Below, piece by piece: positions 1-64,000 of a DNA stretch of 64,000 bases (position 1 is the first letter of the stretch; the number at the start of each line of letters is the position of its first letter). The DNA is from an uncultured Thermococci archaeon. GTDB lineage: Archaea > Methanobacteriota_B > Thermococci > Methanofastidiosales > B48-G16. The DNA lies in the NCBI GenBank assembly GCA_964595645.1, contig CAZQQT010000003.1, forward strand, positions 96,001 through 160,000. Direction: 5' to 3'. The translations under genes and the position numbers were made by a program. Under the pieces are notes generated by a model that had not been told where the DNA came from, made no database searches, and saw only the letters and a program-made list of their open reading frames with translations.

Positions 1-112
1 AAATATTTTTCTTACTCATATTAGTTTCTCCTGCAGGTCGAGTATGATCAAGGGATGTGTGAACCTGAATGATGTGAGGTTCTCTCCCTATGAGTTCATG
101 ACGGGGATGGAA

Positions 113-187
113 CGGGCCCGACGGGATTTGAACCCGCGACGCCCGGCTTAAAAGGCCGGTGCTCTCACCAGTCTGAGCTACGGGCCC
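113..187 (-). tRNA. tRNA-Lys (UUU)
   Basis: Reverse complement GGGCCCGTAGCTCAG...CCGGC-CT-TTT-AA-GCCGG...GGTTCAAATCCC...GGGCCCG folds as a cloverleaf; anticodon TTT. Confidence 0.95.
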
Positions 188-193
188 CTAAAA

Positions 194-269
194 CGCCCGG
201 GCCGGGATTCGAACCCGAGTCACGGGAGTGACAGTCCCGTATGATACGACCGGACTACACCACCCGGGC
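194..269 (-). tRNA. tRNA-Asp (GUC)
   Basis: Reverse complement GCCCGGGTGGTGTAGT...CGGGA-CT-GTC-AC-TCCCG...GGTTCGAATCCC...; anticodon GTC. Confidence 0.95.
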
Positions 270-338
270 ATTATTAAGGCTATTTAATGAGTATATGGGT
301 TTTCCCCTAATTTATTCTATTTTTTTATTTTATGAAGA

Positions 339-453
339 GCCGGCAGCGAATTGAAATTCCCGCCATAAGGCAGTACCACTCAAAACGTGGGAAGGCTTAA
401 CTTCCGTGTTCGACATGGGTACGGGTGTATCCCTTCCACTGTGGCCGCCGTAC
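339..453 (-). rRNA. rrf: 5S rRNA (ends approximate)
   Basis: Reverse complement TACGGCGGCCACAG...ACACCCGTACCCATGTCGAACACGGAAGTTAAGCC...TCGCTGCCG has 5S hallmarks; lies upstream of tRNA-Asp and tRNA-Lys. Confidence 0.93.
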
Positions 454-473
454 AGAACGTGGTGAGATAGTGG

Positions 474-492
474 GATATAAAAAGCTTTCGGT
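474..492 (-). promoter_or_regulatory. BRE/TATA promoter of the 5S-tRNA operon
   Basis: Minus strand ACCGAAAGCTTTTTATAT about 22 nt upstream of the 5S 5' end. Confidence 0.7.
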
Positions 493-521
493 GATTTTCA
501 AATAAAGAAGCATTATTCGCC

Positions 522-1475
522 CTACGTTTCCCAAAAATCTTTTTTGGTCAGATGACCTCCGTACTCTGATTTCAAAATCGTGATAGCAGCCTGAGGAGAG
601 ATGATACCTTTTTCTGTGATGATAAGATCGATAAGTTCAGGTGGTGTTACATCGAAGGCAGGATTTCTCACCCTTATATTTCCTATTTCTTCTTTTTTTT
701 CCTCAGAAATTACTTCTCTCCAATTTCTCTCCTCTATTTCAATAAGTTTTCCTGCAAGAGTTTCTGGATGGAATTTATACGTTTCTGCAGCCACAATTAA
801 ATCTACTCTAGCTTCTTCAGCTAAAACAGCTAATGCTGATGTTCCTATCTTGTTTACAACAGCTCCATTTGCAGCAACAGCATCTGCACCAATGATGGCA
901 AGGTCCATATCGGCCATGAAGTATCGGGCAGCGCTGTCCACTATCAAACTTGTAGGTATTCCTTCATTACAGAGTGTTTTGGCTGTGAGATGTCCCTGGT
1001 ATCTCGGTCTCGTTTCTCTCACAAAGACTTCAAACTCCTTTCCTCTTTTAAAGGCTGTTGTGATTACAGAGATGGCACAACTACTGTTGCAATGGGTGAT
1101 TATTTTATCTCCCTCCTGAATCCTGTTCGCCCCTATCTTTCCTATTTCTCTTACCGCAGAGATAGAAAGCTCGATGAACTCTTGAGATCTCCGTATTATT
1201 GTGGATTGCAATGAGTCCAGATCTGTGGAAAAATCTATGTCTTTAACCACATACCTGAGAGAGTTAGCGAGAGACACAGCTGTTGGTCGAGTACTTACCA
1301 AAAACTTCGCATTATCTTTTAGTTCCTTTATAAACTCCTCCTTTGTCCCTGAAAACTTTTCACAGAACCGTTTTATTGCTTCTGCTGTTTTTCTTCCAAT
1401 CTTTGCAGCACCTCTAATCTCCATATTTTTTATTTTTTTACCGGTCTCAACAATATACTCATCCATGGGATCCAC
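522..1475 (-). CDS. Ribose-1,5-bisphosphate isomerase (eIF-2B-like family)
   Basis: MEIRGA, RPTAVSL, THCNS, ETRPRYQG, GADA, NKIGT and NPAFDVTP motifs. Confidence 0.9.
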   Translation of the reverse strand: MDPMDEYIVETGKKIKNMEIRGAAKIGRKTAEAIKRFCEKFSGTKEEFIKELKDNAKFLVSTRPTAVSLANSLRYVVKDIDFSTDLDSLQSTIIRRSQEFIELSISAVREIGKIGANRIQEGDKIITHCNSSCAISVITTAFKRGKEFEVFVRETRPRYQGHLTAKTLCNEGIPTSLIVDSAARYFMADMDLAIIGADAVAANGAVVNKIGTSALAVLAEEARVDLIVAAETYKFHPETLAGKLIEIEERNWREVISEEKKEEIGNIRVRNPAFDVTPPELIDLIITEKGIISPQAAITILKSEYGGHLTKKDFWET

Positions 1476-2124
1476 CCTTTCTTCTCTTTTTGCATTTATC
1501 TACTGCTGAGATGGCATATTGGATAGAAGGCTTAAGTTTCTGTGTTTTTGCGTACTGTGTTAAAAATCCTGCAATAAACGCGGCTCTATTTTCTTTCGTT
1601 ATCGTTACATCGAAGTTACCTTTCTCGAATGTTATTTTATCCCCCAAAATGATTCTTTTTCCCGGCCCTTCCTCCTCAGAAAAGATTATATCCGCTTTCA
1701 CATCTAATGTAGATGTTAAAAAGGGTTTTTTGTCCATGTTTACAAGTTTTTCTGCAAGCTCACGATCATCGGATATATGAATTATTTTCGTTTTTTTTAG
1801 AACGGCAGAGTCAAGTTCTAGAAGTTCATTTGCACCTTCAAAGATATACTCCTTATTAAGATGTATAATTCTTCCTGTTCTCTTTTTTGAAAGTATAAGA
1901 TCAGAGTAGTCCACTTTATAGGTTTCGAGAAGATCAGTAATTCCATACGAATCTTTTCCTACAGAGGCCATAATTCCCGTCTTTGCACCCAAAAAACTAC
2001 CATTTATTGCGGTATGCAAACACTCGCCCGTTATCCTCTCTTTTATTTTGTATATATGGTTATTTTTTACTTTATAAATCGTTTCTATATATATTTTCCC
2101 TACAGTAAGAAAATCAAGGACCAT
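1459..2124 (-). CDS. Degenerate PfkB/ribokinase-family protein (probable pseudokinase)
   Basis: PfkB-like N-terminus (VG...LGAKTGIMASVGKDSYG...VD...TG) and C-terminal AFIAGF; the GAGD motif is absent; only 221 aa. Confidence 0.65.
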   Translation of the reverse strand: MVLDFLTVGKIYIETIYKVKNNHIYKIKERITGECLHTAINGSFLGAKTGIMASVGKDSYGITDLLETYKVDYSDLILSKKRTGRIIHLNKEYIFEGANELLELDSAVLKKTKIIHISDDRELAEKLVNMDKKPFLTSTLDVKADIIFSEEEGPGKRIILGDKITFEKGNFDVTITKENRAAFIAGFLTQYAKTQKLKPSIQYAISAVDKCKKRRKGGSHG

Positions 2125-2148
2125 ATATATTGATATGGGAATTACTAT

Positions 2149-4788
2149 TTATATCTTTTCAGTTTGTTTTTTTACGAGATCATGATCTTTATAGAGGTAC
2201 TTAGCTATCTCAACTATCACGATAATGCCGATACTCGCGAGGAGAATCACGATCCAGCTCTGCAGTCCGAGAGAGGTAGTTCCTACATACTTTTGGAGGA
2301 AGGGGATATATATCACACATAACTGCATGGCAAATGACGTGAAAAACGCAGCGATGAGATACAGGTTGTTAAACAGCCCTAGTTTGAAGATAGAGTATCT
2401 CTCCGATTTACAGTTGAAGGAGTTGAAGATCTCTATCATGGTAAGGAGTGTGAAAGCCATTGTTTGAGCCTCAAGAAGACCGGCAGTCTGTTTTGTATAG
2501 TAAAATATAGGAAGTATTACTATCGTTTCATAGATTCCTACGCCTATGATAAGTGCGCTTATTCTACCTTTAAAGATGCTTTCACCCTTTTTTCTGGGGT
2601 TTCTTTGCATTATGTCCGGATCTTTTGGATCGACACTGAGTGCAATTGCAGGAAGCCCATCAGTAAGTAAATTTAAGAACAGGAGTTGGATAGCAATGAG
2701 GGGAAGACCAAGATCGAGGAACACCGCTAGTGTCATGATCAGGATCTCGCCAACATTTCCAGAAAGAAGATGTGCGAGATATTTCTTTATATTATCGTAG
2801 ATTCCTCGTCCCTCCTCTACAGCAGCCTCAATGGAAGCGAAGTTGTCATCGGTAAGAATCATGTCAGATGATTCCTTTGCTACATCTGTTCCTGTGATCC
2901 CCATAGCAATGCCGATGCTCGATTTCTTCAGCGCGGGTGCATCATTTACACCATCTCCCGTCATTGCCACAACTTCACCCTTCTTTTTAAGTGCGCTGAC
3001 AATCCTCATCTTATGTTCAGGAGAGACTCTGGCGTAGACCTTCACTCTTTCGACTATCTCTTCAAACTCTGCATCGCTCATTTCATTGAGTTCCTCCCCC
3101 ATGAGAATGAGGTCTCCTTCCTCGTAGATTCGTAACTCTTCTGCAATCGCTTTGGCTGTAAGTTTTTGATCCCCCGTGATCATCACTACCTTTATCCCTG
3201 ATTCTCCGCAGAGTTTTATAGCCCTCTCCGCCTCTTCTCTCGGCGGATCGAGCATCGCAGTAAGTGCAGTAAAAATGAGATTCTCTTCTTCGAGGGTGTC
3301 TCCTTCTTTGTATGCGAGGGCAAGTACACGGAGACCCTCAGAAGCAAACTTTTCGTTCATCTCTTGTATCTTCTTTTTGTCTTTGTTAGTTATCTCTCTT
3401 ACACCGTTTTTATCATGAATATACGAGCATTTTTCGAGAAGAATCTCTGGCGCTCCCTTTGCGTACACTTTATCATTCAGTACAGACATCATCTTTCTTT
3501 CGGAGGTAAAGCTCATCTCGTTCGTTCTTGGGAATTGTTCTTCCAATTTCGATTTTTCTAGTCCTATTTTCTTCGCGAGCACAAGAAGTGCACCTTCTGT
3601 CGGATCTCCGATAATTCCATAGCCTTTGTTGTGGGCAAGTTCAGCGTCATTACAGAGTACTGCTATTTTCCCCACAATACCTAGGGTATCAGAGTCAATT
3701 TTCTTCTTTTTCACATAGAAGTTCCCTTCCGAATCGTAGCCCACACCACTCACATCAATCACATCGTTGTGGAAGAAGAGTTTTTTGACCGTCATCTCGT
3801 TTTTGGTAAGTGTTCCAGTTTTATCAGTGCAGATGATTGTGGTGCATCCGAGCGTTTCTACTGCTGGTAATTTTCGTATGATTGCATTCCGTTTTACCAT
3901 TTTTTGTACGCCTAACGCGAGGGTAATGGTAACAACTGCCGGAAGTGCTTCAGGGACAGCAGCCACAGCGAGAGAGACTCCCCATATAAACATTTCCAGC
4001 GGCTCGTAGCCCCGTAGAATACCAATACCTGCAGCCACAAAACATATAATAAGCGCAGCGATTCCAAGAGTTTTTCCTAATCCTTCTAGATTCTTCTGGA
4101 GAGGAGTCATTTCCTTTTCCACGCCTTTAATCATCTTGGCTATCTTTCCAAATTCTGTCTCCATCCCCGTGCTGTACACGACACATTTCGCACGTCCAAA
4201 GGTTACTACGGTCCCGGAAAACACAATGTTAATTCTCTCAGCAAGAGGGAGATCCTTGGGAAGAGCTTCAGGAGATTTCGTAACAGGGACGGACTCACCT
4301 GTTAACGCGGCTTCGTCTACTCGAAGATTGTGACATGAAATGATTCTACAGTCTGCTGGGACTTTATCTCCCACATCCAAAAGAACGACGTCTCCAGGAA
4401 CAATTTCCGTTGTATCGATTGTTCTCTCGGTGCCATCTCTCACTACTCTGGCCTTGGGAGAGCTCATTTTCTTCAACGCTTCCAACGACTTTTCTGCCTT
4501 GTACTCTTGGACAAACCCCAAAATACCAGAGGCAACGAGTATAATTAATATAACAATAGCATCAGCAGTCTCACCAATAAAGAAGGAAACGATCACAGCA
4601 ATAATTAAGATGATCATGAGAAAATCCTTGAACTGACTCAGAAAGAGTGTCACTACTGAAATTCCTTTCTCTTCCTTCAGTTCATTCGGTCCATATTTCT
4701 CAAGCCGTTTTTCCACTTCTGCTTGTGTAAGTCCATGTTCTGTTGTTTCAAGTTCCTTCAGCACCTGAGATATACTCTTGGAATACAT
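2149..4788 (-). CDS. P-type (P2A, Ca2+-type) cation-transporting ATPase
   Basis: TGES, PEALP, DKTGT, KGAPE, TGD and GDGVND motifs; start moved to the ATG at 4788. Confidence 0.93.
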
Positions 4789-5052
4789 GTGTACTCGTAC
4801 TGGTACATCTACGGAGATATATAAACCCTGTGGTCTCCTCAATATATATTAGTTTAAATTAATAAAGTTATATATCCATACGCTTTAAATTGTGCAATAA
4901 CTTTTTGTAGTCTCATTTATGGTGATCGATTATTATACACAAAATAGTACCCTTTATTATAGATTTTTTTAAGAAATTCTTTTTTAATAAATCTTTTAAA
5001 TAAAATTCTTTTTTTAGAAATCTTTTTATAGACTTTTATTCATAAGATTTTT

Positions 5053-5883
5053 TTAAATAGCTTCTTTATTTAAGGGATGACTCTTTTTGTATGTACTTTC
5101 TTTATACTTGTTTGTTACGTGAGTATACTGCTGTGTAGTAGAGAGGTCGCTATGTCCAAGGAGATCTTTGATGACAACAATATCTGCATCATTTTGAAGT
5201 AGGTGAGTAGCAAAGGTGTGTCTCAGCGTATGGGGTGTGACGTCTTTCTCTATATTTGCCTTTTCAGCATATTTTTTTACGATACTTTGTACAGAACGCT
5301 GAGACATTCTTTCTCCATATTTATTTAGTATTAAGGCATTTTTTTCTTTTTTTCTTTCTTTTATGTATTTTTTCACTAATTTTTTTGTGTTTTCATCCAT
5401 AAATACAATTCTATCCTTTGATCCTTTCCCTAAATGTACAAAAACTTTTTCTTCTTCGATATCATTGACATTTAACTTACATAACTCGGAGACACGCAGT
5501 CCAGTAGCGTATAGAAGCTGTATTATCACTTTATCTCTCAAATTATCGGCGGCATTTAATAAAGCCTTTATCTCGCTACGATTTAGGAATACAGGAAGAG
5601 TCTTAGAGACCCGTGGAAGATCGATATCTTCAGCGATTTTCATGTTTTTTGTCTTATAAAAACATTTGATAGCACTTAAATATCTGTATAAGGTCTTTAA
5701 AGATAAATTTTTTTCCTTTTGGAGCTTGAACATGTATTTTTTTATTTCTTTAGCCTTTATTTTTTCATAAGGCTTGCCAATGTCTTCAAAAAAGTTTTTC
5801 AACGTATTTTTGTAGTTCCTTATTGTGTTATCAGAGTATCCTTTCAAGCTCATCTCCATCTCAAAGTCTTCTATCGCTTTCAT
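5053..5883 (-). CDS. xerA: Tyrosine recombinase XerA (XerC/D family)
   Basis: Intact catalytic set GLRVSE, GKGSK, HTLRH, LLGH and TQQY; likely start is ATG 5883 behind the SD-like GAAGGTG. Confidence 0.9.
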   Translation of the reverse strand: MKAIEDFEMEMSLKGYSDNTIRNYKNTLKNFFEDIGKPYEKIKAKEIKKYMFKLQKEKNLSLKTLYRYLSAIKCFYKTKNMKIAEDIDLPRVSKTLPVFLNRSEIKALLNAADNLRDKVIIQLLYATGLRVSELCKLNVNDIEEEKVFVHLGKGSKDRIVFMDENTKKLVKKYIKERKKEKNALILNKYGERMSQRSVQSIVKKYAEKANIEKDVTPHTLRHTFATHLLQNDADIVVIKDLLGHSDLSTTQQYTHVTNKYKESTYKKSHPLNKEAI

Positions 5884-5887
5884 TCTT

Positions 5888-5921
5888 ACACCTTCGTATA
5901 ACATACATTATACGAAGTTAC
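5888..5921. other. loxP-like / dif-like recombination site overlapping the xerA 5' region
   Basis: ACACCTTCGTATA-ACATACAT-TATACGAAGTTAC has inverted arms, 30/34 identity to loxP, and also reads as an 11-6-11 dif-like site. Confidence 0.8.
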
Positions 5922-5937
5922 TATTTAAAGGTTTCGG
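5922..5937 (-). promoter_or_regulatory. BRE/TATA promoter of xerA
   Basis: Minus strand CGAAACCTTTAAATA directly abuts the lox-like site. Confidence 0.7.
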
Positions 5938-5974
5938 TCCAAATCAGCTCCATGTCGAAAATTGCATTTTTCAG

Positions 5975-5996
5975 TGAAATACCCCGGGGTATTTCA
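5975..5996. repeat. Perfect 22-bp palindrome
   Basis: TGAAATACCCCGGGGTATTTCA equals its own reverse complement. Confidence 0.85.
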
Positions 5997-6387
5997 AGAC
6001 AAAAATACTGTTTTTCACACTTTGGCGAAAAATAGATACTTAATCCGGTATACGGCGGCGAGGATTGTGTGATTGTGTAGGAAGAAACAGTTTATAAAAA
6101 ATTTTTTTAAAAAATCGAAAAAATTTAATTAAACTTCTAGAAAGAGTATATAAAATTTAGTTCTTTTTTATAGATTTAAACTATTAAGTTTAAATTAAAG
6201 ACTCTAATTTTTAAGATTCTATTTATTATATCTTTTATAATACATATATTTTTCAGCATAATAGTTTTGTTCTATTTTTGAGACTTCAAAAAATTTTTGC
6301 ACAATTTACAATGTTTCATTATTTAAGCATATATTTTTATCATCCGCGAACAGAAAATTTTTTATCTTTTGATAAGAAGTATTCACT

Positions 6388-6591
6388 ATGGCGAGAAAGA
6401 AAAGTGAGATTGAGAAATTGAACATGACAATGGATCTCTCTACGCTTACTACCTACTTGGATGATCTCCAAAGGAGATGGTCCTTCAGTACCATTCGTCA
6501 GGTGTCGATTCGTGAAGGACGAAGAAGAACTGTTGCAACAATTGATAAACTGTTTGAAGATCTTAGAGAAGAAATTAAGACTCTAAAGTGA
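6388..6591 (+). CDS. Small hypothetical protein (67 aa)
   Basis: ATG-started ORF with protein-like composition after an AT-rich tract and a TATA-like element; no family recognised. Confidence 0.6.
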   Translation: MARKKSEIEKLNMTMDLSTLTTYLDDLQRRWSFSTIRQVSIREGRRRTVATIDKLFEDLREEIKTLK

Positions 6592-6676
6592 GACAAAATC
6601 TATGATGTGTCTAAATGATATTTTTTGACCTTTTAACCTAGGTTAATAAGATAAAAAAATATGAAGAAAGAACGTG

Positions 6677-8125
6677 TTATTGTTTCTTCCTTAAAACATC
6701 TACAAGATCCGCTATTTTCACCCGTTCCTGCTCCATGGAGTCCCTATCTCGTATCGTGACGGTGTCGTCTTCTAGTGTATCGTAATCGATGGTGATGCAG
6801 TATGGTGTTCCTATCTCATCCTGCCTCCTGTACCGTTTCCCGATAGATCCTGAGTCATCGTACCGTACGCGGAATTCCTTCGAAAGGATGCTGTAGACTT
6901 TCTGTGCTTTTTTTGCAAGGTTATCCTTACTCATCAGCGGGAAAACAGCACAGTAGTAAGGTGCTACTCTTTTTGGAAGTTTTAACGTTGTTCTTTTTTC
7001 AGTTTCTTCGTAACCGATATCGAGCAGTGCCCATAAGTTCCTATCTATCCCAAAACTTAACTCTAACACATGCGGAATAAACTTTTTCCCGTCTACATGC
7101 ACCGTTAAGTTTTCATTGGACAACTTCTGGTGCCTTGAAAGGTCGTGATCCGTTCTATAGTGGATCCCAGCCACTTCCTTAAATCCTCCAATGGAGTCCA
7201 TTTTTAGTTCAATATCCCAGTGGATCTTGTTGTAGAACGCTTTCTCATCTTCAGAAAGTTCTCTAAATCTAAAGATCTCTTTTGGAAGGTTTAACGTCTC
7301 GAGATAAAAATCTTGGATTTTTGCCATGTGGAATACATAAAATCTTGGCAGATCGAGATCCTTACATCTTACTTCTCTTGTTTTTTTTCCCCTATTCTCT
7401 ATAGCGCAGATTCGTAGTTTCTTCTCCTTTACCGAATCGAAATTTTCATGGGTGTCAAAGTTATCGGGATCGAAGAATATCTGAAGTTCGGCCTGATGGA
7501 ACTCTCGCAGACGGTAGAATCCTTGTCGTGGAGAAATTTCATTTCTAAACGCCTTTCCTACAATTGCGAGACCTAGCGGTATTTTATTTCTCTGTGCGAT
7601 GAAGGATCGTTTAAACGCTAAAAAAGCACCTTGGGCTGTTTCCGGTCGCAGGTACCCCTGAATAACAGAATCTCCAGCACCTATCTCTGATCCAAACATA
7701 AGATTGAAAAATTTTACACTCAATGGCCCTTTACACTGTGGACATCGCAGGTCGTGTTCATTGATGACTTCCTCTATCTCCTCTAGATTCATCCCTTCGG
7801 AGGAGATTTCTAGTTGTTCCTCGGTGAGATCATCAGCTTTGTAGCGGGAGTGGCAAGAGCTACACTCTGCAAGAATATCATTAAAGCTTTCAAGATGCCC
7901 CGATGCTTCGAACACTTCCTTGGGCAGTATATTTGACGTTGAAACTTCATGGAAGTTGGGATGCAACCCCAGAAAATGGGATCTCCAGAGGGTTTCCCAT
8001 GAATTCTTTATCTTCGTCCCCAGTGGTCCGTAGTCCCAGAATCCTTTTACACCACCGTATATTTCAGCAGAGGGAAAAAGTATTCCCCGTCTCAGACAGA
8101 GGTTCATTATTTCATCAGTTTTCAT
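6677..8125 (-). CDS. glyS: Glycine--tRNA ligase (alpha2 type)
   Basis: IYGG, DYGPLG, LRPETAQG, FRNEISPR, LREF and HVLELSFGIDR motifs; anticodon domain SIGKRYRRQDEIGTP. Confidence 0.95.
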   Translation of the reverse strand: MKTDEIMNLCLRRGILFPSAEIYGGVKGFWDYGPLGTKIKNSWETLWRSHFLGLHPNFHEVSTSNILPKEVFEASGHLESFNDILAECSSCHSRYKADDLTEEQLEISSEGMNLEEIEEVINEHDLRCPQCKGPLSVKFFNLMFGSEIGAGDSVIQGYLRPETAQGAFLAFKRSFIAQRNKIPLGLAIVGKAFRNEISPRQGFYRLREFHQAELQIFFDPDNFDTHENFDSVKEKKLRICAIENRGKKTREVRCKDLDLPRFYVFHMAKIQDFYLETLNLPKEIFRFRELSEDEKAFYNKIHWDIELKMDSIGGFKEVAGIHYRTDHDLSRHQKLSNENLTVHVDGKKFIPHVLELSFGIDRNLWALLDIGYEETEKRTTLKLPKRVAPYYCAVFPLMSKDNLAKKAQKVYSILSKEFRVRYDDSGSIGKRYRRQDEIGTPYCITIDYDTLEDDTVTIRDRDSMEQERVKIADLVDVLRKKQ

Positions 8126-8200
8126 CTATTCACCTACATTATGAATGCTATCTATGGTACAGGGCAAACGATTTATAAAAAGATTTGCTTATACGATCAG

Positions 8201-8755
8201 ATGTATGATGTATATCCACCATCAGAAGATACGTTTTTACTGTTGGACACGTTGAAAAAAGAAGATGTAGAAGGAAAAAGTTGTTTAGAGATAGGGGTGG
8301 GATCAGGAGCGATCACCGAGTTCCTCTCACAGTACAACACTGTCGATGGCGTTGATATAAACTCAAAAGCTATTGAGGTTACGCGGAAAAAATGTGAGAA
8401 TGCGAACATCTTTTACAGCGACCTTTTTTCTCATATTGACAAAACGTATGATGTGATCGTATTTAACCCACCCTATGTACCTGAAAAACAGAGATTTGAT
8501 CATATGTACGATAGGTCGTGGTATGGTGGAGAAAATGGGAGAGTAGTAATAGATAGATTTCTCGCCGAGTTCGATGATTTTTTGAACCTGGAAGGCTGTG
8601 CGTATCTATTACAGTCCTCCCTTAGCGATCCGCTGAAGACACTGCGTATCCTAAAACAGAAGGGATTTATCAGTGAGATACTGGCACGGAAAAAATTATT
8701 TTTTGAGGAACTTACAGTTATAAAAAGTAGAAGAGAGAAGTACTACCAATGGTGA
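8201..8755 (+). CDS. HemK2/MTQ2-family protein methyltransferase
   Basis: VYPPSEDT, LEIGVGSG and FNPPY motifs; start at ATG 8201. Confidence 0.9.
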   Translation: MYDVYPPSEDTFLLLDTLKKEDVEGKSCLEIGVGSGAITEFLSQYNTVDGVDINSKAIEVTRKKCENANIFYSDLFSHIDKTYDVIVFNPPYVPEKQRFDHMYDRSWYGGENGRVVIDRFLAEFDDFLNLEGCAYLLQSSLSDPLKTLRILKQKGFISEILARKKLFFEELTVIKSRREKYYQW

Positions 8756-8759
8756 TCGA

Positions 8760-9992
8760 ATGAAGAGAGTGAAAGTCAGGAAGGATGATAATATCTATGA
8801 AGGGATCGAGATCCCCTCTGCAGAGAAAAACTTTTTCGTGTTGAAGCTCGACAATGGCTATAACATCGGATTTAGGAAGGAAGATATCCGGGTAGAGGTC
8901 GTTGAAGAGTTCGAAAAGGAATCTCCGATCGCAGAAGAAGGATCCGTAACTCACAATGAGGAGTTGGAGGATGTAGCGATAATAGGAACTGGAGGGACTA
9001 TCGCGTCGAAGATCGATTACACCACTGGAGCTGTTTATCCAGCCTTTACCCCGAAGGAACTTGAGGAAATGGTCCCAGAGATCTTCGAGATCGCCAATAT
9101 CTATCCTCGAGAGGTACTCCAGATTCTCAGTGAAAATATGGATGTAAAAAAGTGGAAGACAATTGGAAATGCTGTGATGGAGGAGATAGAAAAGGGACGA
9201 CGTATTGTAATCGGCCACGGTACTGATACCATGCACTATACTGCATCCTTCCTCTCGTTCACGCTGAAAAACCTGAATGTTCCCGTGGTGTTGACCGGAT
9301 CACAGCGATCCTCTGATAGACCATCCAGCGATTCGCGAATGAATCTCTTCTGTTCTGTAGCATTTGCCACGACGAACTACAATAACGTAGTAATCTGCAT
9401 GCACGGGACCATGGAGGACACCTTTTGCGACGTGCACAGAGGAACCAAGGTGAGAAAAAATCATACCTCCCGCCGAGACGCGTTTACAAGTATCAATACT
9501 TCTCCAGTCGCCCAGGTATATGCCAACGGCACTATCGAATTTCATGAAAAATTACCAGAGAATTCTGCAGAGAATCCATACTTTGACAAGAAACTTGAGG
9601 AGAAAGTCTTTCTTTTAAAGATATTTCCCGGCATCTCGCCGCTTATACTGGACAACCTCATCGATCAAGGGTACAAAGGTATTGTATTAGAAGGTACAGG
9701 ATTGGGGCATGTTCCCTCGTCATTGTATGACACCATTGAGAGAGGGGTTGAAGAGGATGTGATCTTCTGCATGACATCTCAGTGCATGTATGGCAGAGTG
9801 AGTATGAACGTGTACCAGACGGGAAGGAAGCTGCAGGAACTGAGAGTAATTTCCTGCGAGGATATTTTCCCTGAAGCATGCTATACGAAAATGATGCATG
9901 TTCTCGGCCACACAACTTCGTATGATGAGGTAAAGACGTTGATGAAAACAAATATTGCGGGAGAGATCACGCAGGATACGGTGGTTCAATGA
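8760..9992 (+). CDS. gatD: Glu-tRNA(Gln) amidotransferase subunit D
   Basis: KLDNGYNIG, TGGTIAS, HGTDT, GSQRSSDRPSSD and HTSRRDAF motifs. Confidence 0.95.
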   Translation: MKRVKVRKDDNIYEGIEIPSAEKNFFVLKLDNGYNIGFRKEDIRVEVVEEFEKESPIAEEGSVTHNEELEDVAIIGTGGTIASKIDYTTGAVYPAFTPKELEEMVPEIFEIANIYPREVLQILSENMDVKKWKTIGNAVMEEIEKGRRIVIGHGTDTMHYTASFLSFTLKNLNVPVVLTGSQRSSDRPSSDSRMNLFCSVAFATTNYNNVVICMHGTMEDTFCDVHRGTKVRKNHTSRRDAFTSINTSPVAQVYANGTIEFHEKLPENSAENPYFDKKLEEKVFLLKIFPGISPLILDNLIDQGYKGIVLEGTGLGHVPSSLYDTIERGVEEDVIFCMTSQCMYGRVSMNVYQTGRKLQELRVISCEDIFPEACYTKMMHVLGHTTSYDEVKTLMKTNIAGEITQDTVVQ

Positions 9993-11794
9993 AGGCAGGA
10001 CTGGAAATTCACGCGCAATTGAACACGGAGAAGTTATTTTGCAGTTGTGATACCACACTAAAAGATGATGATCCTACCAAAGAAATAGAACGAAAACTTC
10101 ATGTTACGGTGAGTGAACTAAATGAAGTGGACAGAGCTGCCTTTGAGGAGAGCTTGAAAGATAAGAAACACGTGTACGAAGCATTTGATGATTCATGTCT
10201 GGTTTATCTCGATGAAGAACCGCCGCATGATCCGAATAACGAGGCAATAGAGACAGCACTGACAGTTGCACTTTTGCTGAATGCAGATATTGTAGATCAA
10301 ATTCACTTTATGCGAAAGATCGTAATCGATGGAAGCAATGTGTCTGGATTTCAGCGAACAGCGATTATCGGACTTAATGGTATTGTTGAAACAGAGAACG
10401 GCACTGTAGAAGTTCCAACTATTTGTCTAGAGGAGGATGCTGCAAGACGAGATAAAGAAGAAAACAACACAGTATACTGGAAGATTGACAGACTCGGTAC
10501 CCCATTAATAGAGATAGCTACCTCACCTACGATAAAAAGTCCCGAACAGGGGAGAGAAGTCGCGTTGTTCATAGGAAATATTCTGAAGGCCACGGAAAGG
10601 CTCAAACATGGAATAGGAACGATACGTCAGGATCTTAATATTTCGATACCTGAGGGTGCGAGAATAGAGATCAAGGGGGTGCAGGAGCTGAACATGATCC
10701 CCATGTATATCGAAGAAGAAGTGAAACGACAAAAAGCTCTTCTCACAATAAAGGAAGAACTCCACAAGAGAAATGCACAGGTGGGAGATATATTCGATGT
10801 GACAGATCTTTTTGAGGATACGCACTCTAATATAGTAAAAAAGGCGGATAAGGTTCTTGTGTTAAAACTAAAGAATTTTTCTGGACTTTTGGGAAGAGAA
10901 ATACAGGAGAAGAGACGATTCGGATCCGAACTTGCAGATTACGCTAGCAAGTATGTTCCGGGACTGTTCCATTCGGATGAACTGCCTGCATACGGCATTA
11001 CCGAGGGAGAGAAAATAGATGTACTCGAGGAGCTTGGAACAGACAGTTTTGTGTTAGTAGCATCCACAGAAGAGAAGGCGGAAAAGGCTCTGAAAGAAGT
11101 AAAAGAGAGACTAAAAATAGCGTTTAAAGGCGTTCCCGAAGAAACGAGGAAGCCATTGGACACAGGTGCCTCGTCGTATGCCCGGCCATTGCCTGGAGAG
11201 GCAAGAATGTACCCAGAGACAGATGTTCCTCCATACCATGTCTCTCGCGATACTGTTGAAACACTGAAAGATAAGCTGCCGGAACTTCCAAAGGAGAAAA
11301 AAGAACGGTTGATGAGAGAGTACGATCTCAATGAAGAGAACACTATAAAGATAATGAATTATGATCCCGATTTCTTCGAGAAAGTAATGGAAAAGTACGA
11401 AATAAAGCCCACACTGTTCCTAAAAGCCGCAGAAACATACAGAAGTTTTGGTGCCGGGGAGTTGAAGGATCTGGATGTGGTGTTTGAGTATCTTTCTCAG
11501 GATAAGTTGGTGAAAGAAGGGATAGAGAATGTGTTGGAGGAATTTTCTAAAGGTAACAAAGATATAGATACCATTATAGAGACGTACAACCTCACTCCGC
11601 TCTCGGATAAATACGCAGAGGAAACAATACAAGAAATAGTACAAAAAAATAGAGATGTTATCGAGGAAAAGGAAGAAAGAGCTATTTCTGCATTGATGGG
11701 GGAGTGTATGAAAGCACTGAGGGGTAAAGTCGATGGAAAAACAGTGAATGAGATTCTTAGGAAAGAAATAGAAAAAATTCGCAATCATGAGTAA
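9989..11794 (+). CDS. gatE: Glu-tRNA(Gln) amidotransferase subunit E
   Basis: GLEIHAQL, KLFC, MRKIVIDGSN, LEEDAAR, RQDLN and ARMYPETD motifs. Confidence 0.95.
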   Translation: MKAGLEIHAQLNTEKLFCSCDTTLKDDDPTKEIERKLHVTVSELNEVDRAAFEESLKDKKHVYEAFDDSCLVYLDEEPPHDPNNEAIETALTVALLLNADIVDQIHFMRKIVIDGSNVSGFQRTAIIGLNGIVETENGTVEVPTICLEEDAARRDKEENNTVYWKIDRLGTPLIEIATSPTIKSPEQGREVALFIGNILKATERLKHGIGTIRQDLNISIPEGARIEIKGVQELNMIPMYIEEEVKRQKALLTIKEELHKRNAQVGDIFDVTDLFEDTHSNIVKKADKVLVLKLKNFSGLLGREIQEKRRFGSELADYASKYVPGLFHSDELPAYGITEGEKIDVLEELGTDSFVLVASTEEKAEKALKEVKERLKIAFKGVPEETRKPLDTGASSYARPLPGEARMYPETDVPPYHVSRDTVETLKDKLPELPKEKKERLMREYDLNEENTIKIMNYDPDFFEKVMEKYEIKPTLFLKAAETYRSFGAGELKDLDVVFEYLSQDKLVKEGIENVLEEFSKGNKDIDTIIETYNLTPLSDKYAEETIQEIVQKNRDVIEEKEERAISALMGECMKALRGKVDGKTVNEILRKEIEKIRNHE

Positions 11795-11931
11795 AATACA
11801 GCAAAAAAATCTAATTGAGGATTTAAATCAGAGGAAAATCAGTTCTAAAGATATCTTAATCCGAAATATTAATAAAGTGAGCTGTATCCTTATAAGTTAG
11901 CACAAGTTGAAAGACTTTCGGTGTTTCATAT

Positions 11932-13842
11932 ATGAAAGACAAGAATAACACAGAGAATGAACTCTTGGCAGTGCATGAACAGTATCTCATCGAAAACGCA
12001 ACCGATATTATATTTATTCAGGATTTGGATCTTAATTTACATTATGTAAGTCCCTCTGTCGAATCTTTGGCAGGTTACACTGTTGAAGAAGCGTTAGAAC
12101 TCACAGTGAAAGATTTATTAACAGTCGATTCATTTGAGAAGGCCCAAAAAAGCCTTCAAAGATATGTAGAATTAGCCAAAGAGAAAAAAAATGTAAATGT
12201 TCCGCTCATGCAGTACGAGTATGTGAGAAAGGATGGCTCTACCTTCTGGGGGGAACTGCGAGTGAGATTCTTACGTGATTCCACCGGCCATCCTGTTGGT
12301 GTTCATGGGATTTTACGAGATATTACAGAGCGCAAGCGGGTAGATGAGGCGTTACGTAAGAGTAAAAATAAAATTGAAGAGCTCCATAGTATTGCAACAC
12401 AGTTGGGGGTCTGCAGTTCAGAAGAGGAGGTCTATAAGATTGCTGTAGATGCAGCCGAGAATGTTCTCGATTTTGATGTTGTTGAAGTATTAATACGAGA
12501 AGGTGACATGCTTGCAGTGAAAGCAAAATCCAGTTCCCTACCAGATATTGAAGCACAGGATATGGGAATCAATGAAGGCGTTGCGGGTAAAACCTACCAA
12601 ACAAATCAATCCTACCTTTCGGGCAATGTAAAAAAGGATAGGATAGCTAGTCCATCCTCAGATAAATATCGATCAGGTATAAGTATACCTATTGGAACAC
12701 TGGGGGTATTTCAGGCAATATCAACTGAAACAAACAGTTTTAACCAGGAAGATCTCAAAATGGGAGAACTTCTTGTTTCACATGTTCGAGAAGCCCTTGA
12801 CAGAATTCAACATGAAGAGGCACTGCGAAAAAGTGAAGAGAAGTACCGTACCTTGTTTGAACGTGTCCCTGTTGGGATCTACCGTACTACCCCTGAAGGA
12901 AAAATAATAGATACGAATCCTGCACTGATCGAGATGCTCGGTTACCCGAATCGGGATCTTCTCTTAACTCGAGAAGCAGACGATCTTTTCATAGAATCGT
13001 ATGATAGAGAACGAGAAAAAGCTTTTTTAGAAAGAAATGGAGAAATAAGAAACTTTACAAGTCAAATGCGTCGTTATGATGGTACTATCATTTGGGTGCA
13101 GGACAATGCTCGAGCTGTCCTAGATGAATATGACAATGTACTTTTTTATGAGGGCAGTCTCCAAGATATCACCCAGCGTAAGAAAGCGGAAGAGGAAGCA
13201 GAGTTTTATAATTCTCTATTGAGGCATGATATCAGTAACAAGATCCAGGTGATGATGGGCTATCTAGGAATGCTTGAAAGAACAGATCTCTCTGACAAGC
13301 AAGAGACATTTGTTAAAAAGGCAGTCTCTGCAGCAAAAAGTAGCAGTGATCTGATTCGAAAAGTAAGGGATTTGGAGAAATTAAAGGATACACAGGAACT
13401 GATAACGCTTTCTCTCGATGACGTTATCGTTGATACAATCCAAAACTTTTCTCATCACATAGAAGACAAAGGAATTAAAGTAACATACGATCTGTCAGAA
13501 ATACGAGTAAAAGCAAGTCCTCTACTCGAAGAGATATTCGTTAACCTAATACAAAATGCAGTTATACATTCTGGATGTAACGAGATTACAATCCACGCTT
13601 CATCTGGGAAGGAATACTATCTTGTTTCTATTGAAGATGATGGAAAAGGTATACCTAATGAGTACAAAAAAAGGATCTTTCAAAGAAGTGTAAAGGGAAC
13701 GGAGAGTGAAGGAAGTGGTATTGGTCTTCACCTTGTAAAAATGATTTTAGAAAGTTTTAACGGAAAAATAGAAGTAGTTGACAGGGTTGAAGGAAATTAT
13801 TCGAAAGGTACGCGCTTTAATGTCTATATTCCACGACGGTAG
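11932..13842 (+). CDS. Cytoplasmic PAS-GAF-PAS histidine kinase
   Basis: Two PAS/PAC domains (RDITERK, QDITQRK) and a GAF domain; H box RHDISN, N box NLIQNA, DDGKG, GIGL. Confidence 0.9.
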   Translation: MKDKNNTENELLAVHEQYLIENATDIIFIQDLDLNLHYVSPSVESLAGYTVEEALELTVKDLLTVDSFEKAQKSLQRYVELAKEKKNVNVPLMQYEYVRKDGSTFWGELRVRFLRDSTGHPVGVHGILRDITERKRVDEALRKSKNKIEELHSIATQLGVCSSEEEVYKIAVDAAENVLDFDVVEVLIREGDMLAVKAKSSSLPDIEAQDMGINEGVAGKTYQTNQSYLSGNVKKDRIASPSSDKYRSGISIPIGTLGVFQAISTETNSFNQEDLKMGELLVSHVREALDRIQHEEALRKSEEKYRTLFERVPVGIYRTTPEGKIIDTNPALIEMLGYPNRDLLLTREADDLFIESYDREREKAFLERNGEIRNFTSQMRRYDGTIIWVQDNARAVLDEYDNVLFYEGSLQDITQRKKAEEEAEFYNSLLRHDISNKIQVMMGYLGMLERTDLSDKQETFVKKAVSAAKSSSDLIRKVRDLEKLKDTQELITLSLDDVIVDTIQNFSHHIEDKGIKVTYDLSEIRVKASPLLEEIFVNLIQNAVIHSGCNEITIHASSGKEYYLVSIEDDGKGIPNEYKKRIFQRSVKGTESEGSGIGLHLVKMILESFNGKIEVVDRVEGNYSKGTRFNVYIPRR

Positions 13843-13895
13843 ATTTACAAAGTCTTCAATTCATTTAAAAGGGAGATAAAGAAAAAAAGTGAGTT

Positions 13896-16800
13896 TTACG
13901 TTTCTATCCATATTTCAACTGGTTCAGAGTCGACCATCCATTCTTTATGGTAGCCCTTCCCCTTTTCGAATTTCAAAGTTTCAGATCGCGTTTCCTTTTT
14001 TATGTACTCCTCATCAAGATCGAAATTGCACACGAGATAGGTCACGATATTTTCTTCGATATTTAAATCCATTTCCTTTCTCATCTGCTGGATTCTCCTC
14101 ACTAATTCTCTTGTGTAGGCTTCTTTTTTTAGGTTTTCGTCCATTTCCTTATTGAGAAAGAGATTTCCGAGATCGGACTGAACGAGCTCAAACCCTTTTG
14201 GAGGCAACACTTCAAAATCTACGTCTCCCTTTTCTATCACGAAGTCTTCCATCTTGAACTCCCCTTTCTCCAGCGCGTTGTGAAGTGTCCTACCATCTAT
14301 TTTTTCCAGCAGTGCAACTACCTTGTTGGTATCCTCTCCGAACTTTGGTCCAAGGCTCTTATAATTCGGCACTGTCTTGTACCGCATGTCCATTTGTGCC
14401 AATGTTATTTTTTTGGCGTTTGTCTGTTCGAGGAGTATCTCTTCGAACTGTTTCACTGCTTTTTCTACGTGTTGATCATCCGAATCAAGAACAATTTCCG
14501 ATACTGGCCACCGCAGTTTTATTCCTGCTTTTTGTCGTGCGAAAGCTGCGTTCTCGACGATTTTTCTCACGATGCCCATTAACTCGTTGGTTTTGGTGTC
14601 TATCAACCTATCGTCGTACTCCGGGTACGACGTGAGATGTACGCTCTCTTCCTGCTCAAGATTAGTAAAGATGTGGTCCGCGATATAGGGTGTGATTGGC
14701 GCCATCATTCTCGCCAATCTTTTCAGTACATAGCTCAACACAAAGTATGCGGCCTTTTTATTCGGATCATCCTTCTCTATCCATGTTCTACTCCGTACAA
14801 GTTTCACATACCATCGTGAGAGATCTTCGACGATAAATTTGTATATCGGTCTTGTTATTTTGTGGAAATGAAATGTGTCCCACATTTCTAATATCTCTTT
14901 TACCAACGTGTTTACTCTGGAGAGCATCCATTTGTCTTCTTCTCTGAGGTATTCCTCTACTTCATCATACGACGTATCTGGATCGAACTCATCAAGGGAC
15001 ATATAGGTTGTCGAGAACTTATAAACATTCCACAGTATTTTGAGCATTCCATTTACACTCTCTATTTTATTCCAGGAGATTCTCACGTCCTCCCAAGGCG
15101 CAACAGCCCACAGAACGTAGAATCTGAATGTGTCTCTTCCGTATTTCTCGATTACCTCTTCAGGGGGAATGACATTTCCTATGGATTTATGCATTGCATC
15201 TCCCTTTTCATCCAGGGTAAATCCGTGCATTTCCACCATTCTGTGGGGCACTGTATCGAACGTCACTACCGAGGCGGCCTGCTGAGAGTAAAACCACTTT
15301 GTTATCTGATCATGTCCCTCTACAACGTAATCTGCTGGAAAAATCTTCTCAAAGAGTTCCTTTTCAGCCGGATAGTTTAGTGATGCCCAGGGAGCGGATC
15401 CAGAGTCAAGCCAAACATCGAGAACGTCATCCACTCTTTTCATGATGCCGCCGCACTCACATCGTAGTGTGATCGGATCCACGGTCGGTCTGTGGAGATC
15501 ATCTACCTCTATATTCTCAATACTCTTCTCTTTGAGCTCTTTTATACTTCCGATTACTATCTCTTCTTCACAGTCCTCACAGACCCACACAGGAAGTGGT
15601 ACGCCCCAGTATCGCTGTCTGGATATACACCAGTCTCCTACGTTTCTCACACCGTTCACGTATCGTTTCTCAGCCCAGTCAGGAATCCATGTGACCTTCT
15701 CATTTTCCTTGACAATCTCCTCCTTTATTCTGGAGATCCGCATGAACCACTGTTCCGTGGACATGAATATCAGTGGTGACCCACATCGCCAACAGAAGGG
15801 ATATTTGTGCTCAATTTCTACAAATTTTATCAATAAGCCCTTATTCTTTAGATCCTCTACGATCTTTGGATCCGTATCCTTCACAAACATACCTTTCCAT
15901 TTTCCCTCAGTAAACCGTCCTTCGGAGTCAAGAGGGGAGTATGCAGGTAACTCGTACTCCTTTCCCACTTCAAAGTCTTCTTCTCCGTGACCCGGAGCAG
16001 TGTGGACACAGCCTGTACCTTCTTCCAGCGTGACGTGATCGCCCAAGATAACATAATGGGCGTTGTCAAATGTTTGCTGTGAGGGCATCTCTTCAAGGAA
16101 AGGATGCACGTATCTCATCCCCTCGAGTTCTTCTCCGGTCATCTCTTCAACTATCTCATAGGGAATATCAAAGGAGGAGAGTATCATGTTTGCCATATCT
16201 CTGGCCATTATCCAGTACTCTTCTTTTCCATTCACATCTACCTTCAGTTTCGCATAGGTGAACGAAGGATGAACACATACCGCGATATTTGCAGGAAGCG
16301 TCCACGGTGTGGTAGTCCAGATCACAATATACTCATTCTCCGTATTTTCCAGTCTGAACTTAACGAATACAGAGGGGTCCTTCACCATTTGATACTCTCC
16401 TCGAACTTCGTGTTCTGCCAAGGCGGTCTCACATCGCGGACACCATTGAATGACTCTCCGATCCTTTTCCAAGAGTTCTTTCTTCCATGCACGTTTAAAT
16501 GACCACCATTCAGCCTCCATATAGTTTTTCTTGATAGTCATATAAGGATTATCCCAGTCTAACCATACCCCTAAATTCATGAATTGTTCTTCCATTCTAT
16601 CCTTATTTCTGATTGCAAATTCTTTACATTTTTCGATGAAGATTTTCACGCCGATTTTATTCTCAATATCCTTCTTGTTTTTGATGTTGAGCTCACTTTC
16701 TACCTTTACCTCGATAGGAAGACCGTGCATATCCCATCCTGGTTGTCTTCTCGGTGCGTAGCCCCTCATTGTCTTATACCGCAGGACGGTGTCCTTGATC

Positions 16801-16979
16801 ACTTTGTTCAGTGCGGTTCCGATATGGACCTCACCGGATGTGAAGGGCGGTCCATCCAAAAAGTACCATTTCTTTCCATCCTTTGCCAGATACTTCTTGT
16901 ATATGTCGTTTTCTTTCCATTGTGTATCTACTTCTTTCTCCACTTTGAGCGGTTCGTATCTTCCTTCTACTGCTTTCAT
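13896..16979 (-). CDS. ileS: Isoleucine--tRNA ligase
   Basis: DGPP, HIGT, GWDMHGLP, WTTTPWTLP, GTGCVHTAPGHG, DWCISRQRYWG and AMHKS motifs. Confidence 0.95.
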   Translation of the reverse strand: MKAVEGRYEPLKVEKEVDTQWKENDIYKKYLAKDGKKWYFLDGPPFTSGEVHIGTALNKVIKDTVLRYKTMRGYAPRRQPGWDMHGLPIEVKVESELNIKNKKDIENKIGVKIFIEKCKEFAIRNKDRMEEQFMNLGVWLDWDNPYMTIKKNYMEAEWWSFKRAWKKELLEKDRRVIQWCPRCETALAEHEVRGEYQMVKDPSVFVKFRLENTENEYIVIWTTTPWTLPANIAVCVHPSFTYAKLKVDVNGKEEYWIMARDMANMILSSFDIPYEIVEEMTGEELEGMRYVHPFLEEMPSQQTFDNAHYVILGDHVTLEEGTGCVHTAPGHGEEDFEVGKEYELPAYSPLDSEGRFTEGKWKGMFVKDTDPKIVEDLKNKGLLIKFVEIEHKYPFCWRCGSPLIFMSTEQWFMRISRIKEEIVKENEKVTWIPDWAEKRYVNGVRNVGDWCISRQRYWGVPLPVWVCEDCEEEIVIGSIKELKEKSIENIEVDDLHRPTVDPITLRCECGGIMKRVDDVLDVWLDSGSAPWASLNYPAEKELFEKIFPADYVVEGHDQITKWFYSQQAASVVTFDTVPHRMVEMHGFTLDEKGDAMHKSIGNVIPPEEVIEKYGRDTFRFYVLWAVAPWEDVRISWNKIESVNGMLKILWNVYKFSTTYMSLDEFDPDTSYDEVEEYLREEDKWMLSRVNTLVKEILEMWDTFHFHKITRPIYKFIVEDLSRWYVKLVRSRTWIEKDDPNKKAAYFVLSYVLKRLARMMAPITPYIADHIFTNLEQEESVHLTSYPEYDDRLIDTKTNELMGIVRKIVENAAFARQKAGIKLRWPVSEIVLDSDDQHVEKAVKQFEEILLEQTNAKKITLAQMDMRYKTVPNYKSLGPKFGEDTNKVVALLEKIDGRTLHNALEKGEFKMEDFVIEKGDVDFEVLPPKGFELVQSDLGNLFLNKEMDENLKKEAYTRELVRRIQQMRKEMDLNIEENIVTYLVCNFDLDEEYIKKETRSETLKFEKGKGYHKEWMVDSEPVEIWIET

Positions 16980-17304
16980 CGAATCACCTTTTCCATGAAT
17001 ATCTCGATAACTTTCATTCTATTTATATATTCATGTTATACTATACCTAAATTCCTTTCACATTCGGTAACAATGCGGTAAATTTTACGAATTAAAGTAT
17101 TAAATTAAAATTATAATTATATTCTCTGTGTCCCTGTATTCTCCTATCATTTTCATGGAACACCAGCTCCTGGATACACTACCCAATTACTCACCCTTTA
17201 TATGCTTTTCGGTTACTCGTGCATACAAAGACGCGTAGAATCCGAGAAAAATGGTGCTCCCATCGTGCCAAAAGTTTTTAATATATTTTATTTACGTAAA
17301 CAGT

Positions 17305-18498
17305 ATGGGCTTGAAGAGGATCGGCGTTGCTGGGCATGTAGGTGTTGGTCATACACATGGCCATGCAGGATTCATCCAAGATGATTCAGGTGGATTTGTT
17401 ACCGTGGGTGCGCTCATACGGGATCATGTGCGTGTAGATACACACATCGCGGAGGCAGAAGCTGATGTTGATTCTAACACGATCAGGATCACAACTGTTG
17501 ATGGTGGAACAGCTACTACGTCACCCCGCAGAGGATTGACACCTGCTGAGGCTGGGAGTATACGCAGATTGCGGGGCCAGGATGCTCTTTTTTGTCAGAC
17601 TGTCACTGTTAATGCACTAGGCAGAATGTACGGACAGGGGGTGCTGGAGACGCCAGTAGCCCTTGAAGCTGCAATGGCCAATGCAGTGGTTGATACCTTC
17701 CGGGAAAATGCAGAGAGTTTTAAGATGGTTGAAGAAAGTATTGAGACCAATCATGGACTTATCGGCGGTATCTCGGCTGAATCTGATGAAGCGACAGTAT
17801 CTTATCTTCTTAGTGTTAATTATACAGCAGGAGGTCTCGGTCCAGTGGAGGATATGGAAGGAAATATCCCTCTAGGAACAAAGGGTGAACTCATGAAGGA
17901 ACTTGGAATGATGGAATGCCCCACGATCATCGTTGAAGGCAAGGCATACCTACCATCGATCTCAGATGACCTCGATCGGAATACCTTTCTTGTCCGTGCA
18001 CAAAAAGGCATCGATAATCCTATTGTCGCCTGTAGCTTGGTAGATTCGGCAAAGGAGCTGGGATACCCTGCTATCTACAGAGATGATCTTCTTCCCCATG
18101 ATGAAGGCGTAATGACACGAGAAACAACGCGTTTTGCCGAACGGATCAATGAATATGCAGAACAGCTGAAACGAGCCACGCAGGCATCGGAGAAAGTCCA
18201 AATTGTTGCAAAGATGGCTGCCCTGATAAGTCAGGATGTTGGAGGAATTACATGCATATCTAATAAGATTCATGATCTCGTGAGAGGAGCAGGGATGATG
18301 CCCGGAACTTCAGCTGTATTATCTATTGCAACCACCAAATCCTACCGAGATCACTGGAAAATACCGTTGTATGAGCAGGATGATGCTGAAAAAGCTAAAA
18401 ATATTGTGAAACTAGGAATAAAGAAAATAGCTACCAATTACGAGCGTGCCCATGATGTGCTCGAACGCCGCTATGCGCAGTGGAATCTAGACGTATAA
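17305..18498 (+). CDS. Uncharacterised protein with His-rich N-terminal motif
   Basis: About 397-aa ORF; GHVGVGHTHGHAGFIQDDSGGF; start at ATG 17305 after a TATA-like element. Confidence 0.75.
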   Translation: MGLKRIGVAGHVGVGHTHGHAGFIQDDSGGFVTVGALIRDHVRVDTHIAEAEADVDSNTIRITTVDGGTATTSPRRGLTPAEAGSIRRLRGQDALFCQTVTVNALGRMYGQGVLETPVALEAAMANAVVDTFRENAESFKMVEESIETNHGLIGGISAESDEATVSYLLSVNYTAGGLGPVEDMEGNIPLGTKGELMKELGMMECPTIIVEGKAYLPSISDDLDRNTFLVRAQKGIDNPIVACSLVDSAKELGYPAIYRDDLLPHDEGVMTRETTRFAERINEYAEQLKRATQASEKVQIVAKMAALISQDVGGITCISNKIHDLVRGAGMMPGTSAVLSIATTKSYRDHWKIPLYEQDDAEKAKNIVKLGIKKIATNYERAHDVLERRYAQWNLDV

Positions 18499-18509
18499 AA
18501 GGATGCTGT

Positions 18510-19586
18510 TCACGACAGGAAATCCTCGTTTTCGATTTTCTCTGGGAGGTATTTCTCCGCCACGAAGCTGAGCGATTTATTTGCCAAAGCCTGCTGTTCT
18601 ATTCTCACTCCCTTCTTAAGTGCGAGCTTGAGTTGCCGTTGCCAGTCCTTTTTCTTAAACCATGGATACTCCATCTCCTCCTTTATTCTCTTTTTTCCTG
18701 AGTCTTTGAGTTTTTCTGTAACATTTTCCAGTCCGTATCGCTCTACATCATCGATAGTCATGCCAACAAACTTCGAATCTGGAACTGACAACATCTGTGA
18801 GAGATAGGCGAGGTTGATAGATCCCTGTTTTATCGTTGAGTAAATGTACCATCCGTAAGGATCACCGTCGGTGAACACGATGACAGGGAGTCCTGTTTCG
18901 TTATGCATTCTTTTTATTAGACGTCGTACTCCCCGGGGGGCCTGACCTTGGCACGCCACGATCAATGCATCGTTATCCTCAGCGAACTTCTCTTCGATCA
19001 ATCTGTCTGCCATGGCAGCGGTTTCGACGACGAGGATGTACTCGGCATTCACATCCACAAAGCCGATATCCTCTAGGTTACCAGGTACTGCCCAGCCGCC
19101 TCTACCAAGCTTTGAGCAGTTAAACTCGTCTTCTCCATCTTTTATCACGATATCGCCATACATGTAGCCCCGTCTATCAGCTGTGAGATTGAGCTCCTCC
19201 CGCAACGCGTTAAGACTGAGTTCAAGATCCTCGATGATCGGATTGGACTCATCCTGGTCGTTGAATGTGTTTTCATTTTTCCTCCCTGCGAGAGTATGCT
19301 TCAGTGCATAGTACAATTCCCTTATCCCTGCGTGTTTATTTTCTTTTATGAGCTGACGACAGTAAGAAGCAACGAGGAGTGTCTGCATAAATTTTCTCGT
19401 GTGCGCGACATTGAGGTAGTACCGTTTTGAGTACTTGTCACCCATTATCAGGTATCCTTTCTCTTCATCGTACTCTACATTACTCAAACTTCTCTGTGTT
19501 ATCTTTATGTGAGGATTCTTCCCTTTTTCTAATTGCTTCAACACATCTTCTCCAAGTTTCTCCAAGTTTTCTTCTATTTTTTTCAT
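18510..19586 (-). CDS. top6A: DNA topoisomerase VI subunit A
   Basis: RELYY catalytic Tyr, Toprim VVE and TDGDPYG, EQQAL. Confidence 0.95.
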
Positions 19587-19594
19587 ATTCTCCC

Positions 19595-21109
19595 CTATGT
19601 GTATTTTTTCTCTATAAGCTTATCGAAGAGCTCTTCGATTTTTTCCTCGTTTCCCCCAGTGAGTTTTGAAATAGCCTTACTTGTTTCGGCAGCATATCGT
19701 TCTAAAGATTTTTTCCGCTTCTTTTGACGATGAGCTTTTCTTTTTGAGCTTAAAAATCTTTTTAGACTCCTACATGCTTCCATTATTCCATAACGCAGTT
19801 CGTTATAGATCTCTTCCTCTGCAGCTATCGCCTGTTTGCCAGCAGAGGTATACGGTATATGAGTAGACGTGACATTTATAAATACCGTGAGGGGCGTCCT
19901 CTCTACATCTACTCCATATCTTCTCCAATCTATACTTTTTACAGCTTCATTTATTACTCCACCACCTCGATCGAACATCAACGGGCTTCTATTGGCATAT
20001 CGTATTACCTCTACCCCTTGATCATTCCTTCCTCCAAGAGCAAGTCCGACTTCAACGATAAATGGAAAGCCGCCTCTGTACGTTTCTGGAGATCGGGTGA
20101 TAGCAATGGAGAATTCCGGATCTATTAAGGAGAGTCCCTTTTCTATGTTCTCTTCGCCTATTGGGATTAATCCATCGCTGGAAGGCGCCATAAAATCTAT
20201 TTTTTTGAACGCGTTTACGACGTTTTCTACATCTTCCCAGGTCAGATTTTTTATCCGTTTGTCCATCGAAACTCCGCTCACTTCTTCTATTTCCTCTGTT
20301 CTGTTTCGTGAAACTCTGGCGAGTTCTGTCCTTAAAAAGCTCCCTAATTTTATCGATTTAGAATTTTTTGCCATCAACAGAAGATCATTCGTTGAAACTC
20401 CTTTTGGATGAAGTTTCATGATTTTGGGGGACTCAGGCATTTCCTTCGATGTACGAGGATATATAATTTTTCTTCCGTCGGGTTCTATAAACTCTATTCG
20501 CGCATGTGGATTTGCAATCGATGACATTTTTAGATATCTTTGTGGCGAATATCGTGATCTGTTATATTTCACATTTTTAGCTTCTATTATGATTTTTGTT
20601 CCTCTCCAACGGTCATTGTTCTCTATCTTTCTCTTGTTTATTATTGTTCCTCTATTTTTCTGGATATCAACGTTCATATCCACTTCCCACATTTCATTCC
20701 CCGTGGAAGAAATAACCGTTGCAGGCTCACCCGTGGTGACTTGTGAGTACATGACGGCACCAGAGACACCGATACCTTGCTGCCCTCGAGACTGCAGGTT
20801 CCTATGAGCCTTACTCCCTGCCAACATCTTTCCAAATACGTCAGGGATAAACTTTAATGGGATCCCCGTGGCGTTGTCTTCCACACTTATTTTGTAATGA
20901 TCTTCTCCCCTCTCATCTATTTCCACTCGTATTTCCGGAAGAATTCCTGCCTCTTCGCATGCATCCAGTGCATTTGTCACCATTTCATGGACTAATACAG
21001 TCATAGAACGTAATTTACCTGTATAACCAAGCATATCAGCGTTCTTTTTAAAAAATTCGGATACACTCAACGTTCTAAACTCTTTAAAGAGATCGTCAGC
21101 AGTCTTCAT
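19595..21109 (-). CDS. top6B: DNA topoisomerase VI subunit B
   Basis: GHKL motifs [23 protein letters not shown]; RYANRSPL. Confidence 0.95.
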
Positions 21110-21657
21110 TTTTCATCCTTCCACAATTTAACTTTTTTGGCCTTTTTCTTTCTTTTTGCCTTTTCTAGATACTTGTAGGCTACTGAATGTGGTTTTCCGT
21201 CTAGTATCATCTCTGCAGCCTTTTTTGCATCGTATACATCCTCAAATTCACCGATAAATGAGATTGTTTTACCATAAATAGAGACATAAGCCCCTGTCAT
21301 TTCTTCTATATGTTCTCTCGTTTTCCCATTTTTACCAATTACTCTACCTTTGATTCGCATCAACTGTTTTTTTGTGTTCGCATATTTCTTTAGATCCACA
21401 GTTTCAAATATTATTCCATTTTTAAATAGGTAAAAAGCTCTCCTTGGAGAAAAACCTCTTGCAATAGCTTTGACAACATCTTTAGCTTTCCATACAGCTA
21501 GAGGATCACCTACGGCCTTTTCAGTTATCCTCACCGTGCCGTCTTCTACTACTACTTCTACATTGAGCCTTTCCTCTATTTCTTCTTTTGTTCTTCCATT
21601 TTTTCCGATTATCGTTCCGATTCTTTTTTTCGGAACCTTTATGTATTCCTCTGCCAT
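21106..21657 (-). CDS. KH-domain RNA-processing protein (Dim2/Pno1)
   Basis: Two IGKNG KH motifs and AIARGF; lies between rio1 and top6B. Confidence 0.9.
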   Translation of the reverse strand: MAEEYIKVPKKRIGTIIGKNGRTKEEIEERLNVEVVVEDGTVRITEKAVGDPLAVWKAKDVVKAIARGFSPRRAFYLFKNGIIFETVDLKKYANTKKQLMRIKGRVIGKNGKTREHIEEMTGAYVSIYGKTISFIGEFEDVYDAKKAAEMILDGKPHSVAYKYLEKAKRKKKAKKVKLWKDEK

Positions 21658-22403
21658 TATACCACCTTTTTATAGATTTCTTCAAATTTAGGGGTCACAA
21701 TGAAATTAGAAAAATATCGCAGCATGTTTTCAATGTCTCTTTCTAAAAAGGACAGTGCACGGGAATCCTCCAGAACGGTCCCTTGGGAAAAATCGATAAA
21801 GTACATCTTTTCATTGGTGAGGATGTTATACTCACTAAGATCACTATGAACAATTCCAACATCATACATTGTCTGTATGTTCCTTATTATCTCTTCAAAG
21901 TCCTCCTCAGGATTTCTTGGACCCACATCTTTCATTCTTGGGTACGGGATACCATTTTTTCCTATAAAGTCCATTACGAGCACATTGTTTTTTACAATAA
22001 TCGGTTCAGGAACATTAATTTCTCCATAGACCTTTTTAAGATTTTTAAATTCCCGTTTTGCCCACGCATACGTCAATTTTTTTCGATTATGTTGTATCCC
22101 TTTAAAACGTGGATCTGAAGATATATACTTCCGTATATCCCTGAAAGAAGACGTTGCCGTCCTAAAAATTTTTATTGCGACCCCTTTCTTTTTATGTAGA
22201 CCATAAAACACGTTGGCTTCCTTTCCTGTGGACACAATACCCTCCACAGAGTCTAAGTAGCCTCTATTCTGAAGTTTATATAGGGTCATGAGGGTAGAGT
22301 GATCAAAGACCCCTGACCGAATCCTAAACATCTCAGAATCCTTTTCACGTCTCTTTTCCTTTATATTCTCCCTGTACCCCAACAAGACCACCGTTAAAGC
22401 CAT
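21657..22403 (-). CDS. rio1: RIO1 family Ser/Thr kinase
   Basis: STGKEANV, HSDLSEYN and IDFSQ motifs. Confidence 0.93.
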   Translation of the reverse strand: MALTVVLLGYRENIKEKRREKDSEMFRIRSGVFDHSTLMTLYKLQNRGYLDSVEGIVSTGKEANVFYGLHKKKGVAIKIFRTATSSFRDIRKYISSDPRFKGIQHNRKKLTYAWAKREFKNLKKVYGEINVPEPIIVKNNVLVMDFIGKNGIPYPRMKDVGPRNPEEDFEEIIRNIQTMYDVGIVHSDLSEYNILTNEKMYFIDFSQGTVLEDSRALSFLERDIENMLRYFSNFIVTPKFEEIYKKVV

Positions 22404-22693
22404 TCTTTATCGAGATAACCTTTATTCACAAGCCATTTCGCTTGGGATCTCTTATATCTCCAGATAATGTCGCCTCGCTCATCTCTACTAAGTTCCCATG
22501 GTTCAACCAGCACGATATTCCCAACTTTTATCCAGAGTCTTCGTCTAAATTTGCCAGGTATCCTACAGAGCCGTGTTTTGCCGTCTGTACATTTTACCTT
22601 CATCTTTCCATATCCCATCATCTGTTCTACTTTACCTATTACCTGACCGCTTTTGGGTATCCGTGCTCTTGTTATCTCTTCTTCTTCAGACAC
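22394..22693 (-). CDS. eif1a: Translation initiation factor aIF-1A
   Basis: CTDGKTRLCRIPGK, WI, PWE and GDIIWRY motifs. Confidence 0.93.
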   Translation of the reverse strand: MSEEEEITRARIPKSGQVIGKVEQMMGYGKMKVKCTDGKTRLCRIPGKFRRRLWIKVGNIVLVEPWELSRDERGDIIWRYKRSQAKWLVNKGYLDKEWL

Positions 22694-22750
22694 TGTGTAA
22701 CCTCCTTAATTTTTACTCTTTATAGAGATATAAAAAGCTTATTGTCAAAA

Positions 22751-22894
22751 TTAAATCTTTCTCTCCTTTGACTTAGGCCTAAGTCCCTTATACCCACATT
22801 TTCTACATTTTTTCGCGTCTCGTGGATTTCTTGCATTACACTTCATACAGATTTTCACATCAAATAATCGTTTTTCTGCAATTTCAGATCTCAT
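22751..22894 (-). CDS. rpl40e: 50S ribosomal protein L40e (not in ORF track)
   Basis: Manual translation [47 protein letters not shown]. Confidence 0.93.
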
Positions 22895-23372
22895 CTATAT
22901 CACCCATAAACTCTTTTTGGATAGCTACTATCTCTCTACTGTTTTTTGCCTTCGCGTACTCTTCAAGCATCTTATGATTTAGATCAATAAAAACTCTACC
23001 CCAACCAAACTTACTGAGGATATTTAAAGCTTTCTCCTTTTTACCCAGTATGTAGAGTGCCCCTGCCAAGGCTTCCACTGTGGATAGTTTTGTAGGTTTT
23101 CCATAATTTACAGGGTTTGCAGGGACGAGGTAGGGCAATGATCGTGAATTCTTTTCGTACTTTAAAAAGATATCCTGAGATTGGTTCCATGAACAGTCCA
23201 GTGCGAGGATGTCTCCCGTATCTTCTGGTGAAAACGCTTTCTCACTGAGCGGATTTAAAATTGTACAGTTGGGTATCTTTTTTACTGGTGTGGCCAGTCC
23301 GAATCGGATGAGTTTTAATCCTGTACATTTCTTTGGATCACACTGACCTGTATGATAAATAAATAGGTTCAT
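22884..23372 (-). CDS. tsr3: rRNA aminocarboxypropyltransferase Tsr3
   Basis: [14 protein letters not shown] and [23 protein letters not shown] motifs. Confidence 0.92.
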
Positions 23373-23947
23373 GTTACCACCAGATATGTTGTTGCAAGAA
23401 GGGTAGATCCCATCAAAAAGTATCCTTCTCTCCTCTTCTCGTAACAGATCTCTAGAACCGATCCCATTAAAAGTCCACCGAGGTGTACTGCGTGCGCGAT
23501 CTCTCCCACGAGATCAACATAGATCAGAAATACCGTGAATATTACATAACCCAGTGCGATGAGCAGAAAGTAATTTTTGTACTCTCCTTTGTAGATCACA
23601 AGACTCGCGCCGAGGATCCCGAATACGAAGCCTGAGAGACCTACACAGGGTGTGGAAGAGGAAGGGTAGATCAGTACATACACAACACCTGCAAATATCG
23701 TTGTGACGAAGAACAAAATGAGAAATTTCTTCGCTCCTATCCGTTCCTCGAGATAGTATCCAAAGGAGAGGAGCGCGATGAGATTGAAAGAGAGATGGGT
23801 GGAGGAAGAGTGGAAAAAGGCGTAAGTGATGAAATTCTCATAATGTAAATCTGTTGATGTCACTCCTCTAAGATCTCCTGTTTTCATTTGATAGAGAAAA
23901 ACTAAAACCGTGGTGAAGAAAAGCATAAGTGTGATCTTTCCTTTCAT
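23369..23947 (-). CDS. Rhomboid intramembrane serine protease
   Basis: FFH...HLSFN, GLSG and AVHLGG motifs. Confidence 0.85.
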   Translation of the reverse strand: MKGKITLMLFFTTVLVFLYQMKTGDLRGVTSTDLHYENFITYAFFHSSSTHLSFNLIALLSFGYYLEERIGAKKFLILFFVTTIFAGVVYVLIYPSSSTPCVGLSGFVFGILGASLVIYKGEYKNYFLLIALGYVIFTVFLIYVDLVGEIAHAVHLGGLLMGSVLEICYEKRREGYFLMGSTLLATTYLVVT

Positions 23948-25383
23948 TCTTCTCTCCTTAACATTTTATAGGATAAAACTGGTTCTTTGGTGGCTTTCAC
24001 TACATCAAGCCGTTTTACCGCAGTGTTGTGAGGTGCAGAACTCACGATCTCAGGATTTTTGTAACATTCTTTGTATATTGTTTTCATGATATCAATGAAC
24101 TTATCTAACTCTTCCTTTGACTCTGTTTCAGTTGGTTCTATCATCAACGCTTCCTTGACGATCAATGGGAAGTAAATCGTTGGTGCGTGAATCCCAAAAT
24201 CAAGAATTCTCTTGGCAATATCCAGAGCACTAATTCCAGTGTCCTCTTTTATTTTCTTACACGAGAGTACAAGTTCATGTTTCCGCAGTTCATTACATGG
24301 GAGTTCGTAGAACTCCTTCAGATTCTGTGCAAGATAGTTGGCATTCAGTACGGCTCTTTCAGAGACTCTCTGCAGTGAATTGCCCATGGTGAGAATATAA
24401 GCGTATGCTTTGACCATCACACCAAAATTGCCGTAAAATCCCTTTATCTTCCCAATAGAGTGTTCAAGATCATAATCCAGGGAGTACGTGTCTCCATTAT
24501 ACGTGACGATGGGGTACGGGAGGTACTCCTTCAAAAACTCCTTCACGCCCACTGGTCCCGCACCGGGTCCTCCACCCCCATGAGGGGTAGAGAATGTTTT
24601 GTGGAGGTTGAAATGGACGATATCGAATCCCATCTCTCCCGGTTTTGTGATACCCATGAGTGCGTTGAGGTTTGCACCATCGTAATACAGCAGTCCGTCA
24701 GCATCATGAACAATCTCTGCAATCGCTTCAATGTTTTCCTCAAAGATGCCCAAAGTATTTGGATTTGTGAGCATTAATCCTGCGGTATTGTCGTTCACTG
24801 CTTCCTGAAGGGCATCCAGATCTACACAGCCCTTCTCATCGGAAGGGATTTCCACTACCCGCATTCCGGCCATGGCAGAGGAGGCTGGATTTGTGCCATG
24901 AGCCGAGTCTGGAACGATAATTTCATTTCTATCGATTTTTTTTGTTTTTAAATACTTTTTAATAATCTTTATTCCTGTGTATTCGCCGTGGGCACCTGCT
25001 GCAGGCTGGAGTGTGATAGCATCAACACCGCCTATCTCACACAGTGCCTCACCGAGTTTATACATTATCTCGAGAGCACCCTGGACTGTGGAGGGATCTT
25101 GGTATGGATGAATATCAGTGACCGTTCCCCATGATGCAATTTCTTCGTGCAGCTTCGGATTGTATTTCATCGTGCAGCTTCCAAGAGGGTAGAACCCTGT
25201 GTCTACACAGTAGTTCTCTTGAGAGAGTTTGAGGAAATGCCTGGCAATATCTATCTCACTCACTTCAGGTAGATTCAACTCCTTTCTTTTTAAGGTGTCA
25301 GGAAGTGATACCTCTCCATCCTCGATAGGTGGAGGGAGTGAGTACGCCTTTCTTCCTTTCTTCGATCGTTCAAAAATAAGCAT
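23944..25383 (-). CDS. gcvPB: Glycine dehydrogenase subunit 2
   Basis: PLGSCTMKYNP, QPAAGAHGE and NLHKTFSTPHGGGGPG motifs. Confidence 0.95.
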   Translation of the reverse strand: MLIFERSKKGRKAYSLPPPIEDGEVSLPDTLKRKELNLPEVSEIDIARHFLKLSQENYCVDTGFYPLGSCTMKYNPKLHEEIASWGTVTDIHPYQDPSTVQGALEIMYKLGEALCEIGGVDAITLQPAAGAHGEYTGIKIIKKYLKTKKIDRNEIIVPDSAHGTNPASSAMAGMRVVEIPSDEKGCVDLDALQEAVNDNTAGLMLTNPNTLGIFEENIEAIAEIVHDADGLLYYDGANLNALMGITKPGEMGFDIVHFNLHKTFSTPHGGGGPGAGPVGVKEFLKEYLPYPIVTYNGDTYSLDYDLEHSIGKIKGFYGNFGVMVKAYAYILTMGNSLQRVSERAVLNANYLAQNLKEFYELPCNELRKHELVLSCKKIKEDTGISALDIAKRILDFGIHAPTIYFPLIVKEALMIEPTETESKEELDKFIDIMKTIYKECYKNPEIVSSAPHNTAVKRLDVVKATKEPVLSYKMLRREE

Positions 25384-26690
25384 TATATCGCCTCCATTAC
25401 AGTAATAAGCTTATCAATGTCCTCTTTACTGTGTAACTCCGTGACACAGTATAGTGCAGTATTTTCGAGATCATATCCTACGTTTTCCAGGAGTAGGCCT
25501 CCTTGGATATTGTTGTGAAGAAGTTTTTTATCAACAGTTTTCATCTTCTCATGGTGTACGGTGAATTCCTTAAAATGCGGGGCATTGAACAAGGGCGCTG
25601 TGAATCCATCGATTTCGTTAATTCTATCCATTGTGGATCGTGCATTTTTCATACAGATCTCAGCAAGCTCTCTCATCCCCTGTTTTCCCATTACAGAAAG
25701 ATACACTGCAGAAGCCACGGCACAAAGCGCTTCATTTGAGCAGATGTTGCTTGTAGCTTTCTCCCTTCGTATATGCTGTTCTCTTGTTTGTAGAGCCATA
25801 ACGAATCCTTGGTTTCCTTCTTCATCTTCAGTGGCGCCGATGAGTCTCCCCGGCATTTTTCGTATCAGCTTCATCTCATCTTTTACACCAAAAATGCCCA
25901 GTAACGGGCCGCCAAAACTGGGAGAGTATCCCACAGACTCCCCAATAGCTATATCTGCGTACTCTCCTGGTGGAATGACCATGCCCAAAGAAACAGGATC
26001 TGCACCTGCAACTACTAATGTATCGTGATTGTGTGCAATTTCTTTAATTTCTTTTATTTGCTGCTCAAAAAATCCAAGAAAGGTGGGATTTTCAATATAT
26101 ACGCCGCATGCATTCTCTATATTATTCTTTAACTCCACAAGATCGATTCCTTCTTCGTTGTATCCTATTTCTATAATTTCTAAAATTCCTTCAGCATACG
26201 TTTCCAGTACTGCCTTTCTTTCAGGATGGATATTTTTGGAAACAATGAATGTAGGGTTCTTATTGACTCGATAGCACATAAGTGCTGCCTCTCCTAGGGC
26301 AGTGGCCCAGTCGTACATCGATGAGTTGACCACCCCCATACCGAGCAGCTCGCCCATGAGGGACTGATACTCGAAAAGTGCCTGCAGCATTCCCTGCGAT
26401 ACTTCTGGCTGGTATGGAGTGTATGAGGAGTAGAACTCTGTTCTTCCCACAATCTCCTTTACGATCGACGGAATATAGTGGTTGTACACCCCTGCACCAA
26501 GGAAATTGAGCATCACATCATTTTTATCAAGGATATGTTTTATCTCTCGTTTCGTCTCGAACTCGCTTTTTTCGTCCCATAATTGCAGATCACTCCGTAG
26601 GTTCTCTGGTACATCAGAGAAAAGTCTTTCTGTTGTGAGACCTATCTCTTCCAGCATTTTTTGTTCATCGTCTTCGGGGATATATCTCAT
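25383..26690 (-). CDS. gcvPA: Glycine dehydrogenase subunit 1
   Basis: YTPYQPEVSQG, SMYD and REQHIRREKATSNICS motifs; start at ATG 26690 with SD GGTGAT. Confidence 0.95.
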   Translation of the reverse strand: MRYIPEDDEQKMLEEIGLTTERLFSDVPENLRSDLQLWDEKSEFETKREIKHILDKNDVMLNFLGAGVYNHYIPSIVKEIVGRTEFYSSYTPYQPEVSQGMLQALFEYQSLMGELLGMGVVNSSMYDWATALGEAALMCYRVNKNPTFIVSKNIHPERKAVLETYAEGILEIIEIGYNEEGIDLVELKNNIENACGVYIENPTFLGFFEQQIKEIKEIAHNHDTLVVAGADPVSLGMVIPPGEYADIAIGESVGYSPSFGGPLLGIFGVKDEMKLIRKMPGRLIGATEDEEGNQGFVMALQTREQHIRREKATSNICSNEALCAVASAVYLSVMGKQGMRELAEICMKNARSTMDRINEIDGFTAPLFNAPHFKEFTVHHEKMKTVDKKLLHNNIQGGLLLENVGYDLENTALYCVTELHSKEDIDKLITVMEAI

Positions 26691-26903
26691 CGGATCACCT
26701 TTGTACGTATTATATAGGATATTATAAATTTTTTGTGCATTAGATATTCCACTAGAAGTTATCTTCTTATTCAATCACTCTCCCCCTCGTAAATTTTACA
26801 ACAGCTTCTGATAACATTTTATATTCACGCATTTTTAGCTAATATACTATGTTATTATCATTGGATAGTAATCTTTTTAATATTACCTTTCCCATCCACT
26901 CTT

Positions 26904-27761
26904 ATGAAGATAATCGTGCATGGAGGAGCCTGGGCCATACCTGATGACGCAGTGGACGATCATCTGAAGGGTGTGACACAGGCCGTGAAAAATGGATTGA
27001 AGGAAGATACTGCAGTTGATGCTGTAGAAGCAGCAATCAACGTAATGGAAGATGATCCAACCTTTGATGCAGGTTATGGGTCTTTTCTTAATGGTAATGG
27101 GGATATAGAGTTAGATGCAGTGCTTGCAGAGGATCGTAAATTTGGTGCCGTTGCAGGGGTAAGTAGGGTGAAAAATCCCATCTCGCTTACCAAGAAAATC
27201 CTGTTTGATGAAAACGTGAACTTTATTATTGCGAGGGGAGCAGAACAGTACGCAGAAACTCATGGCATCCCTCTCTGCGATCCGAAGGAACTCATTATGG
27301 AACGAGAGAGGAAACGGTGGAAAAAGATCAATGAAGAGGGAAAAAAACCTGAGGATTTTTTCCATGATACCGTTGGTGCAGTCGCCTTTGATGATGGGGG
27401 ACGGCTTGCCGCCGGTACATCTACGGGAGGGACACCGAATAAAGTGCCGGGACGGGTAGGCGACTCCCCGCTGTTCGGTGCCGGTTGTTACGCAGATGGG
27501 AGGATCGCAGCCTCCGCTACAGGCTACGGCGAACAGATCATGCGGGTGCTCCTCACACGGACATTAGCTGAACTTTCCACGCGGATGAATCTTTCTGAAG
27601 CCTGCCGTGAGGCACTAGTTGTATTGAAGGGAATAGGAGGGCACGGCGGTATCATCTCACTGGACAAAGAAGGAAACCTCGGCTATCAATTTAACACGCC
27701 TAGAATGGCATACGCCTTTAATGAAGGCGATGAAATAAAATCATTTATACAGAAACAATGA
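26904..27761 (+). CDS. Isoaspartyl peptidase/L-asparaginase (Ntn hydrolase)
   Basis: HGGA, FDAGYGS, DTVGAV, TSTGG and GRVGDSP motifs. Confidence 0.92.
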   Translation: MKIIVHGGAWAIPDDAVDDHLKGVTQAVKNGLKEDTAVDAVEAAINVMEDDPTFDAGYGSFLNGNGDIELDAVLAEDRKFGAVAGVSRVKNPISLTKKILFDENVNFIIARGAEQYAETHGIPLCDPKELIMERERKRWKKINEEGKKPEDFFHDTVGAVAFDDGGRLAAGTSTGGTPNKVPGRVGDSPLFGAGCYADGRIAASATGYGEQIMRVLLTRTLAELSTRMNLSEACREALVVLKGIGGHGGIISLDKEGNLGYQFNTPRMAYAFNEGDEIKSFIQKQ

Positions 27762-28441
27762 AAATTTATCCCGTTGATAATAGTCCTTCGTTACTCATAG
27801 AGAACGATAAGAAGATCTTGGTAGTTGCTGATCTACATCTAGGTATCGAGTATGAATTGTACAAAAAAGGCGTAAAACTTGGCAATGTTACACGAAAAAT
27901 AAAGAGAGTACTTGAAGAGACAATTGAACGAACAGAAGCAGACGAAGTGATATTTTTAGGTGACTTGAAACATAATATTCCACAAATTTCCTTTCGAGAA
28001 GAGCGAGATGTTCCGCATTTTTTGGAACTACCGATAGAATTTAGGATTGTAAAAGGAAATCACGACGGCAATATCGAACGGTTAACTGAGGAGGATGTGT
28101 ACAAAAAGATTGTAATTAATGATATATTGCTAACTCATGGCCATCTCAAAATACCAGAACGACCTGGATACCTCATCATGGGACACTCTCATCCCGCCGT
28201 GACATTTCGAGATGAAGTGGGCAAGGCCACCAAGGAAAAATGTTTTCTCTTCGGGTCGTTAAAAGATGAGAATACGAAGGTCGTTATCCTTCCCGCCTTC
28301 TCCCCACTTATCACAGGGATATCCATTAACAAGAAACGAATTCCAGGGTATTTCTTTAATAATGAACTTATCGACATGAAGCATTTGGAGGTTTACCTCC
28401 TCGATAATACGTACCTCGGATCGTTTCCTGATCTTCCATAG
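27758..28441 (+). CDS. Calcineurin-like metallophosphoesterase
   Basis: DLHLG, GDLKH, GNHD, HGH and GHSHP motifs. Confidence 0.88.
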   Translation: MKIYPVDNSPSLLIENDKKILVVADLHLGIEYELYKKGVKLGNVTRKIKRVLEETIERTEADEVIFLGDLKHNIPQISFREERDVPHFLELPIEFRIVKGNHDGNIERLTEEDVYKKIVINDILLTHGHLKIPERPGYLIMGHSHPAVTFRDEVGKATKEKCFLFGSLKDENTKVVILPAFSPLITGISINKKRIPGYFFNNELIDMKHLEVYLLDNTYLGSFPDLP

Positions 28442-28475
28442 AAAGATTTTTATTTGCCAGTATTCTCCTTCAAAC

Positions 28476-29183
28476 ATGGTCTTTCTGCCTCTTTCAGATA
28501 ACGTTCCCGGAAAAAAAACACCGTACATAGTATACGGATTGATCGCGACTAATGTTATTGTATTTCTCTATGAAGTGTACCTCCAGGCGCTTCCTTCAAA
28601 TGCATTCGATAGGTTTATTTATACGTACGCGCTTATTCCCAGACAGATCACGCAGTTTGAAGGCATGGGAACACTCGTGTCATCAATGTTTCTCCATGGA
28701 GGATTTATGCATATTTTTGCGAACATGCTGTTTCTCTATATTTTCGGTAACAATGTCGAGGACTCGATGGGCCATGGACGATTTTTGGTGTTCTATCTCC
28801 TCTGTGGATTTGCAGCGTCATTTCTTCAAATCGCCGTGGATCCGGGCTCAACAATACCAAACCTTGGTGCCTCCGGTGCGATTGCAGGCGTACTCGGTGC
28901 TTATATGATTACGTATCCCAAAGCAAAGGTACATACGCTTATATTCCTTGGATTCTTTGTAATGATACGGAGGATATCCGCGTTCTTCTTTTTAGCTGTA
29001 TGGTTTGTGATACAGTTATTTTCTGGTGTTGGATCGATCGTGGCGGTGTCTCAGGGCGGTGTTGCGTACTTCGCACACATTGGTGGATTTGTGGCGGGCG
29101 TGCTTCTCTCCTTCGTGTTCCGAAAGAAAGTGGAGGAGATTCGGGAAGATGAGTGGGACGAGCTGGTGTACGGCTATAGGTGA
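28476..29183 (+). CDS. Rhomboid intramembrane serine protease
   Basis: SMFLHGGFMHIFANM, GASGA and AHIGGF motifs. Confidence 0.92.
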   Translation: MVFLPLSDNVPGKKTPYIVYGLIATNVIVFLYEVYLQALPSNAFDRFIYTYALIPRQITQFEGMGTLVSSMFLHGGFMHIFANMLFLYIFGNNVEDSMGHGRFLVFYLLCGFAASFLQIAVDPGSTIPNLGASGAIAGVLGAYMITYPKAKVHTLIFLGFFVMIRRISAFFFLAVWFVIQLFSGVGSIVAVSQGGVAYFAHIGGFVAGVLLSFVFRKKVEEIREDEWDELVYGYR

Positions 29184-29187
29184 AACA

Positions 29188-30198
29188 ATGAAATATCTCT
29201 TGTTCATTCTTTTCGTGCTGTCCTCCTTTCTTTCCCCATCCTTTCCTGGTGTAGAGGTAGAGGTTACACCGTGGTATCACAATGCCGAAGGCGCATTGAG
29301 TGTCACATTCGATGACTGCGATGAAACTCAGTATCTCGTTGCTGCCCCTATTATTGAAAAATATGACATTCGAGGGACCTTTGGGGTAGTTACCTCCTGG
29401 GTAGGAAAAATGGTAGAAGAACCGAAAGGTGTGCGAATTCAGAAGATGACCTGGAAACAGATACAAGAGCTTAGTGTTACTCACGAGATCGCCTCTCACA
29501 CGTGTACCCATCCTAATCTGGCCATGCTTTGTAAAGAAGCCCTTCTCACCGAGATACAGGACTCAAAAAGACTTATTGAAGAACATACCAGAAAAGAGTG
29601 TATTGCAATGCATTATCCTCTTTCACGTACGAACAATGTTGTGAAGAGAACACTGAGAGATTCAGGGTATCTCTGTGCTCGGTCGTATGAGAACAGGATC
29701 AACACTGATCCAGATCTATATGAAATTTCCTCATACGCCATTTTTAGTGATAATGATCCCTCTCTTGGAGATTTACAGGCAATGATCAGGGAGACAAGGG
29801 GCAAGAATGGATGGATGGTGCTGATGTATCATCATATAAGTAACTATCCGGAAAATTACAGCGTAAACGCCTCTGTTCCTCTCTGTGTTACACCTGAGAC
29901 ATTTGAGTTTCAGATGCAGCTTCTCTCGTCGTCGGATCTTTGGATTGCACCACTAGGAAAAGTAGCAACATACATCCAACAACGGGAGACTTGTACGATT
30001 GATGTGATTCCCTCCTTCGGCTATGTCAAAATCCGTGTAAATACTCCTTTTGATCACCCCCTCACGATTCGGGTACACCATGACTGGAAGGAGGTGAAAG
30101 TGAAAGGAAGTCTCTCCGATAGTGTCTACACCACAGATACTTTCTACCTGGATGTCCAGCCCAATACGGAGATTATCCTCTATCGGGTCTGGCCGTAA
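29188..30198 (+). CDS. Secreted polysaccharide deacetylase (CE4) family protein
   Basis: Signal peptide MKYLLFILF; TFDD, HEIASHTCTH, YP and LMYH motifs; start at ATG 29188. Confidence 0.85.
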   Translation: MKYLLFILFVLSSFLSPSFPGVEVEVTPWYHNAEGALSVTFDDCDETQYLVAAPIIEKYDIRGTFGVVTSWVGKMVEEPKGVRIQKMTWKQIQELSVTHEIASHTCTHPNLAMLCKEALLTEIQDSKRLIEEHTRKECIAMHYPLSRTNNVVKRTLRDSGYLCARSYENRINTDPDLYEISSYAIFSDNDPSLGDLQAMIRETRGKNGWMVLMYHHISNYPENYSVNASVPLCVTPETFEFQMQLLSSSDLWIAPLGKVATYIQQRETCTIDVIPSFGYVKIRVNTPFDHPLTIRVHHDWKEVKVKGSLSDSVYTTDTFYLDVQPNTEIILYRVWP

Positions 30199-30243
30199 CG
30201 ATGCATATAAAAACCTCTCAGGAAAAAAGAATATCATATACAA

Positions 30244-30328
30244 GCGGGGGTTGCCGAGCCTGGCCAAAGGTGCAGGGCTTAGGACCCTGTCTCGTAGGAG
30301 TCCGCGGGTTCAAATCCCGTCCCCCGCA
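30244..30328 (+). tRNA. tRNA-Leu (UAG)
   Basis: GCGGGGGTTGCCGAG...CAGGG-CT-TAG-GA-CCCTG, long variable arm, GGTTCAAATCCC. Confidence 0.95.
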
Positions 30329-30437
30329 CTCAAATCCCTTCGATTCTCCAAAGGACTGATATATGGGCTTGAAAAGAATAGAGTTTTTGCGAGATAGGGC
30401 ACTGTTCATTGGGGTGTCCTGTCTCGTAGATCTATCC

Positions 30438-30646
30438 TTACGCATACAGCACCCCATTTTCCTCATAAAGCCTATATTGCACCTTCAACTCATTAATAAT
30501 ATCATACGTTGTTTCCCACGTGAGATTATACCTTCTTCTTAGGTATGTTGCTAATGTTTTCGTTTCTATTCTCCTTTTTCCAACGACAAGACGGTTAATG
30601 TCATTAAAAATTCTTTTTTTAACATCTGTGCATTTTTTACGTCCAT
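30438..30646 (-). pseudogene. Frameshifted small winged-helix-like protein
   Basis: MDVKNAQMLKKEFLMTLTVLSLEKGE joins IETKTLATYLRRRYNLTWETTYDIINELKVQYRLYEENGVLYA if one base is restored (209 nt span). Confidence 0.55.
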
Positions 30647-30731
30647 ATTAATGTCCCCTACTTCCAGAAAAAAAGAGTGGACTGTTATTTCTCCTTCAAT
30701 TTCTACCCGCATTTTCAAGCTTTCATGAGTA

Positions 30732-31220
30732 TTATTTCATCCTACCGAAGTAGATCGTGAGAAGAAGTACCACGAACACACCAGCAGCAATGTAACATAT
30801 CATTTTGTGGGGGGATTTCGGTGTCCTAGTTGGGGTTGCGGTTGTTGTAATCGGCGCAGGTGTTTCTATCTTTTTGATGCAATAGGAATTGGAAGTTCCT
30901 CGATCTGTAGCTAGAATTACATTACATTCCTGATTCTTCCTATACTTCCCATATACCTCTACTTTGTCACCAGGTTCTATGGTCGGATCGATGTCGCCCC
31001 ATTCAATGTTGATAGCTTGGAAGGTGACTACCTTAATTCTGTCAGTACAGGGCTGTGGGCCGCTGAGAACTTCCTCTACCTGTACACGCCAATAGCTTGT
31101 TCCACCAGGTTTTACCGCCTCGTGATACTCTACTGCGGTACCTACAAATTGCATTTCTGTATCTGCTCTCACGTTTTTAAATCCGATTCCAATTCCACTC
31201 AACGCCAACGCACCAATCAC
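30732..31220 (-). CDS. Membrane-anchored extracellular protein (possible OB-like domain)
   Basis: Signal-peptide remnant, beta-rich domain with 3 Cys, Thr/Pro linker, C-terminal TM helix and basic tail; 5' end may be degraded. Confidence 0.65.
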   Translation of the reverse strand: MIGALALSGIGIGFKNVRADTEMQFVGTAVEYHEAVKPGGTSYWRVQVEEVLSGPQPCTDRIKVVTFQAINIEWGDIDPTIEPGDKVEVYGKYRKNQECNVILATDRGTSNSYCIKKIETPAPITTTATPTRTPKSPHKMICYIAAGVFVVLLLTIYFGRMK

Positions 31221-31484
31221 AAACCAACCACAAGTTTCCTCTTTATATTACCACTACTTAGCCTATGGGCAGAAATACTTAAGGTTTTGGAAAACTCCAA
31301 TAACAGCTGCTTCTACATTTCATGCATAAGATCCTCTATAGTCCATCGGAGGTACATAATTCTATGGATCTGGTTACAGCAACATTAACTTCTCCCCTAC
31401 CTATCATCTATAATGGACTGAAGACATTGGTAGAGATATAATTCAATCCGAAAAAAAGGATTATATGAGTTTCGCTCCAATGAT

Positions 31485-32414
31485 TCAATGCCTTTCAACT
31501 GCTACAATATACTCACTAAATATTTCATTAAACTCATTCTGGCTCAATACTGATTTATTTTCTTTCTCAATTTTTTGCATGGCTGGAGGATTGTTTAAGT
31601 ATCCTGGCATTTTATTCTCTATTCTTTTTTCAAATGAAGGAGTGATCGTATCCTTATAGAAGATTCCAATAGGTATTTTTTTATTCTCAGATAATTTATT
31701 CATTGCCTGATATTTCTTTTCGACTCGCTCCTCATCATCTTTTACGGTAGGATCCCAGTCATCAGCCAACTCTTCAATACGTTGCTGGTAAAACGCCGAT
31801 GTGTGTATATTATTGTACGTGACACAAGGCTGGAGTATGTCAATAAAGGCAGCGCCATCGTGTTGTATACCTTCGATAATCAGCTTCTGTAAGTGTGCAG
31901 CGCTTAATGCGTATCCTCTTGCCACGAAGGTGTATCCTGCTGTCAACGCAAGTGGAAGTGCAGGTACGGCATCCTGTATAGTGGGCGTTGAAAGCGCTTT
32001 GGGCCGCTTTCCCCTGGATAGCGTGGGGGATGCTTGTCCCTTAGTGAGTCCGTAAACCCGATTGTCATGCATGAGCACAACCATATCTAAATTTCTTCTG
32101 CCTAATGCGACGAAATGCCCTGCACCAATACCCAACAGATCTCCGTCACCCCCGTTCACAATCACGTTTAGAGGGGGGTTCGCTATTTTAATGCCGGAGG
32201 CAAAGGGTATAGCCCTTCCATGGATGGTGTGGACTCCGTTTACATCTATATAATGAGGTATTTTACCAGAACATCCTATCCCTGAGACTATCACCGTGGT
32301 TTCTGGGTGTAAATCTGTTTCGTTCAGGGCCTTGTACATACTAGACAGTATCCCAAAATTACCGCAGCCGGGACACCAATCTACCCAGTTTTCAGTTGCA
32401 TACTCACGGGCCAT
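31485..32414 (-). CDS. 2-oxoacid:ferredoxin oxidoreductase beta subunit
   Basis: WCPGCG, SGIGCS, HGRA, GGDGD, YGLTKGQ and QPCVT motifs. Confidence 0.93.
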
Positions 32415-34320
32415 GACGTAGCACCACCTTTTTTCTTCCGTTCAATACCTTTTTAATCGCGTTTTTCAGTTCATTTTTATAGATCGGGCGGCCGGTGTAT
32501 TTTAATATCTTCTTTTCTATTGTTATACCAGTATTCATCGCAATTACTTTACCTGCTTGTGCGGTATAACTGTGTTCAACCAATATTGTTTTATTCGGTG
32601 TGAATCTATTAATTACTGATATGACGTATGCAGACGGAAAGGGAACAAACATTTTTAGATGAAGGTAGGCGCCTTCTTTCTCTTTTTCTTTTGCTATATC
32701 CTCTATAGTGTCCAGTGACACGCCTTTCACAGATCCCCAACCCACAATGAGAAAATCTGCGTTCTCTGGGCCGTAGTATCGTACCATCTCCTCAGTTGGG
32801 ATATTCTTCTCAGCCGCTTCCAACTTCCCCATTCGTTTCTCTTCCATTCTCATTCTATTGTACGGATCTTCACTCACGTTTCCATACTCGTTATGCTCAC
32901 TGCCAGTATACCACATCTTACCGGAACCCAACACTTTTCTTTTCGAGATGGGTCCCTCCCCAAATCGTTTGTAATCAGTGTCCTCCAATCCTTCTTTTTT
33001 CACAAGCTCTCCTCGATCTACCTCTGTTGATGAAATGTCAGGGACGGTTGCTGTCACCGTTGAGTTCGCCAAAAATTTATCGAGCAAGTGAATAACAGGT
33101 GTTTGGTATTTTTCAGCTAAGTTGAAGACCTCGACACCGTCATGAAACGCCTCTTCGTGATCACCCGAAGTAAGCACTATTCGAGGAGATTCCCCGTGAG
33201 ATCCATGCAAAGTCGAGAGGAGATCGGCCTGACTACCTCGTGTGGGTAGCCCTGTGCTGGGACCTCCCCGTTGATAGCAGGTGATCACGACGGGCACCTC
33301 ATTCATCGCTGCCCATCCCAATCCCTCAACCATGAGGCTAAATCCGGGCCCGCTGGTGGCCGTAGCACTTCTTGCACCACTGAGTGCAGCGCCGATGGCC
33401 GAGCCGATTGCTGATAATTCATCTTCAGTTTGAAACACTACCACGTTGTTTTCTCCCAGCGCAGCGTGTTGTTCGATGAAAAAACTTTCATCGGCTGCTG
33501 GAGTAATAGGATAATAACTTTGAAATCGTAATCCTCCAACGATTTTTGCCATTCCTATGAGTTCATTGCCTGTGACCAGCATGAATTCATCGTGTGCTAA
33601 GTTAGGTGATGCTAGTTCCAATGGAGCGTTATATTCATCGTTGATCAACTCTGAAACGTAGTTGGCTAAAAATCTGTTCTGTTCTGCGATTTTCTCTTTG
33701 TTCCCAAACTTTTTCATGATCCCGTAGTTCATATTTTTTGTATTCATATTCACTAATCCTGCTACCGCTCCTATGAGAATAGAACTGACGTATCTCGATG
33801 TTTGGGATGGTGAAAGCTCAAATTCCTTCAGTAGTTCATCTAATATATCCGGATAGTGTAAATTGACAATATGTATATGCTTTTCTTTCTCTAAATACGT
33901 GACCAAGGATTCAATTGATCCATCCACCCCTATCTCGATGAATTTCGCGTTTAATCTCCTTTTAAGAGGGACTTCAATGCTTGGAATTGATTTCATCTTC
34001 TTTTTCGAGGATGAGTGATCGTAGACGAGGTATCCTCCCTTTTTTAGATCTTCAAAATGAGTAAATACTGTCTCAGCATCCATACAGCCCAGTAGATCAA
34101 TGTCAAACGTCAATGACTTTGGACGGGTGGAAGAGGAAATAGTGGTATGCACATAGCTGTGCCTTCCTTTAATGTTTGAAAAGTATTCTCTATCTGCAAT
34201 CACTCCGAACCCCTCCAATGCGAAAGCAGAGGTCAGCACCTGCTGACATGTGTTCAGACCAGCTCCCTGTGCACCTCCCAAAATAACTGTTATTTCTTCT
34301 CGAGCCATCTGATCACTCAA
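32404..34320 (-). CDS. 2-oxoacid:ferredoxin oxidoreductase alpha subunit (gamma-alpha fusion)
   Basis: [30 protein letters not shown] and [10 protein letters not shown] motifs. Confidence 0.93.
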
Positions 34321-34640
34321 TCCGCTGCAGGACTCTCCTCTGAGGCAACGGCGTCCGAGTACTGATCGATAACCATTACATCCTCCTCGTGATCATCCAA
34401 TTTTTCTTTCGAATAGATCACTGTTCGGCATGTAATACAGTATATCCATCCTCTTGTGTCCAGAATTTTTTCGATTTCCTCCCTCTTCAATTCTTTGAAC
34501 TTATCACAAGCTTCTTTTCGCACGATTAATTTATTGCTCTTTTTGCATATGCCCACGTAAGAGTACACATCGTGTGGAACAAAATACACGCAGGTTGTAC
34601 ACTCTGAGCGTGATCTACCACCTGTAACCATATGTATCAT
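34317..34640 (-). CDS. Cys-rich hypothetical protein coupled to OFOR
   Basis: CxxC-x-YF...GIC...CDKF plus a second CxxC...H; stop overlaps the OFOR alpha start. Confidence 0.7.
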   Translation of the reverse strand: MIHMVTGGRSRSECTTCVYFVPHDVYSYVGICKKSNKLIVRKEACDKFKELKREEIEKILDTRGWIYCITCRTVIYSKEKLDDHEEDVMVIDQYSDAVASEESPAAD

Positions 34641-34782
34641 TTTCTATTTAAGCTTTAATACTTTTGGGTCACATATTTCTGAAAAAAACAATATTCAGAA
34701 TAATTCTCTAACCGATTCTGCAATGGTGCATAATTCTACTTCTCACAGTATTATATGGCCGTAAGGAGGCAGTAGGCTGAAC

Positions 34783-36384
34783 TCACCATACGCCAATATG
34801 TCCATCGGTCCGTGGTTCAGTAGCGCCTCCATACCCTTCTCTGTTTTTAAGAATAATTTGGCCTCTTCCGAATCCCCCTGCATGAAGCGCGTAAGTAATC
34901 TCATGTCCCCTTCTACCTAATGCTCTCCCGATATGTTTTGGGAAGGAATCTTCTAGCACAACGTGTTTACCTCTCTCCCATCGCCAGCGTGGTGCATCTA
35001 AACACGCCTGGGGATTCAAACCGAAATCTAATAGGTTCATTACTACTTGAAGATGTCCTTGAGGCTGCATGTACCCCCCCATTACCCCAAAGGGACCAAT
35101 TGGTTCGTCCTCTAACGTGATAAAGCCTGGTATTATCGTATGATAGGTTCTCTTCCTCGGTTCTAGACAGTTTATGTGCGAGGGGTCTAAGGAGAATGTG
35201 TTTCCGCGATTATGTAAAGCGATTCCCGTTTCGGGCACCACTAATCCAGAACCGAACCCCATGTAATTACTCTGTATGTACGATACCATATTTCCCTCTT
35301 CGTCCGCTGTAGCGAGATATACTGTCCCTCCTCCACCACGAGCTCCTTTATCTGGCTCTATAGCTTTATTTTGTATTAACGAACGTTTTTCTTTCGCATA
35401 CTCTTCCGATACTAACTTTTCAGATCTAATATCCATGTAGTTCGGGTCAGTAATGTACTCCTTTCCGTCGCTAAAGGCAAGTTTAAGGGCATCTATCTGT
35501 TTATGGTACGTATCAACACTGTCCTTGTTGCTGAATTGGAGTCCTTTGAGTATATTCAGAGCCATCAGGGTGATTATCCCCTGCCCATTCGGCGGTAATT
35601 CCCACACATCATACCCTCTGTAATTGACGCTCAGCGGTTCTACCCATTCAGGCGAAAATTCCTTCAGGTCCTTCAATGACAGATATCCTCCATGATCTTG
35701 AGAAAACTCATCTATTTTCTCTGCAAGTTCGCCACTATAAAATGATCTCCCTTTCGATTTAGCGATCTGCGTCAATGTTTCAGCGTGACGATCCGATCTC
35801 CACATTTCACCAATCGCTGGTGCCCGTCCATTGGGAGCGAAAATATCGAACCACGTCTTAAACTCTTCACCTTCTAACTCTTTGTATCGCTCGTATGCGT
35901 ATTTCCAATATTTGCCTACCGTAGGATACACGAGGTGCCCATTTTTTGCTTGTTCTATGGCCGGCTGAAAGAGTTCTTCAAACTCGAGACACCCAAATTT
36001 CTCCGAGAGTTCGGACCATGCGGCGGGTGCTCCAGGTACTGTGACGGGGACCCACCCGAATGTGGGCATACTAGTGTATCCCCTTGCTTTAACGGTATCC
36101 ATGGAGATGGACGCAGGGGCAGGCCCACTGGAGTTCAACCCGTGAAGTTTATTTCCCTGCCAGAAGAGTGCAAATGCGTCTCCTCCTATCCCATTAGAGG
36201 TTGGCTCCACTACTGTCAGTGTGATCGCAGTTGCAACAGCTGCATCTACCGCATTCCCTCCCTTTTTCAATATCTCTAGTCCAGCTTGTGCAGCGAGGGG
36301 GTGCGAACTACAGACCATCCCCCTCCTTCCGTATACAATAGTTCTTCGTGAGGGGTACGGATAATAAAGTGGATCATATTTCAT
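34783..36384 (-). CDS. ggt: Gamma-glutamyltransferase family protein
   Basis: GGNAVDAA, GIGGD, PPNGQG, nucleophile TVY, QSNYMGFGSG, HTIIPG and GVMGG motifs. Confidence 0.92.
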   Translation of the reverse strand: MKYDPLYYPYPSRRTIVYGRRGMVCSSHPLAAQAGLEILKKGGNAVDAAVATAITLTVVEPTSNGIGGDAFALFWQGNKLHGLNSSGPAPASISMDTVKARGYTSMPTFGWVPVTVPGAPAAWSELSEKFGCLEFEELFQPAIEQAKNGHLVYPTVGKYWKYAYERYKELEGEEFKTWFDIFAPNGRAPAIGEMWRSDRHAETLTQIAKSKGRSFYSGELAEKIDEFSQDHGGYLSLKDLKEFSPEWVEPLSVNYRGYDVWELPPNGQGIITLMALNILKGLQFSNKDSVDTYHKQIDALKLAFSDGKEYITDPNYMDIRSEKLVSEEYAKEKRSLIQNKAIEPDKGARGGGGTVYLATADEEGNMVSYIQSNYMGFGSGLVVPETGIALHNRGNTFSLDPSHINCLEPRKRTYHTIIPGFITLEDEPIGPFGVMGGYMQPQGHLQVVMNLLDFGLNPQACLDAPRWRWERGKHVVLEDSFPKHIGRALGRRGHEITYALHAGGFGRGQIILKNREGYGGATEPRTDGHIGVW

Positions 36385-36684
36385 ATAGACGCCTCCAATT
36401 TGAGTCTTTAATTAATACTAATTATATATGTTTTTCGAAGACTTTTTATTATTTTCGATGAAGGTTTGCAGGAAAGAACAGCCCTATACGCAGTGCAAAA
36501 AGAAAGATGCAGTAATTTTCTAACATTTTTTGACAAATGATTAATTTCTTTACCGTGTATATCTGTCATTTTCCAAGACGAACCGATCCAAAACATTTAT
36601 AAAGAAATAGTTCACTTTATTTAATAAGAATTAGAAAAGAAGTATAATATACCAGTATAGGAACATAATAAAATAGGTGAAAGG

Positions 36685-37956
36685 ATGAAGAGATTAAAAG
36701 GAGGAATACTTGCAGCAACGTTTTTGGTCTCTTTGTTAGCAGTGATTCATCCGGTAAGTGCAACAACATACCATGTCTATTCTGGAGACTCAATTTAAAA
36801 CGCAATAAACAGTGCCTCCAGTGGGGACACGATCCACGTCCACGCAGGAACGTATAACGAAACTCTTTTGCTCCACGGGAAGTCCTTATCACTAATTGGA
36901 GATGGAGCTTCCGTGACAACAATCAATGGAGGCGGCGGAGCGGATGTAATAAGCGTTAAAGATGCAACAGTCACCATCAGCGGTTTTACAGTAAAAAATG
37001 CTTCTTCTCATGGAATCGAATATTATAACAACGCTTCAGGGACAATAACACAGAATAGACTCACAGGAAATGTTCAAGGTATTCATGTTTCTGGAAGCAG
37101 TGTTACAATAGTACACAATACAATAGATAATAATACTGCAGAGGGCATTTGGCTTATTAACTCTAGCAATTGTGTCATTTATAACAATATTATTCACGAC
37201 AATGACGTAGTCCATGCAGGTATCTTTCTCACGACGTGCTCTAACAATGAAATGATAAATAACGATATTTACAATGAGGCATTCGGTATCCTTCTGTACG
37301 ATTCAACTGATAATACTATCTCCAACAACAGTATTCACGACAACGGCCACGGTATCTGGATTGCAGGAACATCACTCAACAATACCATCCTCAAAAATGA
37401 TATCCGAAATAATACCGCATCAGCAGATTCAGGTATTCACATAGCGCTTGGTAGTGATCCTTCTGGAACAGAGATCCACTACAACACTATACTGGACAAC
37501 ACGCGCTATGATAGCAGCTACGTTGTATCCTTCGGTGTGTTCAACAATACCGCCCATACCGTCGATGCAACGATGAACTGGTGGGGTGATAATTCAGGAC
37601 CGTACGATCCTTTTCCCGGAGCACCAGATTACAACCCAACTGGCGAAGGAGACGCTGTTTCAGATTACGTGATATATCGGCCATGGATAACTCGAGCAGC
37701 AATCACCCCTGTCGTCGCCTTCATGCCGGTGAAGAACTACCATTTAGCGCAGGTGACAGCGTGTCAAGAATGCATCGAAAAGAATCTTCCAGACGATGTA
37801 CCAAGCGGTGTGCAAGCGTTGTTAGATACGATGCAGCTACATATCGACAACGCGAACACGACGGGGAACAGCATCTACGCGAACAGTGAACTGCTGAAAG
37901 CTCTGGAGTGTTGCGAAGAGATCCAAGAAAAACTGGGTATTACATGCCCACATTAA
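36685..37956 (+). pseudogene. Secreted parallel beta-helix (NosD/pectin-lyase-like) protein with in-frame TAA at 36796
   Basis: Signal peptide MKRLKGG...VSA, then SI*NAINSASSGDTIHVHAGTYNE in frame with the 36868 ORF; PbH1 repeats; NWWG. Confidence 0.8.
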
Positions 37957-37964
37957 CTCTTTTT

Positions 37965-38210
37965 TTATTCTTCTTCCAAAATTTTCCTCATTTCAAAGAG
38001 AAAGATATCATTCTCCTCTGGCGCACTGATTGAGACTCTCATAAACGAGGATAGCCAGTATGCCGAGAGATCGAGAATGAGTATTCCTCGGTCCTTTAGT
38101 TTTCTTCCGAGATCCGGTACTGTCGTTTTTATCAGCAAGAAATTTGTAGTGCTCGGATACACCTCAACATTTATTTTTCTTAGTTTCTCTCCTACTCCTC
38201 TCTTTTCCAG
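37965..38210 (-). pseudogene. C-terminal fragment of a HisC-like class I/II aminotransferase
   Basis: VYPSTTNFLL...RGILI...MRVSI...EEN; the 5' part is missing. Confidence 0.7.
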
Positions 38211-38257
38211 CTATTTTCTCAAAAGTATATTAATTCAAAACACCCCTATATAATAAC

Positions 38258-38272
38258 CAAAACCTTTAAATA
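38258..38272 (+). promoter_or_regulatory. BRE/TATA promoter
   Basis: CAAAACCTTTAAATA, same pattern as other promoters in the window. Confidence 0.65.
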
Positions 38273-38298
38273 AGCCTGGGACACATCTCTTCTCTTGT

Positions 38299-38406
38299 TG
38301 GCATTGACTCTCAGAGAGGAGAGTTCCTCCGAGGCTTCCTCGGTACCATATCCATGGGACACCACAACTCCATTCTCTCCTCTCTGCATGCCATCACTAC
38401 TTTTTT
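38299..38406 (+). ncRNA. Candidate structured sRNA or leader RNA
   Basis: Nested stems TGGCAT/ATGCCA and CAGAGAGGAGAG/CTCTCCTCTCTG enclosing two hairpins; T6 at 38401. Confidence 0.55.
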
Positions 38407-38414
38407 AACAGTAG

Positions 38415-38861
38415 TTGATGAGATATAGTATGGACACAGATGAGCAGGAGTTTTCCCCGCGCTCTTCGGTATGGCAGTGGATACCCTGGCTAGCATGTGC
38501 TGTCCTTATCATTGTGTTCTGTTGGTTTTTTGCGGTGAAGATCTCGTTCCCTCTGATTCAGAAAGATGCGTACTTACAGCTTGCCAGCAGCATAGGCGGA
38601 GTGCTACTCAGTTTACTCGGACTTATCTGTCTCCTTAAAGGAACATACGATCTTCTCGAAAAGAGTACACGTCTTGAGGACACTGACATTATGAGGAGGG
38701 AAATTGCACCTCGCAATGCGTCTCATCTTGCCGTGTTAGAAACAGTGGAGAGAGATATGCGTGCCGGTCTTCCTACTTTAAAACTTCCAATATTCTGGAT
38801 ACTTATTGGATTTGTACTGCTCTCTATCGGTGCGTACTTATGTAAAAATTTCGTAGAATAG
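38415..38861 (+). CDS. Hypothetical membrane protein (about 3 TM)
   Basis: Three hydrophobic segments; no family recognised. Confidence 0.65.
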   Translation: MMRYSMDTDEQEFSPRSSVWQWIPWLACAVLIIVFCWFFAVKISFPLIQKDAYLQLASSIGGVLLSLLGLICLLKGTYDLLEKSTRLEDTDIMRREIAPRNASHLAVLETVERDMRAGLPTLKLPIFWILIGFVLLSIGAYLCKNFVE

Positions 38862-38864
38862 TAA

Positions 38865-39092
38865 TTACTCCATGCTTTCCATAATAAGTTTTAACCAGTT
38901 CATGTACGAGTTGAACGTACCGCGCAGTGCAGAGAGATCTTCAGACGTTATTTCCAAATAGAGGAAATCATCTCTATTCTCGAAAACGGTGGAAGTCTTC
39001 GTATATGGCGCCGAGTCTATCTCCATTTTCAGTGCTTTGTACACGGTGTCTTTGTGAGGGGTGTAGACCTTAAACGTCATCGTTCGTTTCAT
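38865..39092 (-). CDS. pcc1: KEOPS complex subunit Pcc1
   Basis: EDLSALRGTFNSYMNW motif; position in the superoperon. Confidence 0.85.
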   Translation of the reverse strand: MKRTMTFKVYTPHKDTVYKALKMEIDSAPYTKTSTVFENRDDFLYLEITSEDLSALRGTFNSYMNWLKLIMESME

Positions 39093-39570
39093 TCACATCG
39101 TACCTGCAGAGGTCTTCAATTGTCATTTGAGGACCCACCGGTGTAGTATACAGGTCTTTTCTATAAAAAGTTATCGTGTTTTCTTTTAAATGAAGTACAG
39201 AATAACTCTCTTCAGTGGACGCATTAAAGAAGTGGATGATATCATCTCTGTATTTTCCCTTTCCTTTTACACAGAGATCCACATCCTCCTCAATCGATGG
39301 AGCGGTTCTCCCGAGACGTACAGTCACATCCATGTGGCCCATCCACTGCCAGTCCAGATCAACGTTGATAAATGCGAGTCTATGAGGAATTTCTCCCTTA
39401 TTTTCTACCACACACAACCTATCCATTCCCTTCTCATAAGCAGTATCAAGGAGTGTGCGCAGTGTTTTAGCTCCTCGAGGTGTATAAAAAGAGAATGGAA
39501 GAACTCCCTCCATATCCTTACAGAACAGCTTTGTTGCAGGGGGTGTCCTTCTCGATGTGGTGAGAAGCAT
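39070..39570 (-). CDS. Brix/IMP4-like ribosome biogenesis protein
   Basis: MLLTTSRR, RGAK and GP motifs; superoperon position. Confidence 0.8.
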   Translation of the reverse strand: MLLTTSRRTPPATKLFCKDMEGVLPFSFYTPRGAKTLRTLLDTAYEKGMDRLCVVENKGEIPHRLAFINVDLDWQWMGHMDVTVRLGRTAPSIEEDVDLCVKGKGKYRDDIIHFFNASTEESYSVLHLKENTITFYRKDLYTTPVGPQMTIEDLCRYDVNETNDDV

Positions 39571-39711
39571 CTACTCTGCCTTTACTTTTTTGGATACTGA
39601 GGGTCGTATCTTAATTAACACTCTTCCGCTACAAAAAGGACATTTCACGCTCTGGGAAAAGTCTAACGACTCTTTTTCCAGCTCTTTACCACAGTTAATA
39701 CACTTATACAT
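39571..39711 (-). CDS. rpoP: RNA polymerase subunit P (Rpo12) (not in ORF track)
   Basis: Manual translation MYKCINCGKELEKESLDFSQSVKCPFCSGRVLIKIRPSVSKKVKAE. Confidence 0.92.
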   Translation of the reverse strand: MYKCINCGKELEKESLDFSQSVKCPFCSGRVLIKIRPSVSKKVKAE

Positions 39712-39952
39712 TTTGCTCCTCTTTTACAACCTCTTTTACGAGTTTTCCTGTATCCGTTTTGGGGATGTACGCTCCTCCAGCAAACTTTAGTCCACATTTT
39801 GTACATTTCCAGATGCCTGTGGAAACTCTTTTCACTGTTTTTCGGTCACATTGAGGACACTTATGTGTATCTTTCACTTGTTTTTCTATTTTATCTACTT
39901 TATCTCTCACTCGTTTTCCAGCCCGTGTTCCAAATCTTTTCGCAGTCCCCAT
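39704..39952 (-). CDS. rpl37ae: 50S ribosomal protein L37Ae (eL43)
   Basis: RFG, CPQC, VKRVSTGIWKCTKC and FAGGAY motifs. Confidence 0.93.
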   Translation of the reverse strand: MGTAKRFGTRAGKRVRDKVDKIEKQVKDTHKCPQCDRKTVKRVSTGIWKCTKCGLKFAGGAYIPKTDTGKLVKEVVKEEQNV

Positions 39953-39983
39953 GAAAATCACTTTTTCCTTCTCTTTATAAAGC

Positions 39984-40793
39984 TTACTCTTTCAGAGATT
40001 CTTTTATTTTTTTCCTGATTTCCTTCCCCATTGTAAGCGACTTATGTATGCAGTCCATGATTTCATCTATTGTGAGTTGACCGCTTTCTCCTTTCTGCAT
40101 TGCACAAATATAGTCATTATCCTCTGTCGTGACCGTTAACCGTGCATCAAGTACTCGCTCTTCATTGCGGCTCGGGTCCACAAGCATGTTATTTCCTATT
40201 TTTGCAAAGGTGCAGGATACTGGTGTTTTTTTCACAGGAAGCGGAATAGTTTCTTCGGTTGGTTTCCCATCGTCATCGAGCACTGGCATTGTTGCGGTGT
40301 GGAGAGCTGTCACTGCAGCCCAGCTCGCAGCATCGAACAGATTCCCGTCACTGTCCAGTACATGAATGTCAATGAATACAAGTCTCACGAGTTCTCCCTC
40401 TTCTATCATCAGTTTCGATGTATCGAGCATGGGAGCTTCCCGTATCCCTCTATCGACGACTCGTGCAAGCTCTGTGGCATCTTCACCTGGTGGTCCAGAC
40501 TCAAACAGTGGGCTCGCCATTGGGATTAACTCGACGTTTGTTATGAGTACACCTTCATCCGGTGTGTCAGGGTAGGGTTCTCCTGTGTCTATCTTTATTC
40601 CTGCAATCACCTTCGTATCTCCGAGCGTGACCATACATGAACCTTCAGCCTTCGTGAAAATATCAGGCTCCAAAATAAGTTTTCTGTGCTCATCAAAATC
40701 TCTTCCATCTTCTCTCTTTCCATTTTTCGTGAGATCGAGGATGTGATCTCGCTCTATATGAGATAAAAGATCTACTTCAGTCATTGTTCTCAC
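39984..40793 (-). CDS. rrp42: Exosome complex component Rrp42
   Basis: [26 protein letters not shown] and DGNLFDA motifs. Confidence 0.94.
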
Positions 40794-41490
40794 CTCGCTC
40801 GTATTTCTCTCTCAACGCCTTCTTTTGTAGTTCGTACACAGTTTCACATCCTTTCTTTGCGAGATCTAACGCTTCTTCCATCTCCTCATCTGTCATAAGT
40901 CCGTCCATCTGCAGAAGACTGATTCCTCCTGTTCGCGGTACAAGTGCTATCGGTACATCACTCTGACCGTAGTTATCTTCTTCTTTGGAGAGATCGAGGA
41001 CAACCTCTCCACCGATCTTCCCTGCGGCACAGGCAGGCACGAGGTCCTTCATTGGGATACCTGCGTCCGCCAGTGCGACACTGGCGCAGGTAATACCCGC
41101 ACAACGTGTGCCTGCTTCCGCTTGCACTATCTCTATATGAACTTCTATCACAGATTCGGGGAAATTTTTTAAGAGCACAACGGGTTCAAGCGCACCTCGT
41201 GCGACCTTTGAAATTTCGGTACTTCTCCTATCAGGCCCCGGTCTCTTTCTATCATCGACAGAGAAGGGTGCCATATTGTATTTGCACTGCAGCACAGCTC
41301 GATCAGATTGTCTCAAAAATCGAGGATAGAGCTCTTTGGGCCCATATATTGCTGCATATACCCTGTTCTCGCCCCATTCTAGATACGCAGACCCATCTGC
41401 TCTCTTCAGGACATCTGCCTTTATTTTAATATCTCTCAAATCTTCTTTTCCTCTACCATCTATCCTTTTACCATCTTTTATGAGTTCCAT
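40777..41490 (-). CDS. rrp41: Exosome complex exonuclease Rrp41
   Basis: RIDGR, ADGSAY, YNMAPFS, RRSTEIS, AGTRCA and DVP motifs. Confidence 0.95.
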
Positions 41491-41494
41491 TGGA

Positions 41495-42166
41495 TCACCT
41501 TTCTTCCTTCAAAAAATTTGTAATTTTTTCTGTCAATCCAGATTTGTGACTCTCGGCACTAATAATCCTTATTGCTTCGAGAACACGATCCGCTTTTTCA
41601 CCCTTTACCCAGATTCTTCCGTTTTGTCCCACTTGAATTCTACAGTTGGTGTATTTTTTCATGACCGATATCATCGATCCTTTTCTTCCGATTACTCGTG
41701 GAACCTTCGCGGAGGGAATTGTTATCAGTCTTCCCCCATGAAGTTTTCCGTACCTTCGAGGTTTCGCGTACAGACGAACCGATTCTGAGGTATCATCTAC
41801 TTTTGCGTATACTGCATCTCCTACTGAGAATATATCCTCTATTTCGGCGTTGCGGTCAGAGGTGGTATCTCTTACATCCAAAATTCCTTTATACGCAGAA
41901 TTAATATCCAATATAGCCTTTCTAAATGCGAGTTCTTCTACTACACCTACTATCGTATCATTCTTTTGGGGGATATAATATTTCCGTTCCAACGGGACTA
42001 CTTTTACATACTTATTTTTTGAATTTACGTATGTAATTCCCACGACGGTGGCGTAGATGTTTTCACCATCTTTTTCAGCTCCCTCTCGAGGACGAAAATC
42101 TCCTGTTGCAACAAGCTCTCCTGGTACAACGATCTCTTTGTTCTCTACATGAATCATTCTGATCAC
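41495..42166 (-). CDS. rrp4: Exosome RNA-binding subunit Rrp4
   Basis: VVPGE, S1 domain, KH motif [19 protein letters not shown]. Confidence 0.93.
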
Positions 42167-42855
42167 TTCCTTTTCATGAGCTTTGTTTCTGCCTCTCCTT
42201 TGGTCAGCGAGTTCACATCATTATATAGCTCTTCCTGCGATCCCGCCGAAATCGAAATGAGCATGTATAGACTTCCATTGTTTCTCCATTTCTCGTCTAT
42301 CACGTCGTAGCGTTCCTTCAATATGCCGTATACCTTTGGAGCGTACTGTGCGGGTATTCCTACAGCTATCTCTCTCTCCTCGAATTTTATTGGGATAATT
42401 GGGCGTATTTCCTTTAGTATTTCCTTCACCTGTTTTTCTGCAGATTTCGAGGGGTCGATGTGTATATTTGCTTTTTTCAACGCATTTTCTATTCGTTTTG
42501 GAGGGTGGGGACGGCCTGTTCGTGGATCTATCCCCTGGGAAAGGCGTGAAATTACGTCCTTTCTTTTATCTTCGCGCATCTTTTTTCTTTGTTCCGCTGT
42601 GTATAATAGCTCTCCTTTTTTCACGATCTTTTTAGCCACTTCATTGACTTCCGTTGTACTAAAAATGTTTTGCAAAAGATCCTGTGGTGCCTTTTTTGCC
42701 TTTTCAGCATCGGTGAAAATGTAGTTTGTAACCAAAAAATTTTCGTATTCTTCGCCCTTCTTAAATTTTAGAGCTTCATCGGGGTCTACAAGTATTTCAA
42801 ATCGTTCCCCATGTGTTTTCAACCGCGCAACAGTTGCTTCATCTATACTAACCAT
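42163..42855 (-). CDS. Ribosome maturation protein SBDS/Sdo1
   Basis: ARLKTHGERFEILV and DPRTGRPHPPKRIE motifs. Confidence 0.93.
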   Translation of the reverse strand: MVSIDEATVARLKTHGERFEILVDPDEALKFKKGEEYENFLVTNYIFTDAEKAKKAPQDLLQNIFSTTEVNEVAKKIVKKGELLYTAEQRKKMREDKRKDVISRLSQGIDPRTGRPHPPKRIENALKKANIHIDPSKSAEKQVKEILKEIRPIIPIKFEEREIAVGIPAQYAPKVYGILKERYDVIDEKWRNNGSLYMLISISAGSQEELYNDVNSLTKGEAETKLMKRK

Positions 42856-42953
42856 CTTGTCTCACTTCCTTTTCAATTCTCTTGGATGACTCGGGCACAT
42901 ATTCGTGAGATATGTTTTGGAGGGTGGTACTTCAGTATAGTCTTCCCTCCCGT

Positions 42954-43292
42954 TCAAATAGTATACATCTCTCTCCATTTGTCCAATCCATTCATCGTGC
43001 CTGAGACGCCTAATACGAGTATTCCTTTGTTTTCATGTCGTACTAACGAAAGAGCACATATTACTTCATCTACATTCTTGGTATTACATTTCACAATACC
43101 AGTTCTTTCTTTTTCGTCAATATCAAGTACCCATAAACTCACAGTTGCAGTTCCGAGTTCGCCCAGAAACTCCAACACCGAGTTCCATATCATCCTAATG
43201 ATATCCTTCCTTTTAAAGGTATCTCTCCACAGGGGTTTAAAGAGAATGTACCGTTTTTTCTCCTTGAAACTCTTTTTGTTTTTTAATCTCAT
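42954..43292 (-). CDS. rnp2: RNase P protein component 2 (Pop5)
   Basis: KEKKRYI, FLGELG and VSGT motifs. Confidence 0.85.
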   Translation of the reverse strand: MRLKNKKSFKEKKRYILFKPLWRDTFKRKDIIRMIWNSVLEFLGELGTATVSLWVLDIDEKERTGIVKCNTKNVDEVICALSLVRHENKGILVLGVSGTMNGLDKWREMYTI

Positions 43293-43852
43293 TTTTTTTC
43301 CTTCTGAAGAATCATTTTTGGGATATCGTAGATCGCAGCCTTTGACTCGTAGTATTCTAGGCCGAGGACCTTCCCAAAGGCCACCAACGTCCGTGGGGAT
43401 TTTACAGTGTACTCATCCAGCGATCCAGAGGTGATTACCAGAGGGGTGTGGCACATTTTCGCGATTCGTATAGTATCTCTTAATTTCTGCATATGTCTCG
43501 CTCTTCTATATCCATGTCTTCGGACTATCTCTTCTACGTTGATCTCAAATGCGATATTATTCTCTGCTGCCTCCCTCGCTGTGATATTATCGATGGGATA
43601 CGGTTCACTAAGTACGTTCACTTTTTTTTGTCGCACTATATATTTGTTACGTTTTATATTCCCCCCTTTCACAAAAATAAGTGCTGAATTATTTATTTTT
43701 CTTACAGTATCTCTAATATCGGATGATTTTTTTAGACAGACTTCAACAGCCTTTTCGTTTGTAGGAGAAATGATTTGTTTTGGTGTGTACACTTCCTCGT
43801 ACATTTCGTTAGGATAGCCTCGAAGGTCAATCGCCAAGTATCTCTTTGACAT
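43289..43852 (-). CDS. rnp3: RNase P protein component 3 (Rpp30)
   Basis: AAENNIAFEIN, VITSG and SPR motifs; superoperon position. Confidence 0.8.
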   Translation of the reverse strand: MSKRYLAIDLRGYPNEMYEEVYTPKQIISPTNEKAVEVCLKKSSDIRDTVRKINNSALIFVKGGNIKRNKYIVRQKKVNVLSEPYPIDNITAREAAENNIAFEINVEEIVRRHGYRRARHMQKLRDTIRIAKMCHTPLVITSGSLDEYTVKSPRTLVAFGKVLGLEYYESKAAIYDIPKMILQKEKK

Positions 43853-44231
43853 TCTTGATCACTTTTTTCCTTTTCAACGGGTACGTGACAATTTTTATGG
43901 TGATATGTACATCTCCTTCACTGTCCACCACGTACTCTCCGGCGTACAATCGCTGCTTATTGATCCTCAGATGAAATCTGCCCTTCTCGTCAACTCTCTC
44001 TTCAATGGATTCTAATGTATTCCTCTCTATTCTATCGAACAATGATAAAAAATTTTCTATGGCCCCATCGTCTTCGATATGCGCTTTGTACATTTTAATG
44101 GGATTCCCATAGTGGCCTTCAAGTTTCTTCTCCTCAAACTCCAAATCCGGAAGGCACGCTAAGGCATCTAACACTTTTTCATCGTCTTCAGTAGCGTGAG
44201 AAAAACTCTCTACCTCAATCCACTCGATCAT
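43827..44231 (-). CDS. Predicted RNA-binding protein (COG1325/DUF54)
   Basis: HATED, EGHYGNPI and LRINKQ motifs. Confidence 0.85.
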   Translation of the reverse strand: MIEWIEVESFSHATEDDEKVLDALACLPDLEFEEKKLEGHYGNPIKMYKAHIEDDGAIENFLSLFDRIERNTLESIEERVDEKGRFHLRINKQRLYAGEYVVDSEGDVHITIKIVTYPLKRKKVIKNVKEILGD

Positions 44232-44233
44232 CT

Positions 44234-44815
44234 CTACTTTCCTCTATTCTTTTTCGCAGAGAGACTTGGTCGTACCTTTTCTGCGCCCTTTCCTTTGTTT
44301 CGGAGACCTCGAGCTTTTTTTCCTGCCGAGGTAAGTCCTCTGTGCACTCTTCCCTTATGCTGCTTCTCACAGATCCAGTTAATTCTTGGATCGTTCTTTA
44401 TCTGGGGATGGTGCGGATCGACTAGAATGACTTCGAAATACTTGTGTTTTCCTGTCTTCCCCACCCAGTATGAGTTTAATACCTCTAAGTTTGGATATCG
44501 TTTTGCTGTTCTTTCTTCTGCAATTTCCTGAAGATTTTTTCTAGCTGTGATGCGGGTAACACCCATCCTCTTGGGTCTTCTCCCCGCTTTGAACCGTGAT
44601 TTTTTTCTTCCGCCTTTCTTAATTCGTGCTCGTACAATCACGTATCCCTTCTTCGCTTTGTAGCCCAGTTGGCGTGCCTTATCGATCCTTGTCGGCCGCT
44701 CTACTCTCACAAATGATCCTTCCTTGTTCCAGCGGGTCAGTCTCTCCTTATATATCTTCCTTATATGTTTTTCTGGATCTTTCCATGCTTTACGAACATA
44801 CTTATAAAAATTCAT
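44234..44815 (-). CDS. rpl15e: 50S ribosomal protein L15e
   Basis: [31 protein letters not shown] and RGLTSAG motifs. Confidence 0.96.
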
Positions 44816-44920
44816 GAGTATCTCCTCCTTGTAACGATCACAACAGCCGGGTTGTGATCTTACTACACAACCTACTTGTATAGTTATTCAGCATACGCTA
44901 CATCTTGCGGAGTTCTGATC
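44816..44920 (-). ncRNA. Structured 5' leader of rpl15e (eL15 leader candidate)
   Basis: About 100-nt UTR with hairpins GATCACAAC/GTTGTGATC and CTATACAA/TTGTGTAG just before SD GGAGG. Confidence 0.55.
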
Positions 44921-45052
44921 AGTGTATCACAGAAGCTTTTTAAAGGTTTTGGTGTGTACTTAAATACTACTAATGAAAAGGATATATAACGAATGAAATT
45001 AATTAGAATTCTTTTTTTTCATTAAGAATTAGAAATAGTTCATAAGTTTATC

Positions 45053-46990
45053 TCACAAACTAAAAAATACGTCCAGCGTCCTCCGTAGATTCCCCTCTTT
45101 ATCTCTGAGCACTCTCAGTCGTTCCTTCATCCATCGAGAGAGATTTCTCTTTACAAAAGGTTGAGCGACTCTGTAATCGAGGAAAACGATGGATGCTCTA
45201 TCCTCCAACAGTCGGTGTGCTCTTCCCGCGGCCTGATTGAGCTTTCTGTGAGCGGGAAGGTAATACCCATAGTATTTTCCCCTTCCTGGAAATACTCCTG
45301 CATAATACTGTATCTGCGCCTTCACACGGGCTGTGGGACGGGCATAGGGCACGCCAACAAGCACGACGGTATTCATTTCGTCTCCAGGGTAGTCCTCGCC
45401 CTCAGCGTTTCTCCCGCCCATCACCCCAAGAAGTACGGCTCCTCCTTTATCAGCATGTGCTTTGAACTCTCGAACGAGGACATCGTTTTCACTCGATCGG
45501 GAGCCCCTATCCTCAACAAAAAGAGGTTTCTCGATCACCTGCTGCAGACCAGCAGATAGAATCCCCTCCAAGACGTTATATGACACGGTGAACACCCCCA
45601 CATTTTTTGGTACGGCATCCGCTACCTCCAGTATTCTTTTTACGTACTTTCGGTACATCTCTTGATCTCTGTATGGGCCCTTTGTCGTTACTCCCTTTGC
45701 TATGAGTGTGAGAATATTCGATCGCTTGAATGGTGAGCTGAAGACCTTCGATTCATAGTTTTTTAACCCAATTACATCACAGAATGCGTCTAACGGTGTT
45801 AAAGTACCGGACATACATATTACAGAATACGCAGCCGAAAACACCTGGTTTGTGATATTTCGGGGATCGAGATCGAGGATATTTAGTCGTAGCGAGGATG
45901 CTCCCCCGCGCGTGGTGTAACGTTCTATCAGGTAGCAGTAGTCGTCCCTCTCCCTTACCTTTATCCAGTTAGAGACGAACACACCTGCGCTGTGAATGAA
46001 GGATCGGGGCGGCTTCCCCTGGTTGAGTTTATCCTTCTGTATCTCTCCTCCGCGCTTGATCAGATACTGTGAAAAATCGTCGATTGCCTTCTCTGTGGAA
46101 ACATCCACAAACTGCGATCGCCTTCCGGTAAGTCGAGAGATGAGATCCTGGTAGGTGAGCAGTGTCTCATCTTCAAGTTGAATATCGTCCGGAAGAGAGA
46201 GGATCACCTCGTACAGTGTTTCTAGAAATGCGAGTATCTCATCCTCTTCGTAATCCGTCGCCTCATTAATACCTGCTTTTAATGACGGCAACGAGAGTCT
46301 ATCTGTACCGAGATCTGCCGCCATTTCAGGTAAATTGTGGGCTTCATCCAGTACCACGATAATATCGTCCAGCTGGCAACCTATCGTCTCCAGAAAGTTA
46401 TCCCGGATACCTGGATGGAACAGATAGTAATACGAGCAAGAAATAAGATCCGCTTCTCTCAGGATCTCCTTTGTGACCTCATATGGGCACAGCATATCAT
46501 CCCTGCATACCTCCTTCACCTCGAGGGAGTTCATGGCTTTCTTTGAAAATCGTAACGCCAGCTCAAAAATAAGATCTTCTTTCTCTGCTAAATTGGTAAA
46601 GAATTTACATTTTTCTTCTTTTTTTAGTAGACGACAGACGTAGAGTGCTGATGCCATATCACCAGAGAAATCTGTTACCAATGGGTTCAAACACATCTCT
46701 TTCCTCCCACGGAGTGACATCCCAGATACTGGCCAATTCTTTCCTATCTCCTTCAGTTCTTCAATGACACGATCCATCTGTTTGTGTGTTCTACAACAGT
46801 ATACGATCTTCTTCGCCTGTTCATCTGCTATCGGGAGGATAGATGCAAGCACACCAGGAGTTTTTCCAAATCCTGTCGCAGCTTCTATCGCCACGTTTTT
46901 TCCCATTTTTACGTTTTTGTATATCATTCTCATGAACTCTTCTTGGCCTTTTCTAAAGGTGGGATAGGGAAAGTACTCCTCGGGCTCCAT
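45053..46990 (-). CDS. xpd: XPD/Rad3-family Fe-S DNA helicase
   Basis: Q motif RKGQ, ATGFGKT, four Fe-S Cys, DEAHN, SGT, EGEDY and QAAGR motifs. Confidence 0.92.
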   Translation of the reverse strand: MEPEEYFPYPTFRKGQEEFMRMIYKNVKMGKNVAIEAATGFGKTPGVLASILPIADEQAKKIVYCCRTHKQMDRVIEELKEIGKNWPVSGMSLRGRKEMCLNPLVTDFSGDMASALYVCRLLKKEEKCKFFTNLAEKEDLIFELALRFSKKAMNSLEVKEVCRDDMLCPYEVTKEILREADLISCSYYYLFHPGIRDNFLETIGCQLDDIIVVLDEAHNLPEMAADLGTDRLSLPSLKAGINEATDYEEDEILAFLETLYEVILSLPDDIQLEDETLLTYQDLISRLTGRRSQFVDVSTEKAIDDFSQYLIKRGGEIQKDKLNQGKPPRSFIHSAGVFVSNWIKVRERDDYCYLIERYTTRGGASSLRLNILDLDPRNITNQVFSAAYSVICMSGTLTPLDAFCDVIGLKNYESKVFSSPFKRSNILTLIAKGVTTKGPYRDQEMYRKYVKRILEVADAVPKNVGVFTVSYNVLEGILSAGLQQVIEKPLFVEDRGSRSSENDVLVREFKAHADKGGAVLLGVMGGRNAEGEDYPGDEMNTVVLVGVPYARPTARVKAQIQYYAGVFPGRGKYYGYYLPAHRKLNQAAGRAHRLLEDRASIVFLDYRVAQPFVKRNLSRWMKERLRVLRDKEGNLRRTLDVFFSL

Positions 46991-47041
46991 ACGGAGAATT
47001 AACCATATACATTAATAAACTCTCCTCTCATAGATCATGCC

Positions 47042-48007
47042 ATGAAAAAGCTCGCGGTAATTACCTTCATTTTGATGGCTGGTCTGGTGGTCGGCACAGT
47101 GAGAGCAGACACGTATGATGCCATTGTAGTGAGAAGCAGCAGTGATGTGATAATAGATCAGGTGATCGCTGAGACTTACTCTCACAAAGCCGGTGTCCCC
47201 GTAATCCTTACGGAGCCTGAAACGCTGAGCACCACAGCACGGCGAGCTCTTGAAGGACTCAAGGCGCAGGATGCAGAGAGAATTCTAGTTATCGGGGGAT
47301 CTCAGGCTGTATCAGATACCGTAGAGAGTGAGATACGGAGTATGGGGTATGATGTTGATAGAAAATGGGGCACAGATAGAAATGTCACGGCTGCAATTGT
47401 TGCCATCGATCTCTGGAAATCTGCCGAAAATATCATTCTGATTAATGGTAGCGTGCCTGAGAGTTTTTTAATCGCGCTGGAAACATCATACAAACTTAAA
47501 GCACCAATTCTCCTTTTAGAAGAAAATGAAATTCCTGAAGCTACTCTAGAAGCTATTGATCAGCTCAATCCAAAAATTATATACGTAGTAGGCCCAAAAA
47601 TACCCGATATCTCAACGCTTCCCGGAGAAAAAAGGTACGTGGGGACAGATATTGAAGCAAAAGAAATCCCAGAACAGGGGGAAGAAATGAGTTTCGATCT
47701 TTTATCCCTTCTGATAGGGTCTGTAATTGGTGGCATAATAATATTTTTAGTCTACAGAGTATACAAAAGGAGAATCAGCGTGGAAGTACCGCTATTCGTT
47801 CTTACCGAAGATGAACGGAAGATTATAGATGCGATAAAAACTGCAGACGATGAAATGAAACAGGAGGATCTCCCAGAGAAAACGGGATTCTCACGACCCA
47901 AAGTAACAAAAATTATCCAAGATCTGGAAAATAAAAAGATAATCTCCAGAGCGAAGTATGGAAAAACTTATAAAGTAACGCTTGAGAAAAAATTTGTTAA
48001 AACATAA
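47042..48007 (+). CDS. Signal peptide + cell-wall-binding-2-like domain + TM + winged-helix protein
   Basis: PVILT, VIGGSQAVS, WGTDRNVT and PILL repeats; TM helix; QEDL...TGFSRPKVTKII..LE.KKII.R..YG wHTH. Confidence 0.8.
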   Translation: MKKLAVITFILMAGLVVGTVRADTYDAIVVRSSSDVIIDQVIAETYSHKAGVPVILTEPETLSTTARRALEGLKAQDAERILVIGGSQAVSDTVESEIRSMGYDVDRKWGTDRNVTAAIVAIDLWKSAENIILINGSVPESFLIALETSYKLKAPILLLEENEIPEATLEAIDQLNPKIIYVVGPKIPDISTLPGEKRYVGTDIEAKEIPEQGEEMSFDLLSLLIGSVIGGIIIFLVYRVYKRRISVEVPLFVLTEDERKIIDAIKTADDEMKQEDLPEKTGFSRPKVTKIIQDLENKKIISRAKYGKTYKVTLEKKFVKT

Positions 48008-48019
48008 AAGGTGAATCGA

Positions 48020-48172
48020 ATGAAATGTACATCATGTCATCGGGAGATAGCCCCGGATGAAAAAAGTGTAAAGTTTCCATGTCCTACATGTGATAGAATC
48101 ATCGTGAGATGTGAGAAATGCAGAGTGCTAGCGAATCCCTATAAATGCGAATGTGGATTTGAGGGACCGTGA
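48020..48172 (+). CDS. Small Zn-ribbon protein (HVO_2753/DUF1610 family) (not in ORF track)
   Basis: Manual translation MKCTSC...FPCPTC...RCEKCR...[10 protein letters not shown]; conserved position before EF-1beta. Confidence 0.9.
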
Positions 48173-48176
48173 TACC

Positions 48177-48452
48177 ATGACAGACTATAACGTTGTCGCA
48201 ACACTGCGGGTCACGCCAAAATCACCTGAAGTGGACAAAGACGCATTGAAAAAGGGAATTGAACAGTGTATACCATCTACTATGAAACTCCACAAAATAG
48301 AAGAGGAGCCGATAGCCTTTGGACTAGTGGCCTTCAACGTCTTCGTTCTTCTCAATGAGAACGAGGGTGGAGTTGAAGGTGTAGAAAAGAAAATCAAGGA
48401 GATAAAGGACGTCAGCCAGGCTGATGTGACCGACGCGAGGAAGTTACTTTAA
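48177..48452 (+). CDS. ef1b: Translation elongation factor 1-beta
   Basis: PKSPEVD and EEPIAFGL motifs; start at ATG 48177. Confidence 0.92.
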   Translation: MTDYNVVATLRVTPKSPEVDKDALKKGIEQCIPSTMKLHKIEEEPIAFGLVAFNVFVLLNENEGGVEGVEKKIKEIKDVSQADVTDARKLL

Positions 48453-49157
48453 CTTTTCAATATATTCTCCCACTTTTTCTCCTGTAAGTTTTTTAAATTC
48501 TTTTGTTTTTCTGTCTATTAACGCCATTTCAATGGTGCTTTTATCGATTTCGCCTTCTATAGAAGTCTTCAAAGCTTTCAATGCGAGCATTATTGCTTCA
48601 TCCGTTTTCATATTGTTTTGATACTCTTCTTCAAAAACCTTCATTGCGGTATCTTTTCCTTCACCTATCGCTGTGGCTTTCCATGCCAGGTAAGCACCTG
48701 ATGGCTCCGTAACGAAGAGCTCCGGTTCATCGTTGATTCCTGCTATAATCAGCGAGACTCCAAAGGGTCGTAGTCCGCCGTACTGCGTGTACTGCTGTTT
48801 GAGATCTCCTATCTTTTTTGCCAATGTGGAGGTCATTATCGGTTCTCCATATGACAGTCTGTTTATCTGTGCTTCCAGACGAGCTCTGTCCACCAAGACC
48901 CGTGCATCGCTGATGATCCCTGAAGTTGCCACACCAATATGCTTGTCGACCTTGAATATCTTTTCGAATGATTCCGGCTCAACAAGTTTTGAAGGGATTC
49001 GTTTATCCACAGCTAGGACAATTCCGCCTTTATACTGTAAACCTAGCGCTGTGGCGCCTTTTTTTACAGCTTCGCTTGCATAAGAAACCTGGTATAGACT
49101 TCCATCGGGGCTGAATACTGTGATAGCTCTATCATACCCCATTCCTTTTGGCATCAT
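48444..49157 (-). CDS. psmA: Proteasome alpha subunit
   Basis: YDRAITVFSPDG, YTQYGGLRPFGVS and EPSG motifs. Confidence 0.95.
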   Translation of the reverse strand: MMPKGMGYDRAITVFSPDGSLYQVSYASEAVKKGATALGLQYKGGIVLAVDKRIPSKLVEPESFEKIFKVDKHIGVATSGIISDARVLVDRARLEAQINRLSYGEPIMTSTLAKKIGDLKQQYTQYGGLRPFGVSLIIAGINDEPELFVTEPSGAYLAWKATAIGEGKDTAMKVFEEEYQNNMKTDEAIMLALKALKTSIEGEIDKSTIEMALIDRKTKEFKKLTGEKVGEYIEKLK

Positions 49158-49781
49158 TTATTTCACCTTCTCGAGTATTTTCTCTATGTCTTCTGATGAG
49201 AGTTCATTGTATCCAGATTTATCGAGGACGGCAACAGCGATTCCATCTCCTGTGGCTAAATCCCGCTGAATGGCAGCATTTATTGCACGTATACTAAGTT
49301 CTATTCCTTCTTCGATGGTCATACCTTCCTTAAACCTATCTTCGAGGAGACCGTATGCCACAGTAGATCCAGAACCGGTAGAGATCATATTATCTTTATT
49401 GACCCCCCCCAGAGGATCGACGGAGTATGCTTCGGCCTCGGAATCATAACCACCAATGATGAGCCATGCAATGAGCGGGAAATATCGTTGACCCTGAAGG
49501 ATATTGGATGTTAACTGTGCCAGCGCACTGGTAGAAATTTTTTTTCCGTTTTTCATTTCATATAAATTGGCTTCAGCTTGTAGTATTTTCATGAGGTTTT
49601 GTATATCTCCCACTTGACCAGCGCAGGCAGCTCCTATCCTATCTGTTATTTTGAAGAGCTTTTGCGCATTTTTGTGGGCTATTAGATATCCTGCTGACGC
49701 TCTTTTGTCTGTAGCCAGCACCACTCCTTTATCACATGTAATGGCCACAGTAGTTGTACCTTTCTTGAGTTTTTCTTCCAT
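49158..49781 (-). CDS. psmB: Proteasome beta subunit
   Basis: Propeptide then G/TTT; DKRA, TGSGS and RDLATGD motifs. Confidence 0.95.
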   Translation of the reverse strand: MEEKLKKGTTTVAITCDKGVVLATDKRASAGYLIAHKNAQKLFKITDRIGAACAGQVGDIQNLMKILQAEANLYEMKNGKKISTSALAQLTSNILQGQRYFPLIAWLIIGGYDSEAEAYSVDPLGGVNKDNMISTGSGSTVAYGLLEDRFKEGMTIEEGIELSIRAINAAIQRDLATGDGIAVAVLDKSGYNELSSEDIEKILEKVK

Positions 49782-49830
49782 TTTTTCACCTATGTTGTAT
49801 AAAAAAGAAAAAATATTTAGATTTTATGTA

Positions 49831-51498
49831 TTACATTGCTCCCGGTGGCATTCCGCCTGGTGCTCCACCTGGGCCTCCTGGTCCACCAGGTGCTCCACCC
49901 GGTGCTCCAGCGCCGCCTTTAAGCTCACTTGCAGCGATTACATCATCGATCCGCAGGATCATGATAGCCGCTTCGGAGGAGGACTTCACAGCCTGAGATT
50001 TGATTCTCAGAGGCTCGACGACACCGTTTTTCATTACATCTTCCGCTTCACCATCAAAGATGTTAAGTCCCATGTTGTTGCCATCCTTTTCATGGGAGGA
50101 TCGCAGTTTCACGAGTATGTCGATCGGATCCATTCCTGCATTCTCTGCGAGTGTTCGCGGAATAATGTCCATGGCTTCGGCGAAGGCCTTTATTGCAAGT
50201 TGTTCTCTGCCACCTACCTTGCTAGCGAAATCTGAAAGTCGTTTTCCGAGTTCTATCTCTGCAGCACCGCCACCTGCAACAATTCTACCGTCTTTAATGA
50301 TTGTAGCGACGACACCTATTGCATCTTCCAGCGCTCTCTCTACAGAGTCCACAAAATGCTCTGTACCTCCTCTCAAGAGGAGAGAGACAGCCTTTGGATG
50401 TTTACAGTCCTCAATAAATGTCATTTTGTCCTTACCTACTCTTTTCTCTTCAACAAGGCCCGCCTTGCCGAGGTCATCTTTGGACAGATCTTCTATTTTG
50501 GTCACTATCTTTCCGCCTGTTGCCTTTGACAATCTCTTCATATCAGACTTTTTGACTCGTCGGATCGCGAAGATTCCCTTCTGGGCCAAGTAATGCTGAG
50601 CCAGATCATCAATTCCTTTCTGGCAGAAGATTACATTTATGCCCTTTGATTCTATGTCTTCTACCATTTTCTTAAGGCTTTTTTCCTCTTCATCGATGAA
50701 CGCCTGCATCTGATCCGGCGAGGTAATTCGTATTTCTGCGTCTGTTTCGGTCTTGTGTACTTCCATGGAGGAGTTCAGGAGTGCTATCTTTGCATTCTTT
50801 ATTTTCCGCGGCATTCCTGAGTGAACTCTTTCCTTGTCAACGAGAATACCTTGGATAAGTGCGGAGTCTTCTACACTGCCTCCTTCTTTTTTCTCTACCT
50901 TAATATTGTCTGTGTTGACAAAGTAGGTATCGTTTTCCTTCTCGGCTATCTGTTTCACAGCTTGAACGGCCAGTTTTGTCAGTGTGCCCTTTGCCTTCTC
51001 GGCACCTTTTCCAGTCATCGCTGTTTCAGCAGCCTGCATCAGGACTTCCTCGTTGTTGGGATCCACCGTGGTAGCCATCTCCTCTAAAATCTCTTCCGCC
51101 TTCTCGGCAGCAGTCTTGTATCCGGATGTGATAATCGTAGGGTGGACGTTCTGGTCCAACAGTGACTGTGCATTTTTCAGTAGTTCACCTGCCAATACTA
51201 CAGCTGTTGTTGTACCATCTCCAATTTCATCATCCTGCGTCTTTGCGACTTCAACTATCATTTTGGCGGCGGGATGTGCAATATCCATCTCATCGAGAAT
51301 TGTTGCACCGTCGTTGGTAATGACAACGTCCCCCAACGAGTCCACGAGCATTTTATCCATTCCCCGTGGCCCAAGAGTAGTTTTCACTGTTTCTGCAACA
51401 ATTCTACCAGCCAATATGTTCATTCTTTGAGCATCTCTTCCCAGAAATCTCTGGGTGTCCTCATCAGTTACCTGCATGGGTTGTTTCATTTTTGCCAT
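49831..51498 (-). CDS. ths: Thermosome (group II chaperonin) subunit
   Basis: [23 protein letters not shown] and LRIDD motifs; Gly/Pro-rich tail. Confidence 0.96.
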
Positions 51499-51610
51499 AT
51501 AAACACCTCATAAGTCTTGTAATAAAAAGTGGATTAGTAGTGATATAAAAAGCTTTGGGTAAAATTTTTTGTAAACATTTCTGAAAGGAGAAAGATGTTA
51601 ATAACCCTAT

Positions 51611-52309
51611 TTATATATAAGTAAGATCCTTTGTGAAGTAGAGGTAATCTTTTCCTTTAAATCGTATTACACCCTTACAGACATAATGTTGATCCATAAG
51701 TCGCCGTATCTCTGCCGGCGCATCTGGATTTGCCAGCATTCTGTTATCGGATAAAGCATCTTTTTTTTCACTTTTTATATAGAACCTCTTCTCCTTTCCT
51801 CTTCTAAACGTCATTCTATCTAAATCGAGATCTAACAGTAAGCGATGCTTACCTTTCCCTTCTTCATTGAGTAAGAAAGTTCTACCATTGAATCCATAAT
51901 GGTTGCAGAGGATCTGTATTGCGGCGAGGTTTTGGGGTTCAACCTTTGTTTTAATCCTCGAGAACTTCTCTTGTTTTAGTATTTTTAAGAGCTCACCTAT
52001 CAATTCATTGCCGTATTCTTTATCCTGTTTTCCTTCTTTTATTAGAAATCTCATTAGATAAACGTTTTTCTCGTCTGCCCACTCTCTCATGCAGTATGCA
52101 GTACCTATAAGCTCATTCTTTTCTTTGAGAGTATATATTTTCCCGTATCGTAAGAGAACTCTCAAAATCCACGGAGATAAAGCTTTTTCTCCGAAGATCT
52201 CAGTGTCTATTTTTATAAGTTCATCCAGTTCTGCCTGAGTCGCTTCCTCTACAATAGTCAACCTTTTTTCCTCCTTGCATATTGTACTACTATAGTAAGT
52301 TACAAACAT
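51611..52309 (-). CDS. GNAT-family acetyltransferase with extra C-terminal domain
   Basis: GNAT-like QDKEYG and V.PQN.AA...YGF; true start is probably TTG 52261 after GGAGG. Confidence 0.75.
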   Translation of the reverse strand: MFVTYYSSTICKEEKRLTIVEEATQAELDELIKIDTEIFGEKALSPWILRVLLRYGKIYTLKEKNELIGTAYCMREWADEKNVYLMRFLIKEGKQDKEYGNELIGELLKILKQEKFSRIKTKVEPQNLAAIQILCNHYGFNGRTFLLNEEGKGKHRLLLDLDLDRMTFRRGKEKRFYIKSEKKDALSDNRMLANPDAPAEIRRLMDQHYVCKGVIRFKGKDYLYFTKDLTYI

Positions 52310-52349
52310 TTAAATAAGTTACTCAGCAAAATTATAGCTGAGGGTCATT

Positions 52350-53549
52350 ATGTTTTTCTGGTCACGTGAGAAAGTAAAGAAGGCTGAGATCGAGAACTGG
52401 ATCGAAAACAAATACTCCTCTAAAATTGAAGATATTTTAAATTCCTCAGGTAAATATATGGAAAAAATAGAAAAAGAAAAACAAGAAATTAAGAAAAATC
52501 TCGAAAAAATCAAGTTTAAGGAACCTAACAAAAATGTCTTCAAAAAAATATACAAAAGTGCAATGAGCAGCCGTGATAAGTTCATTAAAAGTCTCAGTAT
52601 GACTATCGAAAAAGCTGAAACAGAGTATAACGATATAGAATCTTTGAAGAAAACGCATCAAGAACTCGTCGAATGTGTCAATTCGATGCAGAAGTATATG
52701 AAAATGCATGGGAAGTATCTCAACATGGTGTATGAAGACGAAATGAAAGAGATAAATAAGTCTTTGCGGGGTTTTGTCAGTAGTGTAGAAAATATTGGTG
52801 AAGAATTGAGAGAAACCGAGTTTATCAAACTTGAGGGACTCATGGGGCTTATTCGCGAAAAAAAATCTAAAAAAGAAGAAATAAAAAATAATGAAAGCAG
52901 TATAAAAGAACTCGAAAATAAAATAGAGAATGCAGATAAAAAAATACAAGATAAAGAGAAAGAACTCTCAAATGTAAAAGGAAAGATAAAAAAGGAGAAG
53001 AAAAAGTCTCAAGAAGAAAAAAATCTAAAAAAGAAGTTTAAAAATGTAGAAAACAAAATTTATAGTAAAATTGCACCATTAAAACGAGAAATGAGAAAAT
53101 TGGATAGGATAGTTGCGGAGAAAAAATTAAAAAAACAGATCCAGGACTACAGAGACTCCCCAGTAACAACATTTCTGCAGGATTCTGATCTTACTGTGTT
53201 CAAAAAAATTGTCCCCCATATCGAGGAAATGGAAACGGATGAGCATAAAAGAGAAAAAACATTAAACTTATTGAATTACATCTTAGAAGGTAATTTAGAA
53301 AATGAAAAAAGGAAATATAAAGAATTAAAAGAAAAAATAGATTCTTTTGAAGTTCCACACAAAGCAAGAGACAAGAGAAATTCTATAAAAAGAGAGATTA
53401 AAAAGTTACGGTCAAGAATAGTACGGTATGAGAAAAAAATCGAGGAAATCGAGGAAAGAAATGATCTTCTCCGAGAAGAAATTGATAGTTCAAAGGAGGA
53501 AATAATAGATGACCTGGAGGAACATTTTGACGTAAAGGTGCAGGAATGA
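52350..53549 (+). CDS. Long coiled-coil hypothetical protein
   Basis: K/E-rich heptads; no Walker motifs. Confidence 0.75.
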   Translation: MFFWSREKVKKAEIENWIENKYSSKIEDILNSSGKYMEKIEKEKQEIKKNLEKIKFKEPNKNVFKKIYKSAMSSRDKFIKSLSMTIEKAETEYNDIESLKKTHQELVECVNSMQKYMKMHGKYLNMVYEDEMKEINKSLRGFVSSVENIGEELRETEFIKLEGLMGLIREKKSKKEEIKNNESSIKELENKIENADKKIQDKEKELSNVKGKIKKEKKKSQEEKNLKKKFKNVENKIYSKIAPLKREMRKLDRIVAEKKLKKQIQDYRDSPVTTFLQDSDLTVFKKIVPHIEEMETDEHKREKTLNLLNYILEGNLENEKRKYKELKEKIDSFEVPHKARDKRNSIKREIKKLRSRIVRYEKKIEEIEERNDLLREEIDSSKEEIIDDLEEHFDVKVQE

Positions 53550-54304
53550 AGGAAAAGGTTTTCATCGTTTTTAATTTTCTCGCTGTACAGTTCTTAGGAA
53601 TTTTTGTGGCAGAAAAATTTTTTAAAAAAGATATTGTCGTAATTCAAGGCGGTTCAAATCCATCAACGTCTCTTTATCTGTTTCTCGCGATACTAGTAGC
53701 ATCGGGAATTGTACTTACACTGATAAAGTTCAATCTCAGTAAATTCTTGTACTATTTCGTAGATTATGGGGGGTTATTTCTCATGAACTACTATGTGTTC
53801 ACGTTCTTTATCGGTACCTATCTCTCGCTGGCATCGTCAATTGCTGTTGTAGCTATACGGTATAAAGTGCGGAAATGGTACGTGCTTAACTACTGCACGA
53901 TCATCCTTTCTGTTGGTGTAGTTTCCTTTCTCAGTACCTCACTGAAACCGCTTGTGATAGCAATCCTCATGGTGCTTCTCTCTGTGTACGATGTTATTTC
54001 TGTGTACAAAACAAAACATATGCTCACGCTTGCCGATGACGTGATGGAACAAGGAGGAAGTCAGGTTTTCCGTGGAGAGATAGAGGATGAAACAATAATA
54101 ATAGGGGCGGCAGACATTATCTTTCCGAATCTACTTATCGTTTCCATGTACTACAACTATGGGATACCGCTGTATCTCGTGACGGCTTCACTCTCACTTT
54201 TTGGACTTCTGCTTGCCACGCGTTTCTACAGAGAAGAAGGGCTCCCTATGATGCCCTTTGTTTCGTTGGGTGTGGTTGGAGTGGTGATAGCATCGATTTT
54301 ATGA
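53546..54304 (+). CDS. Presenilin/SPP-family intramembrane aspartyl protease homologue
   Basis: SVYDVISVYKTKHM; variant IGAAD; LPMMP; multiple TM helices. Confidence 0.85.
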   Translation: MKEKVFIVFNFLAVQFLGIFVAEKFFKKDIVVIQGGSNPSTSLYLFLAILVASGIVLTLIKFNLSKFLYYFVDYGGLFLMNYYVFTFFIGTYLSLASSIAVVAIRYKVRKWYVLNYCTIILSVGVVSFLSTSLKPLVIAILMVLLSVYDVISVYKTKHMLTLADDVMEQGGSQVFRGEIEDETIIIGAADIIFPNLLIVSMYYNYGIPLYLVTASLSLFGLLLATRFYREEGLPMMPFVSLGVVGVVIASIL

Positions 54305-54927
54305 AGGCATTAAAGGACATGTACTATCTGGTGAATCGGGGGTATAGTCAAGACTCAGCTGTACGTATTGTTGGTGATCATTATCAGCTTGAAAAGGAAG
54401 AACGATACAAATTGAAGCGAATAGTGTTTCCGGAAAGAGAAATATCACGTACAGAGAAGAAAAAACGCGAAATTACCTATATTAAAGATAAAAAAATGGC
54501 TGTGGATGGATACAATGTACTTATTACCACAGAATCGGTGCTCAAAAATGATGTATTCCTCTGTTTTGATGGAGTGGTGCGAGATGTGCAGGGAATATTT
54601 AAAAAATATAAGTTTGATGAAGAAGGTGAGAGAGCACTGGAAGAGATATTCTCCGTGCTCACGAAGTATCCACCGAAGGATACGCAATTTTTTTTCGATG
54701 TGCAGATAAGTAAAAGCGGAGAACTCTGTTCCCGCGTTCGGCGGATGCTTAGAACCCGTGGATTAGAGGGGGATGCACAAACGACGAAGAGCGTTGATTA
54801 CGCGCTAAAAAATCGTAAAATGCTCACAGCAACAAATGATTCAGTGATTATCCAGGAGCTAGATGAATTTGTAGATATTCCCCACGCCATATGGCGTCGA
54901 AAATACCTTCCCAAACATTATAAATAA
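54301..54927 (+). CDS. DUF434 domain protein (PIN-like)
   Basis: NRGY...VGDHYQL, VDGYNVLIT, DGVVRD and SKSGEL motifs. Confidence 0.8.
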   Translation: MKALKDMYYLVNRGYSQDSAVRIVGDHYQLEKEERYKLKRIVFPEREISRTEKKKREITYIKDKKMAVDGYNVLITTESVLKNDVFLCFDGVVRDVQGIFKKYKFDEEGERALEEIFSVLTKYPPKDTQFFFDVQISKSGELCSRVRRMLRTRGLEGDAQTTKSVDYALKNRKMLTATNDSVIIQELDEFVDIPHAIWRRKYLPKHYK

Positions 54928-54950
54928 GAACAGTACATATAACTATACAT

Positions 54951-55199
54951 ATGGCGAAACTCCCAAATCTCGAGAAGATGATACGCGAGAGAAAGGAAAC
55001 TATTGAAAAAGAAAAGAAAAGGAAAGAAAAAATACTCGAGAAAATCAACAAACCGCTTTCGGGCAACGAGGAGAAAAAATGCATGCTGTGTACGTACTAC
55101 GAGAAAGAGACGGAAACACACGGGCACTGTAAAAAACATGACAAAAAGGTGCTGGCATACTACTTCTGTGAGGATTTTGTGCCTAAATCCGAAGAGTGA
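54951..55199 (+). CDS. Small Cys-rich hypothetical protein
   Basis: CMLCTYY...GHCKK...CEDF. Confidence 0.65.
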   Translation: MAKLPNLEKMIRERKETIEKEKKRKEKILEKINKPLSGNEEKKCMLCTYYEKETETHGHCKKHDKKVLAYYFCEDFVPKSEE

Positions 55200-55280
55200 G
55201 TGTTTTGAGACAGCTCCTTTACGCGGTTGAACAAAACATTTATATTGTATCGCATTACATACAATTGTAACGGTGAAAGA

Positions 55281-55568
55281 ATGAAAGTGGTAACTTCACG
55301 CATCCCAGAAAAGTACATGAAAGATCTCGAAGAAATCCAAAAAGAAGAGAAAATTGATAGAGCAGAAGCTGTACGTCGGCTTCTCACTGGGGCTATAGCT
55401 GAATGGAAAAAGAAAAAGGCGTTAAAACTTCTTAAAGATCATAAAGTTACGATACGAAAAGCTGCATCGATTGCCGACATAACCTATGTGGAGATGCTGG
55501 AGCTAGCAGAAAAGTGTGATATTGGATACGATTTGGAGGAATTGGAGAAGGACCTGGAGCGGTTCTGA
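55281..55568 (+). CDS. UPF0175-family antitoxin (RHH + HTH)
   Basis: VVTSRIP...DRAEAVRRLL; VTIRKAASIA; TGATG coupling to the PIN gene. Confidence 0.8.
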   Translation: MKVVTSRIPEKYMKDLEEIQKEEKIDRAEAVRRLLTGAIAEWKKKKALKLLKDHKVTIRKAASIADITYVEMLELAEKCDIGYDLEELEKDLERF

Positions 55569-56053
55569 TGCTCGTTGTGGATTCCTGTGTGCTCATCTGC
55601 CTCTCACGAATCGGAAAACTCGATCTCCTGAGAAACGCAGATGAATGTTGCACTACAGAAGAGGTATGTCGGGAGACTGTAATAGAAGGCAAACGAGGGA
55701 GTTCTCAAATTGCTGAGGCGTTTGAACAGTGGCTCGTGAAAAAATCAGTAGATCGTGAGAAGGCAACGGCAATTGCAGAAAAGGAAGGAATTGAACCCGC
55801 AGATGGGACATTGCTCCTATTGGCGGAAAAAATGAAGAGTCCACTCCTCACCAACGATAAAGCGCTGATAACGCTCGCACGATCGAGAGATATAAAAGCA
55901 GTATGGATAACCTCGCTCCTTATAATGCTCTGTAAAGAAGGGGCATATTCGAAGGAGGAAACACTGGAAATGCTGTATAAACTTGTCCAGTCGGGGCTGC
56001 ACATTAGGACAGATGTCTACGCGAGGTTAGAGAGGAAAATTAGAGAATTTTGA
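55568..56053 (+). CDS. PIN-domain toxin (VapC/DUF3368-like)
   Basis: VVDSCVLI, E, AD and LLTND acidic motif. Confidence 0.82.
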   Translation: MLVVDSCVLICLSRIGKLDLLRNADECCTTEEVCRETVIEGKRGSSQIAEAFEQWLVKKSVDREKATAIAEKEGIEPADGTLLLLAEKMKSPLLTNDKALITLARSRDIKAVWITSLLIMLCKEGAYSKEETLEMLYKLVQSGLHIRTDVYARLERKIREF

Positions 56054-56266
56054 GACCAAATCGTTTGTTTTAGTTCTTCAAGTACCAATAATAACAGGCA
56101 AGAACCAAAATTATCAATAATCCAAAAATATAATGCCTTGTTGATTTTCTTGCATTAATCTTTTTGTCAAAGTTTATTGTATCAGACATAAATACCTAGT
56201 AAATAATTAATTAAAACGAAATATAAAGGTTTTTATTTAAATTAGTTTTAATAAATAAAAATATAA

Positions 56267-57785
56267 TTATTTAAGTTCGTTTTCAAAGAATTTCATAAAA
56301 TCCATGAAATTATTGACTTTGTCTGTGAAATAGTGGGCTGTCATAGCTTTTCTAGTAACAACATCCTCATCCTTGTATGGATTGAATCCTATTGCTGCTG
56401 ATATGTAACCGTCGTCTCGAATGCCAATTGTGCTATCGCAGACAAAAAAATATCCATTTTTTTTAGGGTAATATAAATCATCTGTTTGATAAAGTGAAGA
56501 GGGACTAGTATATATATATATTAGCCTTTTCTTTTCTCCATTCTCCATTTCCTAAAGATATTTTTACTAACGTTCTATCGTCCTTTGGAATACCAACAAA
56601 CCAGGAATCGTAATATTTACTGTTTTCCAATTCATCTAAATGTAATTCTATTCTTGGAGTAAGTACACAACCCCAATTGACTTCAACCGTGTCATTCTTT
56701 GTGACTGGTGTTGCATTGTACCATGTTTCTTCCCAAGGGAAACTCCACTCTTTAATACACCAGGTTCCATTTTTTAATGCGTTTAAATATTTTGTCCAGG
56801 CTGAGTCTTTATTACTCCCTGCGTTACATTCTGCAGTTTCTGGCTAATGTGGATAATACTTATCCCTCATTTCCTGAGTGTCCTCTAAGAGATCGAGGAA
56901 ATAGACCTGTGTGCCGTCTTCTGTTATCCTTACTATATCGCCTGGAAGGTAGAATGCCACAGGATTTGTTCTCATAGATATTAATTTTCTTGAATTTTCT
57001 TTAACAAATAATTTATCATACACAGTTCCATAGAATTCATTGTCCTTTTCATTGTAAAGCAATTTGTAAATGTCTAATTTTTCTTCAGGTTTTAGATTAA
57101 ACCTTTCTATTTGTCTGTTTTCAGAAAGTCTTTCAACCAAATCATCTTCATAATTTTCAACTGACCTATCTTTGAAAATTGCATTGAAAAGTTGATGATC
57201 TATGTTTCCCGTTACAAATTCATCTTTACTGTTTATCTTGTTATCTTGGGTAAGGTAGTCAAGAATTAATTCTCCTTTCTCTTCTTGTTCTAAAGTATTT
57301 AAAATGTTTAAAGCAGAATCCTTTCCAGTTATCTTCCTTAAATTAACTAGACCTCTAAGAGAAAAGTTATCATCGTATTTATCCATAAATGCTCCTACTT
57401 TAAACTCGTCGGAATTTTCAAACATGTATTCTTTATGTTCTTCTATGTTAGGATTTTTAGTGTGGAAAGACCAATAAGTGTTTAAATTTTCTAAATTTTC
57501 ATCTGATATTGTTTTTGCAAATTCAAATAAAGAAGGATCTTTGTTTAACAATTCAGCATATTTTAATTCTTTTTCATTTAATTCTCCGTTTTCATCATAA
57601 TTTTGTATAATTTTTACTATTTCTGGTGTTAAATTATTATATTCTGACAAATTTTCTTTTAGTGGTTGTGTAGTTGTTGGTGGAGCTGTTGTAGTTGGCT
57701 CTGGTGTGGTAGTTGGTGTCTCCTCCTGCGAGATGCAGAGGGAGGTGAGTACCAGTGAGAGAACAATGAAGGCTTTCAGCTTCAT
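56267..57785 (-). pseudogene. Disrupted lipoprotein-like surface protein
   Basis: Lipobox-like signal (SLCIS) and Thr/Pro linker; in-frame TAG at 56844-56846; 112 more open codons; frameshift at (TA)6 56509-56520 into ORF 56267-56548. Confidence 0.7.
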
Positions 57786-57826
57786 ACCAAAAGCATCGAT
57801 TTTTTGGTTTAAATAGGTTGGGGTCA

Positions 57827-60529
57827 CTATCCTGTCACCGAATTCCACAGCTGCCCTACTACCAATGGGAAAACGCTAAATCCAAAAACGAGCATCCACC
57901 CAGTCATCCCCGGATCCACTGTCTTGAGCACCATGGAGAGGCCGGGAAGGTAGGTGGCAAGCAGGAGTAGTACACCACAGAGAAGAAGGGCCCCCCATAC
58001 ATATGGGTTCGTCGTAATCTCATTTTTTAGGAGGGGTGAGCCTCTGTTCCGCATGTTGAACACATGCCATAATTGTGAGAAGGCCAGTGTCAAAAATGAA
58101 ATGGTCACAACCTGTGTCTCCGGCATCTTGTACCAGAATAGTGCTATGGAGAATGCACTCAGCACTGCTATTGTGATGATCATTCCGTAGACACCTATTC
58201 TCTCCCAGTGGTTCCGGGTAAGAATGGACTCCTTGGGATCCCGGGGAGGAACGTTCATGATGTTTGGACTACCTTTCCCACCGCTGAGGGCAAATGCAGG
58301 GAATATATCGGTGACTACATTCAGGAAGAGGATTTGAAGCGGAAGAATCGGTAACGGTACACCCATAAGCGATGCCAAGAATATCACAAGTATCTCGCTG
58401 ATATTGCATGAGAGCAAATAAAATACGAACTTTCGAATATTGTTGAAGATAATTCGCCCCTGTTCTACTGCCATCTCAATGGTGGAAAAGTTGTCATCCC
58501 GGAGAATGATGTCAGCGGCTTCCCGTGCTACCTGTGTACCCCGTTGCCCCATGGCTACGCCAATATCTGCCTTGTTGAGGGCTGGAGCATCGTTCACACC
58601 GTCCCCTGTCATTGCTACGATGGAGCCGGCTGTTTGATGGATATCAATGAGATTGAGCTTTTGTGCTGGACTCACTCTGGCGAATATTGGTGCACGGAGG
58701 ATTTCCCCTTGTTCTTCTTCTGTTAGTGACTTTATCTCTTCCAGTACCCTCCCGTCCAACACCTCGATCTCTTCCGTTTCAATGAGTCCTACCTCACGAC
58801 CGATGGTGCGTGCAGTCGCGGCGTGGTCGCCGGTTACCATGACCACACGGATACCTGCTGCTTGACACGCATCTATCGCTGGACGGACCTCTCTTCGGGG
58901 CGGATCTAACAGCCCTATAAGCCCTATAAATGTAAGATCGTGGTAGGGATCCTCATCGATATTATTTATGTCTTTTCTTGCTACTGCTAGAACTCTTAGT
59001 CCATCAGATGCCAGCTCTTCATTTATACTTTCCCAACGTGTTTTTTCTTTGTCGGTCAGCTTCTTCTTCTCGTTATCAGTATGAATTTGCGTACACACTT
59101 CAAGCACGGCCTCAGGTGCACCCTTCACGGCAACGATATGCTGTTCATCTGCCTTGTGGAAGGTCGCCATCATTTTTACAGCGGGATCAAAGGACTCTTC
59201 TCTCACTTCTGGGTACGTCGTCACTATGGTATCTCTCTTAATACCGGCCTTTTCACCCGCAACGAGCAGTGCCACCTCCATGGGATCTCCCACAGCCTGA
59301 AGTTCATCAGCGTGGGACAATGAAGCGTTGTTGCACAACACGCCATTGATCAGTATCTCATAAAGTGCAGTATTAGTTTCCGGGTCTATCTCTTGTTCTT
59401 CCAATGTAAAGACGCCTTCGAGCTCCAGTCCTGTTCCACTCACTGAGATTCTACCTTCATCAACGACAATGTCCGTCACGGTCATTTTATTCTCGGTGAG
59501 TGTACCTGTTTTGTCTGTACAGATGACGCTGGTTGATCCGAGTGTTTCCACCGCTGAAAGTCTGTTCACCAGCGCATTCTGATTGGCCATCTTCCACATT
59601 CCTCGTGCGAGTGCCATGGTGGCGACAATAGGAAGTCCTTCCGGTACAGTGGCCACAGCAAGGGCTATTGCTGTCTCAATCATTTGAAAGATATCCTTTC
59701 CTTGAACTATCCCACTCACAGCAACAACGCCGGCAATGGCAAGGGTGACCCAGACCAGTTTCTGCCCCAGTGTTTCCAGCCGCTTTTCAAGTGGGGTTTT
59801 TTCCTCTTTTTGTGCCTCTTCTACCAGCGATGAGATCTTTCCTAGCTCAGTATCCATCCCTGTCGCAACGACGACTCCTTCCGCGGTACCCCGGGTAAGC
59901 GCCGTGCCCTTGTAAAGCATATTATGCCGATCAGCCAGCGGTACGTCCTCTGCAATTGGTTCTACCTGTTTGCTCACGGGGACAGACTCACCGGTGAGCG
60001 AAGACTCGTCTACTTGGAGTTTTGATGTCTCTATCAACCGCATATCTGCGGTGATAACATCTCCTGCTTCCAATACAACGATATCGCCGGGCACAATATC
60101 TTCTGCAGACACTTTTTTGACCGTTCCTTCCCTTCTCACTTCATCCGTTATCTCAGTGAGTGTGTAAAGTGCCTCCATCGATTTAATCGCTCTGTACTCA
60201 GTATAAAAACCTATTATTGAGTTGATCACAATCACTATGGCAATGGCAATGCCCTCTATCCACTCTCCAAAAAGGAAAGAGACCCCGGTAGCAACTGTAA
60301 GTAAGATCACCAGTATACTCTTAAACTGGTTGATCAGGATTTCCACAGCACTCTTTTTTTCTGCTTTTCTGAGTGTGTTAGGTCCAAACTGCTGCTTTCT
60401 GCGTTCGATTTCTTTTTGTTCCAGTCCTTTTTCTCTATCCACATCTAAAATATGTAGTACTTTGTCGGGTGGGAGTTTCCAGAATTCCTTTGAAGGAACG
60501 TCTCGAGGGATACCTGCAGCTCTTTCCAT
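57827..60529 (-). CDS. Second P2A-type cation-transporting ATPase
   Basis: TGES, PEGLP, DKTGT, KGAPE and GDGVND motifs. Confidence 0.93.
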   Translation of the reverse strand: MERAAGIPRDVPSKEFWKLPPDKVLHILDVDREKGLEQKEIERRKQQFGPNTLRKAEKKSAVEILINQFKSILVILLTVATGVSFLFGEWIEGIAIAIVIVINSIIGFYTEYRAIKSMEALYTLTEITDEVRREGTVKKVSAEDIVPGDIVVLEAGDVITADMRLIETSKLQVDESSLTGESVPVSKQVEPIAEDVPLADRHNMLYKGTALTRGTAEGVVVATGMDTELGKISSLVEEAQKEEKTPLEKRLETLGQKLVWVTLAIAGVVAVSGIVQGKDIFQMIETAIALAVATVPEGLPIVATMALARGMWKMANQNALVNRLSAVETLGSTSVICTDKTGTLTENKMTVTDIVVDEGRISVSGTGLELEGVFTLEEQEIDPETNTALYEILINGVLCNNASLSHADELQAVGDPMEVALLVAGEKAGIKRDTIVTTYPEVREESFDPAVKMMATFHKADEQHIVAVKGAPEAVLEVCTQIHTDNEKKKLTDKEKTRWESINEELASDGLRVLAVARKDINNIDEDPYHDLTFIGLIGLLDPPRREVRPAIDACQAAGIRVVMVTGDHAATARTIGREVGLIETEEIEVLDGRVLEEIKSLTEEEQGEILRAPIFARVSPAQKLNLIDIHQTAGSIVAMTGDGVNDAPALNKADIGVAMGQRGTQVAREAADIILRDDNFSTIEMAVEQGRIIFNNIRKFVFYLLSCNISEILVIFLASLMGVPLPILPLQILFLNVVTDIFPAFALSGGKGSPNIMNVPPRDPKESILTRNHWERIGVYGMIITIAVLSAFSIALFWYKMPETQVVTISFLTLAFSQLWHVFNMRNRGSPLLKNEITTNPYVWGALLLCGVLLLLATYLPGLSMVLKTVDPGMTGWMLVFGFSVFPLVVGQLWNSVTG

Positions 60530-60657
60530 GGAGATTACCTGTAGTGTATGAGAAATCGTGGAGTAAAGTACTTAAATATTATGGGGGTCATGCTCGATAT
60601 ACTACAGCCATCACGGGCTGTCCAAACCAATATAAATCTGATTGCATATGAGGAAGT

Positions 60658-61308
60658 ATGATACAAGCTGTGCTCTTCGATCTGGACGATACACTTCACA
60701 ACTCGACAGCGCTCTCCGCTCGTGCACGAAAGGCCGCACTGCGAGCTATGAGAGGAGAAGGACTTGATATTAATGTGGAAAAAGGCTACATGGAGCTCAT
60801 GGAGATCGTAAGAAAATACGGAAGCAATTACCCTCACCACCTCGATCGTTTTCTCGAAAGGAAGCTGGGACACGTGGACCACAAACTTCTCGCCTCGGCG
60901 GTGATAGCATACCACAATACAAAATTTGCGTATATACGCCCCTTTGACGACGCTGTTCCCACACTCATAGAACTTGCTCGATGGGGGAAAACCATGGGCA
61001 TTGTGACTAACGGCGTCGCAATCAAACAGTGGGAGAAGATCTTGAGACTCGGGCTTGAGCATTTCTTTGCATCCGTAGTAGTGTCCTCTGAGGTACAGTG
61101 CGAGAAACCCTCGCCAAAAATCTATAAGACAGCACTGGAGCAGCTGGATGTTCCTCCAGAGGAGGCAATGATGGTTGACAACAATCCTCGTGATCTACAA
61201 GGTGCAGAGAAGATAGGCATGCACACGGTACTCATGGCCAGAGTAAAAGATGCAGAGTTCTCGCCCAAAATTAAAACACTGAGCGAACTGTTAGATCTCA
61301 TCGATTAA
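60658..61308 (+). CDS. HAD-superfamily hydrolase (TIGR02253-like)
   Basis: FDLDDTL, VTNG, KQWEKI and KP motifs. Confidence 0.88.
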   Translation: MIQAVLFDLDDTLHNSTALSARARKAALRAMRGEGLDINVEKGYMELMEIVRKYGSNYPHHLDRFLERKLGHVDHKLLASAVIAYHNTKFAYIRPFDDAVPTLIELARWGKTMGIVTNGVAIKQWEKILRLGLEHFFASVVVSSEVQCEKPSPKIYKTALEQLDVPPEEAMMVDNNPRDLQGAEKIGMHTVLMARVKDAEFSPKIKTLSELLDLID

Positions 61309-61628
61309 TCCTGCAGAATACCCTCTTTTCGGATTTTTTTACATAAACTACAGAGTGATTCTTGGTAATCTCCCCCTTCAGCTATTTTTTTGGCTATTTC
61401 TTGCGATCTTTTCTTTATACGCGGGAATCGATCGATAATTTCTCTTTTTTTCCCTCGAGTTTTTTGGATATACTGGCTTACCGAAGCCTGCGTCACTCCT
61501 ATTTTTTCGGCTATCTCTGTCTGGGTAAAGTTATACTTATTGTACAGAATGTACACTATTTCAGATTTTACCGAGGGCACGATTTCTTTGATCACTACTT
61601 CGCACGGAAGTTTTGTAGGTTCACTCAT
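61305..61628 (-). CDS. XRE-like HTH transcriptional regulator with Cys motifs
   Basis: PCE; TQTEIAEKIGVTQASVSQY; C-terminal CSLC. Confidence 0.85.
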   Translation of the reverse strand: MSEPTKLPCEVVIKEIVPSVKSEIVYILYNKYNFTQTEIAEKIGVTQASVSQYIQKTRGKKREIIDRFPRIKKRSQEIAKKIAEGGDYQESLCSLCKKIRKEGILQD

Positions 61629-61643
61629 ATAACAATGTTATAT
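61627..61643. promoter_or_regulatory. Palindromic operator candidate between HTH gene and nadA
   Basis: ATATAACA-A-TGTTATAT perfect inverted repeat. Confidence 0.6.
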
Positions 61644-61681
61644 CTCGAAAGCTTAATAAAGGTTTCTTTTGAAATGTGATT

Positions 61682-62578
61682 ATGATCCGGGATAATATTC
61701 TGGAGCTGAAGGAAACAGAAGACCTTGTAATTCTCGCTCACAACTACCAAATACCAGAAATTCAGGAAGTAGCTGATTTTATCGGTGATTCATTGGAGCT
61801 ATGCCGAACTTCTCAGAATACAGACGCTAAACATATCGTATTTTGCGGTGTTGATTTCATGGCGGAGACGGCTGCAATCCTGAATCCGGACAAAACTGTG
61901 CTTATGCCGGACATTACATCGAAATGCCCCATGGCTCAAATGCTTCCGGGCAAAAGAATAGAGGAGGCACGGGAAAAATATCCTGACGCAGCGGTAGCCG
62001 TTTACGTCAACACGCTGGCAGAAGCTAAGGCGGAAGCTGATATCACATTCACCTCTGCAAACTCCGTGAAAGTTGTCAATTCGCTAGAAGAAGACGAGGT
62101 ACTTTTTGGACCGGATAAGAACATTGCGTGGTACGTTCAGCATCATACAGAAAAGAAAATAATCCCACTTCCCAAGTTCGGACACTGTAGAGTTCACGAA
62201 CATAAAATCTCCAAAAAAAATATACTAGATCTAAAGGAACAACATCCTGACGCGCTTATTCTGGCACATCCAGAGTGCAATCCCGAAGTACAGAAGATAG
62301 CCGACCATCTCTGCTCAACATCACAGATGCTTGAAAAGGCAGGTCTCGATAATAACGAGTTTATTATAGGAACAGAGAAAGAAATGTGCTACCGGTTAAG
62401 AAAGGAACACCCTGATAAGGAGTTCTACTGTATTGAAAATGCTGTGTGTACCAATATGAAAAAACATACGCTTCCAAAGTTGTACAAGGTAATGAAAAAC
62501 AAGAACAACATTGTAACAGTAGATCCGAAGATAGCTAGAAGGGCGAAGAAGGCGATAGAACGAATGCTGGCGTTATGA
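61682..62578 (+). CDS. nadA: Quinolinate synthase
   Basis: LAHNYQ, GDSL, CGVDFMAE, CPMA, YVN, HPEC and C.NMK motifs. Confidence 0.95.
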   Translation: MIRDNILELKETEDLVILAHNYQIPEIQEVADFIGDSLELCRTSQNTDAKHIVFCGVDFMAETAAILNPDKTVLMPDITSKCPMAQMLPGKRIEEAREKYPDAAVAVYVNTLAEAKAEADITFTSANSVKVVNSLEEDEVLFGPDKNIAWYVQHHTEKKIIPLPKFGHCRVHEHKISKKNILDLKEQHPDALILAHPECNPEVQKIADHLCSTSQMLEKAGLDNNEFIIGTEKEMCYRLRKEHPDKEFYCIENAVCTNMKKHTLPKLYKVMKNKNNIVTVDPKIARRAKKAIERMLAL

Positions 62579-63862
62579 GCTCTTTTTTCTGCGCATGTAG
62601 TACACAAGTGGATTTGCTATTCCTCTGTAACGCACTATCTTATTGTTGGTGAGGATACGCAGCTGTTTTTTAATCTCATTTTTCGAATGATCCAGCTGAG
62701 AATCCAGCTCCTCGAGGGTATCACACTCCTGCAGAGCCTTGAGAATTTCCTCGCCCAGACTTGTTCCCTCTCTTTTTTTTGCTGCTTCAATAAGATTAGA
62801 AGCCTTTTCTCTATCTGCAATTTGATAGAATTTTGTTCTGCAGAAGCTATCCGGCTTACATAGTGAAGGTGCGTTCTCCTGTATTTTTGCACAGTTTGGA
62901 GGAAGGTACCACTTAGATTTTCCAAAGTCGTTCATGGTGGGAGACGACGTGAGTCCAAATCCCAGATGATAAAACACGTTCTGTTTCTCTATCGGTTGAT
63001 CCTTAAAAAGAGGAGGATCGCATCTCCCCCCGGCCTCGAGTATCATAGGAATTACCTCATTAAGGAGAATCTCTATCTCCTTTTCTCGAAGTTCTACATT
63101 GAAATTCCTATCAAAGATCTTTGTTGAAGGGAAAATACGTGCATAAGAGAGGAAAGACGTCAGGAGGACTGTGATTGCGTAGTTTCGTGTCCCTGACGAT
63201 ACACCGTTGAGTGCTCTATTGACGCATGGGGGGAACTTATTCGATGAAAGCTCTTCCGTAATTTTCACAGGCGCAGAGTAAAACTGAATGGCATTGAATA
63301 TTTTTTTATGAAGGGGGTGATCCGCCTTTTTTATTGCTTCTGAAATATCGACCATATACCTCTTTATCTTCTTGCCCAGTACATCGACGTAGACTCTCGC
63401 AAGATCGTACTTTGAAAGATGAATCTTCCCATTGTAGATATATTCCTCCACTGGATCGATTACATCATATACTTCATGCCAATCCAGCATGTACTCCGGT
63501 TCTGCATTTTTTAGTGATCGCAATCGATATCTGTCCTCACCGCTGAGGTTAGAGGGCTCTATGTCGATAAGTTCTCTCATGGCGGCTATATCAGGAGTTA
63601 TCTCAAGGCGCTTTTTGATGGTCTGCTTGAGGATATTTATTGATTGAAATGCTTTTTGTGAGTGGGGGGAGAGTGCGAGACTCTGGCATACTAAAAAGAA
63701 TGAGACAATATCTTCCTCGTCATCGAGGGTAATATAAGGATCTGGATTTTTCTTGAATTTCATGATTCTATCAATGGACAGCCTCACGGTTTTTTGGGGG
63801 ATGGTACCAAGATCGACATCCAAATACTGCTGATACTCTTCTCTAAAGGGATTGATGATCAT
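62573..63862 (-). CDS. priL: DNA primase large subunit
   Basis: FPPCV, RNYAITVLLTSFLSYAR, WYLPPNC...LC...C and NPLVYY motifs (Thermococcales-type). Confidence 0.88.
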   Translation of the reverse strand: MIINPFREEYQQYLDVDLGTIPQKTVRLSIDRIMKFKKNPDPYITLDDEEDIVSFFLVCQSLALSPHSQKAFQSINILKQTIKKRLEITPDIAAMRELIDIEPSNLSGEDRYRLRSLKNAEPEYMLDWHEVYDVIDPVEEYIYNGKIHLSKYDLARVYVDVLGKKIKRYMVDISEAIKKADHPLHKKIFNAIQFYSAPVKITEELSSNKFPPCVNRALNGVSSGTRNYAITVLLTSFLSYARIFPSTKIFDRNFNVELREKEIEILLNEVIPMILEAGGRCDPPLFKDQPIEKQNVFYHLGFGLTSSPTMNDFGKSKWYLPPNCAKIQENAPSLCKPDSFCRTKFYQIADREKASNLIEAAKKREGTSLGEEILKALQECDTLEELDSQLDHSKNEIKKQLRILTNNKIVRYRGIANPLVYYMRRKKSS

Positions 63863-64000
63863 CCGCTCATCTCCTCGATTATCGAGAGGTTCGCATAAGC
63901 GAGACTATCCAGATCGTAGCCTCCTTCCAGTACTGCACCAAGAGGATACTCATTGATCTTCTCAATGAATGTTCCATACACTTCTGTTGAGAGGTTCAGT
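63859..64000 (-). CDS. Histone deacetylase family protein, 3' end only
   Basis: Manual translation ...LGAVLEGGYDLDSL...; truncated by the window edge. Confidence 0.75.
   Translation of the reverse strand, partial: LNLSTEVYGTFIEKINEYPLGAVLEGGYDLDSLAYANLSIIEEMSG

Follow-up and report, generated by a model that had tools for sequence, protein, structure and literature searches.

A probable dif site with strong likeness to loxP in the xerA promoter of an uncultured Methanofastidiosales archaeon, and integration junctions at the same site in a sister genus

The window analysed here is a stretch of 64,000 nucleotides from the genome of an uncultured Methanofastidiosales archaeon (G000; 1.97 Mb in 14 contigs, 99.96% complete). 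It contains, on the minus strand, a xerA gene preceded by a predicted promoter and by a 28-bp palindromic site that can also be read as a 34-bp lox-like site. Blocks rich in A-tracts are found on both sides of the gene (Table 1).

Table 1. Features of the xerA locus; positions are those of the window.
Feature	Position	Strand	Basis or remark
xerA, 276 aa	5053..5883, ATG at 5883	-	NF040815; catalytic residues intact
28-bp dif-type site	5891..5918	-	layout, orthologue conservation, crossover point in sister genus
Promoter-side arm ACTTCGTATAA	5918-5908	-	part of 28-bp site
Spacer TGTATG	5907-5902	-	part of 28-bp site
Gene-side arm TTATACGAAGG	5901-5891	-	part of 28-bp site
Site as 34-bp lox-like 13-8-13	5888..5921	-	30/34 to loxP
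SD-like GAAGGTG	5889..5895	-	overlaps outer end of gene-side arm
Predicted transcription start	near 5899, inside gene-side arm	-	inferred from canonical archaeal spacing
TATA-like TTTAAATA	5929-5922	-	predicted xerA promoter
BRE-like CCGAAAC	5937-5931	-	predicted xerA promoter 5922..5937
A-tract-rich block upstream of promoter	6096..6295	.	densest 200-bp window in genome
A-tract array downstream of xerA	4843..5050	.	99.5th percentile; most tracts spaced 10-18 bp

The xerA product scores 289 bits with the XerA profile NF040815 (cut-off 220) and 115 bits, below the cut-off of 267, with the XerS profile NF003462. The catalytic residues are R130, H218, R221, H244 and Y253. The protein shares 38% identity with Thermococcales XerA, 30-32% with XerC/D and 16-18% with Cre, and its best match in the PDB is XerA of P. 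abyssi (4A8E, 3e-54), the value for Cre being 0.8. In a tree of 43 proteins, whose long branches make its deep parts unreliable and which was used for the grouping of XerA within the order and for its distance from Cre, it falls among the proteins of its family, within a well-supported clade formed by the XerAs of the order, and the XerA tree mostly follows the host families. XerA is a vertically inherited Xer. An alternative in-frame ATG inside the spacer (5904) would give a 283-aa ORF; this start, which precedes the predicted transcription start and is missing in most relatives, was set aside. G000 also encodes two longer tyrosine recombinases (open frames of ~410-420 aa), near which no palindrome comparable to the XerA site was found, and a search for a Cre homologue in G000 gave none.

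The first-pass annotation of this DNA had described the site both as a near-perfect loxP and as an 11-6-11 dif-type site, and both descriptions were borne out. The identity to loxP, checked against the P1 record NC_005856, is indeed 30/34, with mismatches at positions 1, 21, 31 and 33; it rises to 26/28 over the core, and the 6-bp overlap is identical to that of loxP. The core has the inner ends TAA-N6-TTA, and its arms are symmetric at 10/11 positions; at the inner T of Xer sites, loxP has C. A loxP-like match was obtained in 0 of 100 shuffled versions of the window, and under an i.i.d. model a match of at least 30/34 is expected 2.6e-7 times per genome, which excludes chance. The statement that the window holds no second copy can be extended to the whole G000 assembly, since the genome scan that had been proposed found this single site, the next-best match to loxP having 11 mismatches. 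The site is also the most symmetric TAA-N6-TTA palindrome of the assembly. Two 126-kb Logan contigs (depth 35 and 66), possibly the source data, run across the locus with neither a difference nor a joint. The loxP and G000 sites are each identical to E. coli dif at 18/28 positions, and the spacer TGTATG is one change away from the E. coli dif spacer TGTATA. Another contig of the same samples, aligned to window 5892-5926, carries a site with four differences, possibly the dif of another organism or the attachment site of an element.

The dif-type site begins 3 nt past the TATA box, ahead of the xerA start codon. A TATA-like box is similarly placed, 0-3 nt ahead of the arm, in 7 genomes and in family loci. 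The annotation had also claimed that the site covers the expected transcription start, which holds for the start predicted by the BRE/TATA geometry, and that the deviations of the right arm create the SD. The gene-side arm indeed doubles as an SD in this family, with GGTGAT or GTGAT in relatives; family f4 has its SD outside the arm. Because the site follows the TATA box by 3 nt and overlies the predicted start, bound XerA could block initiation, and on balance we favour the view that XerA damps its own transcription.

Alignment of the xerA upstream regions of relatives, which had been suggested as a check, found the full site kept at the same position, 34-38 bp upstream of the xerA start, in six genomes from three families (G002, G003, G005, G007, G008, G011). 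The site is also present upstream of xerA in 19 further family loci. The arms are conserved or changed symmetrically (GTCG/CGAC in family f4, CGCA/TGCG in G007) and the spacers vary, with TATACA, TGTATA, GGTACA, GATACA and TAAACA among the 19 further loci. One relative has the spacer TGTACC, which is that of the T. kodakarensis dif, a site verified by ChIP (PMC11840125). Two pairs of close relatives (L204 and L207; L208 and L003) differ by an in-place inversion of the 6-bp spacer between matching flanks, for which Xer action and replication slippage at the hairpin are candidate causes. The sites of the relatives match loxP at 25-29/34 positions; with this range, and with a spacer one change from TGTATA, the 30/34 of G000 lies in the tail of the distribution seen in the family. 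The G000 site is thus single-copy, intergenic and conserved among relatives, except in genus g6 (three genomes, 84-91% complete), where no site was detected at xerA or by the patterns searched. The site was absent at xerA in four Thermococcales-type loci, and the patterns used did not find it in the incomplete genomes G001 and G017, a single G017 match having been discarded as no better than controls.

In Methanofastidiosa, full site and promoter arm are split. At the xerA promoter a single arm, TTATGCGCAAA, is 98.8% conserved in 15 genomes, compared with 60-89% for its flanks; it partly overlaps a BRE, which accounts for part of this conservation. The full site, with the spacer TATACA, is invariant and intergenic in 7 Methanofastidiosa genomes, and in the complete genome G006 it is separated from xerA by 68 kb and from the main cdc6 by 175 degrees. 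Being distant from the xerA promoter, it therefore persists without an operator role, as dif would. The promoter arm kept without its partner would fit an operator, as expected, and may thereby strengthen the case for autoregulation. We infer that the split supports both the dif and the operator roles.

Further sites and genes were observed in these genomes. G006 carries a degenerate second copy 284 bp ahead of its site (C1:1295588), two more XerA-like genes ~20 kb from xerA (C1 1383196-1385777), and a second cdc6-like gene at 1,408 kb. A second dif-like class, T[GT]CGCATAA-N6-TTATGCGAA followed by a conserved 30-bp right flank, occurs in Methanofastidiosa G009-G033 (loci L031, L035, L042-L054, L186, L188), at most five times per genome, with differing spacers and between accessory genes. 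The neighbours swap at the site, L031/L046 and L047/L051 matching on the left only and L046/L047/L050 on the right only. This class may be the archaeal equivalent of pdif-type gene modules.

Direct traces of recombination were found in a species of a sister genus, whose XerA is ~75% identical to that of G000 and whose site arms are identical. Five loci (L229, L230, L234, L236, L240) show the empty form, in which promoter, site and xerA follow each other. In two left junctions (L231, L233) the promoter, left arm and TATACA are followed by an altered right arm and foreign DNA, whereas in three right junctions (L206, L218, L219) foreign DNA and an altered left arm precede TATACA, the native right arm and xerA; the XerA protein of these three loci is the same as in the empty loci. 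The spacer is common to empty and junction forms and the switch of sequence falls inside the site. These junctions are the footprint of integration through crossover at the spacer, and the site, in the sister genus only, is thus seen to undergo site-specific recombination. The end of L237 falls exactly in the right arm. In G004 (L106:6300-6366), 22 extra bases separate the xerA promoter from a site whose two arms are both of the element type, possibly an integration remnant; the contig terminates just past that site.

The foreign flanks of L231 (1-318) and L233 (1-81) differ from each other, which suggests that the left junctions stem from more than one element. The flanks of L231 and L218 (1-243) both match a plasmid-like contig of 3.5 kb (L249), and jointly they rebuild an extended inverted repeat. 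A pME2001-type replication gene, present on L249, and a winged-helix-like gene are found in one element family. No recombinase gene was found on L249, which is incomplete, and in the search for a whole inserted element viral-contig scans and family genomes yielded nothing usable, this related 3.5-kb fragment being all that was recovered. The inserted elements may use the host XerA, a possibility to which we give somewhat less than even weight. Integration parts xerA from its TATA box and leaves the native promoter facing a short hydrophobic ORF.

The position of the site on the G000 chromosome was addressed by strand skew (GC, GTTG and fourfold-site), which was noisy across the 14 contigs and did not place it at a terminus. 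In G006, which has the second cdc6-like gene mentioned above, the skew was ambiguous for the terminus, and gene order between G000 and G006 is too scrambled for a position to be transferred. Archaeal dif sites usually lie opposite the origin, Sulfolobus being an exception, and the Sulfolobus dif is also outside fork-fusion zones (PMC3020120). The A-tract density of the upstream block is reached by 0.06% of random windows, and the block is kept in relatives (45-56, with medians of 13-15). The A-tract blocks around xerA and its site resemble the dif boundary described in PMC11840125, and both Smc and a TrmB-family gene are present in G000. By this resemblance, the upstream block might speculatively be part of a dif-associated chromosome boundary; A-tract enrichment was sought at the G006 site and not seen, so that the boundary idea is not general.

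The annotation had further proposed an evolutionary link to Cre/lox, or convergence on it. A GTDB-wide search for exact copies of the arms returned 32 stretches, most of them with a recombinase gene directly downstream. The owners include the Xer of CPR bacteria, XerA of Woesearchaeota and Methanosarcinales, Xer of Ruminococcaceae, recombinases of Planctomycetota and Chloroflexota, and Cre-like proteins of Pantoea, so that at least seven unrelated recombinase lineages are preceded by the same arms. One CPR site (L060:3181-3214) has the same spacer as G000 and matches loxP at 32/34 positions. R196 of XerA, in the helix-J motif SQRSVQ, is aligned with R259 of Cre, a known specificity residue (PMC10250229), and with the Arg of SARNVQ in XerC. 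Arg is found at this position in all the aligned recombinases bearing these arms, whereas XerD and Thermococcales XerA have other residues there and arms without CG. Since the arms are common to many recombinases with this Arg, and since loxP and the G000 site are equally distant from E. coli dif, the likeness to loxP would reflect a recognition code shared in the family and not a special link to Cre. The proposed link did not stand, as the XerA clade is far from Cre, the relatives are less similar to loxP, and the arms are widespread. Cre should nevertheless recombine the G000 site, as its mismatches (spacer position 8 and outer arm bases) are of the kind that Cre tolerates (PMC1479339, PMC2865440). 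The likeness to loxP is thus a curiosity of modest practical use that does not reveal the origin of Cre/lox.

Some of these loci deserve mention on their own. In Peregrinibacteria/Peribacteria (L060, L061, L063, L066, L076) the same arms stand ahead of an Xer gene, which makes this a candidate dif module with a single Xer in CPR bacteria. The arms are also carried by Pantoea contigs and a plasmid (L064, L068, L072, L074, L077, L083-L089), where seen ~154 bp ahead of a recombinase of 342-346 aa that is 42-43% identical to Cre. Two Marinifilum contigs, L065 (571 bp) and L075 (1,430 bp), carry symmetric lox-like sites (31/34) and look like synthetic contamination.

Taken together, these data make it highly probable that the G000 site is the chromosomal dif of its single XerA. 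That the site is the cognate dif-type site had been proposed in the first-pass annotation, and the proposal is supported by its single copy, its conservation with xerA and the junctions in the sister genus. One XerA monomer would bind each 11-bp arm, the two sites of a chromosome dimer would synapse, and strand cuts at the edges of the 6-bp spacer, with exchange via a Holliday junction, would yield monomers. These steps are borrowed by analogy from characterised XerA, a dimer-resolving enzyme that occupies each arm and makes its cuts in cis at the borders of the spacer (PMC2958812, PMC3646895). XerA bound between the TATA box and the start codon would also lower xerA transcription, and a live recombination site may double as a landing point for plasmid-like elements, as seen in the sister genus. 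The likeness to loxP would come from a widespread arm sequence together with a spacer close to the common dif spacer TGTATA.

Four other explanations were weighed. The site could be mainly an operator for XerA autorepression, the working dif being elsewhere or unassembled. Its exact placement between TATA box and start codon would suit such a role, as would the lone arm kept at the Methanofastidiosa promoter and the spacers that vary and invert among relatives. However, left and right junctions of inserted DNA lie inside the homologous site, the nearly complete G000 assembly has no better palindrome, and Methanofastidiosa retain the full site well away from any xerA promoter, and we regard an operator-only site as unlikely. 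It also seems quite unlikely that the site serves mainly as an attachment site for an element's integrase, or for another G000 recombinase, and not as a substrate of XerA. Integration junctions do exist in the sister genus, G000 has its two further recombinases, and the integrated elements are only partly assembled, which makes an integrase of their own conceivable; but the site tracks xerA at a fixed distance across three families, the other recombinases have no comparable palindrome nearby, and the related element contig carries no recombinase.

The remaining two explanations bear on the likeness to loxP itself. Descent from a P1-type Cre/loxP module, or convergence on it as a kind of mini-Cre, could draw on the high identity, the identical 6-bp overlap and the helix-J Arg. 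It is contradicted by the much greater identity of XerA to XerC/D and Thermococcales XerA than to Cre, by the PDB match, by the lower identities in relatives and by the still more loxP-like site of a CPR Xer among the unrelated lineages that share the arms; we hold this explanation to be very improbable, and the ancestry is largely refuted. Contamination by a vector loxP, or a chimeric assembly, would account for a high identity to a common vector element, and lox-like repeats do occur on the two tiny Marinifilum contigs. This can be practically dismissed, being refuted by conservation: many independent samples contain diverged orthologous sites with the same promoter setting, and the contigs are continuous across the site, in agreement with the annotation's view of the site as natural.

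Considering the probable dif together with the junctions, a broader scenario can be put forward tentatively, and we think it more doubtful than likely. Methanofastidiosales might carry integrase-less plasmids or viruses of the IMEX type, which would enter the dif of the xerA promoter via the host XerA; the promoter would be handed to the element and the excision enzyme retuned. Methanofastidiosa might have escaped by moving dif, keeping one arm as an operator and reusing dif-like sites for the shuffling of accessory genes. A likely dif is here named for the uncultured archaeal order Methanofastidiosales, for which the literature search found no dif site. With the two roles fused in one lineage and split in another, these archaea offer a natural test of the old idea that a dif within the promoter of its own recombinase serves autoregulation, and the junctions of the sister genus suggest that mobile elements enter an archaeal dif.

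The closest known systems are the XerA/dif systems of Pyrococcus abyssi, Thermococcus kodakarensis, Thermoplasma acidophilum and Sulfolobus solfataricus (PMC2958812, PMC3646895, PMC11840125, PMC3020120), which share the single XerA, the 11-6-11 layout, TAA-N6-TTA and the single copy. The G000 site is 18/28 identical to the dif of T. kodakarensis, and A-tract-rich surroundings are shared in the G000 family. In Thermococcales dif is far from xerA (PMC2958812), while the G000 site is inside the xerA promoter, is almost perfectly symmetric and has arms with CG. Dif-like sites have been reported upstream of the xerA operon in Haloferax and Halobacterium (PMC11840125), and predictions place such sites close to xerA in Sulfolobales (PMC2958812). 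Streptococci and lactococci, with XerS/difSL, likewise pair a single recombinase with a site immediately upstream, for which autoregulation or protection against insertion was proposed in 2007 (PMC1914069). However, XerS is longer and of another subfamily, and difSL is a 31-bp, asymmetric and FtsK-dependent site; as to protection, insertions do occur at the archaeal site. With Cre/loxP, G000 shares most of the 34-bp site, the 6-bp overlap, the location of the site upstream of the gene, the helix-J Arg and presumably a role in dimer resolution, whereas its protein is a distant, chromosomal, Xer-type recombinase of 276 aa, compared with 300-400 aa in the Cre clade, and its spacer is not conserved among relatives. 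Bacterial IMEX (integrative mobile elements exploiting Xer; PMC5357621) similarly combine foreign DNA at a dif-like site with hybrid junctions, and the literature search found no archaeal case by title or abstract; the archaeal insertions differ in being known from relatives and not from G000, in that the elements are incomplete, and in that use of XerA is hypothetical. Compared with these systems, the G000 site is of the already known XerA/dif kind, and the findings of value are the integration junctions and the Methanofastidiosa split.
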